64,000 nt of DNA from Candidatus Multivoradales bacterium (GTDB lineage Bacteria; Acidobacteriota; Thermoanaerobaculia; Multivoradales; Multivoraceae): assembly GCA_965223325.1 (NCBI GenBank), contig CBDCWI010000001.1, positions 1,792,001-1,856,000 of the forward strand, given 5' to 3'. How positions within the stretch are numbered: position 1 is the first letter of the stretch; each line of letters opens with the position of its first letter. The position numbers and the translations under genes are program-made. Below the pieces are notes generated by a model. That model was not told where the DNA came from. It searched no databases and saw only the letters and a list, made by a program, of their open reading frames with translations. Of the stretch, positions 1-64,000 are shown piece after piece.

Positions 1-131
1 CCATCGCCGTTAGAGTGGACGAACCGGCATGCGCATTCGACGCGTTGGCGGTCGGCGCCATCGACGATTCGGGACTCGTAGCAAACAGTGAGCTGACGAT
101 CTACTCAGGAGATGCCTGCGCTCCTGGATAG
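1..131 (+). pseudogene. 3' end of a reading frame carrying a duplicated internal fragment of the S8 peptidase (truncated by window edge)
   Basis: Frame from nt 3 reads IAVRVDEPACAFDALAVGAIDDSGLVANSELTIYSGDACAPG-stop (TAG 129-131). It matches the peptidase at 2128-2235 but stops before the catalytic Ser motif. Confidence 0.55.
10..117 (+). repeat. 108-bp direct repeat, copy 1 (copy 2 at 2128..2235)
   Basis: Manual alignment at offset 2118 gives 3 mismatches (positions 69, 70, 74). Confidence 0.95.
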
Positions 132-316
132 AAGGACGTCAGTGTTGCGTCTTCGGGACGGCGATCACGAGATCGCGGCGCGAGCTATGGCGCAGTCAAC
201 CGCGCAGCGGGTTGGGCGGTGGTTTGAGGCGTGGTCGAGCCGCGTTGAGGAGGTGTTTGGAGCGGATCTGCTTGCGCATGTTCAGTAGGGCCGCGGACTT
301 GGCTCCGGGGTCCCGA

Positions 317-375
317 CTCGTGAATCTCGGCATGCGCGTGAATCTCACATGGCTGTGAAAACATAGGTGCCTGGA
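317..375. repeat. Left arm of ~59-bp imperfect inverted repeat (partner 3525..3581)
   Basis: Its reverse complement matches 3525..3581 with 3 mismatches and a 2-nt indel. Contains the internal tandem motif cgtgaatctc twice. Confidence 0.9.
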
Positions 376-633
376 GCGCCTCCGAGCGAAGCCTCGGAGG
401 GCGACCTCTGGTTTCGCCTCTCACAGCCCAGAGAAGACGTCCGGCGACTCGACTTCGAAGACGCCGGCCTACCCTTCAACACCATAAACCAGCCCGGCCC
501 CGACCTCGGCCTCGACGCCCTCACCCACCGCGAAGGCGGCCTCGGCCTATGGCTAGTACGCCACCTCTCAGCCAGCATGCGCTACCGCCGCCCCCTGGAC
601 CGCCTGCTCTCGATCGCCGTCCGCAACAGCTGA
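367..633 (+). pseudogene. C-terminal fragment of RsbW-like HATPase_c anti-sigma factor
   Basis: FEDAGLPFN and REGGLGLWLVRHL resemble the G1/G2 boxes. The N-box is absent and the frame begins inside the left inverted repeat. Confidence 0.55.
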
Positions 634-851
634 ATTGAAGACATGCAGTTACAGCTGCGGACAGCCGAACTAGACTCTGGTAAGCCAGCCCGGAAGGCAG
701 ATCGCCTGCCGGTCTAGTACGAGTGTCTGGGTGAGGATGCGGCATCTTGACATCGGTCCCGCCCTCGGCAATAGTCACAAGACCCCGCGCAGCTACAACG
801 TTACGATTCTCCTCTGGTCGAGCGGGTCCCGCATACGACAAGGAGATTAGA

Positions 852-2519
852 ATGGTACCGCGAGCAGCCTCACCAGATGGCACCTCGAGAAGACGCCCTC
901 GAGTTTCCGTGGCGACGGTGCCAAGGACACTCGCAAGCGCTATCGCCCTGTGCGCCTCTTTGGCCGGGGGGGGACTTTCCGCAGATGAATTGTTCCGGAT
1001 CGATCTCATCGCGAAGGACGTACCGGTCCAGGTGACGCAGGTCCGTGTCCTGGCGGATCTTTCCGCCCATGAGCAGTTTGCGGAAGTACACCGCAGTCCG
1101 CATGACGGCTCGATGTTGCTTCGGCTACCAGACAACTTGCGTAAGGAGTTGGAACAGCATCCCGACGTGTCTCGTATTGAGGAGGTGTCAGGCTCTCCGC
1201 TGACGCTCCTGGTCAACGCGAAGCCTCCAGAGACCTTGGTAGAAGCTGACCCACGCGATGTCCTGGGCCTGAGAATCGAGGCTGCCGGAGGTCGCGAGAC
1301 CTGGCGTGCAAAAGCCAGCTGGCAAGCGCACTACGAAGTACCTCTCGATCAACTGGATTTAGTAGCCGCCTCTCCTGAGATCGACACATACTTCTTTCAG
1401 GCGACATACCAGTCCCTCTCCCCACCTGTGTCGACTTCGACGGTGCTCTCTTCACCGCTCATGGCCCCCGCGTTAGATGTCAGTGTTCCGAGAGTGCTGG
1501 GGTGGTGGCCCCCGACGACCTTCTATGGAGATGGCCTCATCGCAGTCATTGATGTCGGAGTGGCTCGGGAGTCTCCAATGCCTTCTGGTCGGCATTCGCC
1601 CTACTACCATGGCTGCTTCGCTGCCGGAGGGGGGTCCTTCGGACACCTGCCGTCTTGTCCAGACGGCCCTGACCCTGGGTCTTCACCTGACCCCTTCTCT
1701 GTAACGAACCTCAACGACGGGCGGCCTTGCGACGTCAGTGGCGGCAACTGTGACTACCATGGAACCTACGTCGCAGCAGTAGCTGGGACAAAGAAAACAC
1801 CGGTCGGGGTCATCGCGCATGACCAGTTGAAGATTCTTCCTATCAACGTTTTTAGCCGGAAGGCATCGGGAAGCAGCGACGACAAGAAGGCCTTCAGGAG
1901 CGACATCCAGAAAGCGCTAGACCACGTAGCGGCTCTCGTGCTCTTTGGCGGTGTTGACGTTTACGCGGTTAACGTCAGCCTGGGCAGTGGTGTTACGGTT
2001 TCGGGCGGTGGTCATTGTCCAAACAACCAGGCCTTCGACCCGCCGCTCGCCGTCCTGAGGTGGGCAGGAGTCGCGGTCGCCGCTGCTGCCGGGAACGTCT
2101 TTTCGGCGGCGCCGAACTCGCCGGAGCTTAGAGTGGACGAACCGGCATGCGCATTCGACGCGTTGGCGGTCGGCGCCATCGACGATATGGGTCTCGTAGC
2201 AAACAGTGAGCTGACGATCTACTCAGGAGATGCCTCCTACTTCTCGACGCACTATGGGGAGGCCATCGATTTCTGGGCACCCGGCGTCGACATCAAGATC
2301 AGAAGAGCAACGGGCGACTCCACGCAAACTGGAACCTACGCGCGCCAGTGGGGGACTTCTTTCAGCGCACCTCACGTGGCAGCGGTTTGGGCACGGCTCC
2401 GGGCGCAATGCCCGCAGCTCAACTTCGATCAGCTGCTCAACAAGCTCAAAACACAGTGTCCGACGGTGTCGTTCGGTGGCATGACACGACCTGAAATCTG
2501 TCTTCCTCCGGGCTGCTGA
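852..2519 (+). CDS. Subtilisin-like S8 serine peptidase, probably secreted
   Basis: Catalytic triad motifs IAVIDVG, YHGTYVAAVAG and GTSFSAPHVAA, plus AAAGN oxyanion motif. ATG 852 follows AGGAG. Hydrophobic N-terminal segment. Confidence 0.9.
   Translation: MVPRAASPDGTSRRRPRVSVATVPRTLASAIALCASLAGGGLSADELFRIDLIAKDVPVQVTQVRVLADLSAHEQFAEVHRSPHDGSMLLRLPDNLRKELEQHPDVSRIEEVSGSPLTLLVNAKPPETLVEADPRDVLGLRIEAAGGRETWRAKASWQAHYEVPLDQLDLVAASPEIDTYFFQATYQSLSPPVSTSTVLSSPLMAPALDVSVPRVLGWWPPTTFYGDGLIAVIDVGVARESPMPSGRHSPYYHGCFAAGGGSFGHLPSCPDGPDPGSSPDPFSVTNLNDGRPCDVSGGNCDYHGTYVAAVAGTKKTPVGVIAHDQLKILPINVFSRKASGSSDDKKAFRSDIQKALDHVAALVLFGGVDVYAVNVSLGSGVTVSGGGHCPNNQAFDPPLAVLRWAGVAVAAAAGNVFSAAPNSPELRVDEPACAFDALAVGAIDDMGLVANSELTIYSGDASYFSTHYGEAIDFWAPGVDIKIRRATGDSTQTGTYARQWGTSFSAPHVAAVWARLRAQCPQLNFDQLLNKLKTQCPTVSFGGMTRPEICLPPGC
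2128..2235 (+). repeat. 108-bp direct repeat, copy 2 (inside S8 peptidase)
   Basis: Near-identical to 10..117. Confidence 0.95.
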
Positions 2520-2521
2520 GC

Positions 2522-3478
2522 ATGGAAGGCTCTCGTCTGAAGCTCCTACGCTCCATGAAAGTGACTTCGTGGACCGTAGTGACCATGCTTGTCGCCGCCT
2601 TCCAGGGCGAAACTGTCGTGGCGGCCGTGGGCGCGGCCGGTGGCGAACGGCAGTCCATAGAGGCTTCGGACAGGTCATACGAGTTGGGCTACGCACCGCC
2701 CGAGGCCGACGACCGAGTCGAGTTCGCAGCCGCCCTCGAGGTCGCCGAAGAAGTCGAAGCCATCCACGCCTGTTTGTTGTACTCCTCCAACGGAAAACTG
2801 ATCACTCAAGTCGTCGCCAGCCTTTACGAAGGAGGAGACCTTCCCGGGAACGTCTTGGTTTCACGTGAGGCGACCGTCCAGTTGCAAACCGGCCTGAGCT
2901 GTTTCGAAGTGGAGATCGAACCCTCGCTCCCCGTCAGCGGCGAGATCTGGATTGGGCTCGAATACTCGATCGCACGATCGGAGAGCATCATAATCCCCCT
3001 CGACGTGGATGGAGCTGTTCCGTACAAGACGCTGATTCGAGTCGACGACGCGAGGAACAACTGGTACTGGGATGAGGTAAGCCGCGGCTATCCGCTCGGC
3101 GTGATCTACCGGGCCAGCGAATCGGCATGCATCAAATCTCCTGGAGTGGAGTGCCTTCGCGATGGCCGCTTCGAGGTGAAGGTCAGCTGGAGCGACGGCG
3201 AGGGCCTTCAACCCGCCGGACTTCTTCCGTTCACGGACCAGAGCCTCCTCGGCTACTTCGCCAGCTCAGAGAACATCGAGCTGATCGTCAAAGTGCTCGA
3301 CGGCTGCTCGATCAACGGGCACTTCTGGTTGTTCGCCGGTGGTGCTACGGATCGAGAGGTCAGTATCGAGCTACGGGACACGGTCAGCGGCTCGACCTCG
3401 AACTACACAACGAGTGTCGGTGAACCCTTTGTGGCGATACGTGATGTGCGTGCCCTCGCGGTTTGCCCGCCGCCTTGA
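2522..3478 (+). CDS. Secreted hypothetical protein with C-terminal 'LVKVLDGC' acidobacterial extracellular domain
   Basis: Signal-like N-terminus. C-terminal CLRDGRFEVKVSW...ELIVKVLDGCSINGHFWLFAGGATD...CP is homologous to two domains in 17497..19086. Starts 2 nt after the peptidase stop. Confidence 0.8.
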   Translation: MEGSRLKLLRSMKVTSWTVVTMLVAAFQGETVVAAVGAAGGERQSIEASDRSYELGYAPPEADDRVEFAAALEVAEEVEAIHACLLYSSNGKLITQVVASLYEGGDLPGNVLVSREATVQLQTGLSCFEVEIEPSLPVSGEIWIGLEYSIARSESIIIPLDVDGAVPYKTLIRVDDARNNWYWDEVSRGYPLGVIYRASESACIKSPGVECLRDGRFEVKVSWSDGEGLQPAGLLPFTDQSLLGYFASSENIELIVKVLDGCSINGHFWLFAGGATDREVSIELRDTVSGSTSNYTTSVGEPFVAIRDVRALAVCPPP

Positions 3479-3524
3479 CTGGCCGCGCGGCGATACCGCG
3501 CGCAGTCGGGGGCCTCGCCGAGGT

Positions 3525-3581
3525 TCCAGGCACCTATGTTCACAGCCATGCGAGGTTCACGCGCCTGCCGAGATTCACGAG
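3525..3581. repeat. Right arm of imperfect inverted repeat (partner 317..375)
   Basis: tccaggcacctatgttcacagccatgcgaggttcacgcgcctgccgagattcacgag; ttcac recurs every 17-18 nt. Confidence 0.9.
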
Positions 3582-3824
3582 CGTCAGCGGCCATCACACG
3601 CTCTCCGAGCGCGAAGAATCTTGAGGGCGCATTTAGCGTCCGTGGCTGTTCCGTGACCCCGTTGGTCGGTTTTTCAGTGACACAAGTTAACCTGGGAGGC
3701 GCCTCAGGCAGCTGGGGTTTTGACCCATCCTCCGGCTTTGGGCTCAGTTGCTACGCCCTTGGAGGCTTTTCAAGAATGCTCGCCGGTGGTGAGACTTGCT
3801 GTTGATAGTAGAGGAGATACCTCC

Positions 3825-4355
3825 GTGGACTTGTGCGAGCCGACTGCCTTGTCTCCCGTAGCGATGCGGTCGCCGTTCTTGTGGGGGTTCGCTCGCTTGA
3901 GTTTCGCGCTGGCAGCGCTTGCCGCCCTTGTTGGGTCGTTCAACCTAGTTTTTCTGCTCGTCTTCTTTGATCCTGAATCCTCGGTGGTGCCGGCAGGGGA
4001 CTTGAGCGGGGCCCAAGCTTTCCTAATATCGCACATCAGGGTCTTCGGCGTGGGGTTCTGGGCATACTCCTTGTTGGCTCTCGGGGCATCGGTTGCGCTC
4101 CTCCGGTTTCGACGGTGGGGGCTCTACCTCTGGATCTTCTTGGTGGCGGTCGGAATCGCTTGGTGTGTAGGGGTCGTTCTACTGGAACTTGCTCCGACCC
4201 TTGGAGGTGCTTCGGCCAATGCGGTTGGCTCGATAGGGGGCCGCGTCTATGTCGCATCGCTGGGAACCGCCTGCGTGATGTTCCTGTCCTGGCTGCTCAA
4301 GCGCCTTCTTTCTCAGGAAGTGAGATCCGCTCTCGGGAAGGGCGATGGTAAGTGA
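3825..4355 (+). CDS. Hypothetical membrane protein (about 4 TM helices)
   Basis: Four hydrophobic segments. GTG 3825 follows GAGGAG; ATG 3864 is an alternative start. Confidence 0.7.
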   Translation: MDLCEPTALSPVAMRSPFLWGFARLSFALAALAALVGSFNLVFLLVFFDPESSVVPAGDLSGAQAFLISHIRVFGVGFWAYSLLALGASVALLRFRRWGLYLWIFLVAVGIAWCVGVVLLELAPTLGGASANAVGSIGGRVYVASLGTACVMFLSWLLKRLLSQEVRSALGKGDGK

Positions 4356-4581
4356 TCGCCGTTGCCCGTCTGACATTTGAAGCGGGCCCCCACTGAGCAA
4401 TTGCCGGCGAAGTCAGTCGAGCTCGTCTTGGCGTTGAGCGGTTAGAGGTCGCCGGGGAGGGTAACGGTTCCCGGTACGTCGATGGCCCTCTCGGCCGCGA
4501 CTCTCAGGTATTCGTGCTCAGCGACGCCCTGGAAAACTGCGTGTACCGGGTAGTTCGGGCAGCGACAAACCACGGCTATGG

Positions 4582-5916
4582 CTACCCCGTTTCGAACACG
4601 AACCGTCGCGAACCAATCTGGACACGGTCGCCCGGCTGCAAAAGCACTTCGGTAACGGCATCTCCGTTGACGTAGCTTCCGTTCTCGGACCCTAAGTCTT
4701 CGAAGCGGTAACCCGACTCGGTCAGCGAAATCTGCGCGTGCCGACGGGAGACTTCGGGCAGGTTGATCTGCAACTGGTTGTCGGGAGTGCGGCCAATCGA
4801 GGTCACGAGACCGAGGACGAAGGGCTCGCTCTCGCCACCTTCGGGATCTTCGGGAGCCAGGCGGGCTGGAGGCGGCAAAATGACGGTGCCGCCATCGGCC
4901 GAGCCGGTGACCGGCCCGGTCGCATCAACCGAGGGGGTTGGCGATGGACCATCGGTAGCTTCGGGAACGAAGCCTGACCGACCTGCGACCGACGGGGGCG
5001 GCGGCGGCAGCTCAACGAGCTCGGTGGCTTCAGAGAGCACTGGGTCGACATCGGTGGTGTCGCCGCTCTTTGTGGCAGTGGCAGGTACAGGTGGAACCGG
5101 CGGAGTCTGTGAAGTGCCAGCGGCAGACGGTGTGCCGGCAACCGGGGCGGCTGCCGTGGCACCGGTTACGTCGACCGGCGCGTCGAGCTCGAGATCGGCT
5201 TCCGACTCGAAGGCCTCTAGAAAGCGGGCACGCACCTTTTCGACCGCCTCGAGACTCTTGGCCTTCTTGACCAACTCGGCCGCCAGGCCTTTCGAGCGTT
5301 CTTTGAAGTCGGCTTCCTCGAACTCACCGAGGCGGTGACGCAACTCGAGCTCTTCCATGTCCTTCTTGGCGCCCTCAACGATGGTCTCGGCATCAGCGAG
5401 GAGCTTTCGCACCTGGGCGTACTCTTCGCGCGCCTGCGCCTCGAGCGGCCGGGCCTTCTGATCGAGTTCCTGGCGCTGCGCGAGATAGTCGTTGCGCACT
5501 CGCTGCAGAACGTCCGGGCTGACCGAGCCCGACTCTCTCTCGAGCTTCTCGAGCCGCCCGTCGACGACCAGGCGATCAGCGCGCAAGCTGCAGAGCGCGT
5601 CGACGAGGCCGAGATCGATATTCGCCAGAGGCCCGCTGGCGCGGGTACCCGGCTTGACCTGGGCCGCGCCTTCTTCGCCATTCGCCTTGGTTTGAGGGGG
5701 CTTCGGGGCCGACTTCTGCGCGGATGTGGCAGGTTTCGCCGCTTTGGGCGCCGACTTCGTAGCAGCCGCCTTCTTGGAGCGCGAGACCTTGCGCTCAGCC
5801 GTCTTCGGCTGGGCAGCCGCTTTCGAGTCTGCCGCTTTGGGCTTTCCTTCCGTGGGGCCGGGCTTTTTCGCCGTCGCTTCTCCCTTGGCGGCCGGCTTCT
5901 TCTCGGCTGTCGACAT
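4582..5916 (-). CDS. FHA domain protein with Lys/Ala-rich N-terminus and coiled coil
   Basis: C-terminal FHA motifs IGR, SRRHA and DLGSENGSYVNG. Confidence 0.9.
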   Translation of the reverse strand: MSTAEKKPAAKGEATAKKPGPTEGKPKAADSKAAAQPKTAERKVSRSKKAAATKSAPKAAKPATSAQKSAPKPPQTKANGEEGAAQVKPGTRASGPLANIDLGLVDALCSLRADRLVVDGRLEKLERESGSVSPDVLQRVRNDYLAQRQELDQKARPLEAQAREEYAQVRKLLADAETIVEGAKKDMEELELRHRLGEFEEADFKERSKGLAAELVKKAKSLEAVEKVRARFLEAFESEADLELDAPVDVTGATAAAPVAGTPSAAGTSQTPPVPPVPATATKSGDTTDVDPVLSEATELVELPPPPPSVAGRSGFVPEATDGPSPTPSVDATGPVTGSADGGTVILPPPARLAPEDPEGGESEPFVLGLVTSIGRTPDNQLQINLPEVSRRHAQISLTESGYRFEDLGSENGSYVNGDAVTEVLLQPGDRVQIGSRRFVFETG

Positions 5917-6107
5917 CACGAACTCCCCCACGCGGGTCGGTTGATCCTAAGGCCCCTCGACGATCATCAGAGGCAAGCAGACATCATACCGCAGCACCCC
6001 CTCAACCAGCGCTCTAACCCCTCTAAGTTCAGGTGTTTCGGCGCGCCCGGTGTTATCCTCGGCCGACGAAACGAGCCACTCACCGGCTGCCGTCGCTGGA
6101 AGCCCCC

Positions 6108-7373
6108 ATGACCTCCGAGCCCCTACTCGACGCCGGCAAGACCACCGACCACGAGCGACTCGTGCCCCTGGGCTCGACGGCAGATCCGGAGCCGGCGCCG
6201 CCGCCAACTGCCAGTGGCAAAGGCGGCGTCGAAGAGAAGGCCCAGAGGCGTTCGAAGAGCGCCCAGACCCGGCCCGCGACCCCGTACCATCCCCTGCGCG
6301 CTGGCCTGGCACGGCTGCCACGCCTGGCGACCGCCGCGCAACGTATCGCGCGCGCCAACACTGGGCGCCTGGCCGCTCCGTTCAAGATGACCTGGGCGGT
6401 GACCTACTGGTGTCAGTACCGTTGTGCGACCTGCAACATCTGGCAGAAGAAGCCCAGTGACGAACTCTCCACCGAGGAAGTGCTGCGCTTCATCGCCGAG
6501 AACAGGAGCCCGTCGTGGCTGGACGTTACCGGCGGCGAGATCTTCCTGCGGCGCGATATCGAAACCATCCTCACCACCGCGCTCGAGCGCTGGCATGACT
6601 TGGCCCTGTTTCACTTCGCCACCAACGGCTACAAGACCGACAGTACGGTGGCGATCGTTGAACGTCTCATAGGTCGCGCCCCGGCCCATCTGGTGATCAC
6701 CGTCAGCCTCGACGGACCGGAAGAGTTGAACGACCGCATTCGAGGGGTCCCCGGCGGCTACCGGCGCCAGATCGAAACCTTCAAGAGGTTGCGGGCCCTG
6801 CCAGGTGTCAGGACCTTTCTTGGCATGACTCTGTCGCGCGACAACGTCGGCCAGCTCGACCGCACGATCGAAGCAGTGCGCACCGACGTCTCCGACCTCT
6901 CCGCCGATGACGTCCACCTGAACGTCATGCAACTTTCAGATCACTACTACTCGAACCAGGACACCGAAGATCTGGTGCCCGACCGAGGCGCGGTGCTCGC
7001 CGAGCTGGCTCGGTATCGTAAGCGCCGCGGCGGCGGCCGGTCGCCGGCCGCCTGGCTCGAGAACCGCTACCTCGGCCACCTCGAAGAGTTCCTCGAGACC
7101 GGCAAGACTCCCATTCGTTGCCACTCGCTGCGTTCTTCGGTCTTCATCGACCCCTGGGGCACCGTCTTCCCGTGTATCACCTGGGATGAGAGCATCGGCA
7201 GCCTGCGCGATCACGACATGAAGCTCGAGCCGATCTGGAGGAGCGCCGAAGCCCGGAAGCGCCAGGCCGATGCCTGGGGTGGCCGCTGCCCGCAGTGCTG
7301 GACCGCCTGTGAGGCGTACCCGAGTATCGCTGGCACAGCGCTTCGACCCACCCACCGGAGGCCGCCAACATGA
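6108..7373 (+). CDS. Radical SAM protein with C-terminal SPASM/twitch-type auxiliary cluster
   Basis: CQYRCATC (CxxxCxxC), TGGE, SLDG...RG, and C-terminal C...IDPWGTVFPC...CPQCWTAC. Confidence 0.9.
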   Translation: MTSEPLLDAGKTTDHERLVPLGSTADPEPAPPPTASGKGGVEEKAQRRSKSAQTRPATPYHPLRAGLARLPRLATAAQRIARANTGRLAAPFKMTWAVTYWCQYRCATCNIWQKKPSDELSTEEVLRFIAENRSPSWLDVTGGEIFLRRDIETILTTALERWHDLALFHFATNGYKTDSTVAIVERLIGRAPAHLVITVSLDGPEELNDRIRGVPGGYRRQIETFKRLRALPGVRTFLGMTLSRDNVGQLDRTIEAVRTDVSDLSADDVHLNVMQLSDHYYSNQDTEDLVPDRGAVLAELARYRKRRGGGRSPAAWLENRYLGHLEEFLETGKTPIRCHSLRSSVFIDPWGTVFPCITWDESIGSLRDHDMKLEPIWRSAEARKRQADAWGGRCPQCWTACEAYPSIAGTALRPTHRRPPT

Positions 7374-8167
7374 GCACCTCGACAACCAACGGCCCGCGAT
7401 TGCCCAACGTCACCATTGTGATCCCAGCGCGCGACGAGGCGCCATCGATCGTCGAGATCATCAAGCGCTCGTTTGAAGTCTGCGAGAACGTTGTGGTCGT
7501 CGACGGCCACTCGACCGACGGCACGCGTCGCGTGTCGGAGGAGGCAGGCGCCGAGGTCATCATGGAAAAGGGCCGCGGCAAGGGCCGCGCGATTCGCACC
7601 GCCATCGACTTTGTCGAAACCGAGGTCATCGTCTTCGTCGATGCCGACGGCTCCCACGACCCCGAGGACGTGCCCAGGCTCGTTGCACCGATCTTGGCGG
7701 GTGAGGCTGACCATGTCGGTGCGTCGCGCTTGATTGGTGGTTCGTCAGAGCTCCACGGCGGCTTCGACGAGTTCTTCCGGCTGTGCGGCAGTTCGTTCAT
7801 CACGGCCTGCATCAACAAGCGCTTCAGAGCCCGCATTTCCGACAGCCAGAACGGCTTTCGTGCCGCCCGCACCGAAGTCCTGCGCGCTCTCGACCTCCGC
7901 GAGGCGACGACCACCATCGAGCAGGAAATGGTGATGAAGACGCTCGCCTATGGCTACCGATTATCCGAGGTGCCCTCGCACGAGAACCCTCGTCGCCACG
8001 GGAAGTCGCACATCGTCGTGTGGAAGGTCGCGCCGCGCTACGGGTGGTCGCTTCTGCGCGGCCTCGCGCGGCGACGCCAGCCTGCCCGCGATCCCGCTGC
8101 CCTCAAAGAGAAGGCAGAGTCTCGAACCAAAGCAGCCGTGGCCGCGGTACGACCCGCCAGGCAATGA
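7370..8167 (+). CDS. GT2 glycosyltransferase (polyprenol-phosphate glycosyltransferase/DPM1-like)
   Basis: IPARDE, VDGHSTDGT, GKG, DADGSHDP and DSQNGFRA motifs. ATGA overlap with upstream gene. Confidence 0.92.
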   Translation: MSTSTTNGPRLPNVTIVIPARDEAPSIVEIIKRSFEVCENVVVVDGHSTDGTRRVSEEAGAEVIMEKGRGKGRAIRTAIDFVETEVIVFVDADGSHDPEDVPRLVAPILAGEADHVGASRLIGGSSELHGGFDEFFRLCGSSFITACINKRFRARISDSQNGFRAARTEVLRALDLREATTTIEQEMVMKTLAYGYRLSEVPSHENPRRHGKSHIVVWKVAPRYGWSLLRGLARRRQPARDPAALKEKAESRTKAAVAAVRPARQ

Positions 8168-9972
8168 CGAGCGAGCAAGCACCCGGCGGACGGGTTCTGG
8201 GGATCTGGGACGGGCATGACAGTGGCGCAGCCTTGTGTGTCGACGGGCAGGTTGTCGTAGCGCTCAACGAAGAGCGTTTTACCCGCCGCAAACTCGAGAT
8301 CACTTTCCCCGACCACTCGATCAGGCACTGCCTGGCGGCTGCCAACCTCAAAGCCGAAGACATCGACACCGTCGCCTTCTCGACCGGTGATCCAGCGCGC
8401 ACACTCACTCGCTATCTCCCGGGCGTCAAAGAGCGCTATCGCCGCATTCGCCGGCGTGAGGTTCCACCGGGAGCTTTCGCGCCGCTTCTTCAGGGTCTCA
8501 AGTGGCGGGTCGCCGCCATGCCACCCAACGCCCTCTCCCGGAGCCTCAGCCGGCGCGCCATCTCCGCACAACTCCTGAGCCTCGGCCTCAACGGGGCTCG
8601 GCTCGACCTCCACGATCACCACGCCTGCCATGCGATGGCGGCGGCGCGCGCGAGCGGACTCGACGCATGTGCCGTGGTCACCATCGACGGTGTGGGTGAT
8701 GGTGCCTCGGCGACGGTCTCGCACTGGCACGAAGACACCCTGAAGCGCCTCGCCACCACCAGCTCGGCAGATTCGCTGGGCGTCTTCTTCGAGCGGGTGA
8801 CCCACCTGCTCAACATGCGTGAGCTCGAAGATGAAGGCAAAGTGATGGCGCTGGCCGACCACGCGGCTCCGGTGCCCGACGAACTCAATCCCTTGCTCGA
8901 GGTCTTCGAACTCGACGGCCTGGTGCTGCGCATGGCCTACCGGGGAAGAGCACTCGACCGGTTCCTCGCCCGGGTGCTCTACCGCTTCCCCAACGAGCAG
9001 TTCGCGTTCATGGCCCAGCGTGCGGTCGAAGACGCAGGTACGCGACTGGCCGTTGCCGCCACCCAGGCCACCGGCGAACGAGACCTGGCTCTCGCCGGCG
9101 GCGTGGTCTCCAACGTCAAGATGAATCGCGCGATCCGACTTCACCCCGAGATCAACCGAGTCCGCGTGTTCCCACACATGGGCGATGGCGGCCTGGCTCT
9201 CGGCGCTGCGCTCCTCTCACAGACCGGCGCCGGACCGCTCGACCTCGGCGACCTTGACCTGGGCACGGACCTCGACCTCGAGAAGGCCGCGGAACTCCTC
9301 TCTACCGACGGTCGCCTCGTCTTCGAGAAACCAGCCGATCTCGCCACGCGAGTCGGTGAGCTCCTGGGGCGAGATCAGGTCGTCCTGTGGTGCGAAGGTC
9401 GCATGGAGTACGGGCCGCGCGCCCTCGGCCGGCGCAGCGTTCTAGCGCGTCCAGATCGCCGAACGATTCGCGACCGTTTGAACCTGGTTCTCAAACGACG
9501 CGTCTGGTACCAACCGTTCTGCCCATCGATGCTGGAGAGCACCGCCCGCCGCCACCTCGAAGACTGGGACGGCCACCTGAACCGCCACATGACGATGTCG
9601 TACAAGGCGCGGCCCGAGTCACGCGAACGGCTCGCCGGAGTGTTGAGCGTCGACGGCACTTGCCGGCCGCAGATTCTCCCCGACGACGCTGACCACCCGC
9701 TGGTGCCGATCCTCCATCAGGCCGAACAGCGCTTCGGCATCGGTGCCCTTCTCGACACGAGCCTCAACATCCATGGCGAACCACTGGTGCGCACCGAAGA
9801 GGAAGCTATCGACGTGCTACTGCGTAGCGGCGCCGACGCACTGGTCCTGGGGCCGCTGGTATGCCGGATCGCCCCCGAAGTCGAAGCATCAGAACCTGCC
9901 GAAACCCCACCGCCAAGAGCGCCGACAAGAGCGGCGAGCACGCTGAGCGTCGCCGACCAGGTGGCCTCATGA
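8164..9972 (+). CDS. Carbamoyltransferase, NodU/CmcH/TobZ family
   Basis: GHDSGAAL, EERFTRRK, HHACHA, DGVGD, EGKVMALA, LAGGV..N, GDGGLALGAA, EYGPRALGRRS and TSLNIHGEP motifs. ATGA overlap at 8164. Confidence 0.92.
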   Translation: MTSEQAPGGRVLGIWDGHDSGAALCVDGQVVVALNEERFTRRKLEITFPDHSIRHCLAAANLKAEDIDTVAFSTGDPARTLTRYLPGVKERYRRIRRREVPPGAFAPLLQGLKWRVAAMPPNALSRSLSRRAISAQLLSLGLNGARLDLHDHHACHAMAAARASGLDACAVVTIDGVGDGASATVSHWHEDTLKRLATTSSADSLGVFFERVTHLLNMRELEDEGKVMALADHAAPVPDELNPLLEVFELDGLVLRMAYRGRALDRFLARVLYRFPNEQFAFMAQRAVEDAGTRLAVAATQATGERDLALAGGVVSNVKMNRAIRLHPEINRVRVFPHMGDGGLALGAALLSQTGAGPLDLGDLDLGTDLDLEKAAELLSTDGRLVFEKPADLATRVGELLGRDQVVLWCEGRMEYGPRALGRRSVLARPDRRTIRDRLNLVLKRRVWYQPFCPSMLESTARRHLEDWDGHLNRHMTMSYKARPESRERLAGVLSVDGTCRPQILPDDADHPLVPILHQAEQRFGIGALLDTSLNIHGEPLVRTEEEAIDVLLRSGADALVLGPLVCRIAPEVEASEPAETPPPRAPTRAASTLSVADQVAS

Positions 9973-11714
9973 CGACTGCCGGCGAACAACGGCGCCTGGC
10001 CTCGGGGGGCCTGCTCTCCTGGATCGGCCTCGCCGTTGGCTTTCTGGTTCTATTTGCCGTCAGCTGGCTGTGGCTCGCCGACCGGCCTCGCCCAGAGCTC
10101 ATCGAACAACTGATCCGCATCCAACTGCCCGCCCTCGAGCTGCAATTCCTGCTGCTGGTCGGGCTCGGTGCGTTCGAAGCCCGTGCCCTGTTTCGCAACA
10201 CCGGCGCCGGCCCGCACCTATGGCCGGCAGCGGCGCTGCTGGTTGCCATCGCACTCCTGTTGGTCGTCTTCGTCCCGCCGAAGACCAACCGCATCTACTA
10301 CGACGAGCAGATCTACCAGGGCATCGCCCAGAACCTCAGCGACATGCGCCGCGCGCAGATGTGCAACGAGGGCTACGTCGAGTACGAGATCCTCCAATGC
10401 CAGCGCGGCGAGTACAACAAGCAGCCCTACGGTTGGCCCTACCTGATCTCGATCCTCGATCGCCTGCTCGGCACCCGAGAAGCCAACGGCTTCTGGCTCG
10501 CCCGCTTCGCGCACGCCCTGACCGTGGGAGTGCTCTTTCTACTCGGCGGAGTGCTGCTTCGCCAGCCGACCGCCGGGCTCCTGGCCGGTGGCCTGTTTAC
10601 GTTCCTCCCGGATCAACTGCAGTGGTCGAACACCGTGGCATCGGAACCCGCCGCGTCGCTATTCGCGGCAACCGCGGTCCTCGCCGCCGCCCATCACGCA
10701 CGTGAAGACCGCTGGCGAAGCGGGCTGTGGCTGGCGGCAGCCGCCGCGTTCGCCATACAGCTGCGTACCGAGTCGCTCCTCATTCTGCCGATCGTCGGCC
10801 TGGTTTTCCTGCTCCAGCGACCACGTCTGCTCTTGCGGGCTCGCATCTGGTGGTGCGCTCTCTTTGGCGCCGCCCTCGCCCTCTCTCTGGCCGGTCACCT
10901 GTTCGCCGTGCGCACGGAGAACTGGGGGGCGAGCGGTCCGCGGATGGCGCTCGAGTACGTGCACTCTAACTTGAGCGTCAATGGCCCCTACTACCTCACC
11001 AACGCACGCTTTCCCCTGCTCGTGACAGCTCTGGCCGCTCTGGGCCTGGGCTTTCTTTTGACCTTCCGAACGCCCACCCCGAAACTGTCTTCGGTGGGTG
11101 CCAGGCGCGGCGGTCTGTTGGTGATCTGGTTTCTGGTCTTCTGGTGGACCTATTTGATGTTCTACGCCGGCTCATACTCCTACGGCGCCGACGTACGCTA
11201 TGCCCTCTTGACCTTCGCACCACTCACCCTGCTCGCCGGCGCCGGTGCCGACGCGGTCTTACGCTCGCCGGGGCCCGCCGGTCGGGCTGGCAAGCTGGTG
11301 CTGGTAGGCCTCGGCGTGATCACTCTCCTGTGGGCGCTGCCGCGCACGCGGTCGATCGGCGAGGAGGCCTGGGCGGCCCGCGAAGACGTTTTGATCGCGC
11401 GCCTCTGGGCTCGACAACTGCCGCCTCATAGCCTGGTGCTCACTCACAATCCGAGCATGTTCCACGTCTGGGGCCGCAACGCCGCCCAGGCATCGCTGGC
11501 AACGACCGATTCCGGCGTCGTGCGCGAAGTGCTGGCGCCGCGCTTCCCCGGCGAGGTCTACTTTCACTGGAACTTCTGGTGCAACGTCAACGACCCGGTG
11601 CAACAGGCCTTCTGTGTCGACCTGCTGGCGCTCTACGAGCACCAGCTCGTCTTCGAAGAACGCCGCCGGGACTACCGCTACGCCCTCTACCGACTCGACC
11701 TTCCGACACCCTGA
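9969..11714 (+). CDS. GT-C fold integral membrane glycosyltransferase (ArnT/PMT-like)
   Basis: YYDE acidic motif after the N-terminal TMs, about 12 TM helices, RY motif and a periplasmic C-terminal domain. ATGA overlap at 9969. Confidence 0.75.
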   Translation: MTTAGEQRRLASGGLLSWIGLAVGFLVLFAVSWLWLADRPRPELIEQLIRIQLPALELQFLLLVGLGAFEARALFRNTGAGPHLWPAAALLVAIALLLVVFVPPKTNRIYYDEQIYQGIAQNLSDMRRAQMCNEGYVEYEILQCQRGEYNKQPYGWPYLISILDRLLGTREANGFWLARFAHALTVGVLFLLGGVLLRQPTAGLLAGGLFTFLPDQLQWSNTVASEPAASLFAATAVLAAAHHAREDRWRSGLWLAAAAAFAIQLRTESLLILPIVGLVFLLQRPRLLLRARIWWCALFGAALALSLAGHLFAVRTENWGASGPRMALEYVHSNLSVNGPYYLTNARFPLLVTALAALGLGFLLTFRTPTPKLSSVGARRGGLLVIWFLVFWWTYLMFYAGSYSYGADVRYALLTFAPLTLLAGAGADAVLRSPGPAGRAGKLVLVGLGVITLLWALPRTRSIGEEAWAAREDVLIARLWARQLPPHSLVLTHNPSMFHVWGRNAAQASLATTDSGVVREVLAPRFPGEVYFHWNFWCNVNDPVQQAFCVDLLALYEHQLVFEERRRDYRYALYRLDLPTP

Positions 11715-11914
11715 TCGCCAACCTGAGGCAGCCCTCTGAAACAGCGCTGTGGCAGGGGCACTGCGCCGCTCTCTGCACTCCCAGCCGAATGAACGCTTCA
11801 GATGGGCACGAGAGTTGCTGCAAAGGACGCCACGCGGGATAATCGCGGAGCCTCGCTGATAGTGCGATGCCTGGCTGATGCTGCGCAGCCTAGGCAGGCT
11901 GTCTCGATCACCTC

Positions 11915-14689
11915 ATGAAGTACCTGGGCAAATACGAAGTCATCGAGCAGATCGGCGAAGGTGGGTTTGGGAAGGTCTACCGTGGCCGCGATCCCAACAT
12001 CAACCGCCAGGTGGCGATCAAGACCTGCACTTCGCAGAGTGACACGATCCGCGAACGCTTCTTCCGAGAAGCCCACATCGCTGGCAACCTCTTCCACCCC
12101 AACATCGTCACCATCCTCGACTTCGGTCAGGACAGCGAACCACCCTTCATCATCCAGGAGTTTCTCGAGGGTCGCGACCTCAAGGAACTGGTGGTCGAGA
12201 AGGACTGGGAGCTCTCGCTCGTGAAGCGGGTTCACTTCCTGACGCAGATCGCCGAGGCGCTCGAGTTCGCCCACGCCAACGACGTCATCCATCGCGACAT
12301 CAAGCCGGCGAACGTGCGTGTGCTACCCGACGACCGCGTCAAGGTCATGGACTTCGGGATCGCGAAACTCAAGGGCCAGGAGACCGGGCTAACGGAAACC
12401 GGCGTCGCAGTGGGAACCGTGGCCTATCTCTCCCCCGAGCAGTTGCGTGGTGAGACCATCGACCATCGCGCCGACTTGTTCTCGTTCGGGGTGCTCGCCT
12501 ACGAACTGCTCACCTACACGCGCCCTTTTCCCGGCAAGACGTTTTCGAATCTCTGCTACCAGATTCTCCAAGAGCAACCGCAATCAATTGGCGACCTGAT
12601 CGAGGGCTTTCCGCCCGAGATCGACCGCATCGTCATGCGCTGCCTGGCGAAAGAGCCGAGCGCGCGCTTCGAGAAGACCGACGGCCTCGCACGGCGGTTC
12701 CGCGAAGTGCGGCCCCTGGTGGGTTCATGGTCTGATCCCTACGCGGCGCGCGTCGCTCGCAGCCAGGAGGCCGACCACCAGGAGACTCGGGCAGACACGC
12801 CAACCACCGGGCAGAGCGCGGCGCTCCCGCCGGGCGCACCCGGGGCCCCATCCGAGCCGCCACCTGATCGCGAGACCTACGCCGAACTGCTCGGCCTGGC
12901 TGACCGCGCGCGCGAGGCGCTAGAGCGCGGAGACTTCACCCAGGCAACCTTGCTCCTTCAACGAGCCCGCGAGACCTTCGCCCACCAACCTCAGGCAGAC
13001 CAGATCCTCAGCGGGCTCGACAAGGAGCTGGCGGAGGTCCGTCAGGAGCGCTCGGCCGAGCGCCGCAGGCGCGAAGAGTTCGCGCGACTGGCCGAGCGGG
13101 TTCGCGCCGCCGTGCTGGCAGGCAACCTCGAGGAGGCCGAAACCGCTCTCGGCGAAGCGCAGCTGCTGGCGCCCGGAGACTCTCGCCTCCACCGACTCGC
13201 CGAACGTGTCGACACCCTGCGCCTTGCCGAAGCCGCTGACAAGACCGTTTCGGTGCCGGTGCCGGAGCCCCCGCCCAGCGAGGCCAAGAAAGAGGCCGAG
13301 GAACCGTCGGCCAAAGCTCCAACCAAAAAGACCGGCAAGGGGAGTGACGAAAAGCCGCCGGCTTCGAAGGAGTCTGTTCTCGAGAACGCCCCTACCCGCC
13401 CCCTACCGGGCGACGCGCACTCGAGCACCCAACCACTGCCCGAAGCGAAGCCGCCGAAGAGCCCCGCGAAAACACGACCCATCGCGGACATCACCTCGCC
13501 CACCCAGCGACCCGGCACGAAGCCGGAAGCTCCCGCAGGCAGGCCAACGCGCCCATCAAAGACAGATGCGAGAAGCGTCCCTACCGAGAAGCGCCGAGCC
13601 AAGGGCCCAGCGAAGAAGGCGGCCAAGAAGGCCCCTGCCAAGAGGAGCCCTGCCAAGAAGAGCCCCGCCAAGAAGACCAGGATGGCGAAGGAGCGCAGGT
13701 CACGACCCGAACCCCAACCAGCGAAACCACCGCAGGTCGCGGCACCCTCTCAGCCCCCGATCAGCGCGAACACCGACGACTCCAAAAGCGGTGCCCGGCG
13801 AGGAATGCCGTCCTGGATCCTGTTCGCGGTGCCAGCGGTTGCACTCCTGGCGGTCCTCGGCCTGGGCATCAGCAAGATGGCCAGTCGTTCGGTCGAGCCA
13901 CCAGCGACACCCGCGACAACGCCTGTCGCCGACACCCCACCTAGCGACCCGGCCGACGGACCACCCACGGCGAGCGATTCCCAGTCGGCCAGTTCGATCT
14001 TCGGCCCTCGCCCTGCCGGCGTCGGCGAGGAAGACGACCTGCGCGACTCAGTCGACGTTTTCGAAGACCCGCCGACCATCACCGAACCAGACGTGGGCGA
14101 CGACGCGCCGCTTCAGGCCGCAGACTCGCAACAGACTCCAGCAATCGAGCCCATCCCCCAGACCACCACCTCGATCGCACCCAGCACGTCTTCGACCAGC
14201 ATCGCACCCCGCGCGACCACCTCCATTCGCGCCACCACGTCAGTGCCGGAAATCGCCAGCACCCCCGTCGTCAGCGAGAACCCGACCCGGCCACCAGACA
14301 GAGCCCCTCCGGCAACCACCACCGCACCGGCAGTAACAACACCCTCTGAAGCGACGTCAGACTCCGACGGAGCCGCCGCAGCCGATCGTCAAGCGGTGCG
14401 CTCCCTGCTCCAGCGCTACGAAGCCGCCTGGGAAGCCCTCGATGCCGGAACCATCCGCGAGCTCCACCCCGCCTCGGGTATCAACCAACGCACTCTGCGA
14501 CGCAACTTCAAGAGCGTCGCCATTGAGATCTCGAACTGTCAGTTCGACCTGACGCCCTCAAGAGGCATCGCCACCTGCCAGGTCACCCGCCGCATGACAC
14601 CCCGCGCCGGCCCGGTCCAACAGGCCACGGGCGCTGGCTTCCGCCTACGCAAAGAGGACGGCCGCTGGATCATTACCGCGTTGTTCTAG
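11915..14689 (+). CDS. Hanks-type Ser/Thr kinase with helical region, Lys/Pro-rich linker, TM and extracytoplasmic C-terminal domain
   Basis: GEGGFGKV, VAIK, HRDIKPAN, DFG and SPE motifs; TM segment WILFAVPAVALLAVLGLGI. Confidence 0.95.
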   Translation: MKYLGKYEVIEQIGEGGFGKVYRGRDPNINRQVAIKTCTSQSDTIRERFFREAHIAGNLFHPNIVTILDFGQDSEPPFIIQEFLEGRDLKELVVEKDWELSLVKRVHFLTQIAEALEFAHANDVIHRDIKPANVRVLPDDRVKVMDFGIAKLKGQETGLTETGVAVGTVAYLSPEQLRGETIDHRADLFSFGVLAYELLTYTRPFPGKTFSNLCYQILQEQPQSIGDLIEGFPPEIDRIVMRCLAKEPSARFEKTDGLARRFREVRPLVGSWSDPYAARVARSQEADHQETRADTPTTGQSAALPPGAPGAPSEPPPDRETYAELLGLADRAREALERGDFTQATLLLQRARETFAHQPQADQILSGLDKELAEVRQERSAERRRREEFARLAERVRAAVLAGNLEEAETALGEAQLLAPGDSRLHRLAERVDTLRLAEAADKTVSVPVPEPPPSEAKKEAEEPSAKAPTKKTGKGSDEKPPASKESVLENAPTRPLPGDAHSSTQPLPEAKPPKSPAKTRPIADITSPTQRPGTKPEAPAGRPTRPSKTDARSVPTEKRRAKGPAKKAAKKAPAKRSPAKKSPAKKTRMAKERRSRPEPQPAKPPQVAAPSQPPISANTDDSKSGARRGMPSWILFAVPAVALLAVLGLGISKMASRSVEPPATPATTPVADTPPSDPADGPPTASDSQSASSIFGPRPAGVGEEDDLRDSVDVFEDPPTITEPDVGDDAPLQAADSQQTPAIEPIPQTTTSIAPSTSSTSIAPRATTSIRATTSVPEIASTPVVSENPTRPPDRAPPATTTAPAVTTPSEATSDSDGAAAADRQAVRSLLQRYEAAWEALDAGTIRELHPASGINQRTLRRNFKSVAIEISNCQFDLTPSRGIATCQVTRRMTPRAGPVQQATGAGFRLRKEDGRWIITALF

Positions 14690-14800
14690 TGGCGCCCGTG
14701 GTTTCCGGCCTTTTTGTCGAGGGCCTTGGTTGGTGTCGCTGTGCTTTTGGAGTGGTGTTCTCGCGATATCGCGAGGTCGTGTACCACGGGCGCCACTAGA
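14685..14800. repeat. MITE-like module with perfect 18-bp terminal inverted repeats ending in CTAG
   Basis: tctagtggcgcccgtggt (14685-14702) is the exact reverse complement of accacgggcgccactaga (14783-14800). Confidence 0.75.
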
Positions 14801-15993
14801 GTCACTTTTGCGGCGCAAGCGGTCCGCAGGGCGCACCTTTTTCCTCGGCGCTCGCCCTGCAGATGCGACCAGGAACTTCAAACGAACGGCGCGCGCCGCG
14901 GATTCCGGGCTTCGATGAAACTGACTTTTCTCGAGCACGAACGAGACGATTGCCTGCCTGAACGTTCGACGCGAAGAAGCCCGCCGGGCAGCGCCAGGGC
15001 CAAGGTGTTGCGGCCTTTTTGTCGAGGGCCTTGGTTGGTGTCGCTGTGCTTTTGGAGTGGTGTTCTCGCGATATCGCGAGGTCGTGTACCACGGGCGCCA
15101 CTAGAGTCACCTTTGCGGCGCAAGCGTGCCGCGGCGCGCACCTTCTTCCTCGGCGCTCGCCCTGCTGGTGCGACCAGGAACTTCAAACGAACGGCGCGCG
15201 CCGCGGATTCCGGGCTTCGATGAAACTGACTTTTCTCGAGCACGAACGAGACGATTGCCTGCCTGAACGTTCGACGCGAAGAAGCCCGCCGGGCAGCGCC
15301 AGGGCCAAGGTGTTGCGGCCTTTTTGTCGAGGGCCTTGGTCGGTGTCGCTGTGCTTTTGGAGTGGTGTTCTTGCGATGTCGCGACGTCGTTTACCACGGG
15401 CGCCACTAGAGTCACTTTTGCGGCGCAAGCGTGCCGCGGCGCGCACCTTCTTCCTCGGCGCTCGCCCTGCTGGTGCGACCAGGAACTTCAAACGAACGGC
15501 GCGCGCCGCGGATTCCGGGCTTCGATGAAACCAACTTTTCTCGATCCAGGGCTGCGACCAGTGCCTGGATGAACATTCGGCGCCAAGAAGCGCACCGGCC
15601 GTCGTGGTTTCCGGCCTTCTTGTCGAGGGCCTTGGTTGGTGTCGCTGTGCTTTTGGAGTGGTGTTCTCGCGATATCGCGAGGTCGTGTACCACGGGCGCC
15701 ACTAGAGTCACCTTTGCGGCGCAAGCGTGCCGCGGCGCGCACCTTCTTCCTCGGCGCTCGCCCTGCTGGTGCGACCAGGAACTTCAAACGAACGGCGCGC
15801 GCCGCGGATTCCGGGCTTCGATGAAACCAACTTTTCTCGATCCAGGACTGCGACAAGTGCCTGGATGAACATTCGGCGCCAAGAAGCGCGCCGGCCGTCG
15901 TGGTTTCCGGCCTTCTTGTCGAGGGCCTTGGTTGGTGTCGCTGTGCTTTTGGAGTGGTGTTCTCGCGATGTCGCGAGGCGTGCTGGTGGCTAG
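14686..15993. repeat. Tandem array of four complete ~300-bp units plus a partial fifth
   Basis: Anchor gtcgagggcc at 14716, 15021, 15326, 15622 and 15918 (periods 305, 305, 296, 296). Internal palindrome ctcgcgatatcgcgag. Confidence 0.95.
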
Positions 15994-17324
15994 AAGCTGT
16001 AGTCGATGCCGATCGTGGGAACGACGCCGTCGATTGCCAACCCTTCATCGCCGAGTGGGAAGAGAGCGTTGACCGACAGGAGGAAGGTACCGCCGAGGTT
16101 GATCCGCAGACCAGCGGCACCGAGCAGCAGGTTGACATCGTCTTCCTGGAAGACCAGCACGTTGCGCTCGGCCGTTTGCGGGGCGACGCTGCCAGGGCAC
16201 GCACCGATGATCTCGCCGGGGCAGAACTGAAAGCTCTCGGCCTGTCGCTGCACCGTCTGCGAATCGAGCAGGGTGCGCCCGATGGCGTCGACGGCGAGCG
16301 TAATGCGCGGATGGAGTGCGGTGTCGAAGCCAACGGTGTAGTTGATCTCGTCCGAGAGGTCGCCGCTCGAGAGCGTGTAGCCAACGTTGAGGTGCGGCGA
16401 GAAGCTCGAGCGCGTGCCCGACGCGATGAAAAAGAGCTTGCTTTGGGTCTCGCCGGTGCCGAGGAGTTCATCTTCGTCACCGGTGGGCAGGCGCGACTCG
16501 ATGCCGAAGGCAAACGGGCCATCCTCGGAGAAGCGGTACTTGGCGCGGACCAGGACGTCGCCGACGCCCGAGGCGCTATCCGATTCACTGAACACCGCCG
16601 TGTCGGGGTCGCCTGCCGGGAACTCGTGGAGATCCGGCAGAACTGAGTTTCCAGTCGAGAGGCGATCGATGGTGAGAAGGGCGGTCGCGGTCAGGTCGAC
16701 CGAGACGAAGGGCACCGCCACGCCAAAGTCGAAGCGATCGGTAACACCGTAGTTGAAGAACACCACCGACTGCTCAGACTCGACATCGATGTTGGTCATC
16801 GCGCCGATCACGTCCCCTTCGAAAAAGTCCACCAGGCGGCTACCGTCGTTGTTGACATCCTTGTGCAGCAGCTGAAACTGCAAGTCGCCGTTGTTGAGAC
16901 CGAGGCCATCGAGCTCGTCGTACTCCGCGGTGAGATAGTTGATGCCCGCGTTCCACTTCCCGCGACCGACTGTTGCCGAGCGCTCGGCAAACATCGGCCC
17001 GAAAGAGTCAGACTCGCGGATGAAGGTGCCCGAAGAGCTGTCGTACGAGTAGGTGAAACCACCGGACGAAGACGCCACCGGGAAAGTCGCAAGCTGCGAA
17101 GCCAGGGCGCCGTTGAGGCTCAGACCGATGTTTCTGAGCGTGCCGTCCTCATCTTCGAAGTGAGCCTCGTGCCCGTTGTCTTTGAGCTCGATGTTGGTCG
17201 TGAAGACGCGCTCGATCAGACCACCGAGGCCAACTGAGGTTTGTGCGGTAGCCGGGGCCTGGAGAGTGACGGCAAGGACCAGGGCGACTGCAACGCTGAG
17301 CGAACTCGTTGAGATCTTGTACAT
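15990..17324 (-). CDS. Outer-membrane beta-barrel 'transporter' family protein (Phenol_MetA_deg-like)
   Basis: Signal peptide, GVGD, LPTG and LGTG motifs, amphipathic strands, C-terminal GIDYSF. Start uncertain (17324/17336). Confidence 0.75.
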   Translation of the reverse strand: MYKISTSSLSVAVALVLAVTLQAPATAQTSVGLGGLIERVFTTNIELKDNGHEAHFEDEDGTLRNIGLSLNGALASQLATFPVASSSGGFTYSYDSSSGTFIRESDSFGPMFAERSATVGRGKWNAGINYLTAEYDELDGLGLNNGDLQFQLLHKDVNNDGSRLVDFFEGDVIGAMTNIDVESEQSVVFFNYGVTDRFDFGVAVPFVSVDLTATALLTIDRLSTGNSVLPDLHEFPAGDPDTAVFSESDSASGVGDVLVRAKYRFSEDGPFAFGIESRLPTGDEDELLGTGETQSKLFFIASGTRSSFSPHLNVGYTLSSGDLSDEINYTVGFDTALHPRITLAVDAIGRTLLDSQTVQRQAESFQFCPGEIIGACPGSVAPQTAERNVLVFQEDDVNLLLGAAGLRINLGGTFLLSVNALFPLGDEGLAIDGVVPTIGIDYSF

Positions 17325-17496
17325 AGGGAGCGACATCCTTCGGTAGGTAGGCACTGCGAAGACGCTTGGTGATCGCAGCCATTGTGGTGAATCAACAGTG
17401 AATCGAAAGTGGTGGACCGGGGGATGACCCCGACGAGTGGTGGGTGAAGACGAGTCGACCCGGCAACCGCGATACTTCGCTCAGAACGGTTTGGGC

Positions 17497-19086
17497 TCAG
17501 TTGTTCGGTGCGCCGTTGTCGACCCAGATAAAGAACGTGCAGTAGGCAGTGTCGGGGGTGGTGCAGGTCTTGGCAGTCCACGGAGAACCGCCGGTGTGTG
17601 GAAGCGATCCCGTGGCCTTGCGCAACAAGAGACTCGAGGCCGGGTTGCCAGTGTTGACATAGGAATTGCCGTGGCTGTCGTACTCGCAGTCGACGGTGCT
17701 GGTACTCGGAAAGACGACGCGAGTTCGCTTCTGCGAGGCGCTGCCACTCGAGAGGTCGAGACCGTCGCCGGTTGCAGACCCGTCGCAATGATGGCTGGAG
17801 GTGTGACAGGCCGTGCATCCCGAGGTCGTGAACAACGGAACAACGTCGTTGGCCCAACTGACCGACTGCACCGACGTCGTGGTCGAAGTGGTTGGAACGG
17901 AGGTTGTCGTCGAAGTGGCGATGGAGGTGGTCGAGGTCGTGCCGATGCTGGTTGTCGACGTCGTGCCAACACTCGTTGTCGAGGTCGTGCCAACGCTCGT
18001 TGTCGAGGTCGTGCCAACGCTCGTCGTGGTGGTCGTGCCAGCGACGCTCGTTGTCGTGGTGGTGTTGGGAACACTGGTCGTCGTCGACGTCGGGGTCGAG
18101 GTGGTAGTCGTGCCCGACGTGGCACAAGGCATCGAGCGGATGTCGATGATCGCCGGTGCCGCCTCGAAGTTGTTCTTCGCGTAGCGCCTGATGCCGGCGC
18201 TCTGACGATCACGAATGTCGATGTCGAACTTCACGTCGGTCGCCGCCGCAGCAAACAGCCAATAGTGATTGTTGATTCGGCAACCGTCGAGAACCTTGAC
18301 CAACAAGTCCCAGTTGCCCGGACTGAAGAAGTAGAAGAGTCCCGATTCGTCGTTGCCAAACGGAACCACACTCGCCTGCCCGCGCTGGCCCTTGCGCGAC
18401 TGCCACCCCACGTCGAGCTGAAACCGAAGCTTCTGGAGAAAGAGCACCTTGCCCGGTGAGCGTTCGGCAAAGGCCCCTTCAACGCGCGACTTGAAGGGGT
18501 CGTCGAGAAGGTCGAGCTGGTTGCCACCCACCACGTCGAAGCTCTCGAGGTCTGGCTCGTCGGTGGCCAGGCTGCCGCACACCGAGAACGCCTCGATATC
18601 GGTGATGGCATCGGCACGGGTACCTGGTGGGTTGTTGTAGACCGAGACCTGGTTGGTAAAGGTGTCGCGAACAGTGAGTCGATATTGCACATCCGTGGTG
18701 GCAGCAACGTAGACCCAGACGTGATTGTTGAGAGAACACCCGTTGAGAACCTTGACGAGCATCTCCCAGTTGTCTTCCTGGAAAAACCAAAAGAGCCCGG
18801 AGTCGCCGGATGGTGTGCCGTTGACGACCTGCCCTTGACGCACTCGGCCCAGGCTGTCGACGAAGTCAACCCGCGCGTTGAAGCGCCGACCCGGCCCGAG
18901 GTTGACCGAAGTCGCAGCGTCGACCTTCTGATCGAGGGTTGCGTTCGATGCCGGACGCGCCTCCGTGTCGCCCGTCGGTACCAGGCTTGCGATCACTGCA
19001 AAAGCGACCAGGCCCATCACGACGAGGACATGGGACAGGCGTTGCTTCGCCTTCTTTGGGTCAAAAAGAACGGACTTCAAGCCCAC
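17497..19086 (-). CDS. Secreted protein: two 'LVKVLDGC' domains, Thr-rich linker, C-terminal monoheme c-type cytochrome domain
   Basis: Signal-like segment, two WEMLVKVLNGC/WDLLVKVLDGC repeats, TTSTTSVG repeats, then CTACH with VSWANDVVPLF, GNPASSLLLRK...H.GG and WVDNGA. Confidence 0.85.
   Translation of the reverse strand: MGLKSVLFDPKKAKQRLSHVLVVMGLVAFAVIASLVPTGDTEARPASNATLDQKVDAATSVNLGPGRRFNARVDFVDSLGRVRQGQVVNGTPSGDSGLFWFFQEDNWEMLVKVLNGCSLNNHVWVYVAATTDVQYRLTVRDTFTNQVSVYNNPPGTRADAITDIEAFSVCGSLATDEPDLESFDVVGGNQLDLLDDPFKSRVEGAFAERSPGKVLFLQKLRFQLDVGWQSRKGQRGQASVVPFGNDESGLFYFFSPGNWDLLVKVLDGCRINNHYWLFAAAATDVKFDIDIRDRQSAGIRRYAKNNFEAAPAIIDIRSMPCATSGTTTTSTPTSTTTSVPNTTTTTSVAGTTTTTSVGTTSTTSVGTTSTTSVGTTSTTSIGTTSTTSIATSTTTSVPTTSTTTSVQSVSWANDVVPLFTTSGCTACHTSSHHCDGSATGDGLDLSSGSASQKRTRVVFPSTSTVDCEYDSHGNSYVNTGNPASSLLLRKATGSLPHTGGSPWTAKTCTTPDTAYCTFFIWVDNGAPNN
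17930..18040 (-). repeat. Imperfect 24-bp coding tandem repeat (TTSTTSVG)
   Basis: gtcgtgccaacgctcgttgtcgag-like units repeated 4-5 times. Confidence 0.8.
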
Positions 19087-19416
19087 GAGATAGCTCCGGG
19101 GAACGATTCCAAGCGATCAGACTCCGCCCCTCTTGCCGGACGGCAGGCACCCGGAACTTCTTGCGAAAACCCGGGATAACTAGCGAACGTTAACACAATA
19201 ATGCTCCGCCCCAGCCGCGTCACCTGAGTCGCCGAACAAGTCGCTAGAGGTGTCCGGCCAGACCTCGGTTCCTCGAAGAATGACGCTCGATCAGACCCCA
19301 TTCACGTTCACAAATGGGTTCTGAAACCGAGAGCAGGAGCCGCTGGTGGTTGCGATACCCTCTGCTTTCCATTCCTCACAACACCTCACCACAACCCACC
19401 ATCTCGGAGGACGGCG

Positions 19417-19974
19417 ATGCAGGACCCCACCAGAAACCGGCTCATTCACGGCGGCCACAAAGGCACCGAAGCAGAGTTCGGAAGCTGTGCGGAACGCTGG
19501 GGCGTGCCCGAAACCACGATCTCGTTCGAGGGGCACGACCTCTCGCGAGGCGTCGATGTCGACGTTCTCACTGATGGCGAGCTGGCGAGTGGCGACGTTT
19601 CGATGGAGATCGTCTTCGCGCGCCTCGGGCGTCGTTTCGCACGCGGGAAAGGGATCCGCCGGGTGATTCAGTCGATGTTCCACATCGTCAATCGTGGTGA
19701 TCACCTCTTCGCAATCGGCTGGATTCAGGAAGACGGGACCGTCAAAGGCGGAACTGGCTGGGGTGTCGAACTCGCCAAGTTCTTCAACCGCGGTATCCAC
19801 GTCTTCGACCAGGACAAAGAAAAGTGGTACCGCTTCACCGGCAGCGACTGGCAGGAAGACGACCCCACCATCCCGGAGAACAAGGCCTTTTCCGCCACCG
19901 GTACGCGGAACCTCACTCCCGCTGGACGGGCAGCGATCGAAGCGCTCTTCGTTTCCACCTACGGCCCACGCTGA
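19417..19974 (+). CDS. Conserved hypothetical protein, possibly SLOG/DprA-like nucleotide-binding fold
   Basis: GGHKGTE, GGTGWGVELAK and ATGTR Gly-rich motifs. ATG follows GGAGG. Confidence 0.65.
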   Translation: MQDPTRNRLIHGGHKGTEAEFGSCAERWGVPETTISFEGHDLSRGVDVDVLTDGELASGDVSMEIVFARLGRRFARGKGIRRVIQSMFHIVNRGDHLFAIGWIQEDGTVKGGTGWGVELAKFFNRGIHVFDQDKEKWYRFTGSDWQEDDPTIPENKAFSATGTRNLTPAGRAAIEALFVSTYGPR

Positions 19975-20032
19975 TTGAGGTCGGGCGGTCCACAGTTGCG
20001 CCTGGTCGCTCGACGCTGCCGATCGGTGACCC

Positions 20033-20839
20033 ATGACTAGGCTCGGCAACCACGCCACCACCCAGGGAGAGGCGTGCCTGAACTGTGGCGTGCCGCTCGG
20101 CGGCGCCTTCTGCTCGAATTGTGGCCAGGATGCGCGCACGCCCCTACGGCCGCTCGGCGACTGGCTGCGCGAAGCGTTCCGAGACCTGTGGGGCCTTGAT
20201 TTTCGAATTGCGGCGACCCTCCGCGCTCTCCTTCTTCGCCCTGGCGAACTCACGGCGGCGTACGCCAGGGGACAGCGGAAACCCTACACATCACCTTTCA
20301 AGCTGTACCTGGTGGTCAGTGCGGTGGCGATCGCCCTGATGGGTCTGACCGGGGTGATGCGCTTCGACCAGGTTCTCGGCGGAATGACGCCGGAACAACT
20401 GCAGCAGCTGGATTCCCTCCTCCCCGGGGTCGAACTGAGTGATCCCGTCGTGGCAGATCGCTTCGAGCGGCGTTTTAGCACCGCCCTTCCGATCCTCAAC
20501 CTCTTCACTCCCATCGGCGTGGCGCTGGCGCTTGCACTCCTCCGGCGCAAGGACTACTTCCATCTGCACTGGGTTTTCGGCCTGCACGTCGCCGCCGCTC
20601 AGGTCGCCTATACCACCCTCTTCGTACCGATGATGTGGCTGCCCGAGGGAGCCCGCGTCGCGCTCGCCGCTCTCGTCCTGCTCTTGCTGGCTGGCTATCT
20701 CTTTGTCGCCCTCCGCAAGGTCTACGGTGGCAGCATCGTGAGCGTTACGTTGACCTTCGTCGGGCTGATGATCAGCTACTTCGTGATCGTCAACCTTCTG
20801 TCGATCGCAGCGATCGCGATCACCCTCGCGACGTTGTAG
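20033..20839 (+). CDS. DUF3667-like membrane protein with N-terminal zinc ribbon
   Basis: CLNCG...FCSNCGQ, RPGELT..Y..G.R..Y.SP.KLYL, and multiple TMs. Confidence 0.85.
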   Translation: MTRLGNHATTQGEACLNCGVPLGGAFCSNCGQDARTPLRPLGDWLREAFRDLWGLDFRIAATLRALLLRPGELTAAYARGQRKPYTSPFKLYLVVSAVAIALMGLTGVMRFDQVLGGMTPEQLQQLDSLLPGVELSDPVVADRFERRFSTALPILNLFTPIGVALALALLRRKDYFHLHWVFGLHVAAAQVAYTTLFVPMMWLPEGARVALAALVLLLLAGYLFVALRKVYGGSIVSVTLTFVGLMISYFVIVNLLSIAAIAITLATL

Positions 20840-20861
20840 GTCGAGCGTCTCGCTGTCTGAA

Positions 20862-21962
20862 TCACTCGAGGAGATCGGCGCGCCGCATGACCATCTTCTC
20901 GGCCGTACTTTCCGTCAGCTGATAGACCCACGAACCGTGGTAGCTGTTGAAGCGCTGCACTTCGTCGTTACGCTTCAAGATCTCAGACTTCTCTTTGAGA
21001 CCTTCGTCGTCTTCGTCTTCGCCGAGCTCGATTCGGTCGACGCCGAGAAACGCTGAGATGCGCATGAAGGTGTCCTCGCCCGACTCGGCAACCATCACTG
21101 CGTAGCCGCTCTTGTCTTCGCGGGTGACCCGCAGGCCCCGGCGCCACTCGAGGGTCGTCACCTCAGGGGCATCGGCGCGAAAGACCTTGTCGTACTGAAG
21201 TCGGTAGAAGGCGCCCTTGACCTTGTTCAAGGCTCCCGTTGAGACCGTGTCGCTGCCAGCGTCAGCCAGAGTGAGCTCACCTTTGGTGGGCGGTGTCGTT
21301 TCGCCGTCTTCACCGACCTCACCTTCGATGACCGGGCGCTCCAGAACGAAGTCAGGACCCTCGACACGGTCGACTTCTCCCTGCTCGACGTTCGCCACTT
21401 CTTTTCGCAGGTAGCTGTCGATTGAAGTGTCGACTGAGACTGCACCGGCGCTCAGATAGATCGGCTGATCGGCGAGATCGAGACGCTGAACGTAACGACC
21501 GCCTCCTTCATCGGCGCGGTTACCGACGCGGACCTGCACCATCGGTTCACCGGCCTTGTTCTGAAGTAGGGCCTCGACGGTCTCGCTCCCGGGCGGCTCG
21601 ATGCCTAGTTCCTCCGCCAGCGACCCACCAGAGCCGACCTCTTTGTCGAGTTCCAGGTCGAGGAGCTCCTGGACCAGGCGATTGACCGACTCATTCTTGA
21701 CGATGTAGCCGTCTTTCTCGGCGAGGGTGAACTCATCGCGGCCTGCGGTGGTGTTTCCGTACACCTCGCTGCGTTCGAGCGTCAGCGTTTCTTCGCCTTT
21801 GGTGACCTTGATGGTGCCGATCTCGTCAGGGTCGAGGCCCTGGAGAAACTTCTGGCCGCTCTCGAAACGCTCACCGACGTTCGCATCCCGCCAGTAGGTG
21901 AACGCTGACAGCAGCATCGTGATGACAACGCCAATGAGGAGCTTCTGGTTGAGACCGCTCAT
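20862..21962 (-). CDS. DUF4340-like protein of Gld-type ABC operon
   Basis: N-terminal anchor. Last gene of the coupled ABC operon (ATGA overlap), which is the typical position. Confidence 0.75.
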   Translation of the reverse strand: MSGLNQKLLIGVVITMLLSAFTYWRDANVGERFESGQKFLQGLDPDEIGTIKVTKGEETLTLERSEVYGNTTAGRDEFTLAEKDGYIVKNESVNRLVQELLDLELDKEVGSGGSLAEELGIEPPGSETVEALLQNKAGEPMVQVRVGNRADEGGGRYVQRLDLADQPIYLSAGAVSVDTSIDSYLRKEVANVEQGEVDRVEGPDFVLERPVIEGEVGEDGETTPPTKGELTLADAGSDTVSTGALNKVKGAFYRLQYDKVFRADAPEVTTLEWRRGLRVTREDKSGYAVMVAESGEDTFMRISAFLGVDRIELGEDEDDEGLKEKSEILKRNDEVQRFNSYHGSWVYQLTESTAEKMVMRRADLLE

Positions 21963-24061
21963 GCCTGACCTCCGGACTGCTTCTCCGCGCCGCGCGCCGC
22001 CTGGGTCGTGAAACTGCTCTCACGCCGGTCGCTCCGGCGCCTGAATGCGCGCCAGCACCCGAGGGCCAGAATGACGAGGGGCATCCAGCCGAGGACCGCA
22101 AAGCGCACCGAACTCTCCTCGCGCTCTAAACGAGCGCGGCGATCTTTGCGAATCTCGCGCAGCTCGTTCTGCGCTTCGGTGATGCGCTCGTTGAGGTCTG
22201 CAACCTCGTCTTGAACCTGTTTCTGGAAGAGCGACGCATTGCGCGTCGTGATGGCACTCTGTTTGTCGCGCAGTTCCTGCTCGAAGTTCTCGATCTCGGC
22301 GCGAATCTGCTCTTCGCGCTCGAGCGTGTCCTGCTCGGCCTGTGCTTCGATGTCATCGAAGAGCTCGAAGGGCCGTCGCACCGGCCGTTTCGAGCGCACA
22401 CTCATGAGCTCTTCCGAGCCAAGCAGGTAGTCGACCGCGTTCAAGAAGACGCGATGGTTGTCGTTGGCCGCCTGGACCAGGCCAAAGGGGTTGCGTATGA
22501 AGGCGATTTGATCGGAGATGAAGTCGACGTCGGCAAACACGACCACTGCGCTGTCGGCTACTTCGGACGCGTCCAGTGGTTCGGCACGCACCATCTCGGT
22601 ACCTTCTGGCGGGGGCAACTCGATGCCGGGAGGCAACCCGGGTGGGCGCTCAGGCTCCTGTGCCGGGTACTCGACTCCCTGGGGAAAGGCCGTACCTAGT
22701 TTGCCGCGCACGACGTAGGCCATGGCTACCGGCTCGGTGCCGGGCTCGAAGGCATCGCGCAGCGCCGCCGGGTTGTTGAAGTCGGTGTAGGCCAGGCCGT
22801 CACCCTGGCCACCGATACCGGGCGTCACCGTCAAGGTGCTGCCGGAGGCGGTCGTGGTCACCAGGGGATAACGCTCGACATCGCTCGCTTCGCTGCTTCC
22901 GTTCTCGCCCTCGGGGGCGACCGGTTCGAGGGCACCCGCGAGCAGGAAGCGGAGGTTCGAAAGCCCCTGAACGACAGGACTGTCGGCGGCGAGCGCCGCC
23001 TTGGCGTCGTCGCCCGAGATGTCGAGATCGACCAGCAGGGTTTCAGCCCCGCCGTTGCCAAGCGGGCGCCGAACGGCGAGCTCAAAGTCGGCCACGAACT
23101 CGTTGGCCGGTCGTGCGAGTCCCCAGTGCTCGAGAAGCGGGCTGAGGTCAGAGGCAGGCTGATACTGGAGCGCCATCCACGGCTGCTGCGGGTTCTGCGG
23201 TGCCTGATCGTCGAGGGCATATGGATCGACGAAGGCGAGCAAGCGGCCGCCGCGGGCAACAAACTGATCGATCGCGAACAGCGTCTTCTGAGGCAGGTTC
23301 TTGGGGTGGATCACCACCAGAACGTCGTAGTCATCGGGCGAGATCTCCGTCGCGTTGGCCTCGACCTTCGAGGTCTCATAGAGCTCGTCGAGCAGTTGCA
23401 CGGCGATCCACTTGGGGGTCGGCTGCCGCCCCTGCGCCGCGAGCATCTGCGCCATGTAGGGGTCGTCGCCGCTGCCCGAGACCTCGAGGCTCGATAGAAC
23501 ACCTACGCGCTTCCTTTCAGACCAGACCAGCCGCGACAGCGCCTTGGTGATCTCGTACTCGACGTTCTCCTGCTCGTTCGGCCACAGGAACGGAATGACC
23601 TCGCGGCTTCCCGTCTGGGTCTCCAGCTCCAGGCCGAAGAAGAACTGATCGCCCTCCTGGTTGATCATCTTTCCTTCGAGCCCCGCGTCCGCCGCGTCCT
23701 GGGCTTCGTCGGTGTCGGGGATCGGGTCGACGAACCCGACGCGCACGCGGCCGTCGGAGGCGCGCTCGTACTCACGCAGGAGGCTGCGCAGGTAGCGCTC
23801 GTAGCCAATGAAGTCCTTGATGAACTTGGGCAGGGTCTTGCCGGTGGTCTCGGAGAAGTAGAGGGTGACGTCGACGGGCTTGACGCCTTCGTCGCTCATT
23901 CTCGCCAGCAGGCTCTTGCTGCCCTCGGTCAGCGAGTAGAGATCGTCCTGGGTCAGGTCGACCCGTACATCGGTCAGCCAACGGTCGAAAAGGTGGACCG
24001 AGAAAACGGTCAACAGGCCGACGAGTGAAATCGTGGCCCAGCGCGTGCGAAGGAACTCCAT
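21959..24061 (-). CDS. GldG-like ABC transporter auxiliary/substrate-binding component
   Basis: DLTQDDLYSLTEGS, EYEIT, IDQFVARGG.L..FVDP, ADVDF and N..VFLNAVDYL motifs. ATG 24061 follows AGGAG. Confidence 0.88.
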   Translation of the reverse strand: MEFLRTRWATISLVGLLTVFSVHLFDRWLTDVRVDLTQDDLYSLTEGSKSLLARMSDEGVKPVDVTLYFSETTGKTLPKFIKDFIGYERYLRSLLREYERASDGRVRVGFVDPIPDTDEAQDAADAGLEGKMINQEGDQFFFGLELETQTGSREVIPFLWPNEQENVEYEITKALSRLVWSERKRVGVLSSLEVSGSGDDPYMAQMLAAQGRQPTPKWIAVQLLDELYETSKVEANATEISPDDYDVLVVIHPKNLPQKTLFAIDQFVARGGRLLAFVDPYALDDQAPQNPQQPWMALQYQPASDLSPLLEHWGLARPANEFVADFELAVRRPLGNGGAETLLVDLDISGDDAKAALAADSPVVQGLSNLRFLLAGALEPVAPEGENGSSEASDVERYPLVTTTASGSTLTVTPGIGGQGDGLAYTDFNNPAALRDAFEPGTEPVAMAYVVRGKLGTAFPQGVEYPAQEPERPPGLPPGIELPPPEGTEMVRAEPLDASEVADSAVVVFADVDFISDQIAFIRNPFGLVQAANDNHRVFLNAVDYLLGSEELMSVRSKRPVRRPFELFDDIEAQAEQDTLEREEQIRAEIENFEQELRDKQSAITTRNASLFQKQVQDEVADLNERITEAQNELREIRKDRRARLEREESSVRFAVLGWMPLVILALGCWRAFRRRSDRRESSFTTQAARGAEKQSGGQA

Positions 24062-24071
24062 CTTCTTGCTC

Positions 24072-24824
24072 CTACTGGTTCTTCGTCTGGTGGAGGGTGA
24101 CCATGCCCGCGACCAACCAGCCAACGGTGAACACCGCGAAGAACAACAAGGTCCGCAGCTCGATGAGGCCGCGGGTCATGGTTTCGAAGTGGTCGAGGAG
24201 GCTGATGCTGGCCACCAGTTGCTCCGGGTAACCGCCAAAGATGTTGCCAACGGCCTGCTGAGTCTGGGGCAGGCCAAAGAGAAGGAAGAGCACCGAAGCG
24301 GCGACCGCCAGAATGAAGGCCACGACCTGGTTCTTCGACATGGCTGAGAACAACATGCCGACCGCCAGGAACGCGCCGGCCGACAGGAAGCAGGCCAGAT
24401 AGCCAGCGAAAATCGCTCCCCAGTCAGGGTCGCCGAGCCGCATGACCTGAAGCACCGCCGGCCAGGTACAAAGCAGCGACACACCGAGAAAGGCCCAGCC
24501 GGCCAAGAACTTGCCGAGATAGGAACCCTCGAGCGTGACCGGCAGGGTGAGCAGCAACTCGACGGTCCCGCTCTTTCTTTCTTCGGCCCACAGGCGCATC
24601 GCAACGGCCGGCACCAGGACCACCAACAACCAGGGAATGTAGGTAAAGAGCGCGTCGAGGTTCGCTTCGCGCAGCTCGAGGAAACGACCGAAGTCGCGCG
24701 AAACCATCAACCAGCCGCTGGCGACCAGGAAGATCACGATGAAGATGTAGCCCAGGGGCGAGGAGAAGTAGCCCTTGAACTCGCGCTCGAAAACCGCGTC
24801 GAGACCTGCGAGGCGATCGTTCAT
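24072..24824 (-). CDS. ABC-2 type permease (GldF-like)
   Basis: REFKGYFSSPLGY, MRLWAEERKSGTVELLLTLP, GKFLA and NQVVAF motifs. Confidence 0.92.
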   Translation of the reverse strand: MNDRLAGLDAVFEREFKGYFSSPLGYIFIVIFLVASGWLMVSRDFGRFLELREANLDALFTYIPWLLVVLVPAVAMRLWAEERKSGTVELLLTLPVTLEGSYLGKFLAGWAFLGVSLLCTWPAVLQVMRLGDPDWGAIFAGYLACFLSAGAFLAVGMLFSAMSKNQVVAFILAVAASVLFLLFGLPQTQQAVGNIFGGYPEQLVASISLLDHFETMTRGLIELRTLLFFAVFTVGWLVAGMVTLHQTKNQ

Positions 24825-25642
24825 GCTGCAACCCCTCCGGTGATCTTGCGAAAGTAGTCGTCGAGGCGGCCAGTCGGCGACTCCGCCATCAGCGCTTCGG
24901 GCGTCGAGTCGACCAGGATGGCACCGCCCGAGAGAATGACCGCACGATCACACACGCGTTCGGCCTCGTCGAGGATGTGAGTCGAGAGAATCACCGCCTT
25001 GTCTTCGAGACCGGCGATCAAGTCCTGTACCAGTGCCTTCTGGTTGGGATCGAGACCGTCGGTCGGCTCGTCGAGAATCAAGACCTCGGGGTCGTGAATG
25101 AGCGCCTGTGCGAGACCGACGCGACGCTTGAAGCCCTTGGACAAGGTCTCGATGGTCTGACCTACGACAGCGTGCAGACCGGTGCGGTCGACAACCACTT
25201 CGGCACGCTTCTGGCCGTCGTCGAGACGTCGCACGCGGGCTACGAACTCGAGAAAGTCACAGACCGTCATTTCGCCGTAGGCTGGCGCGTTCTCCGGCAG
25301 GTAGCCGATCTTGCGACGTGCTTCGAGCGAATGCTCGCGAACGTCGAAGCCGGCGACCTTGACGCTGCCGGTATCAGGTTCGAGAAAGCCGGTGATCATC
25401 TTCATCGCCGTTGTCTTGCCGGCGCCGTTGGGGCCCAGAAAGGCCAGCACGTCGCCGCGACGAACCGTAAACGAAATGTCGTCGACAGCTCTGAGATCGC
25501 CGTAGTGTTTACTGAGATTCTCGACCTCGACCAACGCGTCGCCGGCCGTCTCGCGGCTGGCAGGTTCGCTGGGGGCGCTGTTTGATTCCAGGTCTTCGTC
25601 GTGTTCGGACATCGAATGAGACTCCCGAATCGTTGGGTTCAT
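24821..25642 (-). CDS. ABC transporter ATP-binding protein (GldA-like)
   Basis: Walker A GPNGAGKTT, signature LSKG, Walker B ILDEPT and STH. Confidence 0.95.
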   Translation of the reverse strand: MNPTIRESHSMSEHDEDLESNSAPSEPASRETAGDALVEVENLSKHYGDLRAVDDISFTVRRGDVLAFLGPNGAGKTTAMKMITGFLEPDTGSVKVAGFDVREHSLEARRKIGYLPENAPAYGEMTVCDFLEFVARVRRLDDGQKRAEVVVDRTGLHAVVGQTIETLSKGFKRRVGLAQALIHDPEVLILDEPTDGLDPNQKALVQDLIAGLEDKAVILSTHILDEAERVCDRAVILSGGAILVDSTPEALMAESPTGRLDDYFRKITGGVAA

Positions 25643-25952
25643 GGATCCTGACGAGCTGTGCCGAACCGCTGCGGTGGCGCGGGCTTGGCTTGAAGCCGCT
25701 CGACTCGTGAGAGAACAACGCCGTCAGTTGGCGTCTGGTTCCAATGCTGAGCCGGGCGCTCAGCGCGACCGATGGGTAACTTGGTCACATTTTCTACACC
25801 GTTCCACACCCCGATCGCAAGGGGTCCTCGACCCGCAGGCAAGAGACCGCGGGAAGGTCGTTGGGGCCCGCGAGCCACTGGTACCATCGCCCCGCTTCAA
25901 CCCTCTGACGACGGGGCAATCCCGCCTCTCGGTGCGCTGCGGACCCACGAAT

Positions 25953-28586
25953 ATGCGTCTTGATCAATTCACTGCGACTCTGTCTACCACGACCCTGGGC
26001 CTCGCCATTGCCTCGGCGCTTGCCTCTCCGGCTCTCGTGGCGGCACCCGTCAGCCTGGCGGACTACCTGCCGAGCGGCTCTCAGTACGCCGAAGACATCC
26101 CCAGGCCTGCCGAAGTTCTGGGTTTCGAGGTCGGCGAATGGCATGTGCGCCACGACCTTCTGGTGGAGTACATGAAGGCGGTCGCCGAAGCCTCCGACCG
26201 GGCGCGCTTCGAGATCCAGGGCACCACTCACGAGGATCGCAAGCAGACGCTCCTCGTCATCACCAGCCCCGACAATATGGAGCGTCTCGATCAGATCCGC
26301 GAAGATCACCGGGCGCTCTCTGACCCAGCGCGCTCGGGAGACATCGACCTCGAGAACCTGCCGGCTGTTGTTTTTCTGGGCTACTCCATTCATGGCAACG
26401 AGGCTTCGGGTTCCAACGCCTCGATGCTGACTGCCTACCACCTCACCGCATCACGTTCACCGGAGGTGATGAGCTGGCTCGAGCGGGTTGTGGTGCTGCT
26501 CGACCCGAGTCTCAACCCAGACGGCCTGGGTCGCTTCGCGCAGTGGGTCAACATGCACCGCGCCACCGGTCCGCTGATCGCCGACTCGCAGAACCGCGAG
26601 CACAACGAAGTCTGGCCCGGCGGCCGCACCAACCACTACTGGTTCGACCTCAACCGTGACTGGCTCCTGCTGCAGCACCCTGAATCGCGCAACCGGGTGC
26701 GCACCTTCCACGCCTGGAAGCCCGATCTGCTCGGCGACTTTCACGAGATGGGCACCAACAGCACCTTCTTCTTCCAGCCCGGCATTCCGGAGCGCAAGAA
26801 CCCCAACATCCCCGACAGCAATGTCGAATTGACCGAGCGCCTGGCCGAGTTCCACGCCAAGAACCTGGTCGAGTCGGGCAAGCGGCTGTTCTACACCCAG
26901 GAGTCGTTCGACGACTTCTACCCCGGCAAAGGCTCGACCTACCCCGACATTCAGGGGTCCGTTGGTGTCCTCTTCGAGCAGGCCAGCGCGCGCGGTCACG
27001 TCCAGGAGAGCGTCAACGGCGACTTGACCTTCCCGTTTGGCATCAAGAACCACTTCCTGGCGTCGCTTTCGATGGTCGAAGGCCTGGCTGAGAACCGCCG
27101 AGCCTTTCTCGAACATCGCCGCGATTTCGTGCGCGAGCGCATGGCGACCCTGGGCAGCCAGGCACACCCGGGTTACATCTACGGCACCGCCGGAGACCCC
27201 GGGCGTATGCAACAGATCGACTCCATCCTGCTCGGCCATGACGTCGAGGTCTACCCGCTCACCGAAGAGGTGACCGTCGACGGGGCGACATTCGAGCCCG
27301 AGTGGGCACGCTACGTTCCGCTCTCCCAGCCGCAGGCGACGTTGATCGAGACGCTGTTTACCACCCAGACCGAGTTCGAAAGCTCGATCTTCTACGACGT
27401 TTCGACCTGGACGCTGCCCCTCGCCTTCGACGTCTCCTTTGCCGCCGCACCGCGCGGCATCAGAGCCGGCTCGGAGCCGTTGACCGAAGCCGTTCTACCA
27501 CCTGGCAAGAAGGCGAGCACCAGTGGAGATGTCTACGCTTGGCTGTTCGACTGGCGGAGCGAGACGGCACCGCGGGCGTTGCAGCGCCTCCATGAGGCGG
27601 GCGCCCAGGTGCGGGTTCTAACCCGCGACTCGACTCTCGAGAGCGACTCCGGCAGACGGGTCTTTCCGCCGGGTACGGTGGTGGTGCCGGCAGGCCTCGA
27701 GGCGAATGGCGCAGGTGCCCTCGAAGAGGCCCTCGAAGAGATCGCCACGGTCGACGGCATCGACATCTACACGGTCACCAGCGGCCTCGCCCTTGGCGGC
27801 ATCGATGTGGGTAGCCCGTCGGCGCGACCAATCGACGCACCCAAGGTCGCGATCGTCTATGGCGACACCATTTCGAGCTACCGGGTGGGCGAGCTCTGGC
27901 ATCTACTCGACCATCGCTACCAGGTGCCGGTGAGCCTGGTCGAGAGCGGAGACCTCGGCCAGCTCGACCTCGAGCGCTACACTCACCTGGTTTTTCCGGA
28001 CGGTAATCCACAACTGAGCGACGGAACGCGCGACAGCGTCCGCGCATGGACTCGAAACGGCGGCACAGTCATCGGCACCGGCACGGCTGCTGTCTGGGCT
28101 GGTGACGCTCTCTTGGGCCGCAGCGGTGGCACCGCCAGCGACAGCGAAGCGAGCGAAGAGACCGGCCGCGAACTCCGTCAATACGGAGACTTCGAGGACC
28201 AGCGTGCCGAAGAGATCCTCGCCGGCGCCTTCTTCGGCGGTCATCTCGACACCACCCATCCGCTGGCCTACGGCTACCCCGACGCGCAGCTGGCCTTCTT
28301 CCGCATCCATACGCAGCTCATGCCGCCCAGCCCCAACCCCTTCGAGAATCTCGCCTGGTACAACGAGGGCGATCCACGCCTCTCGGGGTACTCCTCACCA
28401 TCGAACCGCGAGCGCCTGGCCGGTCAACCGGCAGCCATTGCCAGTAAGCTCGGCTCGGGCCTTGTCGTGCAACTGATCGACCCGGTCTCGTTTCGCTCCT
28501 GGGTGCGCGGCCCCAACCGCTTATTCCTCAACGCCATCTTCCTCGCCGACGCTGTATCCCACACCAGTTCGCCCGACAACTGGTAG
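25953..28586 (+). CDS. M14 zinc carboxypeptidase family protein, secreted
   Basis: HGNE, NPDG, DLNRD and DFHEM motifs. Signal peptide from ATG 25953. Confidence 0.92.
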   Translation: MRLDQFTATLSTTTLGLAIASALASPALVAAPVSLADYLPSGSQYAEDIPRPAEVLGFEVGEWHVRHDLLVEYMKAVAEASDRARFEIQGTTHEDRKQTLLVITSPDNMERLDQIREDHRALSDPARSGDIDLENLPAVVFLGYSIHGNEASGSNASMLTAYHLTASRSPEVMSWLERVVVLLDPSLNPDGLGRFAQWVNMHRATGPLIADSQNREHNEVWPGGRTNHYWFDLNRDWLLLQHPESRNRVRTFHAWKPDLLGDFHEMGTNSTFFFQPGIPERKNPNIPDSNVELTERLAEFHAKNLVESGKRLFYTQESFDDFYPGKGSTYPDIQGSVGVLFEQASARGHVQESVNGDLTFPFGIKNHFLASLSMVEGLAENRRAFLEHRRDFVRERMATLGSQAHPGYIYGTAGDPGRMQQIDSILLGHDVEVYPLTEEVTVDGATFEPEWARYVPLSQPQATLIETLFTTQTEFESSIFYDVSTWTLPLAFDVSFAAAPRGIRAGSEPLTEAVLPPGKKASTSGDVYAWLFDWRSETAPRALQRLHEAGAQVRVLTRDSTLESDSGRRVFPPGTVVVPAGLEANGAGALEEALEEIATVDGIDIYTVTSGLALGGIDVGSPSARPIDAPKVAIVYGDTISSYRVGELWHLLDHRYQVPVSLVESGDLGQLDLERYTHLVFPDGNPQLSDGTRDSVRAWTRNGGTVIGTGTAAVWAGDALLGRSGGTASDSEASEETGRELRQYGDFEDQRAEEILAGAFFGGHLDTTHPLAYGYPDAQLAFFRIHTQLMPPSPNPFENLAWYNEGDPRLSGYSSPSNRERLAGQPAAIASKLGSGLVVQLIDPVSFRSWVRGPNRLFLNAIFLADAVSHTSSPDNW

Positions 28587-28617
28587 ACGGTCGCTCCCCT
28601 ACCGCTCGTCACGACCG

Positions 28618-28983
28618 ATGATCGACCTCGACGAACGCCAGTTCCGTCGTCTCGTCGAAGACGCCATGGACAGCCTGCCGGAGGAGTTCGCCGCGCTTCT
28701 CGACAACGTCTACGTGACGGTGGAAGATGAGCCGTCGATAGAAGACTTAGAAGCCGTCGGCGCCGACCCTGAGGAGGGCGACCTGCTCGGCATCTACCAC
28801 GGAGTCCCGCTCGAGTTCCGCGGCGAAGGCTACTCCGCTCTGCCCGACCGCGTCGTGTTGTACCGCCTCCCCATCCTGTGGATCTGCGAAACACGGGCTG
28901 ACGTCGTCAAAGAAGTGCGCGACACCCTGGTTCACGAGCTCGGGCATCATTTTGGTCTCGACGACGATCAAATGCCCTTCTGA
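28618..28983 (+). CDS. Minimal zincin (Zincin_1) metallopeptidase family protein
   Basis: LLGIYHGVP, PDRVVLYR and HELGHHFG motifs. Confidence 0.9.
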   Translation: MIDLDERQFRRLVEDAMDSLPEEFAALLDNVYVTVEDEPSIEDLEAVGADPEEGDLLGIYHGVPLEFRGEGYSALPDRVVLYRLPILWICETRADVVKEVRDTLVHELGHHFGLDDDQMPF

Positions 28984-29018
28984 GTCGCGCCACTGAAGCG
29001 ACTCCAGTGTGTGGTTGG

Positions 29019-29423
29019 TCAGCGGCGCCATAACTGCAGGGGAACATGATCTGCAGCATGCTCGAAGTCTCGATCGGTGCTCAACAGGGCCAGCTCATGG
29101 CGAATTGCCAGTTGTACCAGAAGAGCGTCAATCGTTCCGAGCTGCACGCCGTTCCTGCGACACTGATCGCGCACAGCGGCGGCCTCGACATGGTCGTCAC
29201 GGTCGGGCGTTATCGTCGGCAGGGCGGCGAAGCGGTCCAGAATGGCGTCGCGCTGGCGCAGGCCGCGAAAGCCCTGCAGGAGCTCCTGCAGAACGAAACC
29301 AGTCGTATAAACAGACTCTCTCGCCAGCAGTGCGTCGCGAAGCCGAGAAACCTCCTCCGCCGGGTCGACCTCGTCGCGGCGAAGCGCCAGCGACCAGACA
29401 CTGGTGTCGACGAGAAAGTTCAC
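29019..29423 (-). CDS. vapC: VapC PIN-domain toxin
   Basis: LVDTSVW, ELLQG, IDAL and STDRDF acidic PIN motifs. Confidence 0.92.
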   Translation of the reverse strand: MNFLVDTSVWSLALRRDEVDPAEEVSRLRDALLARESVYTTGFVLQELLQGFRGLRQRDAILDRFAALPTITPDRDDHVEAAAVRDQCRRNGVQLGTIDALLVQLAIRHELALLSTDRDFEHAADHVPLQLWRR

Positions 29424-29451
29424 GATCCCAAGGAGAAGGGCCCGTCAGGCA

Positions 29452-29679
29452 TCAACGTTCGGACACGTTCTCGAATCGTGAACCTCGAGAACGCTCCTTC
29501 TTGTAGTCGAAGCTGTGGTCCCATTCGAGGACCCCGAAGAGGTCGAGGATTCGTGCCTGCTCTCGTCGGGCAATGAACTCTTCAAGAGCGCGAGTCACCG
29601 CTGCTGTCTTCGTCTTCTCGCCACTGGCTTCGAGGGCCCGATTCAAAAGGTCCGGATCGAGTGCAAGGAACTCGCACAA
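29452..29679 (-). CDS. vapB: VapB-family antitoxin (N-terminus atypical)
   Basis: LALDPDLL..A...G.KTK.AAV..ALEEFI RHH-like pattern directly upstream of vapC. Only a TTG start is available. Confidence 0.75.
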   Translation of the reverse strand: MCEFLALDPDLLNRALEASGEKTKTAAVTRALEEFIARREQARILDLFGVLEWDHSFDYKKERSRGSRFENVSER

Positions 29680-29817
29680 ATGAACGGAAAGTTAGCAACC
29701 GGAAAGCTAGAGAGAGCCTCGTTGGGAGATCCAACGAGCATCCGAGATGGGCGCATCCCCACCGGGCTCTGACTTTTTGTCGGTCAAGGAATCGCCTCGA
29801 AGATGTGCTGCCCACTC

Positions 29818-30816
29818 TCAGTCGATCTTCGCTCCCCGACCGCCGCGCAGTGCCGCCACGGCCTCACGGGCGTACTGGCTCAGGTCTTCGGGGACGCCGT
29901 CGCCGTTGGTGTCGGCCTCGAAGCGACGGTTGGCCGGATTGGAGCGCTCGAAGTACCCGGAGCGGACGAGGTCCTGGATGAACTCGGCCTGCTGTTCGGG
30001 TTCGAGATCGACCCAGGGGACAGCGGGCACTGAGGCCTGCCAGTCGTAGCCGTGACCTTCGCGCGTCTTGTACAGCGCTTCGACGCCGAAGGAGCCACCG
30101 TTCTGGAACTGCCAGATGTGCACCATCTCGTGCGCCAGGAGATCGGTGGTCATCACCGAGTGATCCTCGAAGTAGATCGTGTTGCCGACGACGAAGGCAT
30201 CGGTCTTCGCCAGGTCTCCCCACAAGCCCTCCTTCTTCTCTTTGACGCGTACCTTGTCGTAGTCGACACTGCTCCCGAACATCGGTCGCAGGACTTCGAT
30301 CTCGGCGGCAGTCAGCTTGCGGCCGGGGGCCTCGGTTCCGAGCACTTCCTGAATGGCCTGCAGGCTACGGCGCGAGATGAAGCCGAGGTCGTTGATGGCG
30401 GTGTCGACGAAGCCATCGCGGAAGGCGATCCAGGCGTCGGAGAGACCCCCGCCCAAATCGCCATCGAGGATCTTCTTGCCCGCCTCGTGCAGGTCTTTGG
30501 CGGTATCGACAACGGTGTCGACGCTGCCTTCAATGAGGTCCTTGGTGTCGTCGAGGACGGACTTTGCGATGTCGCGAATCTTGCCGAAGAATCCGGCGCT
30601 GGTCTGCCTTTGCAGGCCGCCCGCGGCAGGTTGCGAGGGCGGCGCCGGCTCGGTTCCCGCGGGTGACTCCTTCGCCAGAGGCTCGTAGGAGTCAGCGGCG
30701 ACGAGGGCCGCCTTTCCGGTCGCCCCCGCCCCTTTTGACTCGGCATTGATCTGGCGGTGTTCCTCGAGCAGGCGCTCGATGGCAACGGACATGTCATGGG
30801 TAGCGATATAGGTCAT
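29818..30816 (-). CDS. HExxH zinc-peptidase-like protein (DUF4157-related)
   Basis: R.LT..E......FG.SVDY.KVRV, GNTIYF, LLAHEMVHIWQ and EQQAE motifs. ATG follows AGGAG. Confidence 0.7.
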   Translation of the reverse strand: MTYIATHDMSVAIERLLEEHRQINAESKGAGATGKAALVAADSYEPLAKESPAGTEPAPPSQPAAGGLQRQTSAGFFGKIRDIAKSVLDDTKDLIEGSVDTVVDTAKDLHEAGKKILDGDLGGGLSDAWIAFRDGFVDTAINDLGFISRRSLQAIQEVLGTEAPGRKLTAAEIEVLRPMFGSSVDYDKVRVKEKKEGLWGDLAKTDAFVVGNTIYFEDHSVMTTDLLAHEMVHIWQFQNGGSFGVEALYKTREGHGYDWQASVPAVPWVDLEPEQQAEFIQDLVRSGYFERSNPANRRFEADTNGDGVPEDLSQYAREAVAALRGGRGAKID

Positions 30817-30903
30817 GGCGGGCTCCTGGTTCGAGCCTTCCTACCGATTCCCTGTGGCGTTGTTACAGGGTTTGTTCGCAACCGGAACCATTGGGCCGTT
30901 CCG

Positions 30904-31470
30904 CTAGACCCTCGAAAACGCCGGGTGGTAGCGAACAACCGCGGGATCTCTCGAGCCCAGAGCGGAATCGAGCGCGCCCGGCCGCAACTCCAGCACCATG
31001 AAGACGTCCTCGGGTACGTCGTACTCGCTTCGTATGTTGAAGCGCGTCGAGGGCTCGAAACCGAAGCGCGGGTAGTACTGGGGGTGGCCGAGAACGACGA
31101 CCCCATCGGTTTCCAGCTTCCGGCACAGCTCCAGGCCGCTCTGCACGAGCATCGAGCCGATACCTGAGCGCTGGTGCTGGGGTGAGACGGCCATCGGGCC
31201 GAGGCCCATGAGCGACCTACCGGGCAGTTCCCGTGCGGTCACCGGCGAGAACACGATGTGCCCCACGACTTCGCCGGAGGTCGCCTCTTCTGCGACCAGG
31301 GCGATGACCGGGTCTGCCTCGAGGCGCAACATCTCGACCAGGCGGACCTCGGCATCGTCCTCTGGTGGACCTTCCGCGGAAGGATCTGCCGCAAACGCCG
31401 CCTCGAGAATTGCGCTCACAGCGGCCTGGTCGCGGCCCTCTTCCGGTCGAATGCAAACGTCCATGACCAC
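30904..31470 (-). CDS. GNAT N-acetyltransferase (YhbS-like)
   Basis: VGHIVFSP, LGPMAV.P..QRSGIG and VVLGHPQYYPRFGF motifs. Abuts the upstream stop codon. Confidence 0.92.
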   Translation of the reverse strand: MVMDVCIRPEEGRDQAAVSAILEAAFAADPSAEGPPEDDAEVRLVEMLRLEADPVIALVAEEATSGEVVGHIVFSPVTARELPGRSLMGLGPMAVSPQHQRSGIGSMLVQSGLELCRKLETDGVVVLGHPQYYPRFGFEPSTRFNIRSEYDVPEDVFMVLELRPGALDSALGSRDPAVVRYHPAFSRV

Positions 31471-32586
31471 CTACCGCCGCCCGAGCCGCAACCCCACACT
31501 CGCACCCGCCATCACGATCACATCGGGCTCGAGCGTGCCACCTACAGCGCTCAGGTTTTGTGGCACACGGACCTGCGCTTGCAGAATCCACTGGTCTGTG
31601 AGGCGCTGCGCAACACCAACGGCGAGGATGAGGTCGGTCCTGCCGCTATTGCGCGCGTTGCCCGACTCCCAGCGTGACGGTTCGCTGTGCTCGACCTCGA
31701 CCTGTGCCTGAAACGAGGTGCGCGCTGTTCCAAGAGACGACGACAGCCCAAAGCCTGCTGAACCTCCGAAGCCGCGGCGGTAGCCCTTGTCGTTGTCGGT
31801 GAGGGCGCCGCTGCCTCCAACCCAGCCGTACGACGCGAAACGCTGGCCGCTGCGGTGATACTCGAGGCGCAACTCGGGGTTCCAGGTGCCACTTCCAAAG
31901 AAGACATGCTGATGCTCGAGGCCGCGGGAGCCACGATCGAAGGGATCTTCCTCCGTGCGGCCCGTCGGCGCACGAACGCCGACCACCAGATCGAGCAACC
32001 AGGGGCGGGCGGGAACGGTCGTTTCCGCGCCGGCAGCGCCAGGAGAAGCGCTCGCCGAACGACCCTCACTGGCTATCAACCGAAAGCGCCCCGCGAGGCT
32101 CACGTCGCCTATGCCCTCGATGGTTTCGTTGCGATGATGAATGCTGGTGAACTCGGAACGTATGGCGCCGGTTTCATCTTCGAAGGCCGCTCGAGTTTCG
32201 ACGCTGCGCAGTGGTACCTGAACCTCCAGGGCCGCCCGCTCGGTCAGGGCGTAGCTGCCGCGCACGACAACGGTGTCGAGCGACAGATCAACGTGATGGA
32301 CACGCGGCTGGTCTACGAGCGGCACGCCCGGCTCGTACTGGTCAGGATCGACCCCGTGCGACGTCTCGACGCGAGTCGACAGCCACGTCAAATCGAGCCG
32401 GAAAGCTCCGGGTTCGAGATCGACCGAGAGATGCGTCCCTCCAGCCTGGAGGTTGGGGTTCGTTCAGGCGGTTCAACCACTCGACGCCCAGGCAGCTGGA
32501 ATCAGCTGGACGAGTGCCAGGGCGACGAGGATCGGCAGAGCCGCTTTCCGCCGCGAGGGCAACGAGGGCGAGGGGGTTCTTCTCAA
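31471..32586 (-). CDS. Predicted selenoprotein: outer-membrane beta-barrel transporter-family protein with N-terminal UxxU (Sec38, Sec41), 371 aa
   Basis: TTG 32586 overlaps the upstream TGA (TTGA). Signal peptide ...IPAAWA then SSG-TGA-TA-TGA-TNPN runs in frame into ORF 31471..32391. GIGD/PTG/GSGTW motifs. SECIS-like hairpin follows. Confidence 0.8.
32434..32463 (-). promoter_or_regulatory. Putative bacterial SECIS element
   Basis: mRNA CCUCCA-GGC-UGGAGG. The loop starts 17 nt after UGA 32464-66 and 26 nt after UGA 32473-75. Confidence 0.65.
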
Positions 32587-33281
32587 CGCCTCGCCTTCTC
32601 GATCAGGCGGTCGAGCTTCTCGAAGTCGAGACCGGAAACGAACCCGACGCGGCGCGGGCCCTTCTTCTCGTGCAGATGCCAGACCTCGACATAGGGCAAA
32701 CCCGAGACTTTGGTGAGGTAGCGCTTGGCGACCTCGGAGTCCCAGTCGACGACGTTGAGCTTGCGAACGGCCAGGCTGGGGTCTTTCCCGACTCGTTCGA
32801 TCAGTCCGCGGTCGAGTTCGCGGCAAGGGCCACACCACTCGGCCCAGAAATCGAAGATGACGACCTTGCCAGCGGTAACCTCGGGCTCGATATCGGCGTC
32901 CTTGCCGTCGCGCGACAGCCAGGCCACGTCGGCGTCTTTTGGAAAGTCTGCGGGCGGCAGGTAGAAGCCCTTGCCCTTCCCGACCACGACCTCTACACCG
33001 GGGTCGGCTGCGGCGACCGCTTCCGCGATGAGTGAATCAACCGACAGCAGGCTGTCGTCGAAATCGACCAACACTTCAGCCGCCTTCAAATCGAAAGACG
33101 CGGCGTTGACTCCCGAAAGAGCTTCGAGTTGCGCGACGACCGCCGCGCCGCAGCTCTGTCAGTCGAGCGCCCGCAAAGAGAGCGTTACCTCACGGGCCGC
33201 CAGGGGCCAAGAGACCGCGAAGAACAGGATGGCTGCGACACCGGCGCGAACTCGCGCAGGGTTCAAGATGGAGACCGACAT
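32583..33281 (-). CDS. Predicted selenoprotein: exported HMA domain (UxxC, Sec41) fused to thioredoxin domain (WCGPC), 232 aa
   Basis: ATG 33281 follows GAGG. Signal peptide ...WPLAA, then VTLSLRALD-TGA-QSCGAAVVAQLEALSGV (HMA fold) in frame with ORF 32583..33089 (DFWAEWCGPC). Confidence 0.85.
33126..33158 (-). promoter_or_regulatory. Putative bacterial SECIS element
   Basis: mRNA GCGCGGC-GGUC-GUCGCGC, a 7-bp stem with a GGUC loop starting 17 nt after UGA 33159-61. Lower GAG/CUC pairs. Confidence 0.75.
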
Positions 33282-33662
33282 TCTTGGGACCTCGTATTGG
33301 GACCGCCTCGCGAACTTACCGGCGACGCAGAGCGATTGGAGCGGCAAGACGGACGTTTAGCCTAGCCGATCTACGGCGCGCTCTGAATCGCTGACTGGTG
33401 GTTCGCATGGCGGCGCGGCGGGGCGTGTTCCCGGCGAAGGCGCCGGAGACAGTGCCTGCTAGGCTGTCCCAACGTTCGAGAGTTTCAGTCGGTCGGTCCA
33501 CGGTTGATCGTGGTTTCCGATGCACGCCTCTCAGTCGACAGCTCGCGAGAAGCAACGCGGAGCACGCCTGAGAGCGCTGGCTCCATGTTCTCCTTTGCTC
33601 TTTGACCGTCTGGTTCTTCTACGCCCTCTCCGGAGGCCACCATTCGATCAGGAGTCTGAACC

Positions 33663-36600
33663 ATGAGAACACCAACCGCCCCCTGCCGCTCCACCTTCGC
33701 TTCCCTCTCTGCTCGCGCAGTGGTTCTCGCGGTTCTCGGGCTCAGCCTCCTCGTCGTCGGCCAGCCGGCATTCGCCCAGACCGCCGGCTCGATCGAGGGT
33801 GCGGTCACCAGCGTCGACGGGGCCGCCATCCTAGGGGCAACGGTGACCCTGTCAGGTGAGGCGCTCCAGGGGCCACCGCTGGTGGCGACCACGGGTGCCG
33901 ACGGGCGCTACCGCCTTTCGCCGGTACCGGCCGGGACCTATGAACTGGCCGTCGAGTCGAGTGACGGGAGCTTCACGCGACCCGAGGTGATCGTGGGTGT
34001 CAACGCTTCGCTCACCATCGACTGGACCGTCGGCCAGCAAGACACCCTCACGGTCATCGGCGAGGCTCCCCTGATCGAGGTCACCCGCTCCGACTTGGCC
34101 TCACGGGTGCCCCAGCAGGCGATCGAAAACCTGCCGCTCAACGGCCGCAACGTCGAAGACCTCGTCAACCTGGTCCCGGGCGTCAAGCCCAACCCAGCCG
34201 GCGTTGCCGACCAGCAGTTCTCGATCTTCGGTGAACGGGCAGCCGCCACCTCATTCATCGTCGATGGCGCCGATAACAACGACCCGCTCGACGGCGGCGC
34301 CTTCCAGCGCTACTCACAGGACTCGATCCAGGAGTTCGAGGTCATCACCACAGGCTACGAGGCCGAGTTCGGCAAGGCCCAGGGGGGCGTGGTCAACGTG
34401 CTCACACGCTCCGGTGGCAACGACCTCAAGGGCTCGCTCTTCTACTTCATGCGCAATGACTCCTGGGACTCTTCGAACGTCTCCGGACAAGAAGTCCCCA
34501 AGCTCGAGCGCGACCAGTATGGAGCCTCGCTCGGAGGCCGTCTGGTCGAGGACCGCGCCTACTACTTCGTTTCGGCTGAGCTGCTCGACGAGAAGCGCGG
34601 CCGCAACCTCGACTTTTCCCAGGTGCCGTCCTGGGTGCAGAACGGCCTCGCCACGCCTGGTTCTCTCAGCGAGAACTTCGGCCTCGGCCCAGAGGACGAA
34701 GGTCTGGTGGCGCTCGGCAAGATCGACCTCGTGCCCAACGACTCACACCGCCTCTCCTTCAGCTATAACCGCACCGATGACGAAGCCGCGGGCGAGATCC
34801 CCAGCGGCATCGCCGGCTCGATCGTCATGCCCAGCGGCGCTCGCACCCAGGACCGCGCGTCCGACAGCTTCACTCTGCGCGACACCTGGATCGCTGGACC
34901 GTCGATGTTTCTCGAATCGAACGCCAAGTACCTCGACGGCACGACCGGCAGCAACCTCGACCGTGCGGACCGCGGCGAGACCGTGCTGCTTCTCTTGCGC
35001 TCTGGATTCATTCAGACTGGCGCGCCGGTCGGCGGTCGCTCGGAGCGCAACATCGAGCGCCTGCAGATCGCACAGGACTTCACCTGGATCCCGCAGGGCG
35101 CAACCAACCACACGTTCAAGTTCGGCTGGGACTACACCGACACCACGCTCGACGGTTTCAACGAGGTCTGGAACGATGTCGAGTATTCGGCGGCGTTCCT
35201 CAACCCGAACGCGGCCGGCGTGATGCAGGACCTGTTCTCGCGTTTCGGCTTCGAGCAGTCGGCCGCACGCTTCTTCAACCTCTCGGCCAACCCCGACGGT
35301 CGCTTAAACCTCGATATCTCGAACGAGGACGTTGGCGTCTTCGCTCAGGACCAGTGGCAGGTGGCCGACAACGTCACCGTCAACCTCGGCCTCCGGTGGG
35401 ATCGTGCCAGCCTCTTCGGCGACGACGAAGACAACTTCGGCCCGCGCGCCGGCATCACCTGGGATATCAGCGGTGACTACCGCACGATCCTCAAGGCCTC
35501 GGCAGGCATCTTCCACGATCGCAACGCCCTCGCCGCAGCGGCCGGGGTCCCCTCAAAGGGTGGCATCTTCACTCGCAACGCCTTCGACGTCGCCCTGCCA
35601 ACACTGGGCTACGACTACTCCGACTCGCTGATCGATCTAGTCATCACCTCGGGGTTCCCGATCGGCGGCGGAGCGCGCTCGCCGGCAGAGAACCCGTCCT
35701 ATCGCGCCTTCGCTGACGCCCTGCGCGCCAACCCGCTGGCGCTCTACGACATCCTCGGCATCGCAGTCAGCGATCCATCGCGTCCGCCAACCGTGACCGC
35801 CGACAACATCCAGGCGCTTTCGGGCATGTCTCCCGACCAGGCGGTCAACCTGCTCGAAACCATGTGGCCGGGCACCGACTGGGCGTTCTTCGATGTGCCG
35901 GGCGGCTCCATTCTCGGTGACCGGGTGCTTTCGTTCCTACCTCGCGGCCCGTTGAGCACCAGTCGCAACGTCCAGGTCTACGACCGTGACGAAACGCCCA
36001 TGACCACGGCCTTCACGATCGGCGTCGAGCACCAGTGGGGCCCTGACATCACGCTGGGTCTCGCCTACGTCCACCGTGAGACCGAGGATCTACTGACGCA
36101 GCGCATCGTCAACCTCTTCGACGCCCAACCGGGCGATCCCAACTTCGGCCAAACGACCGATGGCGGAGCGCGCATCACTCAGGTGGGCTACGACGGCTTC
36201 ATCGACTACGACGGCGTGGTCCTGAGCGTGCGGCGCCCGTTCCGAGATCGCTACGGCTTCTCCTTGTCCTATACCTGGTCGGACGCCGAAGACAACCTTC
36301 TCACCGGCAACGTCGGCTCAGGCTTCAGCAACAACAACCATCCCGAGTTCGACATCGGCGAGTCCAACCTGTCGGCACCGAACGTCGCGGTCGCAAGCAT
36401 CACTTCGCTTCTACCGCTCGACTTCCGGGTCAGCGCCGTCTTGTTCCATCGAGATGGCAACGCCTTCTCACCGCGCGGCATCGTCGACACCGACGGCGAC
36501 GGGCTCGTCGACCAGCGCGACCTTTCCGTTCCACGCAACTCCTTCCGGGTCGATGACTTCACGTCGCTTGACATTCGCCTAGAGAAGCCCTTCCAGCTAC

Positions 36601-36767
36601 CGGACGGCTACGAGATCAACCTGTTGATCGACGTCTTCAACGTCACCAACGAGCGCAACGTGGCAAACGTCAACCCAGTCTCAGGACCAGACTTCGGAAC
36701 TCCCAACGAGTTCTTCCCGGGCCGCGAGATCCAGGCAGGCGTGCGTTTCTACATCGGCGGTCGCTGA
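33663..36767 (+). CDS. TonB-dependent receptor, Oar/acidobacterial type with N-terminal carboxypeptidase-regulatory-like domain
   Basis: Signal peptide, LPLNGRN, IQEFEV.T.GY.AEFG...GGVVN, QDQW, NLGLRWD and GREIQAGVRF motifs. Confidence 0.92.
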   Translation: MRTPTAPCRSTFASLSARAVVLAVLGLSLLVVGQPAFAQTAGSIEGAVTSVDGAAILGATVTLSGEALQGPPLVATTGADGRYRLSPVPAGTYELAVESSDGSFTRPEVIVGVNASLTIDWTVGQQDTLTVIGEAPLIEVTRSDLASRVPQQAIENLPLNGRNVEDLVNLVPGVKPNPAGVADQQFSIFGERAAATSFIVDGADNNDPLDGGAFQRYSQDSIQEFEVITTGYEAEFGKAQGGVVNVLTRSGGNDLKGSLFYFMRNDSWDSSNVSGQEVPKLERDQYGASLGGRLVEDRAYYFVSAELLDEKRGRNLDFSQVPSWVQNGLATPGSLSENFGLGPEDEGLVALGKIDLVPNDSHRLSFSYNRTDDEAAGEIPSGIAGSIVMPSGARTQDRASDSFTLRDTWIAGPSMFLESNAKYLDGTTGSNLDRADRGETVLLLLRSGFIQTGAPVGGRSERNIERLQIAQDFTWIPQGATNHTFKFGWDYTDTTLDGFNEVWNDVEYSAAFLNPNAAGVMQDLFSRFGFEQSAARFFNLSANPDGRLNLDISNEDVGVFAQDQWQVADNVTVNLGLRWDRASLFGDDEDNFGPRAGITWDISGDYRTILKASAGIFHDRNALAAAAGVPSKGGIFTRNAFDVALPTLGYDYSDSLIDLVITSGFPIGGGARSPAENPSYRAFADALRANPLALYDILGIAVSDPSRPPTVTADNIQALSGMSPDQAVNLLETMWPGTDWAFFDVPGGSILGDRVLSFLPRGPLSTSRNVQVYDRDETPMTTAFTIGVEHQWGPDITLGLAYVHRETEDLLTQRIVNLFDAQPGDPNFGQTTDGGARITQVGYDGFIDYDGVVLSVRRPFRDRYGFSLSYTWSDAEDNLLTGNVGSGFSNNNHPEFDIGESNLSAPNVAVASITSLLPLDFRVSAVLFHRDGNAFSPRGIVDTDGDGLVDQRDLSVPRNSFRVDDFTSLDIRLEKPFQLPDGYEINLLIDVFNVTNERNVANVNPVSGPDFGTPNEFFPGREIQAGVRFYIGGR

Positions 36768-36870
36768 GACGTCGGGCTCTGAAGCGGCGGGCGCTGCGGC
36801 AGCTCTGACGCCGCAGAGTCCGGCACACCTCTCCGACGATTTCGAGACTCGCATGAAACCTTCTCCAAGT

Positions 36871-36888
36871 TAGTTCGTACTAGAACCA
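36871..36888. promoter_or_regulatory. Possible MarR operator (AT-rich imperfect palindrome)
   Basis: tagttc-gtacta-gaacca upstream of marR. A related AT-rich box tagtactagttagtagtaac lies at 37442-37461 before the downstream genes. Confidence 0.35.
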
Positions 36889-36924
36889 TCTGAGGACGGC
36901 CATCGCCGTCGTGGAAGAAGGTAT

Positions 36925-37395
36925 ATGGCACCACGATCTCCAAAGACGTTCACCTCGCAAGAAGCGCGCGGGGAGTCCTTTGTACCGGTCATGAGGGAGT
37001 TGGTGCGTGCCTATCAGGCGTTCGAGATGTTCGATTCGCGGCTTTTACGCTCGCAGGGGCTGACCACTTGTCAGGCCGACGTTCTCTTTACGCTGGGCAA
37101 CACCAGCGGCATGTCCTTCAAGGAGCTTGGCGAACGCACGCTGATCACCAAGGGCACTCTCACCGGCGTGGTCGATCGCATGGCTGCTAAAGGACTCGTT
37201 GTGCGTCGACCGTCGCCTGAGGACGGGCGAAGCACGATTGCCCTTCTCACTCGCAAGGGCGAGCGCCTCTTCGAGGAGCGTTTCCCGGCCCACATCGCCC
37301 GCCTCAAAGAGCGATTCGATCGCCTGTCGAAGCGTGAACTCGACCAGTCTCTGGAGACCCTCGAACGCCTGCGGGCAATCTTTGACGCTGACTGA
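36925..37395 (+). CDS. MarR family transcriptional regulator
   Basis: GLT..Q..VL, wHTH TKGTLTGVVDRM..KGLV.R and DGRS...LT.KG motifs. Confidence 0.92.
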   Translation: MAPRSPKTFTSQEARGESFVPVMRELVRAYQAFEMFDSRLLRSQGLTTCQADVLFTLGNTSGMSFKELGERTLITKGTLTGVVDRMAAKGLVVRRPSPEDGRSTIALLTRKGERLFEERFPAHIARLKERFDRLSKRELDQSLETLERLRAIFDAD

Positions 37396-37493
37396 GTCCG
37401 TTCCCGAGTTCGGTCGCACTCTCGCTCTCCTTTTCAACAAATAGTACTAGTTAGTAGTAACTCCCAACGAACAAACAACGAAAGGAAGACCCC

Positions 37494-37859
37494 ATGTCAA
37501 AAACAACCAGGCATGACCAGCAGCTGAACAAGATGGTCCTCGAGGGCCGTGCTCTCGAGGCCTTCGAGCGCTTCTACGCCGAAGACGTTGCGATGCGTGA
37601 GAACTCGCAGCCACCGACAGTCGGCAAGGACGCGAACCGCAGGCGTGAAGAAGAGTTCTTCGCTTCGATCGATCAAGTTCACACCCTGGAGCTCGTCTCG
37701 AGTGCCACGGCCGGCGACCTGAGCCTGTCGGAGTGGATCTGGGACCTGACCTTCAAAGGAGGTGATCGGGCGCGCATCGAGCAGGCGGTGAGTCGCCGGT
37801 GGCGAGACGGCCAAGTGGCCGAAGAGCGCTTCTACTACGAGGCCGGACAGCCTGCCTGA
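37494..37859 (+). CDS. SnoaL-like/NTF2 family protein
   Basis: AFERFYAEDV.M.EN, W.DG.V..ERFYY. Strong RBS. Confidence 0.85.
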   Translation: MSKTTRHDQQLNKMVLEGRALEAFERFYAEDVAMRENSQPPTVGKDANRRREEEFFASIDQVHTLELVSSATAGDLSLSEWIWDLTFKGGDRARIEQAVSRRWRDGQVAEERFYYEAGQPA

Positions 37860-37910
37860 GGCGTCACACCGAACCAATCCTCATAGGACTGAAACGAAAG
37901 GAAGCTCGAC

Positions 37911-38384
37911 ATGACCGACACAACAGAATCCGCACCCGCTCATCGCATCGCCCCAGACGATCTCGGTCTGGCGCTCATCCGCCTGATCCTCGGAGTCGTC
38001 TTCGCCTTTCATGGAGCTCAAAAGCTCTTTGGTTGGTTCGGGGGCTTCGGCATCGACGGCACGGCGCAGTTCTTCTCTGGCATCGGCCTTCCGCTTCCGA
38101 CGCTCAGCGCCTACCTGGCTGGGGGCGTGGAGCTCTTCGGGGGACTCCTTGTGATGGCAGGTCTCTTGACCCGCACGAGCGCAGCCGCAACAGCCTTCAC
38201 GATGTTCGTCGCCTCGTTCACGGCACACAGTGGCTTTGCGACCGCCAACAACGGGATGGAGTTCCCTCTCACCCTCGCCCTGGTGTCTGTTGCCCTGGTG
38301 CTGACCGGACCGGGGCGCCTCACGGTGGCATCGCTGGCGCTAGCGAGAGACCGTCAACAGGCGATCTCACGGGCAACGGTGTAA
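37911..38384 (+). CDS. DoxX family membrane protein
   Basis: R..LG.VF.FHG.QKLFGWFGG and GMEF motifs. Confidence 0.92.
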   Translation: MTDTTESAPAHRIAPDDLGLALIRLILGVVFAFHGAQKLFGWFGGFGIDGTAQFFSGIGLPLPTLSAYLAGGVELFGGLLVMAGLLTRTSAAATAFTMFVASFTAHSGFATANNGMEFPLTLALVSVALVLTGPGRLTVASLALARDRQQAISRATV

Positions 38385-38457
38385 CTCAGCGCTCAGGCGA
38401 CTTCGGGCACCTCGCCCCCACGATGTGCCCGAAGGCCGCCCGTTCGCCTCGCGCGAC

Positions 38458-40260
38458 TCAGTGCTCGTTGCTCGTTTCTCTGGCGGCCCGGCCGGTCGAC
38501 GCGCTCGACAGGCGCTGGCGCTCGAAAACCCGTCGCTCGCCGACTTCCGGTAAGGCGAACGGCGCAAAGGAAAGGGCCCCGTCCATCTGCAACCACAGGT
38601 AGCTCTCTGCTTCGAGCGCCCGCGGAAACTCGTAGTCGACGACCAGGGGTTGGCCACGCCGGTCGACCTCCTGGATCACGACATCGAAGTTCTCGAGGTC
38701 GACCTCGTCGCCAGGGGCAAAGGGCCGGCCGGTATCGCGAAACAGAAAAAACGGGAAGCCGCCGTCTGGCGCGACCCGCAGGGTCCGCTCGCCGGGGCGT
38801 TCGACGACGACCCGGACTGGCAGGCCCCGGTTGGATGAAAGCGCGTGGCTCGCGGCCGGAACCGGCAGGTCATGTAGCTCCCGGTAGATCCAGGAGTAGG
38901 TCGGAACGAAGTAGTTTGGTGAGTCGACGATGAAAGCGACCCTGTTCTCGACTTCTGCTGGATATTCCTGTGCCGTGAAGGCGGCCCCCATCGCACGCGA
39001 TCCCACGCCCAGACCTGCTGCGACCAGCAAGAAGACCAGCGGCGCTACAACCAGGTGCAGGCCGCCGAAGAGCCCAGTGAGCAAGCGGGCGTGACTCGAC
39101 CTGAGTGAGGCCAAGAGCTCGGCGAGGAGTGCGGCCCCGCCAATCCCGGCGAAGACCAACAAGCGACCGGCAGGAAAGGTCGCCGCCGCCGGTACCAGCG
39201 ACAGGAGCATGCCGAGGCCCCAGAACTTCGCTAGCGCCGACTCGCGCAGAACTCTTCGCAGGAGGAACAGGGTGCCCACCGAGAGCACCAGGGCCACCGT
39301 CCAGTGAACGACCTTTCCGGCAGGGGAATGGAAGTGAAACGGCTCGGCCGGCAGGTTGGTCAGCTGAGCAGCCAGCAAGACAGGAATTCGCGCCACCGCA
39401 GCGACCAGGAAGCGCACCGGCGAAACACCCGGGTCGACGTAGACCTCGGAGCCCAGGGCGCCGAAACCCATGGCGCGATAGGCCAGCCGCCACACCAGGA
39501 CGATGGCCGCATACGGCACCAGCGAGAGTGCACGCACCCGCCACGCGCCCTTCTCGAGGAAAAGGGCATAGCCGACGAGGTAGCCCAGGACGGCGAGCGC
39601 CCCCTCGTTGGCGAGCAGCGCAAGCGCCAAGGCGCCACCCGCCAGAACGGCGCCACGAGACCCGCCCTCGTCTCGCCAACGATGATGCAAGACAAGGCAG
39701 AGGAGCCCCAGAACGAGTCCGAGCAGCGCATTCCGGTTGGCGAGCCAAGCCACGGGCATGGCGTGCGCTTCATCGACGACGAACAGGAGCGTCGAAAGGC
39801 CAGCGCTCGCGCCACCGCCGCCGAGTCGCCTGTAGAGCACCATCGCCAGCACGATGGCAACGCAGTACCAGCCAAGACTCTGCGCGTGCATGAGCATCGC
39901 CTGTTCCGCCCATAGTGCATCGTCAACGACGTGCGTCAGAACGGTCACCGGGCGCCAGAAGTCGAGCAGGATGTCTTCCGCAGTCCACCACGGGAAGAAC
40001 CCACTCTCGATTGCACCTCGATTGAGCTCGAGATCGCCGCTCGTGAAGGTGAACATCCGGGCCGGCGAGGTCATGAACTGCGAAACCACACCTACGCCTT
40101 GAAAGGCCGAGCGGTGGGTCAGGTCGTCGAGGAACCATCCTCCCCAGAGCGACGGCAGGCCGAGCAGGATCCCGAGCGCAATGAAGGTGAACGAACCCCG
40201 TAGGAAAGGCCTGCCTGGAGTGCCCATTCGATCGTTTCTCGCCATGTTGTGGTCGGCCAC
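38458..40260 (-). CDS. Polytopic membrane protein, possible GT-C fold glycosyltransferase
   Basis: FLDD after TM1, FWRP, H..PVAW.ANR, E motif and more than 10 TMs. Confidence 0.65.
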   Translation of the reverse strand: MADHNMARNDRMGTPGRPFLRGSFTFIALGILLGLPSLWGGWFLDDLTHRSAFQGVGVVSQFMTSPARMFTFTSGDLELNRGAIESGFFPWWTAEDILLDFWRPVTVLTHVVDDALWAEQAMLMHAQSLGWYCVAIVLAMVLYRRLGGGGASAGLSTLLFVVDEAHAMPVAWLANRNALLGLVLGLLCLVLHHRWRDEGGSRGAVLAGGALALALLANEGALAVLGYLVGYALFLEKGAWRVRALSLVPYAAIVLVWRLAYRAMGFGALGSEVYVDPGVSPVRFLVAAVARIPVLLAAQLTNLPAEPFHFHSPAGKVVHWTVALVLSVGTLFLLRRVLRESALAKFWGLGMLLSLVPAAATFPAGRLLVFAGIGGAALLAELLASLRSSHARLLTGLFGGLHLVVAPLVFLLVAAGLGVGSRAMGAAFTAQEYPAEVENRVAFIVDSPNYFVPTYSWIYRELHDLPVPAASHALSSNRGLPVRVVVERPGERTLRVAPDGGFPFFLFRDTGRPFAPGDEVDLENFDVVIQEVDRRGQPLVVDYEFPRALEAESYLWLQMDGALSFAPFALPEVGERRVFERQRLSSASTGRAARETSNEH

Positions 40261-40377
40261 GCGCCCCCTTCCTAGGCGAGAAGGGTACTGGACCGAGACC
40301 CGCCTGCCTCGAAGCCCGCGATAGGCTCGACGTCAAGCGTCCCACAGTCAAAGCTCCCGAACCGAAAGGAGAACCCT

Positions 40378-40935
40378 ATGGTCTCTCTCGCGTCGCTGTG
40401 GCTGCCGATCCTTCTCTCGGCCGCGTTCGTGTTCCTGTTGAGTTCGATCGTTCACATGGTCTTGCCCTACCACCGAAGTGACTACGACAAGTTGCCCGAC
40501 GAAGATGCGGTCCTCGATGTCATGCGCAAGTCAGGAGTCGGGCAAGGCAACTTCTACCTCCCGCACGCCGTGACGCCGGCGGAGCAGCGCAGCGAAGAAG
40601 TGAAGGAGAAGCTCGCTCGGGGCCCTGTTGCCTTCATCAATGTGTGGCCTCCCGGCCCGGTCAACATGGGCAAGAGTCTGGGTAGCTGGTTCGTGTTCTG
40701 TGTCGTGGTGTCGATCTTTTGTGGGTACCTCGCATCGACGACCCTCGCGGCCGGAGCGGAGTACCTCTCCGTTTTTCGCGTCGCCGGAACGGCGGCGTTC
40801 ATGACCTTCGGCCTGGGAGAGATCACGAGCTCGATCTGGAAGGCGCAGAAGTGGTCGACGACCACAAAGAGCCTCTTTGACGGTCTGCTCTACGCGTTGG
40901 TTACTGCTGGGACATTTGCCTGGCTCTGGCCCTGA
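40378..40935 (+). CDS. Conserved hypothetical membrane protein
   Basis: ATG follows AAGGAG. Four hydrophobic segments and typical codon usage. Confidence 0.85.
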   Translation: MVSLASLWLPILLSAAFVFLLSSIVHMVLPYHRSDYDKLPDEDAVLDVMRKSGVGQGNFYLPHAVTPAEQRSEEVKEKLARGPVAFINVWPPGPVNMGKSLGSWFVFCVVVSIFCGYLASTTLAAGAEYLSVFRVAGTAAFMTFGLGEITSSIWKAQKWSTTTKSLFDGLLYALVTAGTFAWLWP

Positions 40936-40983
40936 GTTCCGAGTTCCCTCTGTAACGTTCCCCTCCCCTGCTCCTTTCCAATC

Positions 40984-43614
40984 GTGAACGAGGACCCCAC
41001 AGAACTCCCCGGCACCGACTCGCTGGCCGAAACCCGCCTCGAGTCGGGAAGTTCGGCGAAGGGTTCGGGAACGAGTGGTTCCGACCACCCGCGCTTTATT
41101 CCCGGCACTCTGGTCGCCGGCCGCTACCGAGTCGTCAGCCTGCTCGGGCGTGGCGGCATGGGCGAGGTCTATCGCGCCGACGATCTCGAGCTCGGAGAAA
41201 CGGTGGCGCTCAAGTTTCTGCCTGAGCACCTGGCCCGCGACCCGGCCCTTTTGCGCCGGATGCGCGACGAGGTGCGCCTGGCCCGTCGCGTCGCGAGCCC
41301 GCACGTCTGTCGGGTCTTTGACCTGACGGAGAACGACGGGCAACCGTTTCTTTCGATGGAGTGGGTCGACGGCGAAGATCTCTCTACCCTTCTGCGGCGG
41401 ATCGGGCGCCTGCCGGGTGACAAGGCGCTCGAAGTCGCCCGGCAGCTGTGTGTCGGCCTCGCGGCGGCACATGCCGAAGGCATCCTGCATCGCGATCTCA
41501 AACCCGCCAACGTCATGATCGACGGTCGCGGGCGGGCCAAGATCATGGACTTCGGCCTGGCGGTCCATGAATCACCCGACGACCCGGGGCAGGTGCGCGA
41601 AGGAACGCCCGCCTACATGGCACCCGAGCAACTTCGCGGCGAAGCGGTCACCGAGCGCAGCGACCTCTTCTCCCTGGGCCTGATCCTGCACGAGCTCACC
41701 ACCGGCCGCCCGGCCTTCGAGCCACGAAGCCTCGACGCTCTCAAAGAGCTGCACTCGTCTGGCTGGCAGCTCGATCGCACCTCGCAGTCGGGAGATCTCG
41801 ATCCGGTGCTCTCGCAGCTGATCGACCGCTGCCTGATGCCCGATCCCGAGGCGCGACCGCCCTCCGCCGTCGCCTTGCTGGGCGCGCTGCCTGGCCAGGA
41901 CCCACTGGCTGCCGCTCTCGCCGCTGGTGAAACACCCTCTCCAGAGCTGGTCGCTGCGGCCGAGGCTTCGCGCCCACTGTCGACACGTTGGGCACAGGCC
42001 CTCCTAGCGGCATTTGCCGTCACGCTGGTGGCCAACGCCTGGTTCTATCCGCGGCTTCACCCGATTGGGCGTTCAGCGCTACCGAAAGCACCGCTGGTGC
42101 TCGAAGAGAAGGCGCTCGAGATTCGACGGTCGTTTGGCTACGAGCCACTGCCCCATGATGCCTCGGGCCTCGATGTCGATCTCGACTACTTCGCGCACCT
42201 GCGCGAGAGCGACGATGCCGGCCGCTGGCAGCACCTCGAGACCGAAGACGCGCCGGCGATCACGTTCTGGAGCCGCGACAGCGAGAGAGTGCTCAATCCT
42301 GGCTACCCAGTGTGGCGCACAACCCCGACTTCTCCCCCACTGGGCCCAGGAATGACGCGTATCACCCTCACGCAGGAGGGCCGTCTAATCTCGTTCGAGG
42401 CGACTCCGCGCTCTCAACCAGCACATGCCAACGCGGTGTCGCCGGCACCAAACGACTGGCTGCCTCGAGCGCTCGAGGCTGCCGGGATCGAGCCCACGTC
42501 GCTGCGGGAGGCTCCGCCGACGCCCTATCCGAGCTCCTTCGCCGAACGACGTCGTCGGCTCACCGGGCCTGACCCCGCCGTCCCGGGGAGAGACCTCGAG
42601 ATCCATACGGCAACTCACGCCGCTCGACCCGTTCTTTTCAAGGTGCGACGGGCATGGCAACCAGAAGAGGCAACGGCTGGCGCGCGCGGGACCTGGGGAG
42701 TTCTTCAACCCATCATCGCCGGCATCACCGTCCTGGTGTTTGCGCTGGGGCTCTTCCTGGTGCGACGCAACTGGCGCTCGGGCCGCGGCGACCGTGAGGG
42801 CGCACGCCGACTCGGCCTCGCCGCCGGTCTCACCCATGCCGTCCTGTGGCTACTGGCCCACCCTCACGACGGCTCGCTCCTCGAGCAACTGACCGACGTC
42901 AGCCGGATCGGCGCCCACAGTTTGTGGCTCGGTGCCGTCTTTTGGTTCTGCTACCTGGCAATCGAACCGTCGTTGCGCCGCCGTCACCCGCAGATGCTGG
43001 TGTCCTGGACGCGCCTCTTGCAGGGGAGATGGAACGACCCACTGGTGGGGCGCGACGTGTTGTTGGGTGCGACTGCCCTCTTGTCTCTCAAGACGCTTTC
43101 CCTCGCGCTCCAGGAGATCAGCGTGCGAACCGGCATGAAGATTCCCATCAACGACGACCTCTGGATCTCCTCGATTGCTGGCATGCGGGCAACTGTCGAC
43201 ACGATCGACTCGGTGATCTTCGTCGCCCTCTCAAACGCCTTCGGCATTGCGTTTCTCTACCTCGCGCTGCTCTTGCTCCTCCGGAAACCTCGGCCCGCCG
43301 CGATCGCGCACGCCACACTGAGCGTGGTCGTGGTCACAGCGATCGGTGGCGACTGGACTAACCCCTGGATCCTCGTTCCGACCATTCTCACCAGTCTGGC
43401 GATCACCTGGCTCCTGGTGCGCATCGGCTTCCTGTGCTCCTTGGCGTTCTGGTTCATGCTCTTTCTGGTCGAAAAACTACCCCTGTCGACCGACTTCTCC
43501 ACCTGGTTCACGCCCTCGACGATGTTGACCTGGCTGATCGCCCTGGCGCTGGGCGCCTGGTGTTGGCGCGCCCTGGCGGGGGGCCGGTTGCATTCGACTC
43601 CCGGCATCCGGTGA
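40984..43614 (+). CDS. Hanks-type Ser/Thr kinase with periplasmic domain and multi-TM C-terminus
   Basis: GRGGMGEV, VALK, HRDLKPAN, DFG and GTPAYMAPE motifs. Confidence 0.95.
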   Translation: MNEDPTELPGTDSLAETRLESGSSAKGSGTSGSDHPRFIPGTLVAGRYRVVSLLGRGGMGEVYRADDLELGETVALKFLPEHLARDPALLRRMRDEVRLARRVASPHVCRVFDLTENDGQPFLSMEWVDGEDLSTLLRRIGRLPGDKALEVARQLCVGLAAAHAEGILHRDLKPANVMIDGRGRAKIMDFGLAVHESPDDPGQVREGTPAYMAPEQLRGEAVTERSDLFSLGLILHELTTGRPAFEPRSLDALKELHSSGWQLDRTSQSGDLDPVLSQLIDRCLMPDPEARPPSAVALLGALPGQDPLAAALAAGETPSPELVAAAEASRPLSTRWAQALLAAFAVTLVANAWFYPRLHPIGRSALPKAPLVLEEKALEIRRSFGYEPLPHDASGLDVDLDYFAHLRESDDAGRWQHLETEDAPAITFWSRDSERVLNPGYPVWRTTPTSPPLGPGMTRITLTQEGRLISFEATPRSQPAHANAVSPAPNDWLPRALEAAGIEPTSLREAPPTPYPSSFAERRRRLTGPDPAVPGRDLEIHTATHAARPVLFKVRRAWQPEEATAGARGTWGVLQPIIAGITVLVFALGLFLVRRNWRSGRGDREGARRLGLAAGLTHAVLWLLAHPHDGSLLEQLTDVSRIGAHSLWLGAVFWFCYLAIEPSLRRRHPQMLVSWTRLLQGRWNDPLVGRDVLLGATALLSLKTLSLALQEISVRTGMKIPINDDLWISSIAGMRATVDTIDSVIFVALSNAFGIAFLYLALLLLLRKPRPAAIAHATLSVVVVTAIGGDWTNPWILVPTILTSLAITWLLVRIGFLCSLAFWFMLFLVEKLPLSTDFSTWFTPSTMLTWLIALALGAWCWRALAGGRLHSTPGIR

Positions 43615-44318
43615 AGATCCTCTCTTGGAACATCCAACAGGGCGGTGGTCGACGGGTCACAGAAATTGGTGCGACGGTCACTGGCCTCGAGCCCGACGTG
43701 GTGGTCTTGGCCGAGTTTCGCAACAACGTTCGCGGTGAACGCCTCTGTGCGGATCTCGAGGCTGCCGGCTACACCCACCAGGTCACAACAAGCGCAGCAC
43801 CGCAAGTCAACTCAGTGCTGATTGCTTCGCAGCTTCCCGGTGAGCCGATCACCTGGGAGGCCGAAGGCGTTCTCTTCCACGGCTCGCTTGCAGTGCTCGA
43901 GCTCGAGGCACTCACCGTCTTCGGTCTCTATCTGCCGCACAAGAAAAAGCACGACCTCTTCGATCTTCTCCAGTGCGAGGCCACTCGCCGGCTCGAGACC
44001 GGCCGCCGCTTCGCACTGGTCGGGGACTTCAACACCGGGGTCAACGGAGTCGACCAGGCCGGCAACAGCTTCTGGTACACCCGTGAGCTCGAGCGGCTGC
44101 GCTCGGCCGGCACCATCGATGCGTTCCGTCACCTCCACGGCGATCTGCGTGAGTTCTCCTGGTGGAGCCACGGCGGCCGCGGCTATCGCTACGACCACTC
44201 CTGGGTCTCGAGAGACCTCGCTGTGGCAGTCAAACGCTGCTTGTATCTCCATGAGGTCCGCGAGGTGGGTCTGTCGGATCACTCGGCGATGTGGTTGGAG
44301 CTCTCACTTTCTTCTTGA
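43611..44318 (+). CDS. Endonuclease/exonuclease/phosphatase (ExoIII-like) family protein
   Basis: KILSWNI, DVVVLAE, GDFN, DAFR, RYDH and SDH motifs. GTGA overlap with the kinase gene. Confidence 0.9.
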   Translation: MKILSWNIQQGGGRRVTEIGATVTGLEPDVVVLAEFRNNVRGERLCADLEAAGYTHQVTTSAAPQVNSVLIASQLPGEPITWEAEGVLFHGSLAVLELEALTVFGLYLPHKKKHDLFDLLQCEATRRLETGRRFALVGDFNTGVNGVDQAGNSFWYTRELERLRSAGTIDAFRHLHGDLREFSWWSHGGRGYRYDHSWVSRDLAVAVKRCLYLHEVREVGLSDHSAMWLELSLSS

Positions 44319-45826
44319 CCCGTGCTGGTGGCAGCGACCTCGAAAGCAAGCTCTTCGAGTGCCTGCCAACCACCACCAAGAGCTCGATAGAGCAGAACAG
44401 CGCGTAGGGCATAGTCGGTCTCGGCGCGCGCCAGCGCGTCGTCAGAGGCGGTCTGGCTGCGCTGCGCATCGAGCAGCACCAGGTGGTCACGCAGACCCTC
44501 GTCATAGAGAACCTCGGCGTACTCCGAGGCGAGCGAGCTGGCCGCCGCGGCTTCTTGGAGAGACTGCAAGGCCTGGCCCGCCTCTTCGTACGCGACGTAG
44601 TTGGCTTCGACCTCGGCGAGCGCTGCAAGAACCGCCTGGCGATAGCTGGCAGAGGCCGCCGCGAGGCGTGCGCGAGCAGCCTCGACTCCAGCCTTGAGCT
44701 GACCGCCACGAAAGATCGGTAGATCGATCTGCGGTCCGAAGCTCCAGGTCCGGCTGGCGGTCTTGAACAAGTCCGATAGACGCGCAGCCTCCTGGCCCCG
44801 CGACCCACCGATGGTGATCCGCGGCAGCCGATCACCGATCGCCACCCCGACCTCAGCGGTCGCAGCGTGGAACTCTCGTTCGGCGGCGCGCAGATCGGGG
44901 CGTCGCCAAAGCAGATCCGCCGGCAGGCCGGCGGCGATGGCCGCGGGCGGTACCGGTACCGAAGCCTGATCCTCCAGGCCCGGACCCCCGAGAACATCCT
45001 CGAGGGAGTGCGGCAACTCGCCAACCAGGACGGCCAGGCGGTACTCAGCCGCCGCTCGCGCGGCGCGCAGGGGGGCAAGCGCTGCATGGAGCGAGGCACG
45101 CTGGGCAGTGGTGCGCTCACGATCGATAGGCGCAAGGAGGCCCGACTCGACCTTGGCGTCGATGACCTCGAGGCTCTCTTCTTGGATTCCGAGGTTGCGC
45201 TCAGCGAGGGCCAGACGCCGCTCGGCACCGCGCAGCTCGATGTAGGTACCGGCAGTTTCGGCAGCCACCAGGAGGACCGCGCCACGAAAAGATTCCTCGG
45301 CACCCTCGAGCCGTGCCTGCGAGGCTTCGCGGGCACGCCGCACGCGGCCGAAGAGATCGAGTTCCCAAGCGGCTTCGAAGCCGAAGGTAAAGAGCTCGTT
45401 CTCGAGTGACGCCAGACCCGCCTCGGCGAGCTCAGACAGAGGCCCTGGACCGTTGACGCTGGCCTTCGAGCGGCCACCGGTCGCCCGAGCATTCACCGCC
45501 GGCCACAACCGGCCACCCTGGGCCCGGCGTGCGGCGCGCGCCTCTTCGACACGGGCGAGTGCGACTTCGAGTTCCAGGTTCGAGGAAGCGGCCCGCTCGA
45601 CCAGTTCGGAAAGGACCGGGTCCTGGAAGCTCTGCCACCAGGCGATCTCGGCGTCGACTACCGCTGCCCGCTCGCCGACGCGTCCCGAGACTCGGGAGTC
45701 GCGACCGAGTGTCTCGGGAATGGGTGGTTCGATCGCCTGGTAGTTAGGCCCCACCGTGCAACCCACAAGGGCAAGAGCGACGGTGGCGGCCAGCGGCAGT
45801 CGGCGCGAGAGAGGGTGGGCGCTCAT
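44279..45826 (-). CDS. RND efflux outer-membrane lipoprotein (NodT/OprM family)
   Basis: Lipobox LVGC-TVGP, WELDLFGR, RRPD.RAAE and LYRALGGGW motifs. Confidence 0.95.
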   Translation of the reverse strand: MSAHPLSRRLPLAATVALALVGCTVGPNYQAIEPPIPETLGRDSRVSGRVGERAAVVDAEIAWWQSFQDPVLSELVERAASSNLELEVALARVEEARAARRAQGGRLWPAVNARATGGRSKASVNGPGPLSELAEAGLASLENELFTFGFEAAWELDLFGRVRRAREASQARLEGAEESFRGAVLLVAAETAGTYIELRGAERRLALAERNLGIQEESLEVIDAKVESGLLAPIDRERTTAQRASLHAALAPLRAARAAAEYRLAVLVGELPHSLEDVLGGPGLEDQASVPVPPAAIAAGLPADLLWRRPDLRAAEREFHAATAEVGVAIGDRLPRITIGGSRGQEAARLSDLFKTASRTWSFGPQIDLPIFRGGQLKAGVEAARARLAAASASYRQAVLAALAEVEANYVAYEEAGQALQSLQEAAAASSLASEYAEVLYDEGLRDHLVLLDAQRSQTASDDALARAETDYALRAVLLYRALGGGWQALEELAFEVAATSTGQEESESSNHIAE

Positions 45827-48800
45827 GCCAGCACTCCTTCATTGAGGTCGTGGAGCAAGACTTCTTCGGCCGCCCCCACAGTTTCTGGGGCGGCCTCACC
45901 ACGGTCCCTGAAGAGAAGAACGTAGGCTGCCGGCACGAAGATCAGAGCCAGAATGGTCGCCCCACCGACACCGCCGGCAAGCACAATCGCCAGGGACGGC
46001 CAGAACTCGCCGCCGATGAAGAGGAGCAACGGCAGAAAGCCACCCATGGTGGTGAGGGTTGTCGACAGCACGTGGCGAGAACAACCGAGCGTCTCTTCGA
46101 GGATCGCATCGCGGTCGCCGCGGATTGCGAGTGGGTTGTCGCGAACCGCCGCGAGCACGACAATGCTGTCGTTGAGCGCTACACCGATCAGTCCGAGGGT
46201 GCCGAGGATCGTGTTGAAACTGATCGGGAAACCCCAGGTCCAGGTTGCCAGAAGAGCCAAACCGACCGAGAGACCGCCGACGAAAACCAGAATCAGGGCG
46301 ACCCGCAGGCTTCTGAACACCAGAACCACCGCCGCCACCATGATGGTCAAGAGCACCGGAGCGTAGGTGAGCAGGTTGCCGACGGCTTCGCGATCTTCCT
46401 CGGACGAGCCACCCGACTCGATTCGATAGCCCGGTGGCAACTCGAACCCTGCGGCGTCGAGGGCCGCACGCACGTCGCGATCGACTTCGATCGGTAGAGC
46501 ACCGACCGCGGTGTAGCCGAGCACCGAGTTGCAGCGTTCGCCATCGAAACGTGACACGCCACCGCGCTCGGGGCGCAGTGACAAGTCGCCGAGGGCCTCG
46601 AGGGGGAGGGTCGCGCCGCGGCCGGTGAAGCGCAACGAGCTCACTGCATCGAGATTCCCACGCGTCTCGTCGAGACGTATACGTACCGGCAACTGCTCTA
46701 GATCCTCGAGTACAACGCCGCCGGACACCCCTTCGAGCCCGGTCTGCAGCTGGACGGCGAGATCGGTGAGGCTCAAGCCGGCGCGCTCGGCCTCGTTCTC
46801 GTCGGCCTCCAACCAGACCTTCGGTTCGCCGCGCGGAATGGTGACCTGCGTATGTAGAACGCCGGGATGCGACTGCAGCGCGAGTCGAACCTCTTCGCCG
46901 AGATCCTGGAGCCGATCGATCTCTGGCCCGAAGATGCGGTACTCGACGCCGGCCTCGACCGGCGGCCCCTGAGCGAACTTGCGCACCACAACCTGAGCGC
47001 CCGGGACCTCCCGATCGAGCTCGCGCTGCAGCTGGGGAACCAACCTCTCGGTCGAATCGGCAGTGTCGACGGTGATCACCCCGCGGGCGTAGTCGGGGCT
47101 TCCCGTCCTTCGCATCACCAGGTTGTAGTAGACGCTCGGAAACGAACCGCCGACCAACCAGTGCACGTGTTCGACCTCTGGATGGCTACGGATCCTGGCC
47201 TCGATCTGCCGGGCCACGCGGCGCGTCTTGTCGATCGACGAGTCGCTCGGCATCCACAACTCGATATCGAACATGTTGCGGTCGGTGGGGGGAAAGAAGG
47301 AACGCCCGAGCTGACTGCCGGCGACGAAGCCGAGAATCGGAATGAGGGCCGCAATGAGGAGAGGAATGACCGGCCGCCTGAGTCCCCTGCGCATCGCCGC
47401 TCCGAAACGAGATGAGAGCGCGGTTCCCGAGAGGCCATGCCGCCACCACACGCGACGATGCTCTTCGCCTTCGCGATAAAAGCTGCCGAAGCGCCCGGCG
47501 AGGGCGGCGATCACGGTCAGCGAGATCAGGAAGCTGGCGCCGATCGCCAGAATGACACTCACCCCGATGTAGCCAACGAAGTCGCCCGCCGGCCCCGGAA
47601 GCAGAACGATCGGCGCAAAGGCGAGAACCGTCGTCAAAGTAGAGGCAAACAGTGGACCGCGCAGGTGACGGCCGGTCTCGGCGACCGCCGTGGTGGCACT
47701 CATTCCCTGCTCGCGACGTTTTCGAATCTCGTCGACCACGACGATGGCGTTGTCGATCAAGAGCCCGAGCGCGATGATCATGCCGAAGATCGACATCTGA
47801 TGAATCTGCCCACCGAGAAGCGAAATGCCGAACAGAACCGCTGCGACCGTCAACGGCAGCGCAGCGCCCACGAGCATCGAGAGGCGCCAGCCCATGGTGA
47901 ACAACACGACGAACATGATCACCAGGGCACCGAGCATCATGTTGCCGACCAGCTCGCGCAGTCGCGCGCCGGTGTAGAGGTTCTGGTCGAAGACCGTCAC
48001 CAGCTCGATCGGACCGCCGAGGCGCGGTTCGAAGCCGGCGATCGCGGAGTCGGCCGCCGCTGCCCACTGACCGATGCGCTGCCCCGAGGCAGCCCGCGCC
48101 GAAACGAAAATCGCCCGTCGACCGTCGACCAGGCCGATGGCCTTGGGCGGATCGAGGACCCCGCGGGTCACCCGGGCGACATCGCCGAGTTGCAGCTGGG
48201 TCCCGTCGCCGTCGGCGAGAAGCGGCACGGCGCGGATTCGATCGAGGGTGTCCAGGGCACCGTCGACTTCCACCAGCATGGTCGAGTCACGCGACCGTAG
48301 GACGCCGGCCGGTCGACGGGAGTCGGAGGCCTGGGTTCGACGGGCGATATCGGCGACAGTCAAGCCAAGGCTCTCGAGCCTTTTGGGGTCGGCCAACACG
48401 GTGATCTCTTCGTCGACCCCCCCATAGACCCGCACCAGTTCGGTCTGTGGAACCGACCGCAAGGCATCGGCGAGGTCTTCCGCCAGCCGATACAGAACGC
48501 CCATCGGCGGCTCGCCGGCGCCCGTCCAGGCGAGCGCCACCGTACGGGTAAACGCCACCGGCTCGAGCGTGTCGTCAACCAATGGTTCGAGGGCTCCCGG
48601 TGGCAGACTGCTCGCAGCACTCCTGATCTTCGTGCGCACGCGAGCGAAAACGTCGTCGCGAGTCTCGGCGGTCACCGAATCGGCAAGCTCGACCGAGATG
48701 ATTGCCTGACCAGCGCGCGAGGTCGACTGGACGGTCTTGATCTCCTCGATCTCATCGAGAGCGTTCTCGAGCGGCTCGGCGATCAACGCCTCGACTCTCT

Positions 48801-48963
48801 CTGCCGATGCACCGGGGAACGGCGCGATGACGAGCGGGAAACGCCCGACAATGCGAGGGTCTTCGAGGCGCGGCAGGTTGATGAATGCAGACAACCCTGC
48901 CACCGCCAGGATCACGATTGTGAGCGCCAGCAGGTAGGGGTTGCGCATGAAGGGGCCGCTCAT
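45823..48963 (-). CDS. RND efflux permease (AcrB/AcrD/AcrF family)
   Basis: 1046 aa, GLLIDNAIVV, STLTT..AF.P and second-repeat N.SIV motifs. Confidence 0.95.
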   Translation of the reverse strand: MSGPFMRNPYLLALTIVILAVAGLSAFINLPRLEDPRIVGRFPLVIAPFPGASAERVEALIAEPLENALDEIEEIKTVQSTSRAGQAIISVELADSVTAETRDDVFARVRTKIRSAASSLPPGALEPLVDDTLEPVAFTRTVALAWTGAGEPPMGVLYRLAEDLADALRSVPQTELVRVYGGVDEEITVLADPKRLESLGLTVADIARRTQASDSRRPAGVLRSRDSTMLVEVDGALDTLDRIRAVPLLADGDGTQLQLGDVARVTRGVLDPPKAIGLVDGRRAIFVSARAASGQRIGQWAAAADSAIAGFEPRLGGPIELVTVFDQNLYTGARLRELVGNMMLGALVIMFVVLFTMGWRLSMLVGAALPLTVAAVLFGISLLGGQIHQMSIFGMIIALGLLIDNAIVVVDEIRKRREQGMSATTAVAETGRHLRGPLFASTLTTVLAFAPIVLLPGPAGDFVGYIGVSVILAIGASFLISLTVIAALAGRFGSFYREGEEHRRVWWRHGLSGTALSSRFGAAMRRGLRRPVIPLLIAALIPILGFVAGSQLGRSFFPPTDRNMFDIELWMPSDSSIDKTRRVARQIEARIRSHPEVEHVHWLVGGSFPSVYYNLVMRRTGSPDYARGVITVDTADSTERLVPQLQRELDREVPGAQVVVRKFAQGPPVEAGVEYRIFGPEIDRLQDLGEEVRLALQSHPGVLHTQVTIPRGEPKVWLEADENEAERAGLSLTDLAVQLQTGLEGVSGGVVLEDLEQLPVRIRLDETRGNLDAVSSLRFTGRGATLPLEALGDLSLRPERGGVSRFDGERCNSVLGYTAVGALPIEVDRDVRAALDAAGFELPPGYRIESGGSSEEDREAVGNLLTYAPVLLTIMVAAVVLVFRSLRVALILVFVGGLSVGLALLATWTWGFPISFNTILGTLGLIGVALNDSIVVLAAVRDNPLAIRGDRDAILEETLGCSRHVLSTTLTTMGGFLPLLLFIGGEFWPSLAIVLAGGVGGATILALIFVPAAYVLLFRDRGEAAPETVGAAEEVLLHDLNEGVLA

Positions 48964-50129
48964 GACTCGGCTTCCTGAGCGCCAACCGACACAGTCTCGG
49001 TGTCAACCAGGACGTGCTGGCCCGCCACCAGTCGCTGCAGACCACGAGCAACCAGGCGGTCGCCTGGTTCGAGCGCACCACGAACAAGAGCACGAGCCCC
49101 ACCACCCTCGGCTGCCGTATCGACCTCGACGATCTCGACCGGTCGTTGCTCGACCCGCCACACGCCGCTGCCAGCCTCTTCGTCTGCTACCACTGCGAGC
49201 GCCGACCACAGGCCGCGTGACGATTCCGTCAACGCCTCGAGCGGCAGCACGTATCCACGGACCGGAGTGCCGGCGGCGAGCTCGAGGGTCGCGGTTTCAC
49301 CAACGCGAACCTCCCCCAGCGGCTCATCGAGCTCGAGCAGCAGATCGACCGTGCGGGTACGCTGGTTCTGCTCGCTCGCGAGCGACAGTCGCCGCGCCTC
49401 CCACGAGCGGCCGTTGACGTCGACGACCAGCTTGTCGTCGCTCGCCGGTAGCTGCCCCGTCGCATCCACCGGCATGCCGATGCGAACGCGAGGCTTGTCG
49501 ATCTCGATCAACGACAGCACCGACCCACCTGGCGACACCACTTGACCCTCGTCGACATGCCGGGCGGTGACGATCGCGCGATAAGGCGCTCGCAGGAGAG
49601 ACTTCGACTGGTCGACGCGGACCAGGTCGCGCTCGGCTTCGGTGCGCGCCAACGCCGCGGCAGCGGCGTCGCGTCCCCTTTGTGCTTCGTCGACGTCCTG
49701 CGGTGAGACCGCCGAGCGCTCGGCGGCACGCTTGAACCGAGTGAGGGTGCTCTCGGCGAGCTCGAGCCGGGTGGCGGCCTCGGCTACCGCCGAGTCGAGC
49801 TGGCGCCAACGTGCCTCCAGGCGCGAAGTGTCGAGAACGGCCAGCAGAGCCCCCCGCTCGACCCGGTCTCCCTCGTCGACGACCATACGCACCACCGTGC
49901 CTGATAGGTCGAAACCCACTTCGGAGCGCCGTTTGGCTTCGACCTGACCGCGGTAGGTGCGCGCCCGCGAGAGAGTGGTCTCTTCGAGGCTTTCGAGTGT
50001 TTGCACTGTGAGTAGCGAATCGATATCGACCGTCGCGTCGGCATGAACATCGGCATCGCCACCACAGCCCATGGTCAGGGGAACGAAGAGAGCCAGCGAA
50101 ACGGTAAAGAGATAGCGAGCGAGGGTCAA
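48960..50129 (-). CDS. RND membrane fusion protein (periplasmic adaptor)
   Basis: Lipoyl-like VDEGDRVE.G..LA.LD and LRAPY..IV motifs. TTG 50129 overlaps the tetR stop. Confidence 0.9.
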   Translation of the reverse strand: MTLARYLFTVSLALFVPLTMGCGGDADVHADATVDIDSLLTVQTLESLEETTLSRARTYRGQVEAKRRSEVGFDLSGTVVRMVVDEGDRVERGALLAVLDTSRLEARWRQLDSAVAEAATRLELAESTLTRFKRAAERSAVSPQDVDEAQRGRDAAAAALARTEAERDLVRVDQSKSLLRAPYRAIVTARHVDEGQVVSPGGSVLSLIEIDKPRVRIGMPVDATGQLPASDDKLVVDVNGRSWEARRLSLASEQNQRTRTVDLLLELDEPLGEVRVGETATLELAAGTPVRGYVLPLEALTESSRGLWSALAVVADEEAGSGVWRVEQRPVEIVEVDTAAEGGGARALVRGALEPGDRLVARGLQRLVAGQHVLVDTETVSVGAQEAES

Positions 50130-50719
50130 GATGGTTCTCCGTTCATGAGGGCGCAATGGGCGACTTCGCGGGCACCTTCGAGAACCGCTTCAGCATCGGC
50201 TCGCGAGGGCAGAGCGCGGGCGATCGCCATTCCACCCACCATGGCTGCGATCACCCCGTAGGCGATCCGATCTCGTTCAGCGGCAGGCAATGCACCGAGG
50301 TGAGCTTTGACTTCGTTGCGAAACGCATCGATTCCGGCCGCAAAGGCCTCACGCGGATGCTCACCGGTGCGGCCGAGCTCAGGCGTGAGAGCCGGAAGGG
50401 GGCAGCCTTCTTCGACCGATTCGAAATGAGGTGTCGAGAGGTAGTTCGCGACCAGGCCCTTCACCCACTCCACGCCTTCGAGATCTTCGAGGCCCTGGGT
50501 GCGTTCTGGTGGTTGGTTGGTAAACGCTTCTCGGAGAACCTCTTCGAGCAGCGCTTCTTTGGACTCGAAGTGTCTGTAGAAGGCGCCCGCCGTCAGGCCA
50601 GCTTCCGCCATCAGGCCATCGATACCCGAGCCGAGATAGCCCTGGCGGCGGAAAACGCGACCAGCTGCTTCGAGAATGCGGCGCCGGGTGTCGCGTTTGT
50701 GCGCGGAGTCGTAACGCAT
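50126..50719 (-). CDS. TetR/AcrR family transcriptional regulator
   Basis: R.RILEAA.R.FR.QG...GID.LM.EAGLT.GAFY.HF.SKE HTH. ATG 50719 follows AGGAG. Confidence 0.95.
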   Translation of the reverse strand: MRYDSAHKRDTRRRILEAAGRVFRRQGYLGSGIDGLMAEAGLTAGAFYRHFESKEALLEEVLREAFTNQPPERTQGLEDLEGVEWVKGLVANYLSTPHFESVEEGCPLPALTPELGRTGEHPREAFAAGIDAFRNEVKAHLGALPAAERDRIAYGVIAAMVGGMAIARALPSRADAEAVLEGAREVAHCALMNGEPS

Positions 50720-50764
50720 CGACCTCTGCTCCTTGCGGTGAGAAATCTGGAAGGTTCCAAATGA

Positions 50765-50780
50765 GATTACGATCGTAATC
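50765..50780. promoter_or_regulatory. Probable TetR operator
   Basis: Perfect 16-bp palindrome gattacgatcgtaatc about 45 nt upstream of the tetR start. Confidence 0.65.
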
Positions 50781-50882
50781 CCAAAAGGTTTCGCACCGGT
50801 AATCTCAGGTTGGAAACCCTGCATGCTCCGGGGCCCCGAAGGCCCTAGGAACCGCACCCCGCGAGCCGAGGTCTCAAAGATC

Positions 50883-52178
50883 ATGAACCGGAGACGTAGA
50901 CCCACCTCCGCTCTTTGTTTGACGAAGGAGTTGAGCCATAGGATCTGGCTGATGAGCTGCCTGGCGCTCCTTGCCGCGCTGCCAGCGACCGCCCAGGAGA
51001 CAGCTCCCAGCAAAGAAGCACCAGAGGCAGGCGAAGATTTCAGCTACCCCACCATGGCCGAGCTCGTCGCCCGGGCCGAAGCCTCGGACGTCATGTATGA
51101 GCTGCGCATTTCCCCGCTTGCCGAGCCCGAGCCGCCGCCCCCGCCGAAGCCCGGGCAGCCCCCGCCTACGCGCGCCCGCAGCGTGGTGCACTTTCCGCGC
51201 GTTGTCTTGACCCCGGAAGGCCGCGCCCTCGAGGAGTGGACCTGCAGCGAAGCGGCGACGGCCGAGCTCGAGCGCGCCGAAGCGGCATTCGGCGAAGAGC
51301 GTTGGCAGGAGGCGGCAGCGCTCTATCGGGAGACCGTCGAACTCGACGAAAAGTGCTACGTCGCCCTTGCCCACCTCGGCGACGCCTTCTTCAAGCGTGA
51401 CCTCTACCAGGACGCCGAGCGCGAGTACTCGCGGGCGATCTCGATCAATCCGCTCGATCACCGCACCTGGACGTACCGCGCCCACGCGCGCTATCGCCTC
51501 GGCAAGATCGACGACGCAATCGCTGACCTGACCGAGGCGTTCACCCTCCGGCCTGGCTACTGGGTTGCGGTTTCGATGCTCGAGCACCTTCCCTTGCCGG
51601 TCGTCTACGACCCGCCCGCGATCGAACCACCCGTGGTCGTCGAACGCGTTGGGCCAAAGAAGATCGAGATCGCGGTCGTGGGAACCGTTGATGACATCGA
51701 GAAGAACGTGGCTTGGATGGCGTACGGTCTTTGCAAGGGCCTGGCGCTCGGCGAGGCCGGCGTCGCTGGTGAGATCGCCGCGGAAGCTACCGAGCAAGAA
51801 AGGCGCGGCAAGAAGCGGCGAAATAGAAGGAGAAGCCGTCGGGCGAAGGCCGAGCCGCCGCCCGAAGAGACCGCTGCGCCAGCGGAAAGCTCAGAGGACG
51901 ACAGCGTTTCGTTCGAAGTGGCCCTGGAGCATCGCTGCCTCCTGGCAACGCTCGACACCTACGCCAACGGGCGCGAGCCGGAAGACAACGAACCACCCAC
52001 GCCGGCAGACCCGAACCTCGACCGCTTGATCGACGTCGCCAAAGACGGCCGCCTCGACGAGGCCATCCTCTACCAGGCAGGGATCGATCGCTTTGCCGAG
52101 GTCACCCTGCTGCTCGACGACGCGGTGCGCGACCTGATGCGCGAGTACGTCTCGCGCCACGTCCTCGAGCCGCGCTAG
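50883..52178 (+). CDS. Secreted tetratricopeptide repeat protein
   Basis: Signal peptide (LPATA-Q) and TPR-like helices (LGDAFF...AERE YSRAI...P). Start uncertain. Confidence 0.8.
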   Translation: MNRRRRPTSALCLTKELSHRIWLMSCLALLAALPATAQETAPSKEAPEAGEDFSYPTMAELVARAEASDVMYELRISPLAEPEPPPPPKPGQPPPTRARSVVHFPRVVLTPEGRALEEWTCSEAATAELERAEAAFGEERWQEAAALYRETVELDEKCYVALAHLGDAFFKRDLYQDAEREYSRAISINPLDHRTWTYRAHARYRLGKIDDAIADLTEAFTLRPGYWVAVSMLEHLPLPVVYDPPAIEPPVVVERVGPKKIEIAVVGTVDDIEKNVAWMAYGLCKGLALGEAGVAGEIAAEATEQERRGKKRRNRRRSRRAKAEPPPEETAAPAESSEDDSVSFEVALEHRCLLATLDTYANGREPEDNEPPTPADPNLDRLIDVAKDGRLDEAILYQAGIDRFAEVTLLLDDAVRDLMREYVSRHVLEPR

Positions 52179-52822
52179 GCGATCTCCGCCAGGGCAGCGA
52201 TCGTCTCGGCGGGCTCGGGGCGCCGCGTGTAGTCGGCGCTCTTGCTTGCCCAACGCACGACGCCAGCGCGGTCGATGAGGTAGCGCGCCGGAATCGGCAG
52301 AGTCCAACTGTCGTCGCCGTTCGCCGCCGGCAGGTCGATCCCGAAACCCTGATACACACCGCGCAGGTCGCCTTCGACGAGATGACGGAGGCCATAGGCA
52401 GCGGCGACGTCGTTCCGGGCGTCGCGGAGGATCTCGAAGCCGAGGCCTCGTTTCGCGATCAGCTCCTGGCTCTTCGCCCGGGATTGCGGAGAAAGCGCAA
52501 CCAGCGTCGCACCCGCGGCATCGAAGTCGGCCTTCACGGCTTGCAGAGCTTCCAGCTCCGCGTTGCAATACGGTCACCAATGGCCACGAAAAAAGGTGAG
52601 CACCACCGGCCCGACGGAGCGGAGCGTGACCAGGCTCACGGCGGAGCCTTGGCTGTCCGTGAGCTCGAACTGGGGGGCCTCGTCCCCTACCCCGATGGCG
52701 TTCTCAGCGATACCGGTCGCCTCCAACGCTGCGGTTGCGGCATGCATGATCTCGAGCGTGTCGGCCGGAATGCGCTTTGCTGCGCCACCGCGGATTCTGT
52801 CGAGTCGTTCGGTCAGGCTCAT
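52175..52822 (-). CDS. Predicted selenoprotein: AhpC/TSA peroxiredoxin-like protein with UxxC (Sec83), 215 aa
   Basis: FFRGHW-TGA-PYCNAEL joins ORFs 52574..52822 and 52175..52537 in frame. The family motif is F.RG.WCPYC. Confidence 0.9.
52541..52573 (-). promoter_or_regulatory. Putative bacterial SECIS element
   Basis: mRNA GCGGAGCU-GGA-AGCUCUGC, an 8-bp stem with a G-leading loop 20 nt after UGA 52574-76. Confidence 0.75.
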
Positions 52823-52917
52823 GTGGAACGTCCTTCGTGCATGTGATGATGACGGGCGAGCGGCGACGCAAGGCGCCTCGCCGCGGTTCCGGTTCTACGA
52901 GTACAAACCCCACCCGG

Positions 52918-53862
52918 ATGCCCAACACCCTCGCCCATTTCGGAGTCCACCATCTTGCCACGCGCCTCGGCCAACGCGCCGGGGGTTCAACATGGCAGGT
53001 GAGCGACCTCTTGTGGATCTGGACGGGCGCGGTTCTTCCCGATGTTCCTTGGCTGCTTCAACGCATCGCGCACTTCTTCGTCCATGGAGAGGCGCGCTAC
53101 GACCTGCGGCTCTACTTCGTCGTGCAGGCTTCGCTCCTCTTTTGTCTCGTGCTTGCCGCCGCCGTCGCCTTGCTCGCCGAGAAACCCCAGCGCGCCGCGG
53201 CGATTCTCTCGCTCGGTGCGGTCATCCACCTCCTGCTCGACGCTTGTCAGATCAAGTGGGCAAACGGAGTGCTTCTGTTCGCACCTTTCGACTGGCGATT
53301 GCTGCGCTTCGACCTGTTCTGGCCCGAGAGCCTGCTGACCTGGCTCCTGGTCGCGGGTGGGGTGGTCTCGGGCGTTCTGGCGGCGCCGGCGCTGTGGCAG
53401 AACCCGATCGGGCTCGTTCCGCGGCGTTGGCCGGTTGTATTGCCGCTGCTCGCCGTGTGGGTGTTCCTACCGATCGCCCTCTTGCGTCAGGCGGAGTCAG
53501 GCGACGTTCATTTCGTCGGGACGCTACGCAACCACGATCAGCGACCCGGCCGGCAGCTCGAGCTCTACAACGCCCACTGGTTTCCTGGACTAGCGGCCAA
53601 CGAAACTGCGCAAGGGGAAGGCGCCGTGGTGACGATGAGCGAGGAGCGGCTGATCGTCACGACCGGTGAAGCGGGCATCGCTCTTCCAGCAGAAGCTGCG
53701 CGGATGTCGATCAAAGGTCACTTCGAAACCTCTGGGCGGCTGCGCCTCGAGGACTTTCACGTCCATCGAGCGCGGCAACGTGACGCACTCTCGCTGCCGC
53801 CGCTCGCCGCCCTGGCACTCCTCTGGCTCCGCGCCGTCTTGCTGGCCAACCGCCGGGGCTAA
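52918..53862 (+). CDS. Membrane-bound metal-dependent hydrolase (YdjM-like)
   Basis: N-terminal H, LPD and HLLLD motifs with multiple TMs. Confidence 0.7.
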   Translation: MPNTLAHFGVHHLATRLGQRAGGSTWQVSDLLWIWTGAVLPDVPWLLQRIAHFFVHGEARYDLRLYFVVQASLLFCLVLAAAVALLAEKPQRAAAILSLGAVIHLLLDACQIKWANGVLLFAPFDWRLLRFDLFWPESLLTWLLVAGGVVSGVLAAPALWQNPIGLVPRRWPVVLPLLAVWVFLPIALLRQAESGDVHFVGTLRNHDQRPGRQLELYNAHWFPGLAANETAQGEGAVVTMSEERLIVTTGEAGIALPAEAARMSIKGHFETSGRLRLEDFHVHRARQRDALSLPPLAALALLWLRAVLLANRRG

Positions 53863-54293
53863 GAACCGCGAAGGACCATCGTGCCTGGTGCGGTCTGCTG
53901 GAGCGAAGCGCGCTCGAACGACGCCTCCCCCACCCCAGCAGGCTCGGGCAGGAGCACAATGGCTGGGCATCGCTTGTACATCTCTCGCGCGACCGCCGCA
54001 CCGAGCACCAGAATCGGATCGATTTCATTCAAAACGAAGGCCGCAGGTGCGGTTTCTAAACGCACCGCCTCGAGGAGAATGCTTGAGGCGCTCGAAGAAC
54101 CGCGACCGCTCGGCAGGAACCAAATGCGGCCGGTCACGCACGCGCCCGAGCTCGGGTGACGGCGATCGATCACTTCGCCGGTCTCGGGATTGAGCCCGCC
54201 CCACAGCGAAAGCGGCTCCGGGCTTTTGAGAACAGCGCCTTCGACATCGGGACCGGGCACGAGCACGCGGCAGGCGGCCTCCAATGCCGTCAT
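53859..54293 (-). CDS. Aconitase X small (swivel) subunit, DUF126-like
   Basis: LSLWGG..P.TG.VID..HP and GRGSSS motifs. ATGA overlap at 54293. Confidence 0.9.
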   Translation of the reverse strand: MTALEAACRVLVPGPDVEGAVLKSPEPLSLWGGLNPETGEVIDRRHPSSGACVTGRIWFLPSGRGSSSASSILLEAVRLETAPAAFVLNEIDPILVLGAAVAREMYKRCPAIVLLPEPAGVGEASFERASLQQTAPGTMVLRGS

Positions 54294-55588
54294 GGCGCTT
54301 CGCCCCAGAGATTCCGATCGCGCCACACCGAGCCCTGGTGAGCAGAGCGCACGCACTCCGAAGTGCTGCCGTAGATCACGCCCATACCTAGGTTGCCGGG
54401 GGTGTAGTGCGAGAACTTCCCCGAATCGGTCATCAAGATGCCTTGCTCGCTGGTCAGGATCGGCGCGACCACAACGCAGGTGTCAACGACCACCCGCACT
54501 CCCTGCTCCTCGAGGCGCTGGCGAACACCCTGGGACTCAGCCAGGCCGGCCATGAAGCGGCTGGTGCAAGCAACCACCTCGACTGCTTCCTGCGGCGGGT
54601 ACTCCTCGACCAGTCGAGCGAGCCGGCGGAGCTCGACGAGCGACAGATGCGGCGAGCCAACCGCCACCGCGTTGATCGCTCCGTCGCTCTCGGTCGACAG
54701 GCGTTGGCGAGTACGGCGCACCGTCTCGAGGTCGAGGATTGCAACTTCTTCGGGAACCACGCCCTGACACGCCGCCTCGAGCGTTGGCGCTTCCGGTGTC
54801 ACTCCGACGGCATGGAAAAGCGCCAGCGCTCCCGACGACGCAGCCGCCGCCCCCAGCGCTTTGAGCTGGTCTTCAGAACAGTCCGTCGGCAAGCCTTCGA
54901 TCACCGGCACTCGCCGACCGGCTTCGCTCCCCAGCCAGTAGCCGAGCACTGGGAAAAAGGCATCGCTCCCCAGCAACGCCTCGGGAAGCCGGCTGACATC
55001 GACCCGCCAGGTCGCCCGGCGGTTGGCCTCGAGGTGAAGGCCAACCGCGGGCGCCCGTCCGGTGACCGCACAACAGATATCGAGAAAGTCACCGTAGCGC
55101 TCGGTGCGTGCGCCGAGAACTGAGTTGGCAAAGACAATGGCGTTGCTCTCGGCCCAGGCGACCTGTTGACCGAGCTGCGGACGGTTCCGCAGGTCGAGCG
55201 CCTGATAGGGCGCGCAGGTGTACATCGGCTCGCAGCCCATCAGGCGGTAGCACTCCATCAGGCGGGCGGCTTGTTGCTGGTGCCGGGCCGTACCGTGATG
55301 GTTCTGCGGTCGTAGGAGATCGGTTGCACCAACGTTCAGGGTCGTCGGAACCTGAACCTGCGCGCCACCAGCCACCATTCGCTCGGCGAATTCGAGCCCG
55401 GAGTACCCGTGAAGCAAGCAGCCGTCAACGTGCGAACCTTCGATGTCGAGGAGCTCACCGGCGCCTTGGGCTTGCGCCATGGTGACCAGAATGCGCATCG
55501 ACATCACGCCGGCTTCGCCCATGTCCCCGGCGAGAAACGCTCGATCGCGCTCGCTCAGTTTGAGGCGCGAGGCAAGAGAGTCGGTCAT
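54290..55588 (-). CDS. Aconitase X large (catalytic) subunit, DUF521-like
   Basis: HVDGC, TCAPY, WAESNA..FANSVLGART, G.PH.S, DTC and T.SGK motifs. Confidence 0.92.
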   Translation of the reverse strand: MTDSLASRLKLSERDRAFLAGDMGEAGVMSMRILVTMAQAQGAGELLDIEGSHVDGCLLHGYSGLEFAERMVAGGAQVQVPTTLNVGATDLLRPQNHHGTARHQQQAARLMECYRLMGCEPMYTCAPYQALDLRNRPQLGQQVAWAESNAIVFANSVLGARTERYGDFLDICCAVTGRAPAVGLHLEANRRATWRVDVSRLPEALLGSDAFFPVLGYWLGSEAGRRVPVIEGLPTDCSEDQLKALGAAAASSGALALFHAVGVTPEAPTLEAACQGVVPEEVAILDLETVRRTRQRLSTESDGAINAVAVGSPHLSLVELRRLARLVEEYPPQEAVEVVACTSRFMAGLAESQGVRQRLEEQGVRVVVDTCVVVAPILTSEQGILMTDSGKFSHYTPGNLGMGVIYGSTSECVRSAHQGSVWRDRNLWGEAP

Positions 55589-56364
55589 CGTTTCGGAGCG
55601 ACTTCTTCTGTCACCGCCCGCAACCTGGTGAAGCCATCCACCAGCCGCGGTGACGGTCGACCGAGATAAGCCTCGGGAACGACGTAGACCGCGCCATCTT
55701 GAATGGCCCTGAGGTCACTCCAGGCGGGATTGCCAAGCACCACGTCAGGGCGCAGCTTCTCGGGCTCCACGCCACACCACGACACGATGAAGGCATCGGG
55801 ATCGAGGGCATAGACCTCTTCGTCGGTGAGCGGGCGACTCTCGACGGCCTCGTGACCCAGCGGATTGCAAGCACCCACCCGCTCGAGCAGGTCGTGCGCC
55901 CAGCTCCGCTGGCCGGGCGCGATCACTGGCTTGGGCCACCACTGGATGAGAAGGTGCGGTCGCCGTACCCCCGACTCGACTTCGACCGGAGCGAGCCGTT
56001 CCTGCATGTCGCGCACGACCTCATGGGCACGATCCGCGACCCCGAGCGCCTCACCAATCTCACGAATGTCGCGATAGACGTCGTCGATGGAACGCGGTGC
56101 CGGCGCCATCACCCGCAGCTTCGTCTCTTTCAGAGCAGCCACGACCTTCTCGTGACCCGGCACCGTCAACGAGGCGAGGACCAGGTCGGGCTCGAGCGCT
56201 TCGACCCTGGCAACGTCGATGCCGAGGTCGGGGCCGACGCGCGGCAGTCCCGCAACCACGTCGATCGGCCAGTCCGAGTGGTCATCGACTCCAACCAGCG
56301 AGTCGGCACAGCCCAGGGCGGCGACGATCTCGGTGTTGGAACAGGTGCAGGAAACGACGCGCAT
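55585..56364 (-). CDS. BtuF/TroA-like helical-backbone metal/cobalamin-binding protein
   Basis: RVVS...SNTEIV.ALG...LVGV, LEPDLV and RPSPR motifs. No signal peptide. Confidence 0.85.
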   Translation of the reverse strand: MRVVSCTCSNTEIVAALGCADSLVGVDDHSDWPIDVVAGLPRVGPDLGIDVARVEALEPDLVLASLTVPGHEKVVAALKETKLRVMAPAPRSIDDVYRDIREIGEALGVADRAHEVVRDMQERLAPVEVESGVRRPHLLIQWWPKPVIAPGQRSWAHDLLERVGACNPLGHEAVESRPLTDEEVYALDPDAFIVSWCGVEPEKLRPDVVLGNPAWSDLRAIQDGAVYVVPEAYLGRPSPRLVDGFTRLRAVTEEVAPKR

Positions 56365-56393
56365 GCGCCACACCCTATCTTCACCAGCGACGG

Positions 56394-58676
56394 TTAGCCG
56401 ACCGGTTCCGCCAACCTGGCCTTCCTGAAACTCAGTCGCGTGGCGGCGATTTCACGGTCGCCATCCAGCCAACGCAGTTCGATCGTGTAGGCGCCCGGAG
56501 AAAAGTCCTGCAGCTGCAGAGTGCTGAGCCCGGCTGACCCTCCCGCAATGGGTCGCATCTCACCGAAACGAATCGGCGCCGGGTGAGCCACGTCGCCGCC
56601 AGCAGGGAGGATCTCGGCGACGAGCCGGCTGCTGGGACTCCATTCGCCCCAGGCTCTGACCAACAACGCACTGCCGTCTTCGAGCCGCGGCTCTGGGTTG
56701 GGTAAGAGACTGCTGGTGCCAATACGAAATGGCGAGCGTTCAGACTCGGCCGCCGAGTCGTGTGCCTCGCGCACCACGACGCTCTGGCCGCCCGGGCGCA
56801 CGAAGTAGGCCAGCAGTCGTGGATCTTGTGGAGACTCGTCGCCAGTTCTCAAGTCGTGGGTGCTGCGGTATTCGCGCCCGGTCACCGGGTCGCGCACTCT
56901 GAAGCGCACGCGATGGTGGCCCGCGGGAACCTCGAGGTCGCCCACGAACTTGAGCCCTCCGAGGTCGAGCAGCTCGCCGTGTTCTTCGAAGTCGAGCTCG
57001 ATCTCTTCACGGAAAATGTCGAGAACCACGTCGCGGCCGCTCTGCCAGTCGGAAGCAAAACCTTCGATGTCCAGCCGGAGTCTGCGCGCCGCGGACTCGT
57101 CGCTCACCAGCTCGGGCGACAAGGCAAGAACGACCGACACCAGGCTACGCTGGTCATCGATGGGCGACGTAGTCATGAAGGAGCGCACCGGGAGCTCACG
57201 GCTATCGGGTGCATCGAAGAGCTGCGACGCGGCGGCCAGACGCTTCTCCATCGCGCTCATCTCTTTCCAGGTTCGCGGCCCGTAGAAGCCCTCGCGCGCA
57301 CGCACCTTCACTCCGCGCTCACCCGGCACCCGCACGTCGAGCGCATGGTACGCACCGTCACGTCGCACATCGCTGGCCTGCACGATCAACCGGTAGATGA
57401 CCGCGGTCGAATCGAGCATCTTCGCGGCCGCCTCGTCGAGCCGGTTGTTCCAACGATAGATCTCGCCACCGGTTTCGGTGGCCATGAACGAAAGCGTGTC
57501 GAATCCCAGGCCGCCGACGTTCGAGGTCAGCCCCTCAGCTCCGCCGCCAATGTGGAACGCGTTGATCACCCAGCCTGCACGACGGAACGAATCGACCAGG
57601 GACTCGAAGGAACGCAAGAACCCGGCGCCGGTCCCCGTCCCCGGCCCAATGGCATCCTCGCCGCTCCCACGCAGGGCAATGGCACGCGCGGCCGCTCCCC
57701 GTTCACGCGAGAACAAGAGCAGGTAGCGCTCGCCGGGTACATCGCGCAGTACCGTGGCGAGACTCCCGAGCGAGTCGTTCATGCGCCGAATCGACGACAA
57801 AACGGCGCCGGCACTGTTAGCGGTGCCGATCTCGAACGCCTCCTCGACCTCCGATGCGATTCCATCGTCGCCCGGTGTATTGAGAAGCGATAGGTCAAGC
57901 TCGCCGAAACCGCCCGGGTCGGTGGGCACCTCGAGGCTACTACCCAACGCCAGCGCCGCCGTCGGCCCCACCGAGCGCGTGAGCTCTCGCAGACCCGACT
58001 CGCGACCCGCCGCCAGCTGCTCGGCAAGCTCACGTACCCGCCGACCCTTGGCGTCGAGCACCGCCTCGACCACGTCGAGGGCCAAGTTGATGCGTTCCTT
58101 GTCACTGGTGAAACCGAGGACGAAGTCGACCCCGCCGGCGCTCCAGAGAGCAACTCCGAGACGATCTGCCGGGTGCAATCGGTCGGCGGCGACGTCGCGC
58201 ACGCCCTGGACGGCAAGCGACAGGCGATGACGGTCGGGTTGGGTGACATCAAAGAGCGCCAGCAGATGGCGCTCCGGAAACACCTGCTCCGGTTGGGGTG
58301 CCACCTCGGCCCGGTTGCTGTTCGCCAGATCGGAAGCTATCGGCGCAGTCACCGAAAGGTCGACCGCTTCGAAGCCAATCACCTCGAGACGCTTCCCTTT
58401 CGAGTAGACCTCAAAGTCTTTCTGCTCGAGACCGCGCACCGGTTCTCCGCGACGAAGCACCCGCACCGGCACTTCGACCTCGAGAACTGCGATCTCGTCG
58501 TCGAAGGAGTCGAAAGGCGCCGGCTCGGTATCGCCGTCGGTTGCCTTGCTCGTCTCAATGGCGCCGAGTTGACCGATCGCCGGAATGGCAACGAGGGAGA
58601 TCGCCAAAGCAATCACGCTGATCAAGAGAAACGGCAAGAGTGCGGCATGCTTCCTCGCCAGACCTGCTCTATCCAT
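56394..58676 (-). CDS. Acidobacterial VWA-related secreted protein
   Basis: V.V.V....G.PV.GL...DF.V, A.ETGG, Y......DG.YH.L.V.V and VRAR.G.Y motifs. Signal peptide. Confidence 0.8.
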   Translation of the reverse strand: MDRAGLARKHAALLPFLLISVIALAISLVAIPAIGQLGAIETSKATDGDTEPAPFDSFDDEIAVLEVEVPVRVLRRGEPVRGLEQKDFEVYSKGKRLEVIGFEAVDLSVTAPIASDLANSNRAEVAPQPEQVFPERHLLALFDVTQPDRHRLSLAVQGVRDVAADRLHPADRLGVALWSAGGVDFVLGFTSDKERINLALDVVEAVLDAKGRRVRELAEQLAAGRESGLRELTRSVGPTAALALGSSLEVPTDPGGFGELDLSLLNTPGDDGIASEVEEAFEIGTANSAGAVLSSIRRMNDSLGSLATVLRDVPGERYLLLFSRERGAAARAIALRGSGEDAIGPGTGTGAGFLRSFESLVDSFRRAGWVINAFHIGGGAEGLTSNVGGLGFDTLSFMATETGGEIYRWNNRLDEAAAKMLDSTAVIYRLIVQASDVRRDGAYHALDVRVPGERGVKVRAREGFYGPRTWKEMSAMEKRLAAASQLFDAPDSRELPVRSFMTTSPIDDQRSLVSVVLALSPELVSDESAARRLRLDIEGFASDWQSGRDVVLDIFREEIELDFEEHGELLDLGGLKFVGDLEVPAGHHRVRFRVRDPVTGREYRSTHDLRTGDESPQDPRLLAYFVRPGGQSVVVREAHDSAAESERSPFRIGTSSLLPNPEPRLEDGSALLVRAWGEWSPSSRLVAEILPAGGDVAHPAPIRFGEMRPIAGGSAGLSTLQLQDFSPGAYTIELRWLDGDREIAATRLSFRKARLAEPVG

Positions 58677-61383
58677 TCCGCTCCCCGAGATCACTGATCC
58701 AGAGGTCACCCTCCCATTCAAGCTGGGACGCATAAAGGTGCGAGCGAGAGACCGGCAAGCTCAGCCCGTTCCAGGTCCACAGGTCGTACTTCGGAAACGG
58801 CCGGGTTCCCTCAGCAACGATTGCGTTCCCCTCGAGGCGCCATCGCCTCAACTTGCCACCGCGGCTGACGCCGATGCCGAGATCACCCAACGGCTGGACT
58901 TCGAGCGCCCCATCAAGAGCGACCACCTCATCCGTTCGGAGGTCGTGGACGACCCAGTTTGGCGGGCATACACCTATCCGCCGATGGGCATCCAGCCAGG
59001 CGGTTCCGCCTCGGAACGGAATACCCTCGGCACACGCCAGGCCCGACGTATCAACGAGCTCGACCGTTGCCCATGAGGCCGAGGAAGGCGAGGCGTCTCC
59101 TGGCTCGACGCGCCGATAGAGGCGGGGAAGGTGAGCTCCTCGTGACGTCGCCAGCCACTTACCGTCCGGCGACCAGGTGCCGATGTTCGCCGGGGCTTCG
59201 AGACCCTCGATCGCTTGCAGGCCCGTGCCGTCGACATGCACCACCCACTGGCCGTAGCCCTCGGGGCCGGCGAGACCATAGGTGATCCAACGAGAGTCTG
59301 GCGTCCAGGTGGGGAACCGCACCTCACTGAAGTGTTCGGCCAGGGTCGTCATGCGACCGGTCGCAACTTCCAGGACGACCACCGCCTGGGGAGGGAAGAA
59401 ACGTCGAAACGCGACGTAGCGCCCGTCGGGAGAAACCCTGGGCTCGACGTACTGGTTGGATCCCTCCGTCAGTAGTTCGGGTGTCTGGGAAGGCCAACCA
59501 TCAGGTTCTATCGGGTAGCGCACCACATTGCCGGTGAGTGTGTCGTCGGCAAAAAGAAGCCGGTCGGCAGAGGGCGCCACCGAGACCGCAGGCACTCGCG
59601 TTGCCGGAACGGCTAGCGGCACCACGGAGCCAGCTGCACGGCCCTGGGCACCGAGACGGAGGGTAAAAAGCGCCATTGCACCCCCGCGGTTACTCGGGAA
59701 CACCAACTCGCTCGAGCTCAACCATTCGGGTGGCCCTTCGATCGAAGGATCATCGGTGACCGGCCAGCCTTCACCAGAGTCGGCGGAAAACACCCAGATA
59801 TCGCGTACCGACTCGTCCGAGAGGTACCAACCGGCGATGAAGCGACCGTCTGGAGACCAGGCCGGGTCGGCGACGTCCAGATCGGTGAACGGCGAGACCT
59901 CGCGCGTTGTGAGATCGAGCACATCGAGACCTGGAGAAGGAAAGCGATACTCAGGCATCCAGGTCCTGGTGCGTGAAAAGACGAGGTGTCTCCCGTCAGG
60001 TGACCAGTCAGGCGCCGAACCACGTTCTGCAACCCGTCGCGGCGATTCGCCGCTCGCGCCAACGATATAGATGCCGGCAGGTTGATCGGGGCGCAGATCG
60101 AAAAGTCCGCGCTGGAACGCGAGCTCCGAGCCATCGGGAGAAAAGTCAGGCGCGAAGTAGTCGCCCTCGAGGGCTTCGGTGAGGTTCGTGGTTCGTGTCG
60201 CGCCTACGCGCTGGAGGTAGATGTTCCACCTGGGGCTGCCATCGGGCGCCGCGCTTTGCGCCGAATAGGCCAGGAACTTGCCGTCTGGCGAAAGGGCAGG
60301 AGTGATCTCGGCACCAGGTTTCGAGGTCACCTGAAAGCTGTAGGTGGGTACCGGCGCCCGAGCGCTCTGACTGTCTACCGGAGAGCTCACATCACGACCA
60401 AGGAGAAAGGCAGCCAGCCCGCCCAGCAGAAGGCCACCGACGAGCGCCGCGGCCACGGGAAGGACCGACCGTTTCGCGGTAGCCGTCTCGACCGACCCTT
60501 CGGCGACATCGCTGACGGCCTCCAGATCGAGACGCAGGTCGCCGACATGCTGGTAGCGCGCGCGCCGGCGCTTGGCGAGACAACGAAGGACAACGCGCCG
60601 AAGACTCTCGGGAATGCCCTCGAGTTGCGCCGCCTCTGGCTCCTGGCGAAGAACCGCTGCCACGGTGTCGACTACCGAGTCGCCCGCAAAGGGCCTCGAG
60701 CCCGTGAGCATCTCCCAGAGGACACAACCCAACGACCAGATATCACTCCTCGAGTCGACGGCATCACCGCGCGCCTGCTCCGGGCTCATATAGGACGCAG
60801 TGCCCACGACGACGCCCGGGTTCGTCGCCATCGCCAGGGTCGGCGAGTGGGTTGCCGACTCGTGGCCGCCCGCAACCGCGGCGGCCTGCGTGTCTTTGGC
60901 GAGACCGAAGTCGACGATCTTCACGCGCGCCTCGCCATCGATCATCAAGTTGGCGGGCTTGAGGTCGCGATGGACAACTCCGGCCCGGTGCGCCGCTTCC
61001 AGCCCACTCGCCACCTGCGCCGCGAGCTCGCGCGCCTCGGCCCAGGGCAGCGCCCCGCGCTCGCCAAGGTGCTCGGCGAGTGTTCGACCCTCTACCAACT
61101 CCATCACCAGGAACGAAACCGCTCGGCCCTGGCCGTCCGTTTCCTTGTCGAACCCGTGAACGGTCGCCACGTTGGGATGGTTGAGCGAAGCCAAAAGGGT
61201 CGCCTCGCGCTCGAATCGCAACACCCGCTCCGGGTCTTGTGAAACCTCCTCGGGCAGAACCTTGATCGCGACGTCACGCTTGAGGGATTGATCGCGCGCT
61301 CGGAACACCTCGCCCATGGCGCCTTCACCGAGCGCCGCAACGATTTCGTAGTTACCCAGACGTGTCCCTGGCCCAATCGTCAT
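58669..61383 (-). CDS. Hanks-type Ser/Thr kinase with TM and TolB-like (PD40) beta-propeller
   Basis: GEGAMGEV, HRDLKPAN, DFG and YMSPE motifs; repeated P..SPDG motifs. Confidence 0.95.
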   Translation of the reverse strand: MTIGPGTRLGNYEIVAALGEGAMGEVFRARDQSLKRDVAIKVLPEEVSQDPERVLRFEREATLLASLNHPNVATVHGFDKETDGQGRAVSFLVMELVEGRTLAEHLGERGALPWAEARELAAQVASGLEAAHRAGVVHRDLKPANLMIDGEARVKIVDFGLAKDTQAAAVAGGHESATHSPTLAMATNPGVVVGTASYMSPEQARGDAVDSRSDIWSLGCVLWEMLTGSRPFAGDSVVDTVAAVLRQEPEAAQLEGIPESLRRVVLRCLAKRRRARYQHVGDLRLDLEAVSDVAEGSVETATAKRSVLPVAAALVGGLLLGGLAAFLLGRDVSSPVDSQSARAPVPTYSFQVTSKPGAEITPALSPDGKFLAYSAQSAAPDGSPRWNIYLQRVGATRTTNLTEALEGDYFAPDFSPDGSELAFQRGLFDLRPDQPAGIYIVGASGESPRRVAERGSAPDWSPDGRHLVFSRTRTWMPEYRFPSPGLDVLDLTTREVSPFTDLDVADPAWSPDGRFIAGWYLSDESVRDIWVFSADSGEGWPVTDDPSIEGPPEWLSSSELVFPSNRGGAMALFTLRLGAQGRAAGSVVPLAVPATRVPAVSVAPSADRLLFADDTLTGNVVRYPIEPDGWPSQTPELLTEGSNQYVEPRVSPDGRYVAFRRFFPPQAVVVLEVATGRMTTLAEHFSEVRFPTWTPDSRWITYGLAGPEGYGQWVVHVDGTGLQAIEGLEAPANIGTWSPDGKWLATSRGAHLPRLYRRVEPGDASPSSASWATVELVDTSGLACAEGIPFRGGTAWLDAHRRIGVCPPNWVVHDLRTDEVVALDGALEVQPLGDLGIGVSRGGKLRRWRLEGNAIVAEGTRPFPKYDLWTWNGLSLPVSRSHLYASQLEWEGDLWISDLGERNG

Positions 61384-61467
61384 TGGCTCAAACCCAATCG
61401 ATTCTTCGCGGAGTGATCAGGGACTACTCTACCCGGGTCCCTCCAGCCCCGACTTCAACCAGGCGCG

Positions 61468-62586
61468 TCAGCCCTTCTTCTTGATCCGCACGTCGCTGTG
61501 GGCGGTGCGGATCTCGACGCGATGTTCACCGCCGCCGTACTGGCCACGAATCTCGGTGCGGCCGGTGCCGAAGCGCATGGGACCTTCGGCCTTGATCTCG
61601 AAGTCGCTATCGAAGTCGCCGCCGGCGAGGTGCGCCTCGAGTGCCATCGAGTAGTCGGCTGGCAGGGTGAGGCTGACTTCTCCACCGGTGGCATCGATCC
61701 GGATGTCGCCTCCGGCGGTCTTCTTGACGTCGATCTCGCCAGCGGTCGTCTTTGCGCGGACGTTGCCCTCGCGACTTTCGATCCAGATGTCGCCACCGAG
61801 GGTCTCCGCATCGATGTCACCGTCGGTATCGACAACTCGAATCTCGCCGCCCTTTGTATGCACCCAAGCACCGCCGGTTGCACCGACGACACGTATGTCG
61901 CCACCGTAGGTCTCGAAACGCAGGGAGCCCTCGGCACTGGCGGCGCCGGCGCCGTCGTAGGACATGTCGCCACCGAGGGTGCGCACCGAGAGTTCTCCGG
62001 CGACCTCCTGAAGCGCGACATCGCCACCGCTGGTGCTCGCCGTTCCATCGAGCGACGAGTGCTCGATCCTGATCTCACCGCCCAGGGTGTTGAGCTTGAT
62101 CGTGCCCGCGCTGTCTTCGAGGGTGAGGCTGCCGCCACGAGAGTTGACCACCATCTCGCCGTTCAGGTGCTGGACCTCGAAGTCTCCACCGTTCGAGTCG
62201 AGCTTGACGTCGAAGGTTGTCGGCACAATGACATCGATGTCGATCGACCGGCGCCACTTCTTCGGTCGGGTGGACTTCGAGGCCACCAAGAGACCTTGGG
62301 GAGTCTCCCGGGCGGTGATCTCGACGAACTCGGCGTCACGCCCCTCAACATCGATCTCGATCCTGGCCTCGCCGCGCTGGGTCGCACTTTCGTCGCCACG
62401 CAGCTTGACGTCGCCGCCGGCATCGAGGGCAAAGCTAATGGTCTGGCCTGGTTTCACGTCGAAGGTGTATTCGGCATCCCACTCTTCCGCTCTGAGAGAC
62501 GTGCCCAGCAGCATCGAAACGGCCAGGACAAGGACTCCGCGCGCCGAGAAACTGGCTGCGGCTGGAAGGAATCGAGTAGAGGTCAT
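61468..62586 (-). CDS. DUF4097-like beta-strand repeat protein
   Basis: Signal peptide and many T.GG.I repeats. Confidence 0.85.
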   Translation of the reverse strand: MTSTRFLPAAASFSARGVLVLAVSMLLGTSLRAEEWDAEYTFDVKPGQTISFALDAGGDVKLRGDESATQRGEARIEIDVEGRDAEFVEITARETPQGLLVASKSTRPKKWRRSIDIDVIVPTTFDVKLDSNGGDFEVQHLNGEMVVNSRGGSLTLEDSAGTIKLNTLGGEIRIEHSSLDGTASTSGGDVALQEVAGELSVRTLGGDMSYDGAGAASAEGSLRFETYGGDIRVVGATGGAWVHTKGGEIRVVDTDGDIDAETLGGDIWIESREGNVRAKTTAGEIDVKKTAGGDIRIDATGGEVSLTLPADYSMALEAHLAGGDFDSDFEIKAEGPMRFGTGRTEIRGQYGGGEHRVEIRTAHSDVRIKKKG

Positions 62587-63593
62587 AGCAATCGCTCCTG
62601 CGCCCGCTGGCGCACGGCTGGTGGAAGTCTTTCGGCGTGGGCCTCGAGGAGTTCCTCGAGCGCCTGGCGACTGGCGTCGTCGGGCTCGCGGGACAAAGCG
62701 TCGATCGCCCGCAAGCGCATTTGAACCGAGGCATCGCCCTCAATGACCGCCAGGAAGGCGTCGCGCACGGCAGGCGACGACGCCTGGCGCTCGAGACCTT
62801 CGAGTGCGCGCAGGCGCACCGCCACTTCAGGGTCACCATGGAGGGCTTCGATGAGCGCCGCCTCGACGCGCGGGTCGACGGTCGAGCCAACCAACTCGAT
62901 GGCTTCGAGTCGGGCTCCGAGCGCGTCGGGACTGGCGAACGAGGCCAGGAGGGTCTCGAGCACCATCGGATCGGTCGCCGGCCTGACGACGCGGTAGCTC
63001 CGCCGCAGGTCGAACGACATCTCGACCTCGCCGGTTTCCAATCGCGAGACTCTGAGGTCTTCGATCGACTCCTTGCGCACCTCCTCAGCATCGGCTGAGA
63101 AGCGCGCCAGCACGGTGTCGCCAAGGCCAGCGCCACCTGCGGCACCGGAGAGAGCCCCAGGGTTCTGCGCTGTCGCCTCTTCGGCCGAGGGTGAAGGAGT
63201 TCCAGGGGCAACGAAGCGCCCAAGGCCAAACCCCACCGCGAGCGCGATTCCTGCCGCGGCCGCCAGCCTTGGCAACCAACTCGCCCCGGCACGGCTCCGC
63301 AGCTGTCGGGGCGGGCCGGGCCGCGGTGAATCCTTGCGAGCCTCACCCTCAACGCCTGGTATGACCGCTTCGCGCATCGCCCGGAACTGGGAGGCCGGCG
63401 GCAGCACGACGGCCGTCTGCGCTTCGCGCAGCTCGACGAGATCGAAGTGCAGCTCGGTCAAGCGCTCGAGCTCGGGACCTTCCTGACCCCGAATCAAGCG
63501 CTCGGTCACCTCGGGCGATAGTTCGCCGGCCACGAGCTTTTCGAACAGGACGTTCTGTTCTTGATTCAACTGGTCTTCGGTAGGACGACTCAT
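62583..63593 (-). CDS. Putative anti-sigma factor with TM and HEAT repeats
   Basis: Single TM, HEAT-like DP..AVRLRALE / D..VQMRLRAID motifs, directly downstream of the ECF sigma gene. Confidence 0.75.
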   Translation of the reverse strand: MSRPTEDQLNQEQNVLFEKLVAGELSPEVTERLIRGQEGPELERLTELHFDLVELREAQTAVVLPPASQFRAMREAVIPGVEGEARKDSPRPGPPRQLRSRAGASWLPRLAAAAGIALAVGFGLGRFVAPGTPSPSAEEATAQNPGALSGAAGGAGLGDTVLARFSADAEEVRKESIEDLRVSRLETGEVEMSFDLRRSYRVVRPATDPMVLETLLASFASPDALGARLEAIELVGSTVDPRVEAALIEALHGDPEVAVRLRALEGLERQASSPAVRDAFLAVIEGDASVQMRLRAIDALSREPDDASRQALEELLEAHAERLPPAVRQRAQERLL

Positions 63594-63683
63594 TTCTCAC
63601 TCTCCTGTTGGCCAGCGAACCTTGCACGCACGACAGGTCGGCCGACCCGTTTGGGCACTCTCTTCTCCAGATCTTCGGTGGGC

Positions 63684-64000
63684 TCAAGCATCGGCGTCTC
63701 CTGCGAGCAGGGAGCGCAAGCGCCGCAAGGCGCGACAGAGCACGACGCGCGCCGCACCGTTGGTGCATTCGAGCTCGGCGGCGATTTCGTCGAGAGAAAG
63801 CTCTTGGATGTAGCGCAGCTCCACCGCCATGCGATAACGCTCGGGCAGCTGGGTCATGGCATGCAGAAGCTGCTCTTTCGACTCGCCGGCCAATAGCCCC
63901 GCTTCTTGATCGGGGCGCGACTTCGCGGCTCCCGCGGAAGCAACCTCGAGCATCTCGTCGTCTGCCGGATCGGCCGGCCGACGGTCGCGGTAGCGCACGT
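63684..64000 (-). CDS. ECF sigma-70 factor, C-terminal region 4 (5' end outside window)
   Basis: LPERYR..V.LRY..ELS.DEIA..L...GA.RV.L.RA.RRLR motif. Confidence 0.85.
   Translation of the reverse strand, partial: VRYRDRRPADPADDEMLEVASAGAAKSRPDQEAGLLAGESKEQLLHAMTQLPERYRMAVELRYIQELSLDEIAAELECTNGAARVVLCRALRRLRSLLAGDADA

Follow-up and report, generated by a model that had tools for sequence, protein, structure and literature searches.

Two adjacent genes on the minus strand of the window, the 64,000-nt stretch of DNA that was analysed, are almost certainly selenoprotein genes, one (gene A) for a predicted exported protein with an HMA and a thioredoxin domain, and the other (gene B) for a predicted outer-membrane beta-barrel. 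We draw this conclusion because selenocysteine (Sec) is paired with Cys at the three codons concerned, hairpins of the bSECIS type lie next to them, the genome encodes the Sec machinery, and the Sec forms of the barrel are associated with selA. The table-11 open reading frames in the analysed region (positions 30904-33281) are fragmented (33159..33347, 32583..33089, 32473..32838 and 31471..32391, all on the minus strand), and two intact genes are obtained once three TGA codons (33161-33159, 32475-32473 and 32466-32464) are read as Sec, as the initial annotation had proposed. Each read-through product starts with a segment that, judged by eye, resembles a signal peptide. Genes A and B share the sequence TTGA (32586-32583), in which the TTG start of the latter and the TGA stop of the former overlap, an in-frame TTG at 32562 being an equally possible start, and the ORF of a GNAT acetyltransferase begins at 31470, the base after the TAG stop of the barrel gene (31473-31471). 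All statements about the sequence made in the initial annotation thus hold and the observation is confirmed; its interpretation is partly supported. The possibility that the TGA codons are misread TGC or TGG codons was checked in three per-run contig assemblies from one study, whose runs may be the source of the window DNA; these assemblies cover positions 30904-33400 with 0 differing letters. The coverage of a run from a second study was limited to parts of the region without TGAs, and no RNA-type sequencing runs holding the region 30904-33281 are on record. The G+C content is 0.64-0.65 across the region, similar to that of the flanks, and no other metal genes were found in the flanks within the window.

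Table 1. Positions of the features identified in the analysed region, numbered from the first letter of the window
Feature	Position	Strand	Details
Gene A, predicted exported HMA(UxxC)-thioredoxin(WCGPC) selenoprotein	32583..33281	-	read-through translation, 232 aa + TGA stop
Sec codon U41 of gene A, in place of the first Cys in the CxxC motif of the HMA domain (LDUQSCG)	33159..33161	-	read-through translation
bSECIS-type hairpin of gene A, GCGCGGC-GGUC-GUCGCGC	33131..33148	-	folding; 17 nt from UGA to loop
Thioredoxin motif WCGPC, residues 149-153 of gene A	32823..32837	-	W, C and C invariant in the 41-sequence thioredoxin alignment
Gene B, predicted exported 12-strand beta-barrel selenoprotein	31471..32586	-	read-through, 371 aa, TTG start, TAG stop
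UxxU motif U38-T-A-U41 of gene B	32464..32475	-	U38 = 32475-32473, U41 = 32466-32464
bSECIS-type hairpin of gene B, CCUCCA-GGC-UGGAGG	32438..32452	-	11-nt spacer after the second UGA, 17 nt to loop
IHHRNET	32122-32142	-	conserved barrel-family motif
TEEDPF	31939-31956	-	conserved barrel-family motif
HQHVFFGSGT	31885-31914	-	conserved barrel-family motif
GNAT acetyltransferase gene, abutting the barrel stop	30904..31470	-	Pfam Acetyltransf_1, 37 bits versus cut-off 20.7

To substantiate the decoding of these codons, we examined the genome and the homologues of both genes. The four components selA, selB, selC and selD are all present in the genome, with scores for selA (369 bits), selB (297 bits), selD (223 bits) and tRNA-Sec (72 bits) that all exceed the curated cut-offs, and ARAGORN reports a tRNA-SeC with the anticodon tca. 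Every TGA of genes A and B occupies a Cys position of a CxxC-type motif, Cys-containing homologues existing for all three codons. In tblastn searches the homologues carried either TGA or Cys at these codons, the barrel showing TGA in 72 of 81 loci and Cys in the rest. The barrel motif was present in 81 of the 83 barrel loci, as UxxU (59), CxxU (13) or CxxC (9) and never as UxxC (0); in one further locus, a lone Cys occupies the second motif position. This second position is suggested to be the working residue, because it is always the one that is Sec. Both in-frame TGAs are kept in the barrel homologues of two relatives, with 61% and 40% identity; the TGA codons of gene A and of the barrel are also TGA in the relative G003, and those of the barrel also in the relative G010. 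Full-length barrels of the Cys form (CAGCSNPNLP) are found in the databases. All 11 of the genomes with a Sec form that were checked contain selA, compared with 1 of 8 genomes that have only the CxxC form, this single exception counting against the association.

The bSECIS rule calls for a stem-loop just 3' of the UGA, with an apical loop about 16-37 nt away and a G in the loop. As the initial annotation had noted, the loop starts 17 nt past the nearest UGA in both gene A and gene B. Among the barrel homologues, a hairpin of at least 5 bp at +9..+15 was found in 64 of 72 Sec forms versus 2 of 9 CxxC forms, and one of at least 6 bp in 57 of 72 versus 0 of 9. The loop starts 17-19 nt past the second UGA in 64 of the 72 Sec forms and reads GGUC (the commonest, 29 cases), CGGGY or GGC. 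In an alignment of 39 sequences with the GGUC loop, 89.1% of the cells pair, versus 41-68% when the partner is slid, and compensatory changes are seen in 3 of 7 pairs (21 cells); the covariation score of 0.310, versus 0.135 after shuffling, was reached by 0 of 500 shuffles. The synonymous-codon control of the barrel hairpin gave a moderate effect (mean z -1.31, p-values of 0.05 or lower in 23 of 72 Sec forms), and the hairpin is therefore owed in part to the conserved peptide NPNLP(G/V)G. When folded as single sequences, the two hairpins of genes A and B gave no signal against shuffled versions (z -0.26 and +0.66) in this G+C-rich sequence, and this analysis was for that reason not counted, the evidence that the hairpins are not due to chance being supplied by the homologues. 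A single SECIS appears to serve both barrel UGAs, which are 9 nt apart.

The domain composition proposed for gene A was borne out, both the HMA domain (Pfam PF00403, residues 34-89, 32.6 bits versus cut-off 24.8) and the thioredoxin domain (PF00085, residues 134-201, 31.4 bits versus cut-off 23.5) scoring above the gathering cut-offs. Since the score against the TrxA equivalog (41.9 bits) is below its cut-off of 96.8, the latter domain is regarded as thioredoxin-fold rather than as TrxA itself. The Sec codon of the HMA domain is a local peculiarity, limited to the window genome and one relative: the TGA is kept in G003 (LTUQSCG), and Cys is aligned to this position in 22 homologues, namely G010 (ECRTCG) and 21 further ones. 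The stem of the gene A hairpin can be extended to positions 33118-33157. This hairpin is kept in G003 although the flanks differ, and it was absent when sought in the 21 Cys-form HMA genes. Because just two Sec forms of the HMA domain exist, there is almost no covariation support for the HMA hairpin.

In gene B the UxxU motif directly follows the predicted signal-peptide cleavage site AWA/SSG, and it belongs to a family motif [U/C]xx[U/C]-x-NPNL, in which NPNL lies downstream of the U/C pair, at the mature N-terminus. A reading of the first Cys/Sec as a lipoprotein residue was rejected as a general rule, the sequence being AWA/SSGU here and a P preceding the first U elsewhere. The proposal that the product of gene B is an outer-membrane beta-barrel is supported by an AF2 model (pLDDT 78.7, pTM 0.77), whose strands are consistent with a number of 12 and whose residues 1-52, including UxxU, are unreliable, and by Foldseek matches of this model to FapF (E 2.9e-12) and to the COG4313 channel 4rl8 (E 9.3e-11, TM 0.69 on the target). 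Pfam and NCBIfam scans of the gene B product at E<=0.1 returned no family, PF13557 included. Three motifs are conserved in the barrel family (Table 1). H150, H151 and R152 are invariant in both alignments that we made (17 and 49 sequences), while H225 and H227, which never vary among the 17 sequences, are conserved to at least 90% among the 49. According to the model, these conserved His and acidic motifs would sit in long loops.

At 50% identity (E<=1e-30), the barrel family falls into at least 287 clusters, mainly from Myxococcota and Acidobacteriota. It is rare in the phylum of the window genome, with 4 of 400 other genomes sampled positive at E<=1e-10. All database names seen for barrel copies are "hypothetical protein", and the database entries, of about 300 aa, begin after the TGAs. 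Accordingly, 138 of the 149 best database representatives are without the N-terminal motif, mostly beginning past it. The signal peptide of the barrel also lies upstream of the TGAs; as gene callers cut the barrel at the UGAs, public protein sets are without this segment and without the active motif. We did not find the family described in print. Nor did we find such a barrel in a 2026 inventory of 119 selenoprotein families (PMC13188914), and the supplementary tables of the primary surveys might list it.

The pairing of barrel and thioredoxin, whose retention among homologues the initial annotation had put forward as a check, proved to be deeply conserved and includes gene fusions. In tblastn searches, a thioredoxin was beside or fused to the barrel in 75 of the 83 loci, and 6 of the 8 loci where none was found are situated at the end of a contig. 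The thioredoxin gene is located directly upstream of the barrel gene, or the thioredoxin is fused to the C-terminus of the barrel, fusions accounting for 25 of 73 evaluable loci; likewise, 29 of 34 long database representatives of the barrel contain a thioredoxin domain. It is therefore highly probable that barrel and thioredoxin form a functionally coupled pair. The two constitute the conserved core of the system, and the Sec pair of the barrel is a widespread feature, unlike the Sec of the HMA domain. The same was not true for the GNAT gene, which had been put forward as a member of the operon: it is probably co-transcribed with the barrel gene in the window, but tblastn found GNAT beside the barrel in 0 of 82 other loci, and it is no conserved member of the barrel-thioredoxin system.

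What accompanies this core varies between loci, an HMA, cupredoxin-like or Cys-rich module frequently being attached to the thioredoxin. HMA domains were found in 19 of the 83 barrel loci, a doubled CxxC(H/N)P module in 16, and Cupredoxin_1, with a conserved pattern of two Cys residues and Met-x-Met, in 8 of the 10 longest barrel fusions; His-rich linkers and tails were seen in proteins of the barrel family. A CusA/CzcA efflux pump (1203 bits) is encoded near the barrel in 7 loci, and MerR-type metal regulators, a CzcB-like adaptor and a TolC-like protein in 4 loci each. In G010 a multicopper oxidase fragment is located directly upstream of the barrel-thioredoxin pair. At most of the 83 barrel loci, no efflux or regulator gene was found within about 3.5 kb. 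Taken together, this genomic context leans slightly towards a role of the barrel-thioredoxin system in the handling of soft metals of the copper type. When neighbouring genes were clustered, most of the top clusters turned out to be shadow ORFs antisense to the barrel and thioredoxin genes, which are G+C-rich; real neighbours formed small clusters only (4-8 loci). A hybrid histidine kinase (8 loci) and neighbours encoding an alpha/beta hydrolase, a cyclophilin, a glycosyl hydrolase and a sigma-54 activator were judged to be incidental.

The explanation that we consider best, and moderately probable as a whole, is that of a two-gene Sec operon in which a thioredoxin-reduced UxxU motif passes soft metal through the barrel. 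The three UGAs are almost certainly decoded as Sec with the help of the hairpins in the coding sequence just 3' of them. The gene A product is a predicted periplasmic protein, with Sec as the first metal-binding Cys of its HMA domain (UQSC). With an even number of strands, the barrel would have its N- and C-terminus both on the periplasmic side, so that the thioredoxin would adjoin the N-terminal diselenol and could hold it reduced despite the oxidising periplasm. The gene fusions and this topology lead us to infer that the thioredoxin touches the UxxU tip directly. Electrons for the thioredoxin may be drawn through a DsbD-type membrane protein, and DsbD_TM is present in the window genome. The reduced U/C pair would bind a soft metal, most likely Cu(I), with Ag(I) or Hg(II) as further possibilities, and would receive it from the HMA, cupredoxin-like or Cys-rich module that the thioredoxin carries. 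The metal would then enter the barrel, where the conserved loops with His, Glu and Asp could line its way through the outer membrane. Transport would more likely be outward, for detoxification, although we regard export through the barrel as a rather doubtful element of the scheme. Counting against the reading in terms of metal passage, the nearest solved folds do not handle metals: COG4313 channels carry hydrophobic molecules, and FapF is a secretion channel for amyloid subunits. The flanks in the window, where no other metal gene was found, and the many barrel loci with no efflux or regulator gene nearby count against it as well.

A less likely explanation is that the barrel is an outer-membrane redox device, in which the thioredoxin feeds an N-terminal diselenide plugged in the barrel near the His cluster, and in which the diselenide would reduce a substrate located at the outer membrane or outside it. 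This might be an oxidant such as peroxide or hypochlorite, selenite or tellurite, or else Cu(II)/Hg(II), whose reduction would be a detoxifying step. The invariant partner is indeed a thioredoxin with the classic WCxPC reductase motif, metal modules being present in only part of the loci, and the invariant His, Arg and Glu residues of the barrel family could form a catalytic site. Such a device would also fit the fact that the majority of the selenoproteins known so far act as oxidoreductases and have UxxC or CxxU motifs (PMC13188914, section 7). However, the HMA, cupredoxin-like Cys/Met and Cys-rich additions, together with the efflux and MerR-type neighbours, point towards metal binding. Domain scans of the window proteins and of homologues found no known redox cofactor domain, and the homologue with a single Cys suits a ligand or a lone nucleophile rather than a dithiol/disulfide cycle.

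A still less probable alternative is that the system takes up copper, or some other soft metal in short supply, to furnish cuproenzymes of the periplasm or the membrane; the Sec pair would then capture the metal with high affinity, and the HMA or cupredoxin module would be the chaperone that receives it. Its anatomy is identical to that of export, the window is without an efflux or resistance gene nearby, and the pair TlpA-ScoI offers a precedent for a thioredoxin that keeps the cysteines of a copper chaperone reduced, one barrel fusion weakly matching TlpA (28 bits). The informative neighbours, on the other hand, are of the resistance type (CusA/CzcA efflux, MerR-family regulators and a multicopper oxidase of the copper-resistance type). 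It is very improbable that the barrel is no more than a COG4313-type channel for hydrophobic compounds, with the Cys/Sec pair as a structural or regulatory cross-link: the fold match to 4rl8 and the fact that a minority of homologues (3 of 26 and 2 of 34) reach PF13557 would agree with it, but the gene B product is without a Pfam match at E<=0.1, and a structural disulfide leaves the repeated use of costly Sec, the obligatory thioredoxin partner or fusion and the metal modules unexplained. Finally, that the TGAs are true stops, sequencing errors or signs of decay, and the region a set of gene fragments, as the broken table-11 ORF track and the database barrels starting past the TGAs might imply, can practically be dismissed given TGA at exactly these codons in many assemblies with Cys in the rest, the signal peptide upstream of them, the Sec machinery in the genome and the identity of the three per-run assemblies.

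We also compared the preferred two-gene Sec system with known ones. COG4313/PF13557 (Phenol_MetA_deg) channels (PDB 4rl8) and FapF (PDB 5o65/5o67) likewise combine a 12-strand barrel with an N-terminal extension, but their sequence identity to gene B is just about 13-15%, and the gene B family differs from them by the [U/C]xx[U/C]-NPNL N-terminus, the IHHR(N/D)ET, TEEDPF and HQH motifs and the thioredoxin partner, none of which has to our knowledge been described for these channels. TlpA acts with ScoI/CoxB in a group of periplasmic thioredoxin-like reductants that hold the cysteines of copper chaperones reduced. The mechanistic analogy lies in a thioredoxin fold that is exported and serves specifically a metal-binding pair of Cys residues; the TlpA model gives weak matches, far below its cut-off of 230 (gene A, 25.1 bits; a fusion form, 28 bits), and unlike for TlpA the client would be a Sec-bearing outer-membrane barrel, to which the thioredoxin is often fused. 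A possible functional analogy exists with PcoB/CopB and the multicopper oxidase PcoA/CopA, where an outer-membrane barrel works with periplasmic copper proteins. A sequence relation of PcoB/CopB to gene B was not detected (the Pfam scan was empty), and we know of no thioredoxin partner and no Sec for these proteins. In the HMA-type families NF041115 and NF045683 (PMC13188914, Table 1), the metal-binding CxxC loop has Sec in place of Cys, and gene A resembles them in having Sec in this loop and in weak profile matches. It scores far below both cut-offs (27.2 versus 95 bits for NF041115 and 17.8 versus 375 bits for NF045683), has UxxC where NF041115 is a UxxU metal-binding (seleno)protein, and differs from these families in being a predicted exported HMA-thioredoxin fusion, an architecture that we did not find in Table 1 of PMC13188914. 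Other outer-membrane barrels with Sec are the TonB-dependent receptor of the FCYXU type (NF049945) and the GSU2204/MtrB-PioB family (NF041027) (PMC13188914, Table 1); they differ from gene B in fold and size and have one Sec rather than an N-terminal UxxU.

Corrected gene models would recover hundreds of selenoproteins from Myxococcota, Acidobacteriota and others. Selenoproteins have mostly been viewed as cytoplasmic redox enzymes. The barrel would bring Sec out into the oxidising envelope, where it would sit at the tip of a protein of the outer membrane and be coupled to a thioredoxin as well as to domains of the copper type. The system is a testable case for the question why Sec is paid for over Cys in metal handling or envelope redox, the UxxU, CxxU and CxxC forms of the barrel serving as natural controls for comparison, and the finding of UxxC in 0 of 81 loci provides a clean dataset on the spacing rules of bacterial Sec insertion. 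We tentatively propose, as a possibility that falls a little short of probable, that the barrels represent a large family in which UxxU tips, thioredoxin and interchangeable soft-metal modules are combined, and in which selenium may form a gate for the handling of metal or the passage of electrons across the outer membrane; no selenoprotein is known to have such a role.

The table of standard ORFs split the minus strand into fragments at 33159..33347, 32583..33089, 32473..32838 and 31471..32391, followed by an acetyltransferase (GNAT) ORF. When TGA was read as selenocysteine (Sec, U), these fragments merged into two frames, gene A and gene B. Gene A starts with MSVSILNPARVRAGVAAILFFAVSWPLAAREVTLSLRALDUQSCG..., and the N-terminal part of gene B reads ...ALPILVALALVQLIPAAWASSGUTAUTNPNL.... 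The TGA stop of gene A is overlapped by the TTG start of gene B, although gene B may equally well start at the in-frame TTG at 32562. The fragmentation, the read-through genes, their overlap and the GNAT start had all been described correctly, with their coordinates, in the initial annotation. Its assignment of HMA and thioredoxin domains to gene A was borne out by Pfam (HMA, 32.6 bits, cut-off 24.8; Thioredoxin, 31.4 bits, cut-off 23.5). Gene B matched no Pfam family, and every NCBIfam model scored below its cut-off for both genes.

Features of the selenoprotein locus and its surroundings
Feature	Coordinates	Strand	Length	Remarks
Gene A	33281..32583	minus	232 residues	U41; TGA stop; read-through translation
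Gene B (barrel)	32586..31471	minus	371 residues	U38 and U41; TAG stop; read-through translation
GNAT ORF	30904..31470	minus		First base is the base after the barrel stop; GNAT domain (Pfam)
TonB-type receptor	33663-36767	plus	1034 aa	N-terminal carboxypeptidase-regulatory-like domain; OMP_b-brl_4, 217 bits; divergent from gene A
ORF just downstream of GNAT gene	29818-30816	minus	332 aa	HExxH motif HEMVHIWQ; weak eCIS_core match (23.4 bits, cut-off 22)
Small ORF	29452-29679	minus	75 aa	Resembles a small ribbon-helix-helix antitoxin by eye (..TKTAAVTRALEEFIARREQARILDLFG..)

The genome (6.69 Mb in 2 contigs, 98.2% complete) encodes the full Sec machinery: selA (369.2 bits), selD (222.8 bits, cut-off 125), selB (296.9 bits, or 327.4 with a C-terminal piece, cut-off 242.25) and a tRNA-Sec (71.9 bits against 47), which ARAGORN called as tRNA-SeC with anticodon tca. 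Contigs from three sequencing runs of a single study span the region and show 0 differing letters. Of 60 relatives searched in six frames, two had the barrel, G003 (61% identity) and G010 (40%), with exactly two in-frame TGAs apiece. In G003 the HMA motif is LTUQSCG and the barrel motif STGUTAUTNPNL; G010 has the barrel motif GSSUPGUSNPNL and, in the HMA domain, ECRTCG, with Cys instead of Sec. In G010, the HMA and thioredoxin parts of the gene A homologue (locus L023, 2830-2930, minus strand) lie in different frames that switch at a five-A run (tgtgaaaaaggcc), which points to an indel in the assembly or to a genuine frameshift.

Scanning a single genome from each species gave 227 stretches encoding relatives; with the loci of this window, G003 and G010, the 80 retained bring the total to 83. 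The motif [U/C]xx[U/C]-x-N-P-(N/S/T)-(L/M) follows directly after a signal-peptide-like segment in 81 of the 83 loci, as UxxU in 59, CxxU in 13, CxxC in 9 and UxxC in none (window positions 32464-32475 and their homologues). One remaining locus is truncated by a contig end, and the other has only one Cys, which sits at the second motif position (GQATCSNPGLP). Full-length Cys forms also occur in protein databases (for example, ...AEACAGCSNPNLP...). All 11 tested genomes with Sec-form barrels contain selA, compared to 1 of 8 with CxxC forms only, although many of these are metagenome bins and a missing selA is therefore no proof of absence.

In the Sec forms of the barrel, a spacer of 10-11 nt after the second UGA leads into a common hairpin, such as ACCUCCC-GGUC-GGGAGGU, ACCUCC-CGGGY-GGAGGU, ACCUGCC-GGUC-GGCGGGU or CGCUCCC-GGUC-GGGGGCG; in gene B it is CCUCCA-GGC-UGGAGG. 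Of 72 Sec forms, 64 have a perfect stem of at least 5 bp starting at +9 to +15 after the second UGA, but only 2 of 9 CxxC forms do; for stems of at least 6 bp the figures are 57 of 72 versus 0 of 9. In seven of the eight Sec forms without a perfect stem, the same hairpin has a single bulged A. Loops begin at nt 17-19, the most frequent being GGUC (29). Among 39 GGUC-loop sequences, chosen by loop letters and not by pairing, 89.1% of cells were paired, compared to 41-68% when the 3' partner was slid. Two-sided changes occurred in 3 of 7 pairs (21 cells), some of them synonymous (for example, CUC/GGG to CUG/GGC), and the covariation score was 0.310 against 0.135 for shuffled alignments, with 0 of 500 shuffles as high. 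A weaker control, resampling of synonymous codons, gave a mean z of −1.31 for Sec forms (23 of 72 at p≤0.05) and −0.34 for CxxC forms (1 of 9); the moderate size of this signal indicates that much of the hairpin is co-encoded with conserved peptide. The gene A hairpin, GCGCGGC-GGUC-GUCGCGC, lies with its loop 17 nt from the UGA and is common to this genome and G003, and nothing comparable was found at that place in 21 Cys-form HMA genes. The proposed hairpins with a G-leading loop about 17 nt past the UGA are supported by conservation among homologues and, for the barrel, by covariation; the two in the window, folded singly, were not better than shuffles. One hairpin, canonically spaced from the second UGA, seems also to serve the first UGA 9 nt further upstream.

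The window contains two Sec genes. Taken together, the machinery, homologues, hairpins, selA association and run contigs exclude, for practical purposes, pseudogenes, sequencing errors and ordinary stops at these genes.

The thioredoxin is an obligatory neighbour or fusion partner of the barrel. With the thioredoxin portion of gene A as query, tblastn located it beside the barrel at 75 of the 83 loci, and 6 of the other 8 lie at contig ends. It is encoded either by a separate gene ending just before the barrel start (motif 308-382 nt upstream) or as an in-frame fusion to the barrel C-terminus (motif 1062-1362 nt downstream). The 73 evaluable loci comprise 48 stand-alone barrels (323-361 aa) and 25 fusions (459-906 aa), and 29 of 34 database representatives of at least 370 aa carry a Thioredoxin domain, 6 with Cupredoxin_1 as well. 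Soft-metal modules are frequent additions to the thioredoxin, which bears one of several types. By tblastn, 19 of the 83 loci have an HMA domain at its N-terminus; 16 have a doubled EHxVPxxxCxxC(H/N)P module, in one example with a lipoprotein-like signal; and 8 of the 10 longest fusions have, at the C-terminus, a cupredoxin-like domain in which two Cys and a Met-x-Met pattern are conserved. Sec in the HMA domain was found only in this genome and G003, and is a local extra. Further additions are His-rich linkers, which join barrel to thioredoxin in fusion forms, and acidic His-rich C-terminal tails, as in stand-alone barrels of Thermoanaerobaculia type (L024-L027, P0009/P0011; for example, ...HTHDEGDEGHEEDDH); their composition would fit metal binding.

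The GNAT gene had been counted as part of the operon, but among the 83 loci it occurs only at the window's own (tblastn) and is a bystander. Genuine recurrent neighbours are confined to subsets of loci: a CusA/CzcA-family RND pump (1203 bits; 7 loci), a CzcB-like adaptor, a TolC-like protein and a MerR-family metal regulator (4 loci each), and a hybrid histidine kinase (8 loci). In G010 a multicopper oxidase fragment lies directly upstream of the pair. The window flanks hold the Oar-like TonB-type receptor, which showed no tie to the pair at other loci, an ABC transporter, a peptidase and a kinase, and no further metal gene. One DsbD-type membrane protein is encoded elsewhere in the genome. 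Within its own phylum the barrel family is rare (4 of 400 other sampled genomes at E≤1e-10, 3 with two TGAs); a search of one genome from the same genus did not find it, and the G+C composition of the region shows no anomaly.

Searched with a profile of the barrel, 1.84 billion representative proteins yielded 1333 hits at E≤1e-3, 532 at 1e-10 and 287 at 1e-30. The N-terminal CxxC-NPNL was present in only 11 of the best 149; the other 138 lack it, most of them starting shortly past the UGA position, and are truncated gene calls. All source names seen were "hypothetical protein", and an Atlas look-up likewise gave hypothetical-protein clusters, chiefly from Myxococcota. The barrel nature claimed for gene B agrees with an AlphaFold2 model from 17 sequences (pLDDT 78.7, pTM 0.77, unreliable over residues 1-52), whose strands fit a 12-strand barrel. 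Its best Foldseek matches were FapF (E 2.9e-12) and the COG4313 channel 4rl8 (E 9.3e-11, TM 0.69 on target), which the model resembles in fold, but at just 13-15% identity. H77, H97, H150, H151, R152, G158 and D161 are invariant in alignments of 17 and 49 sequences; E154, H225 and H227 are invariant in the former and at least 90% conserved in the latter, and E212 is invariant in the former only. These residues make up the motifs IHHR(N/D)ET, TEEDPF and HQHxxFGxGT, which, judged from the secondary structure of the model, probably lie in the long loops that join strands 3-4 and 5-6. In a Myxococcaceae/Archangium-type subgroup (L054, L064, L065, L069, L077, L081, L088-L090, L092, L095, L102, L103) a further Cys pair, CPDIGP(I/V)C, is conserved some 35 residues past the N-terminal motif; this pair is absent from gene B.

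Table 1 of a 2026 review (PMC13188914) contains 119 prokaryotic selenoprotein families or subfamilies. Its HMA-type Sec proteins are a cation ATPase (UxxC) and the NF041115 family (UxxU), its two outer-membrane selenoproteins are a TonB receptor of FCYXU type and an MtrB/PioB-family barrel, and it holds neither a COG4313-like UxxU barrel nor an HMA-thioredoxin fusion. Among the papers listed by full-text searches, none was seen to describe such a family, an earlier listing in a supplement being possible.

The Sec pair is located at the mature N-terminus of the barrel. Since both termini of an even-stranded barrel would face the periplasm, a C-terminal or free periplasmic thioredoxin could reach this pair and would hold it in a reduced state. 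The pair would accept Cu(I)-type metal from an HMA, cupredoxin-like or Cys-rich module, and the metal would then enter the barrel by passing its His/acidic loops. The second motif position is Sec whenever any Sec is present and is the sole thiol in the single-Cys form, which marks it as the probable working residue; its UGA is also the one at canonical distance from the hairpin. A metal function is a plausible hypothesis. Rival readings would have the system act as a trans-envelope reductase or peroxidase, or import metal, or would take the barrel as a plain channel for hydrophobic compounds.

The selenoprotein finding is real and wider than was initially supposed: the barrel and its thioredoxin together define a large family of selenoproteins that lacks annotation and for which we found no description in print. 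The motif states of its barrels may provide a natural dataset on spacing tolerance in bacterial Sec insertion.
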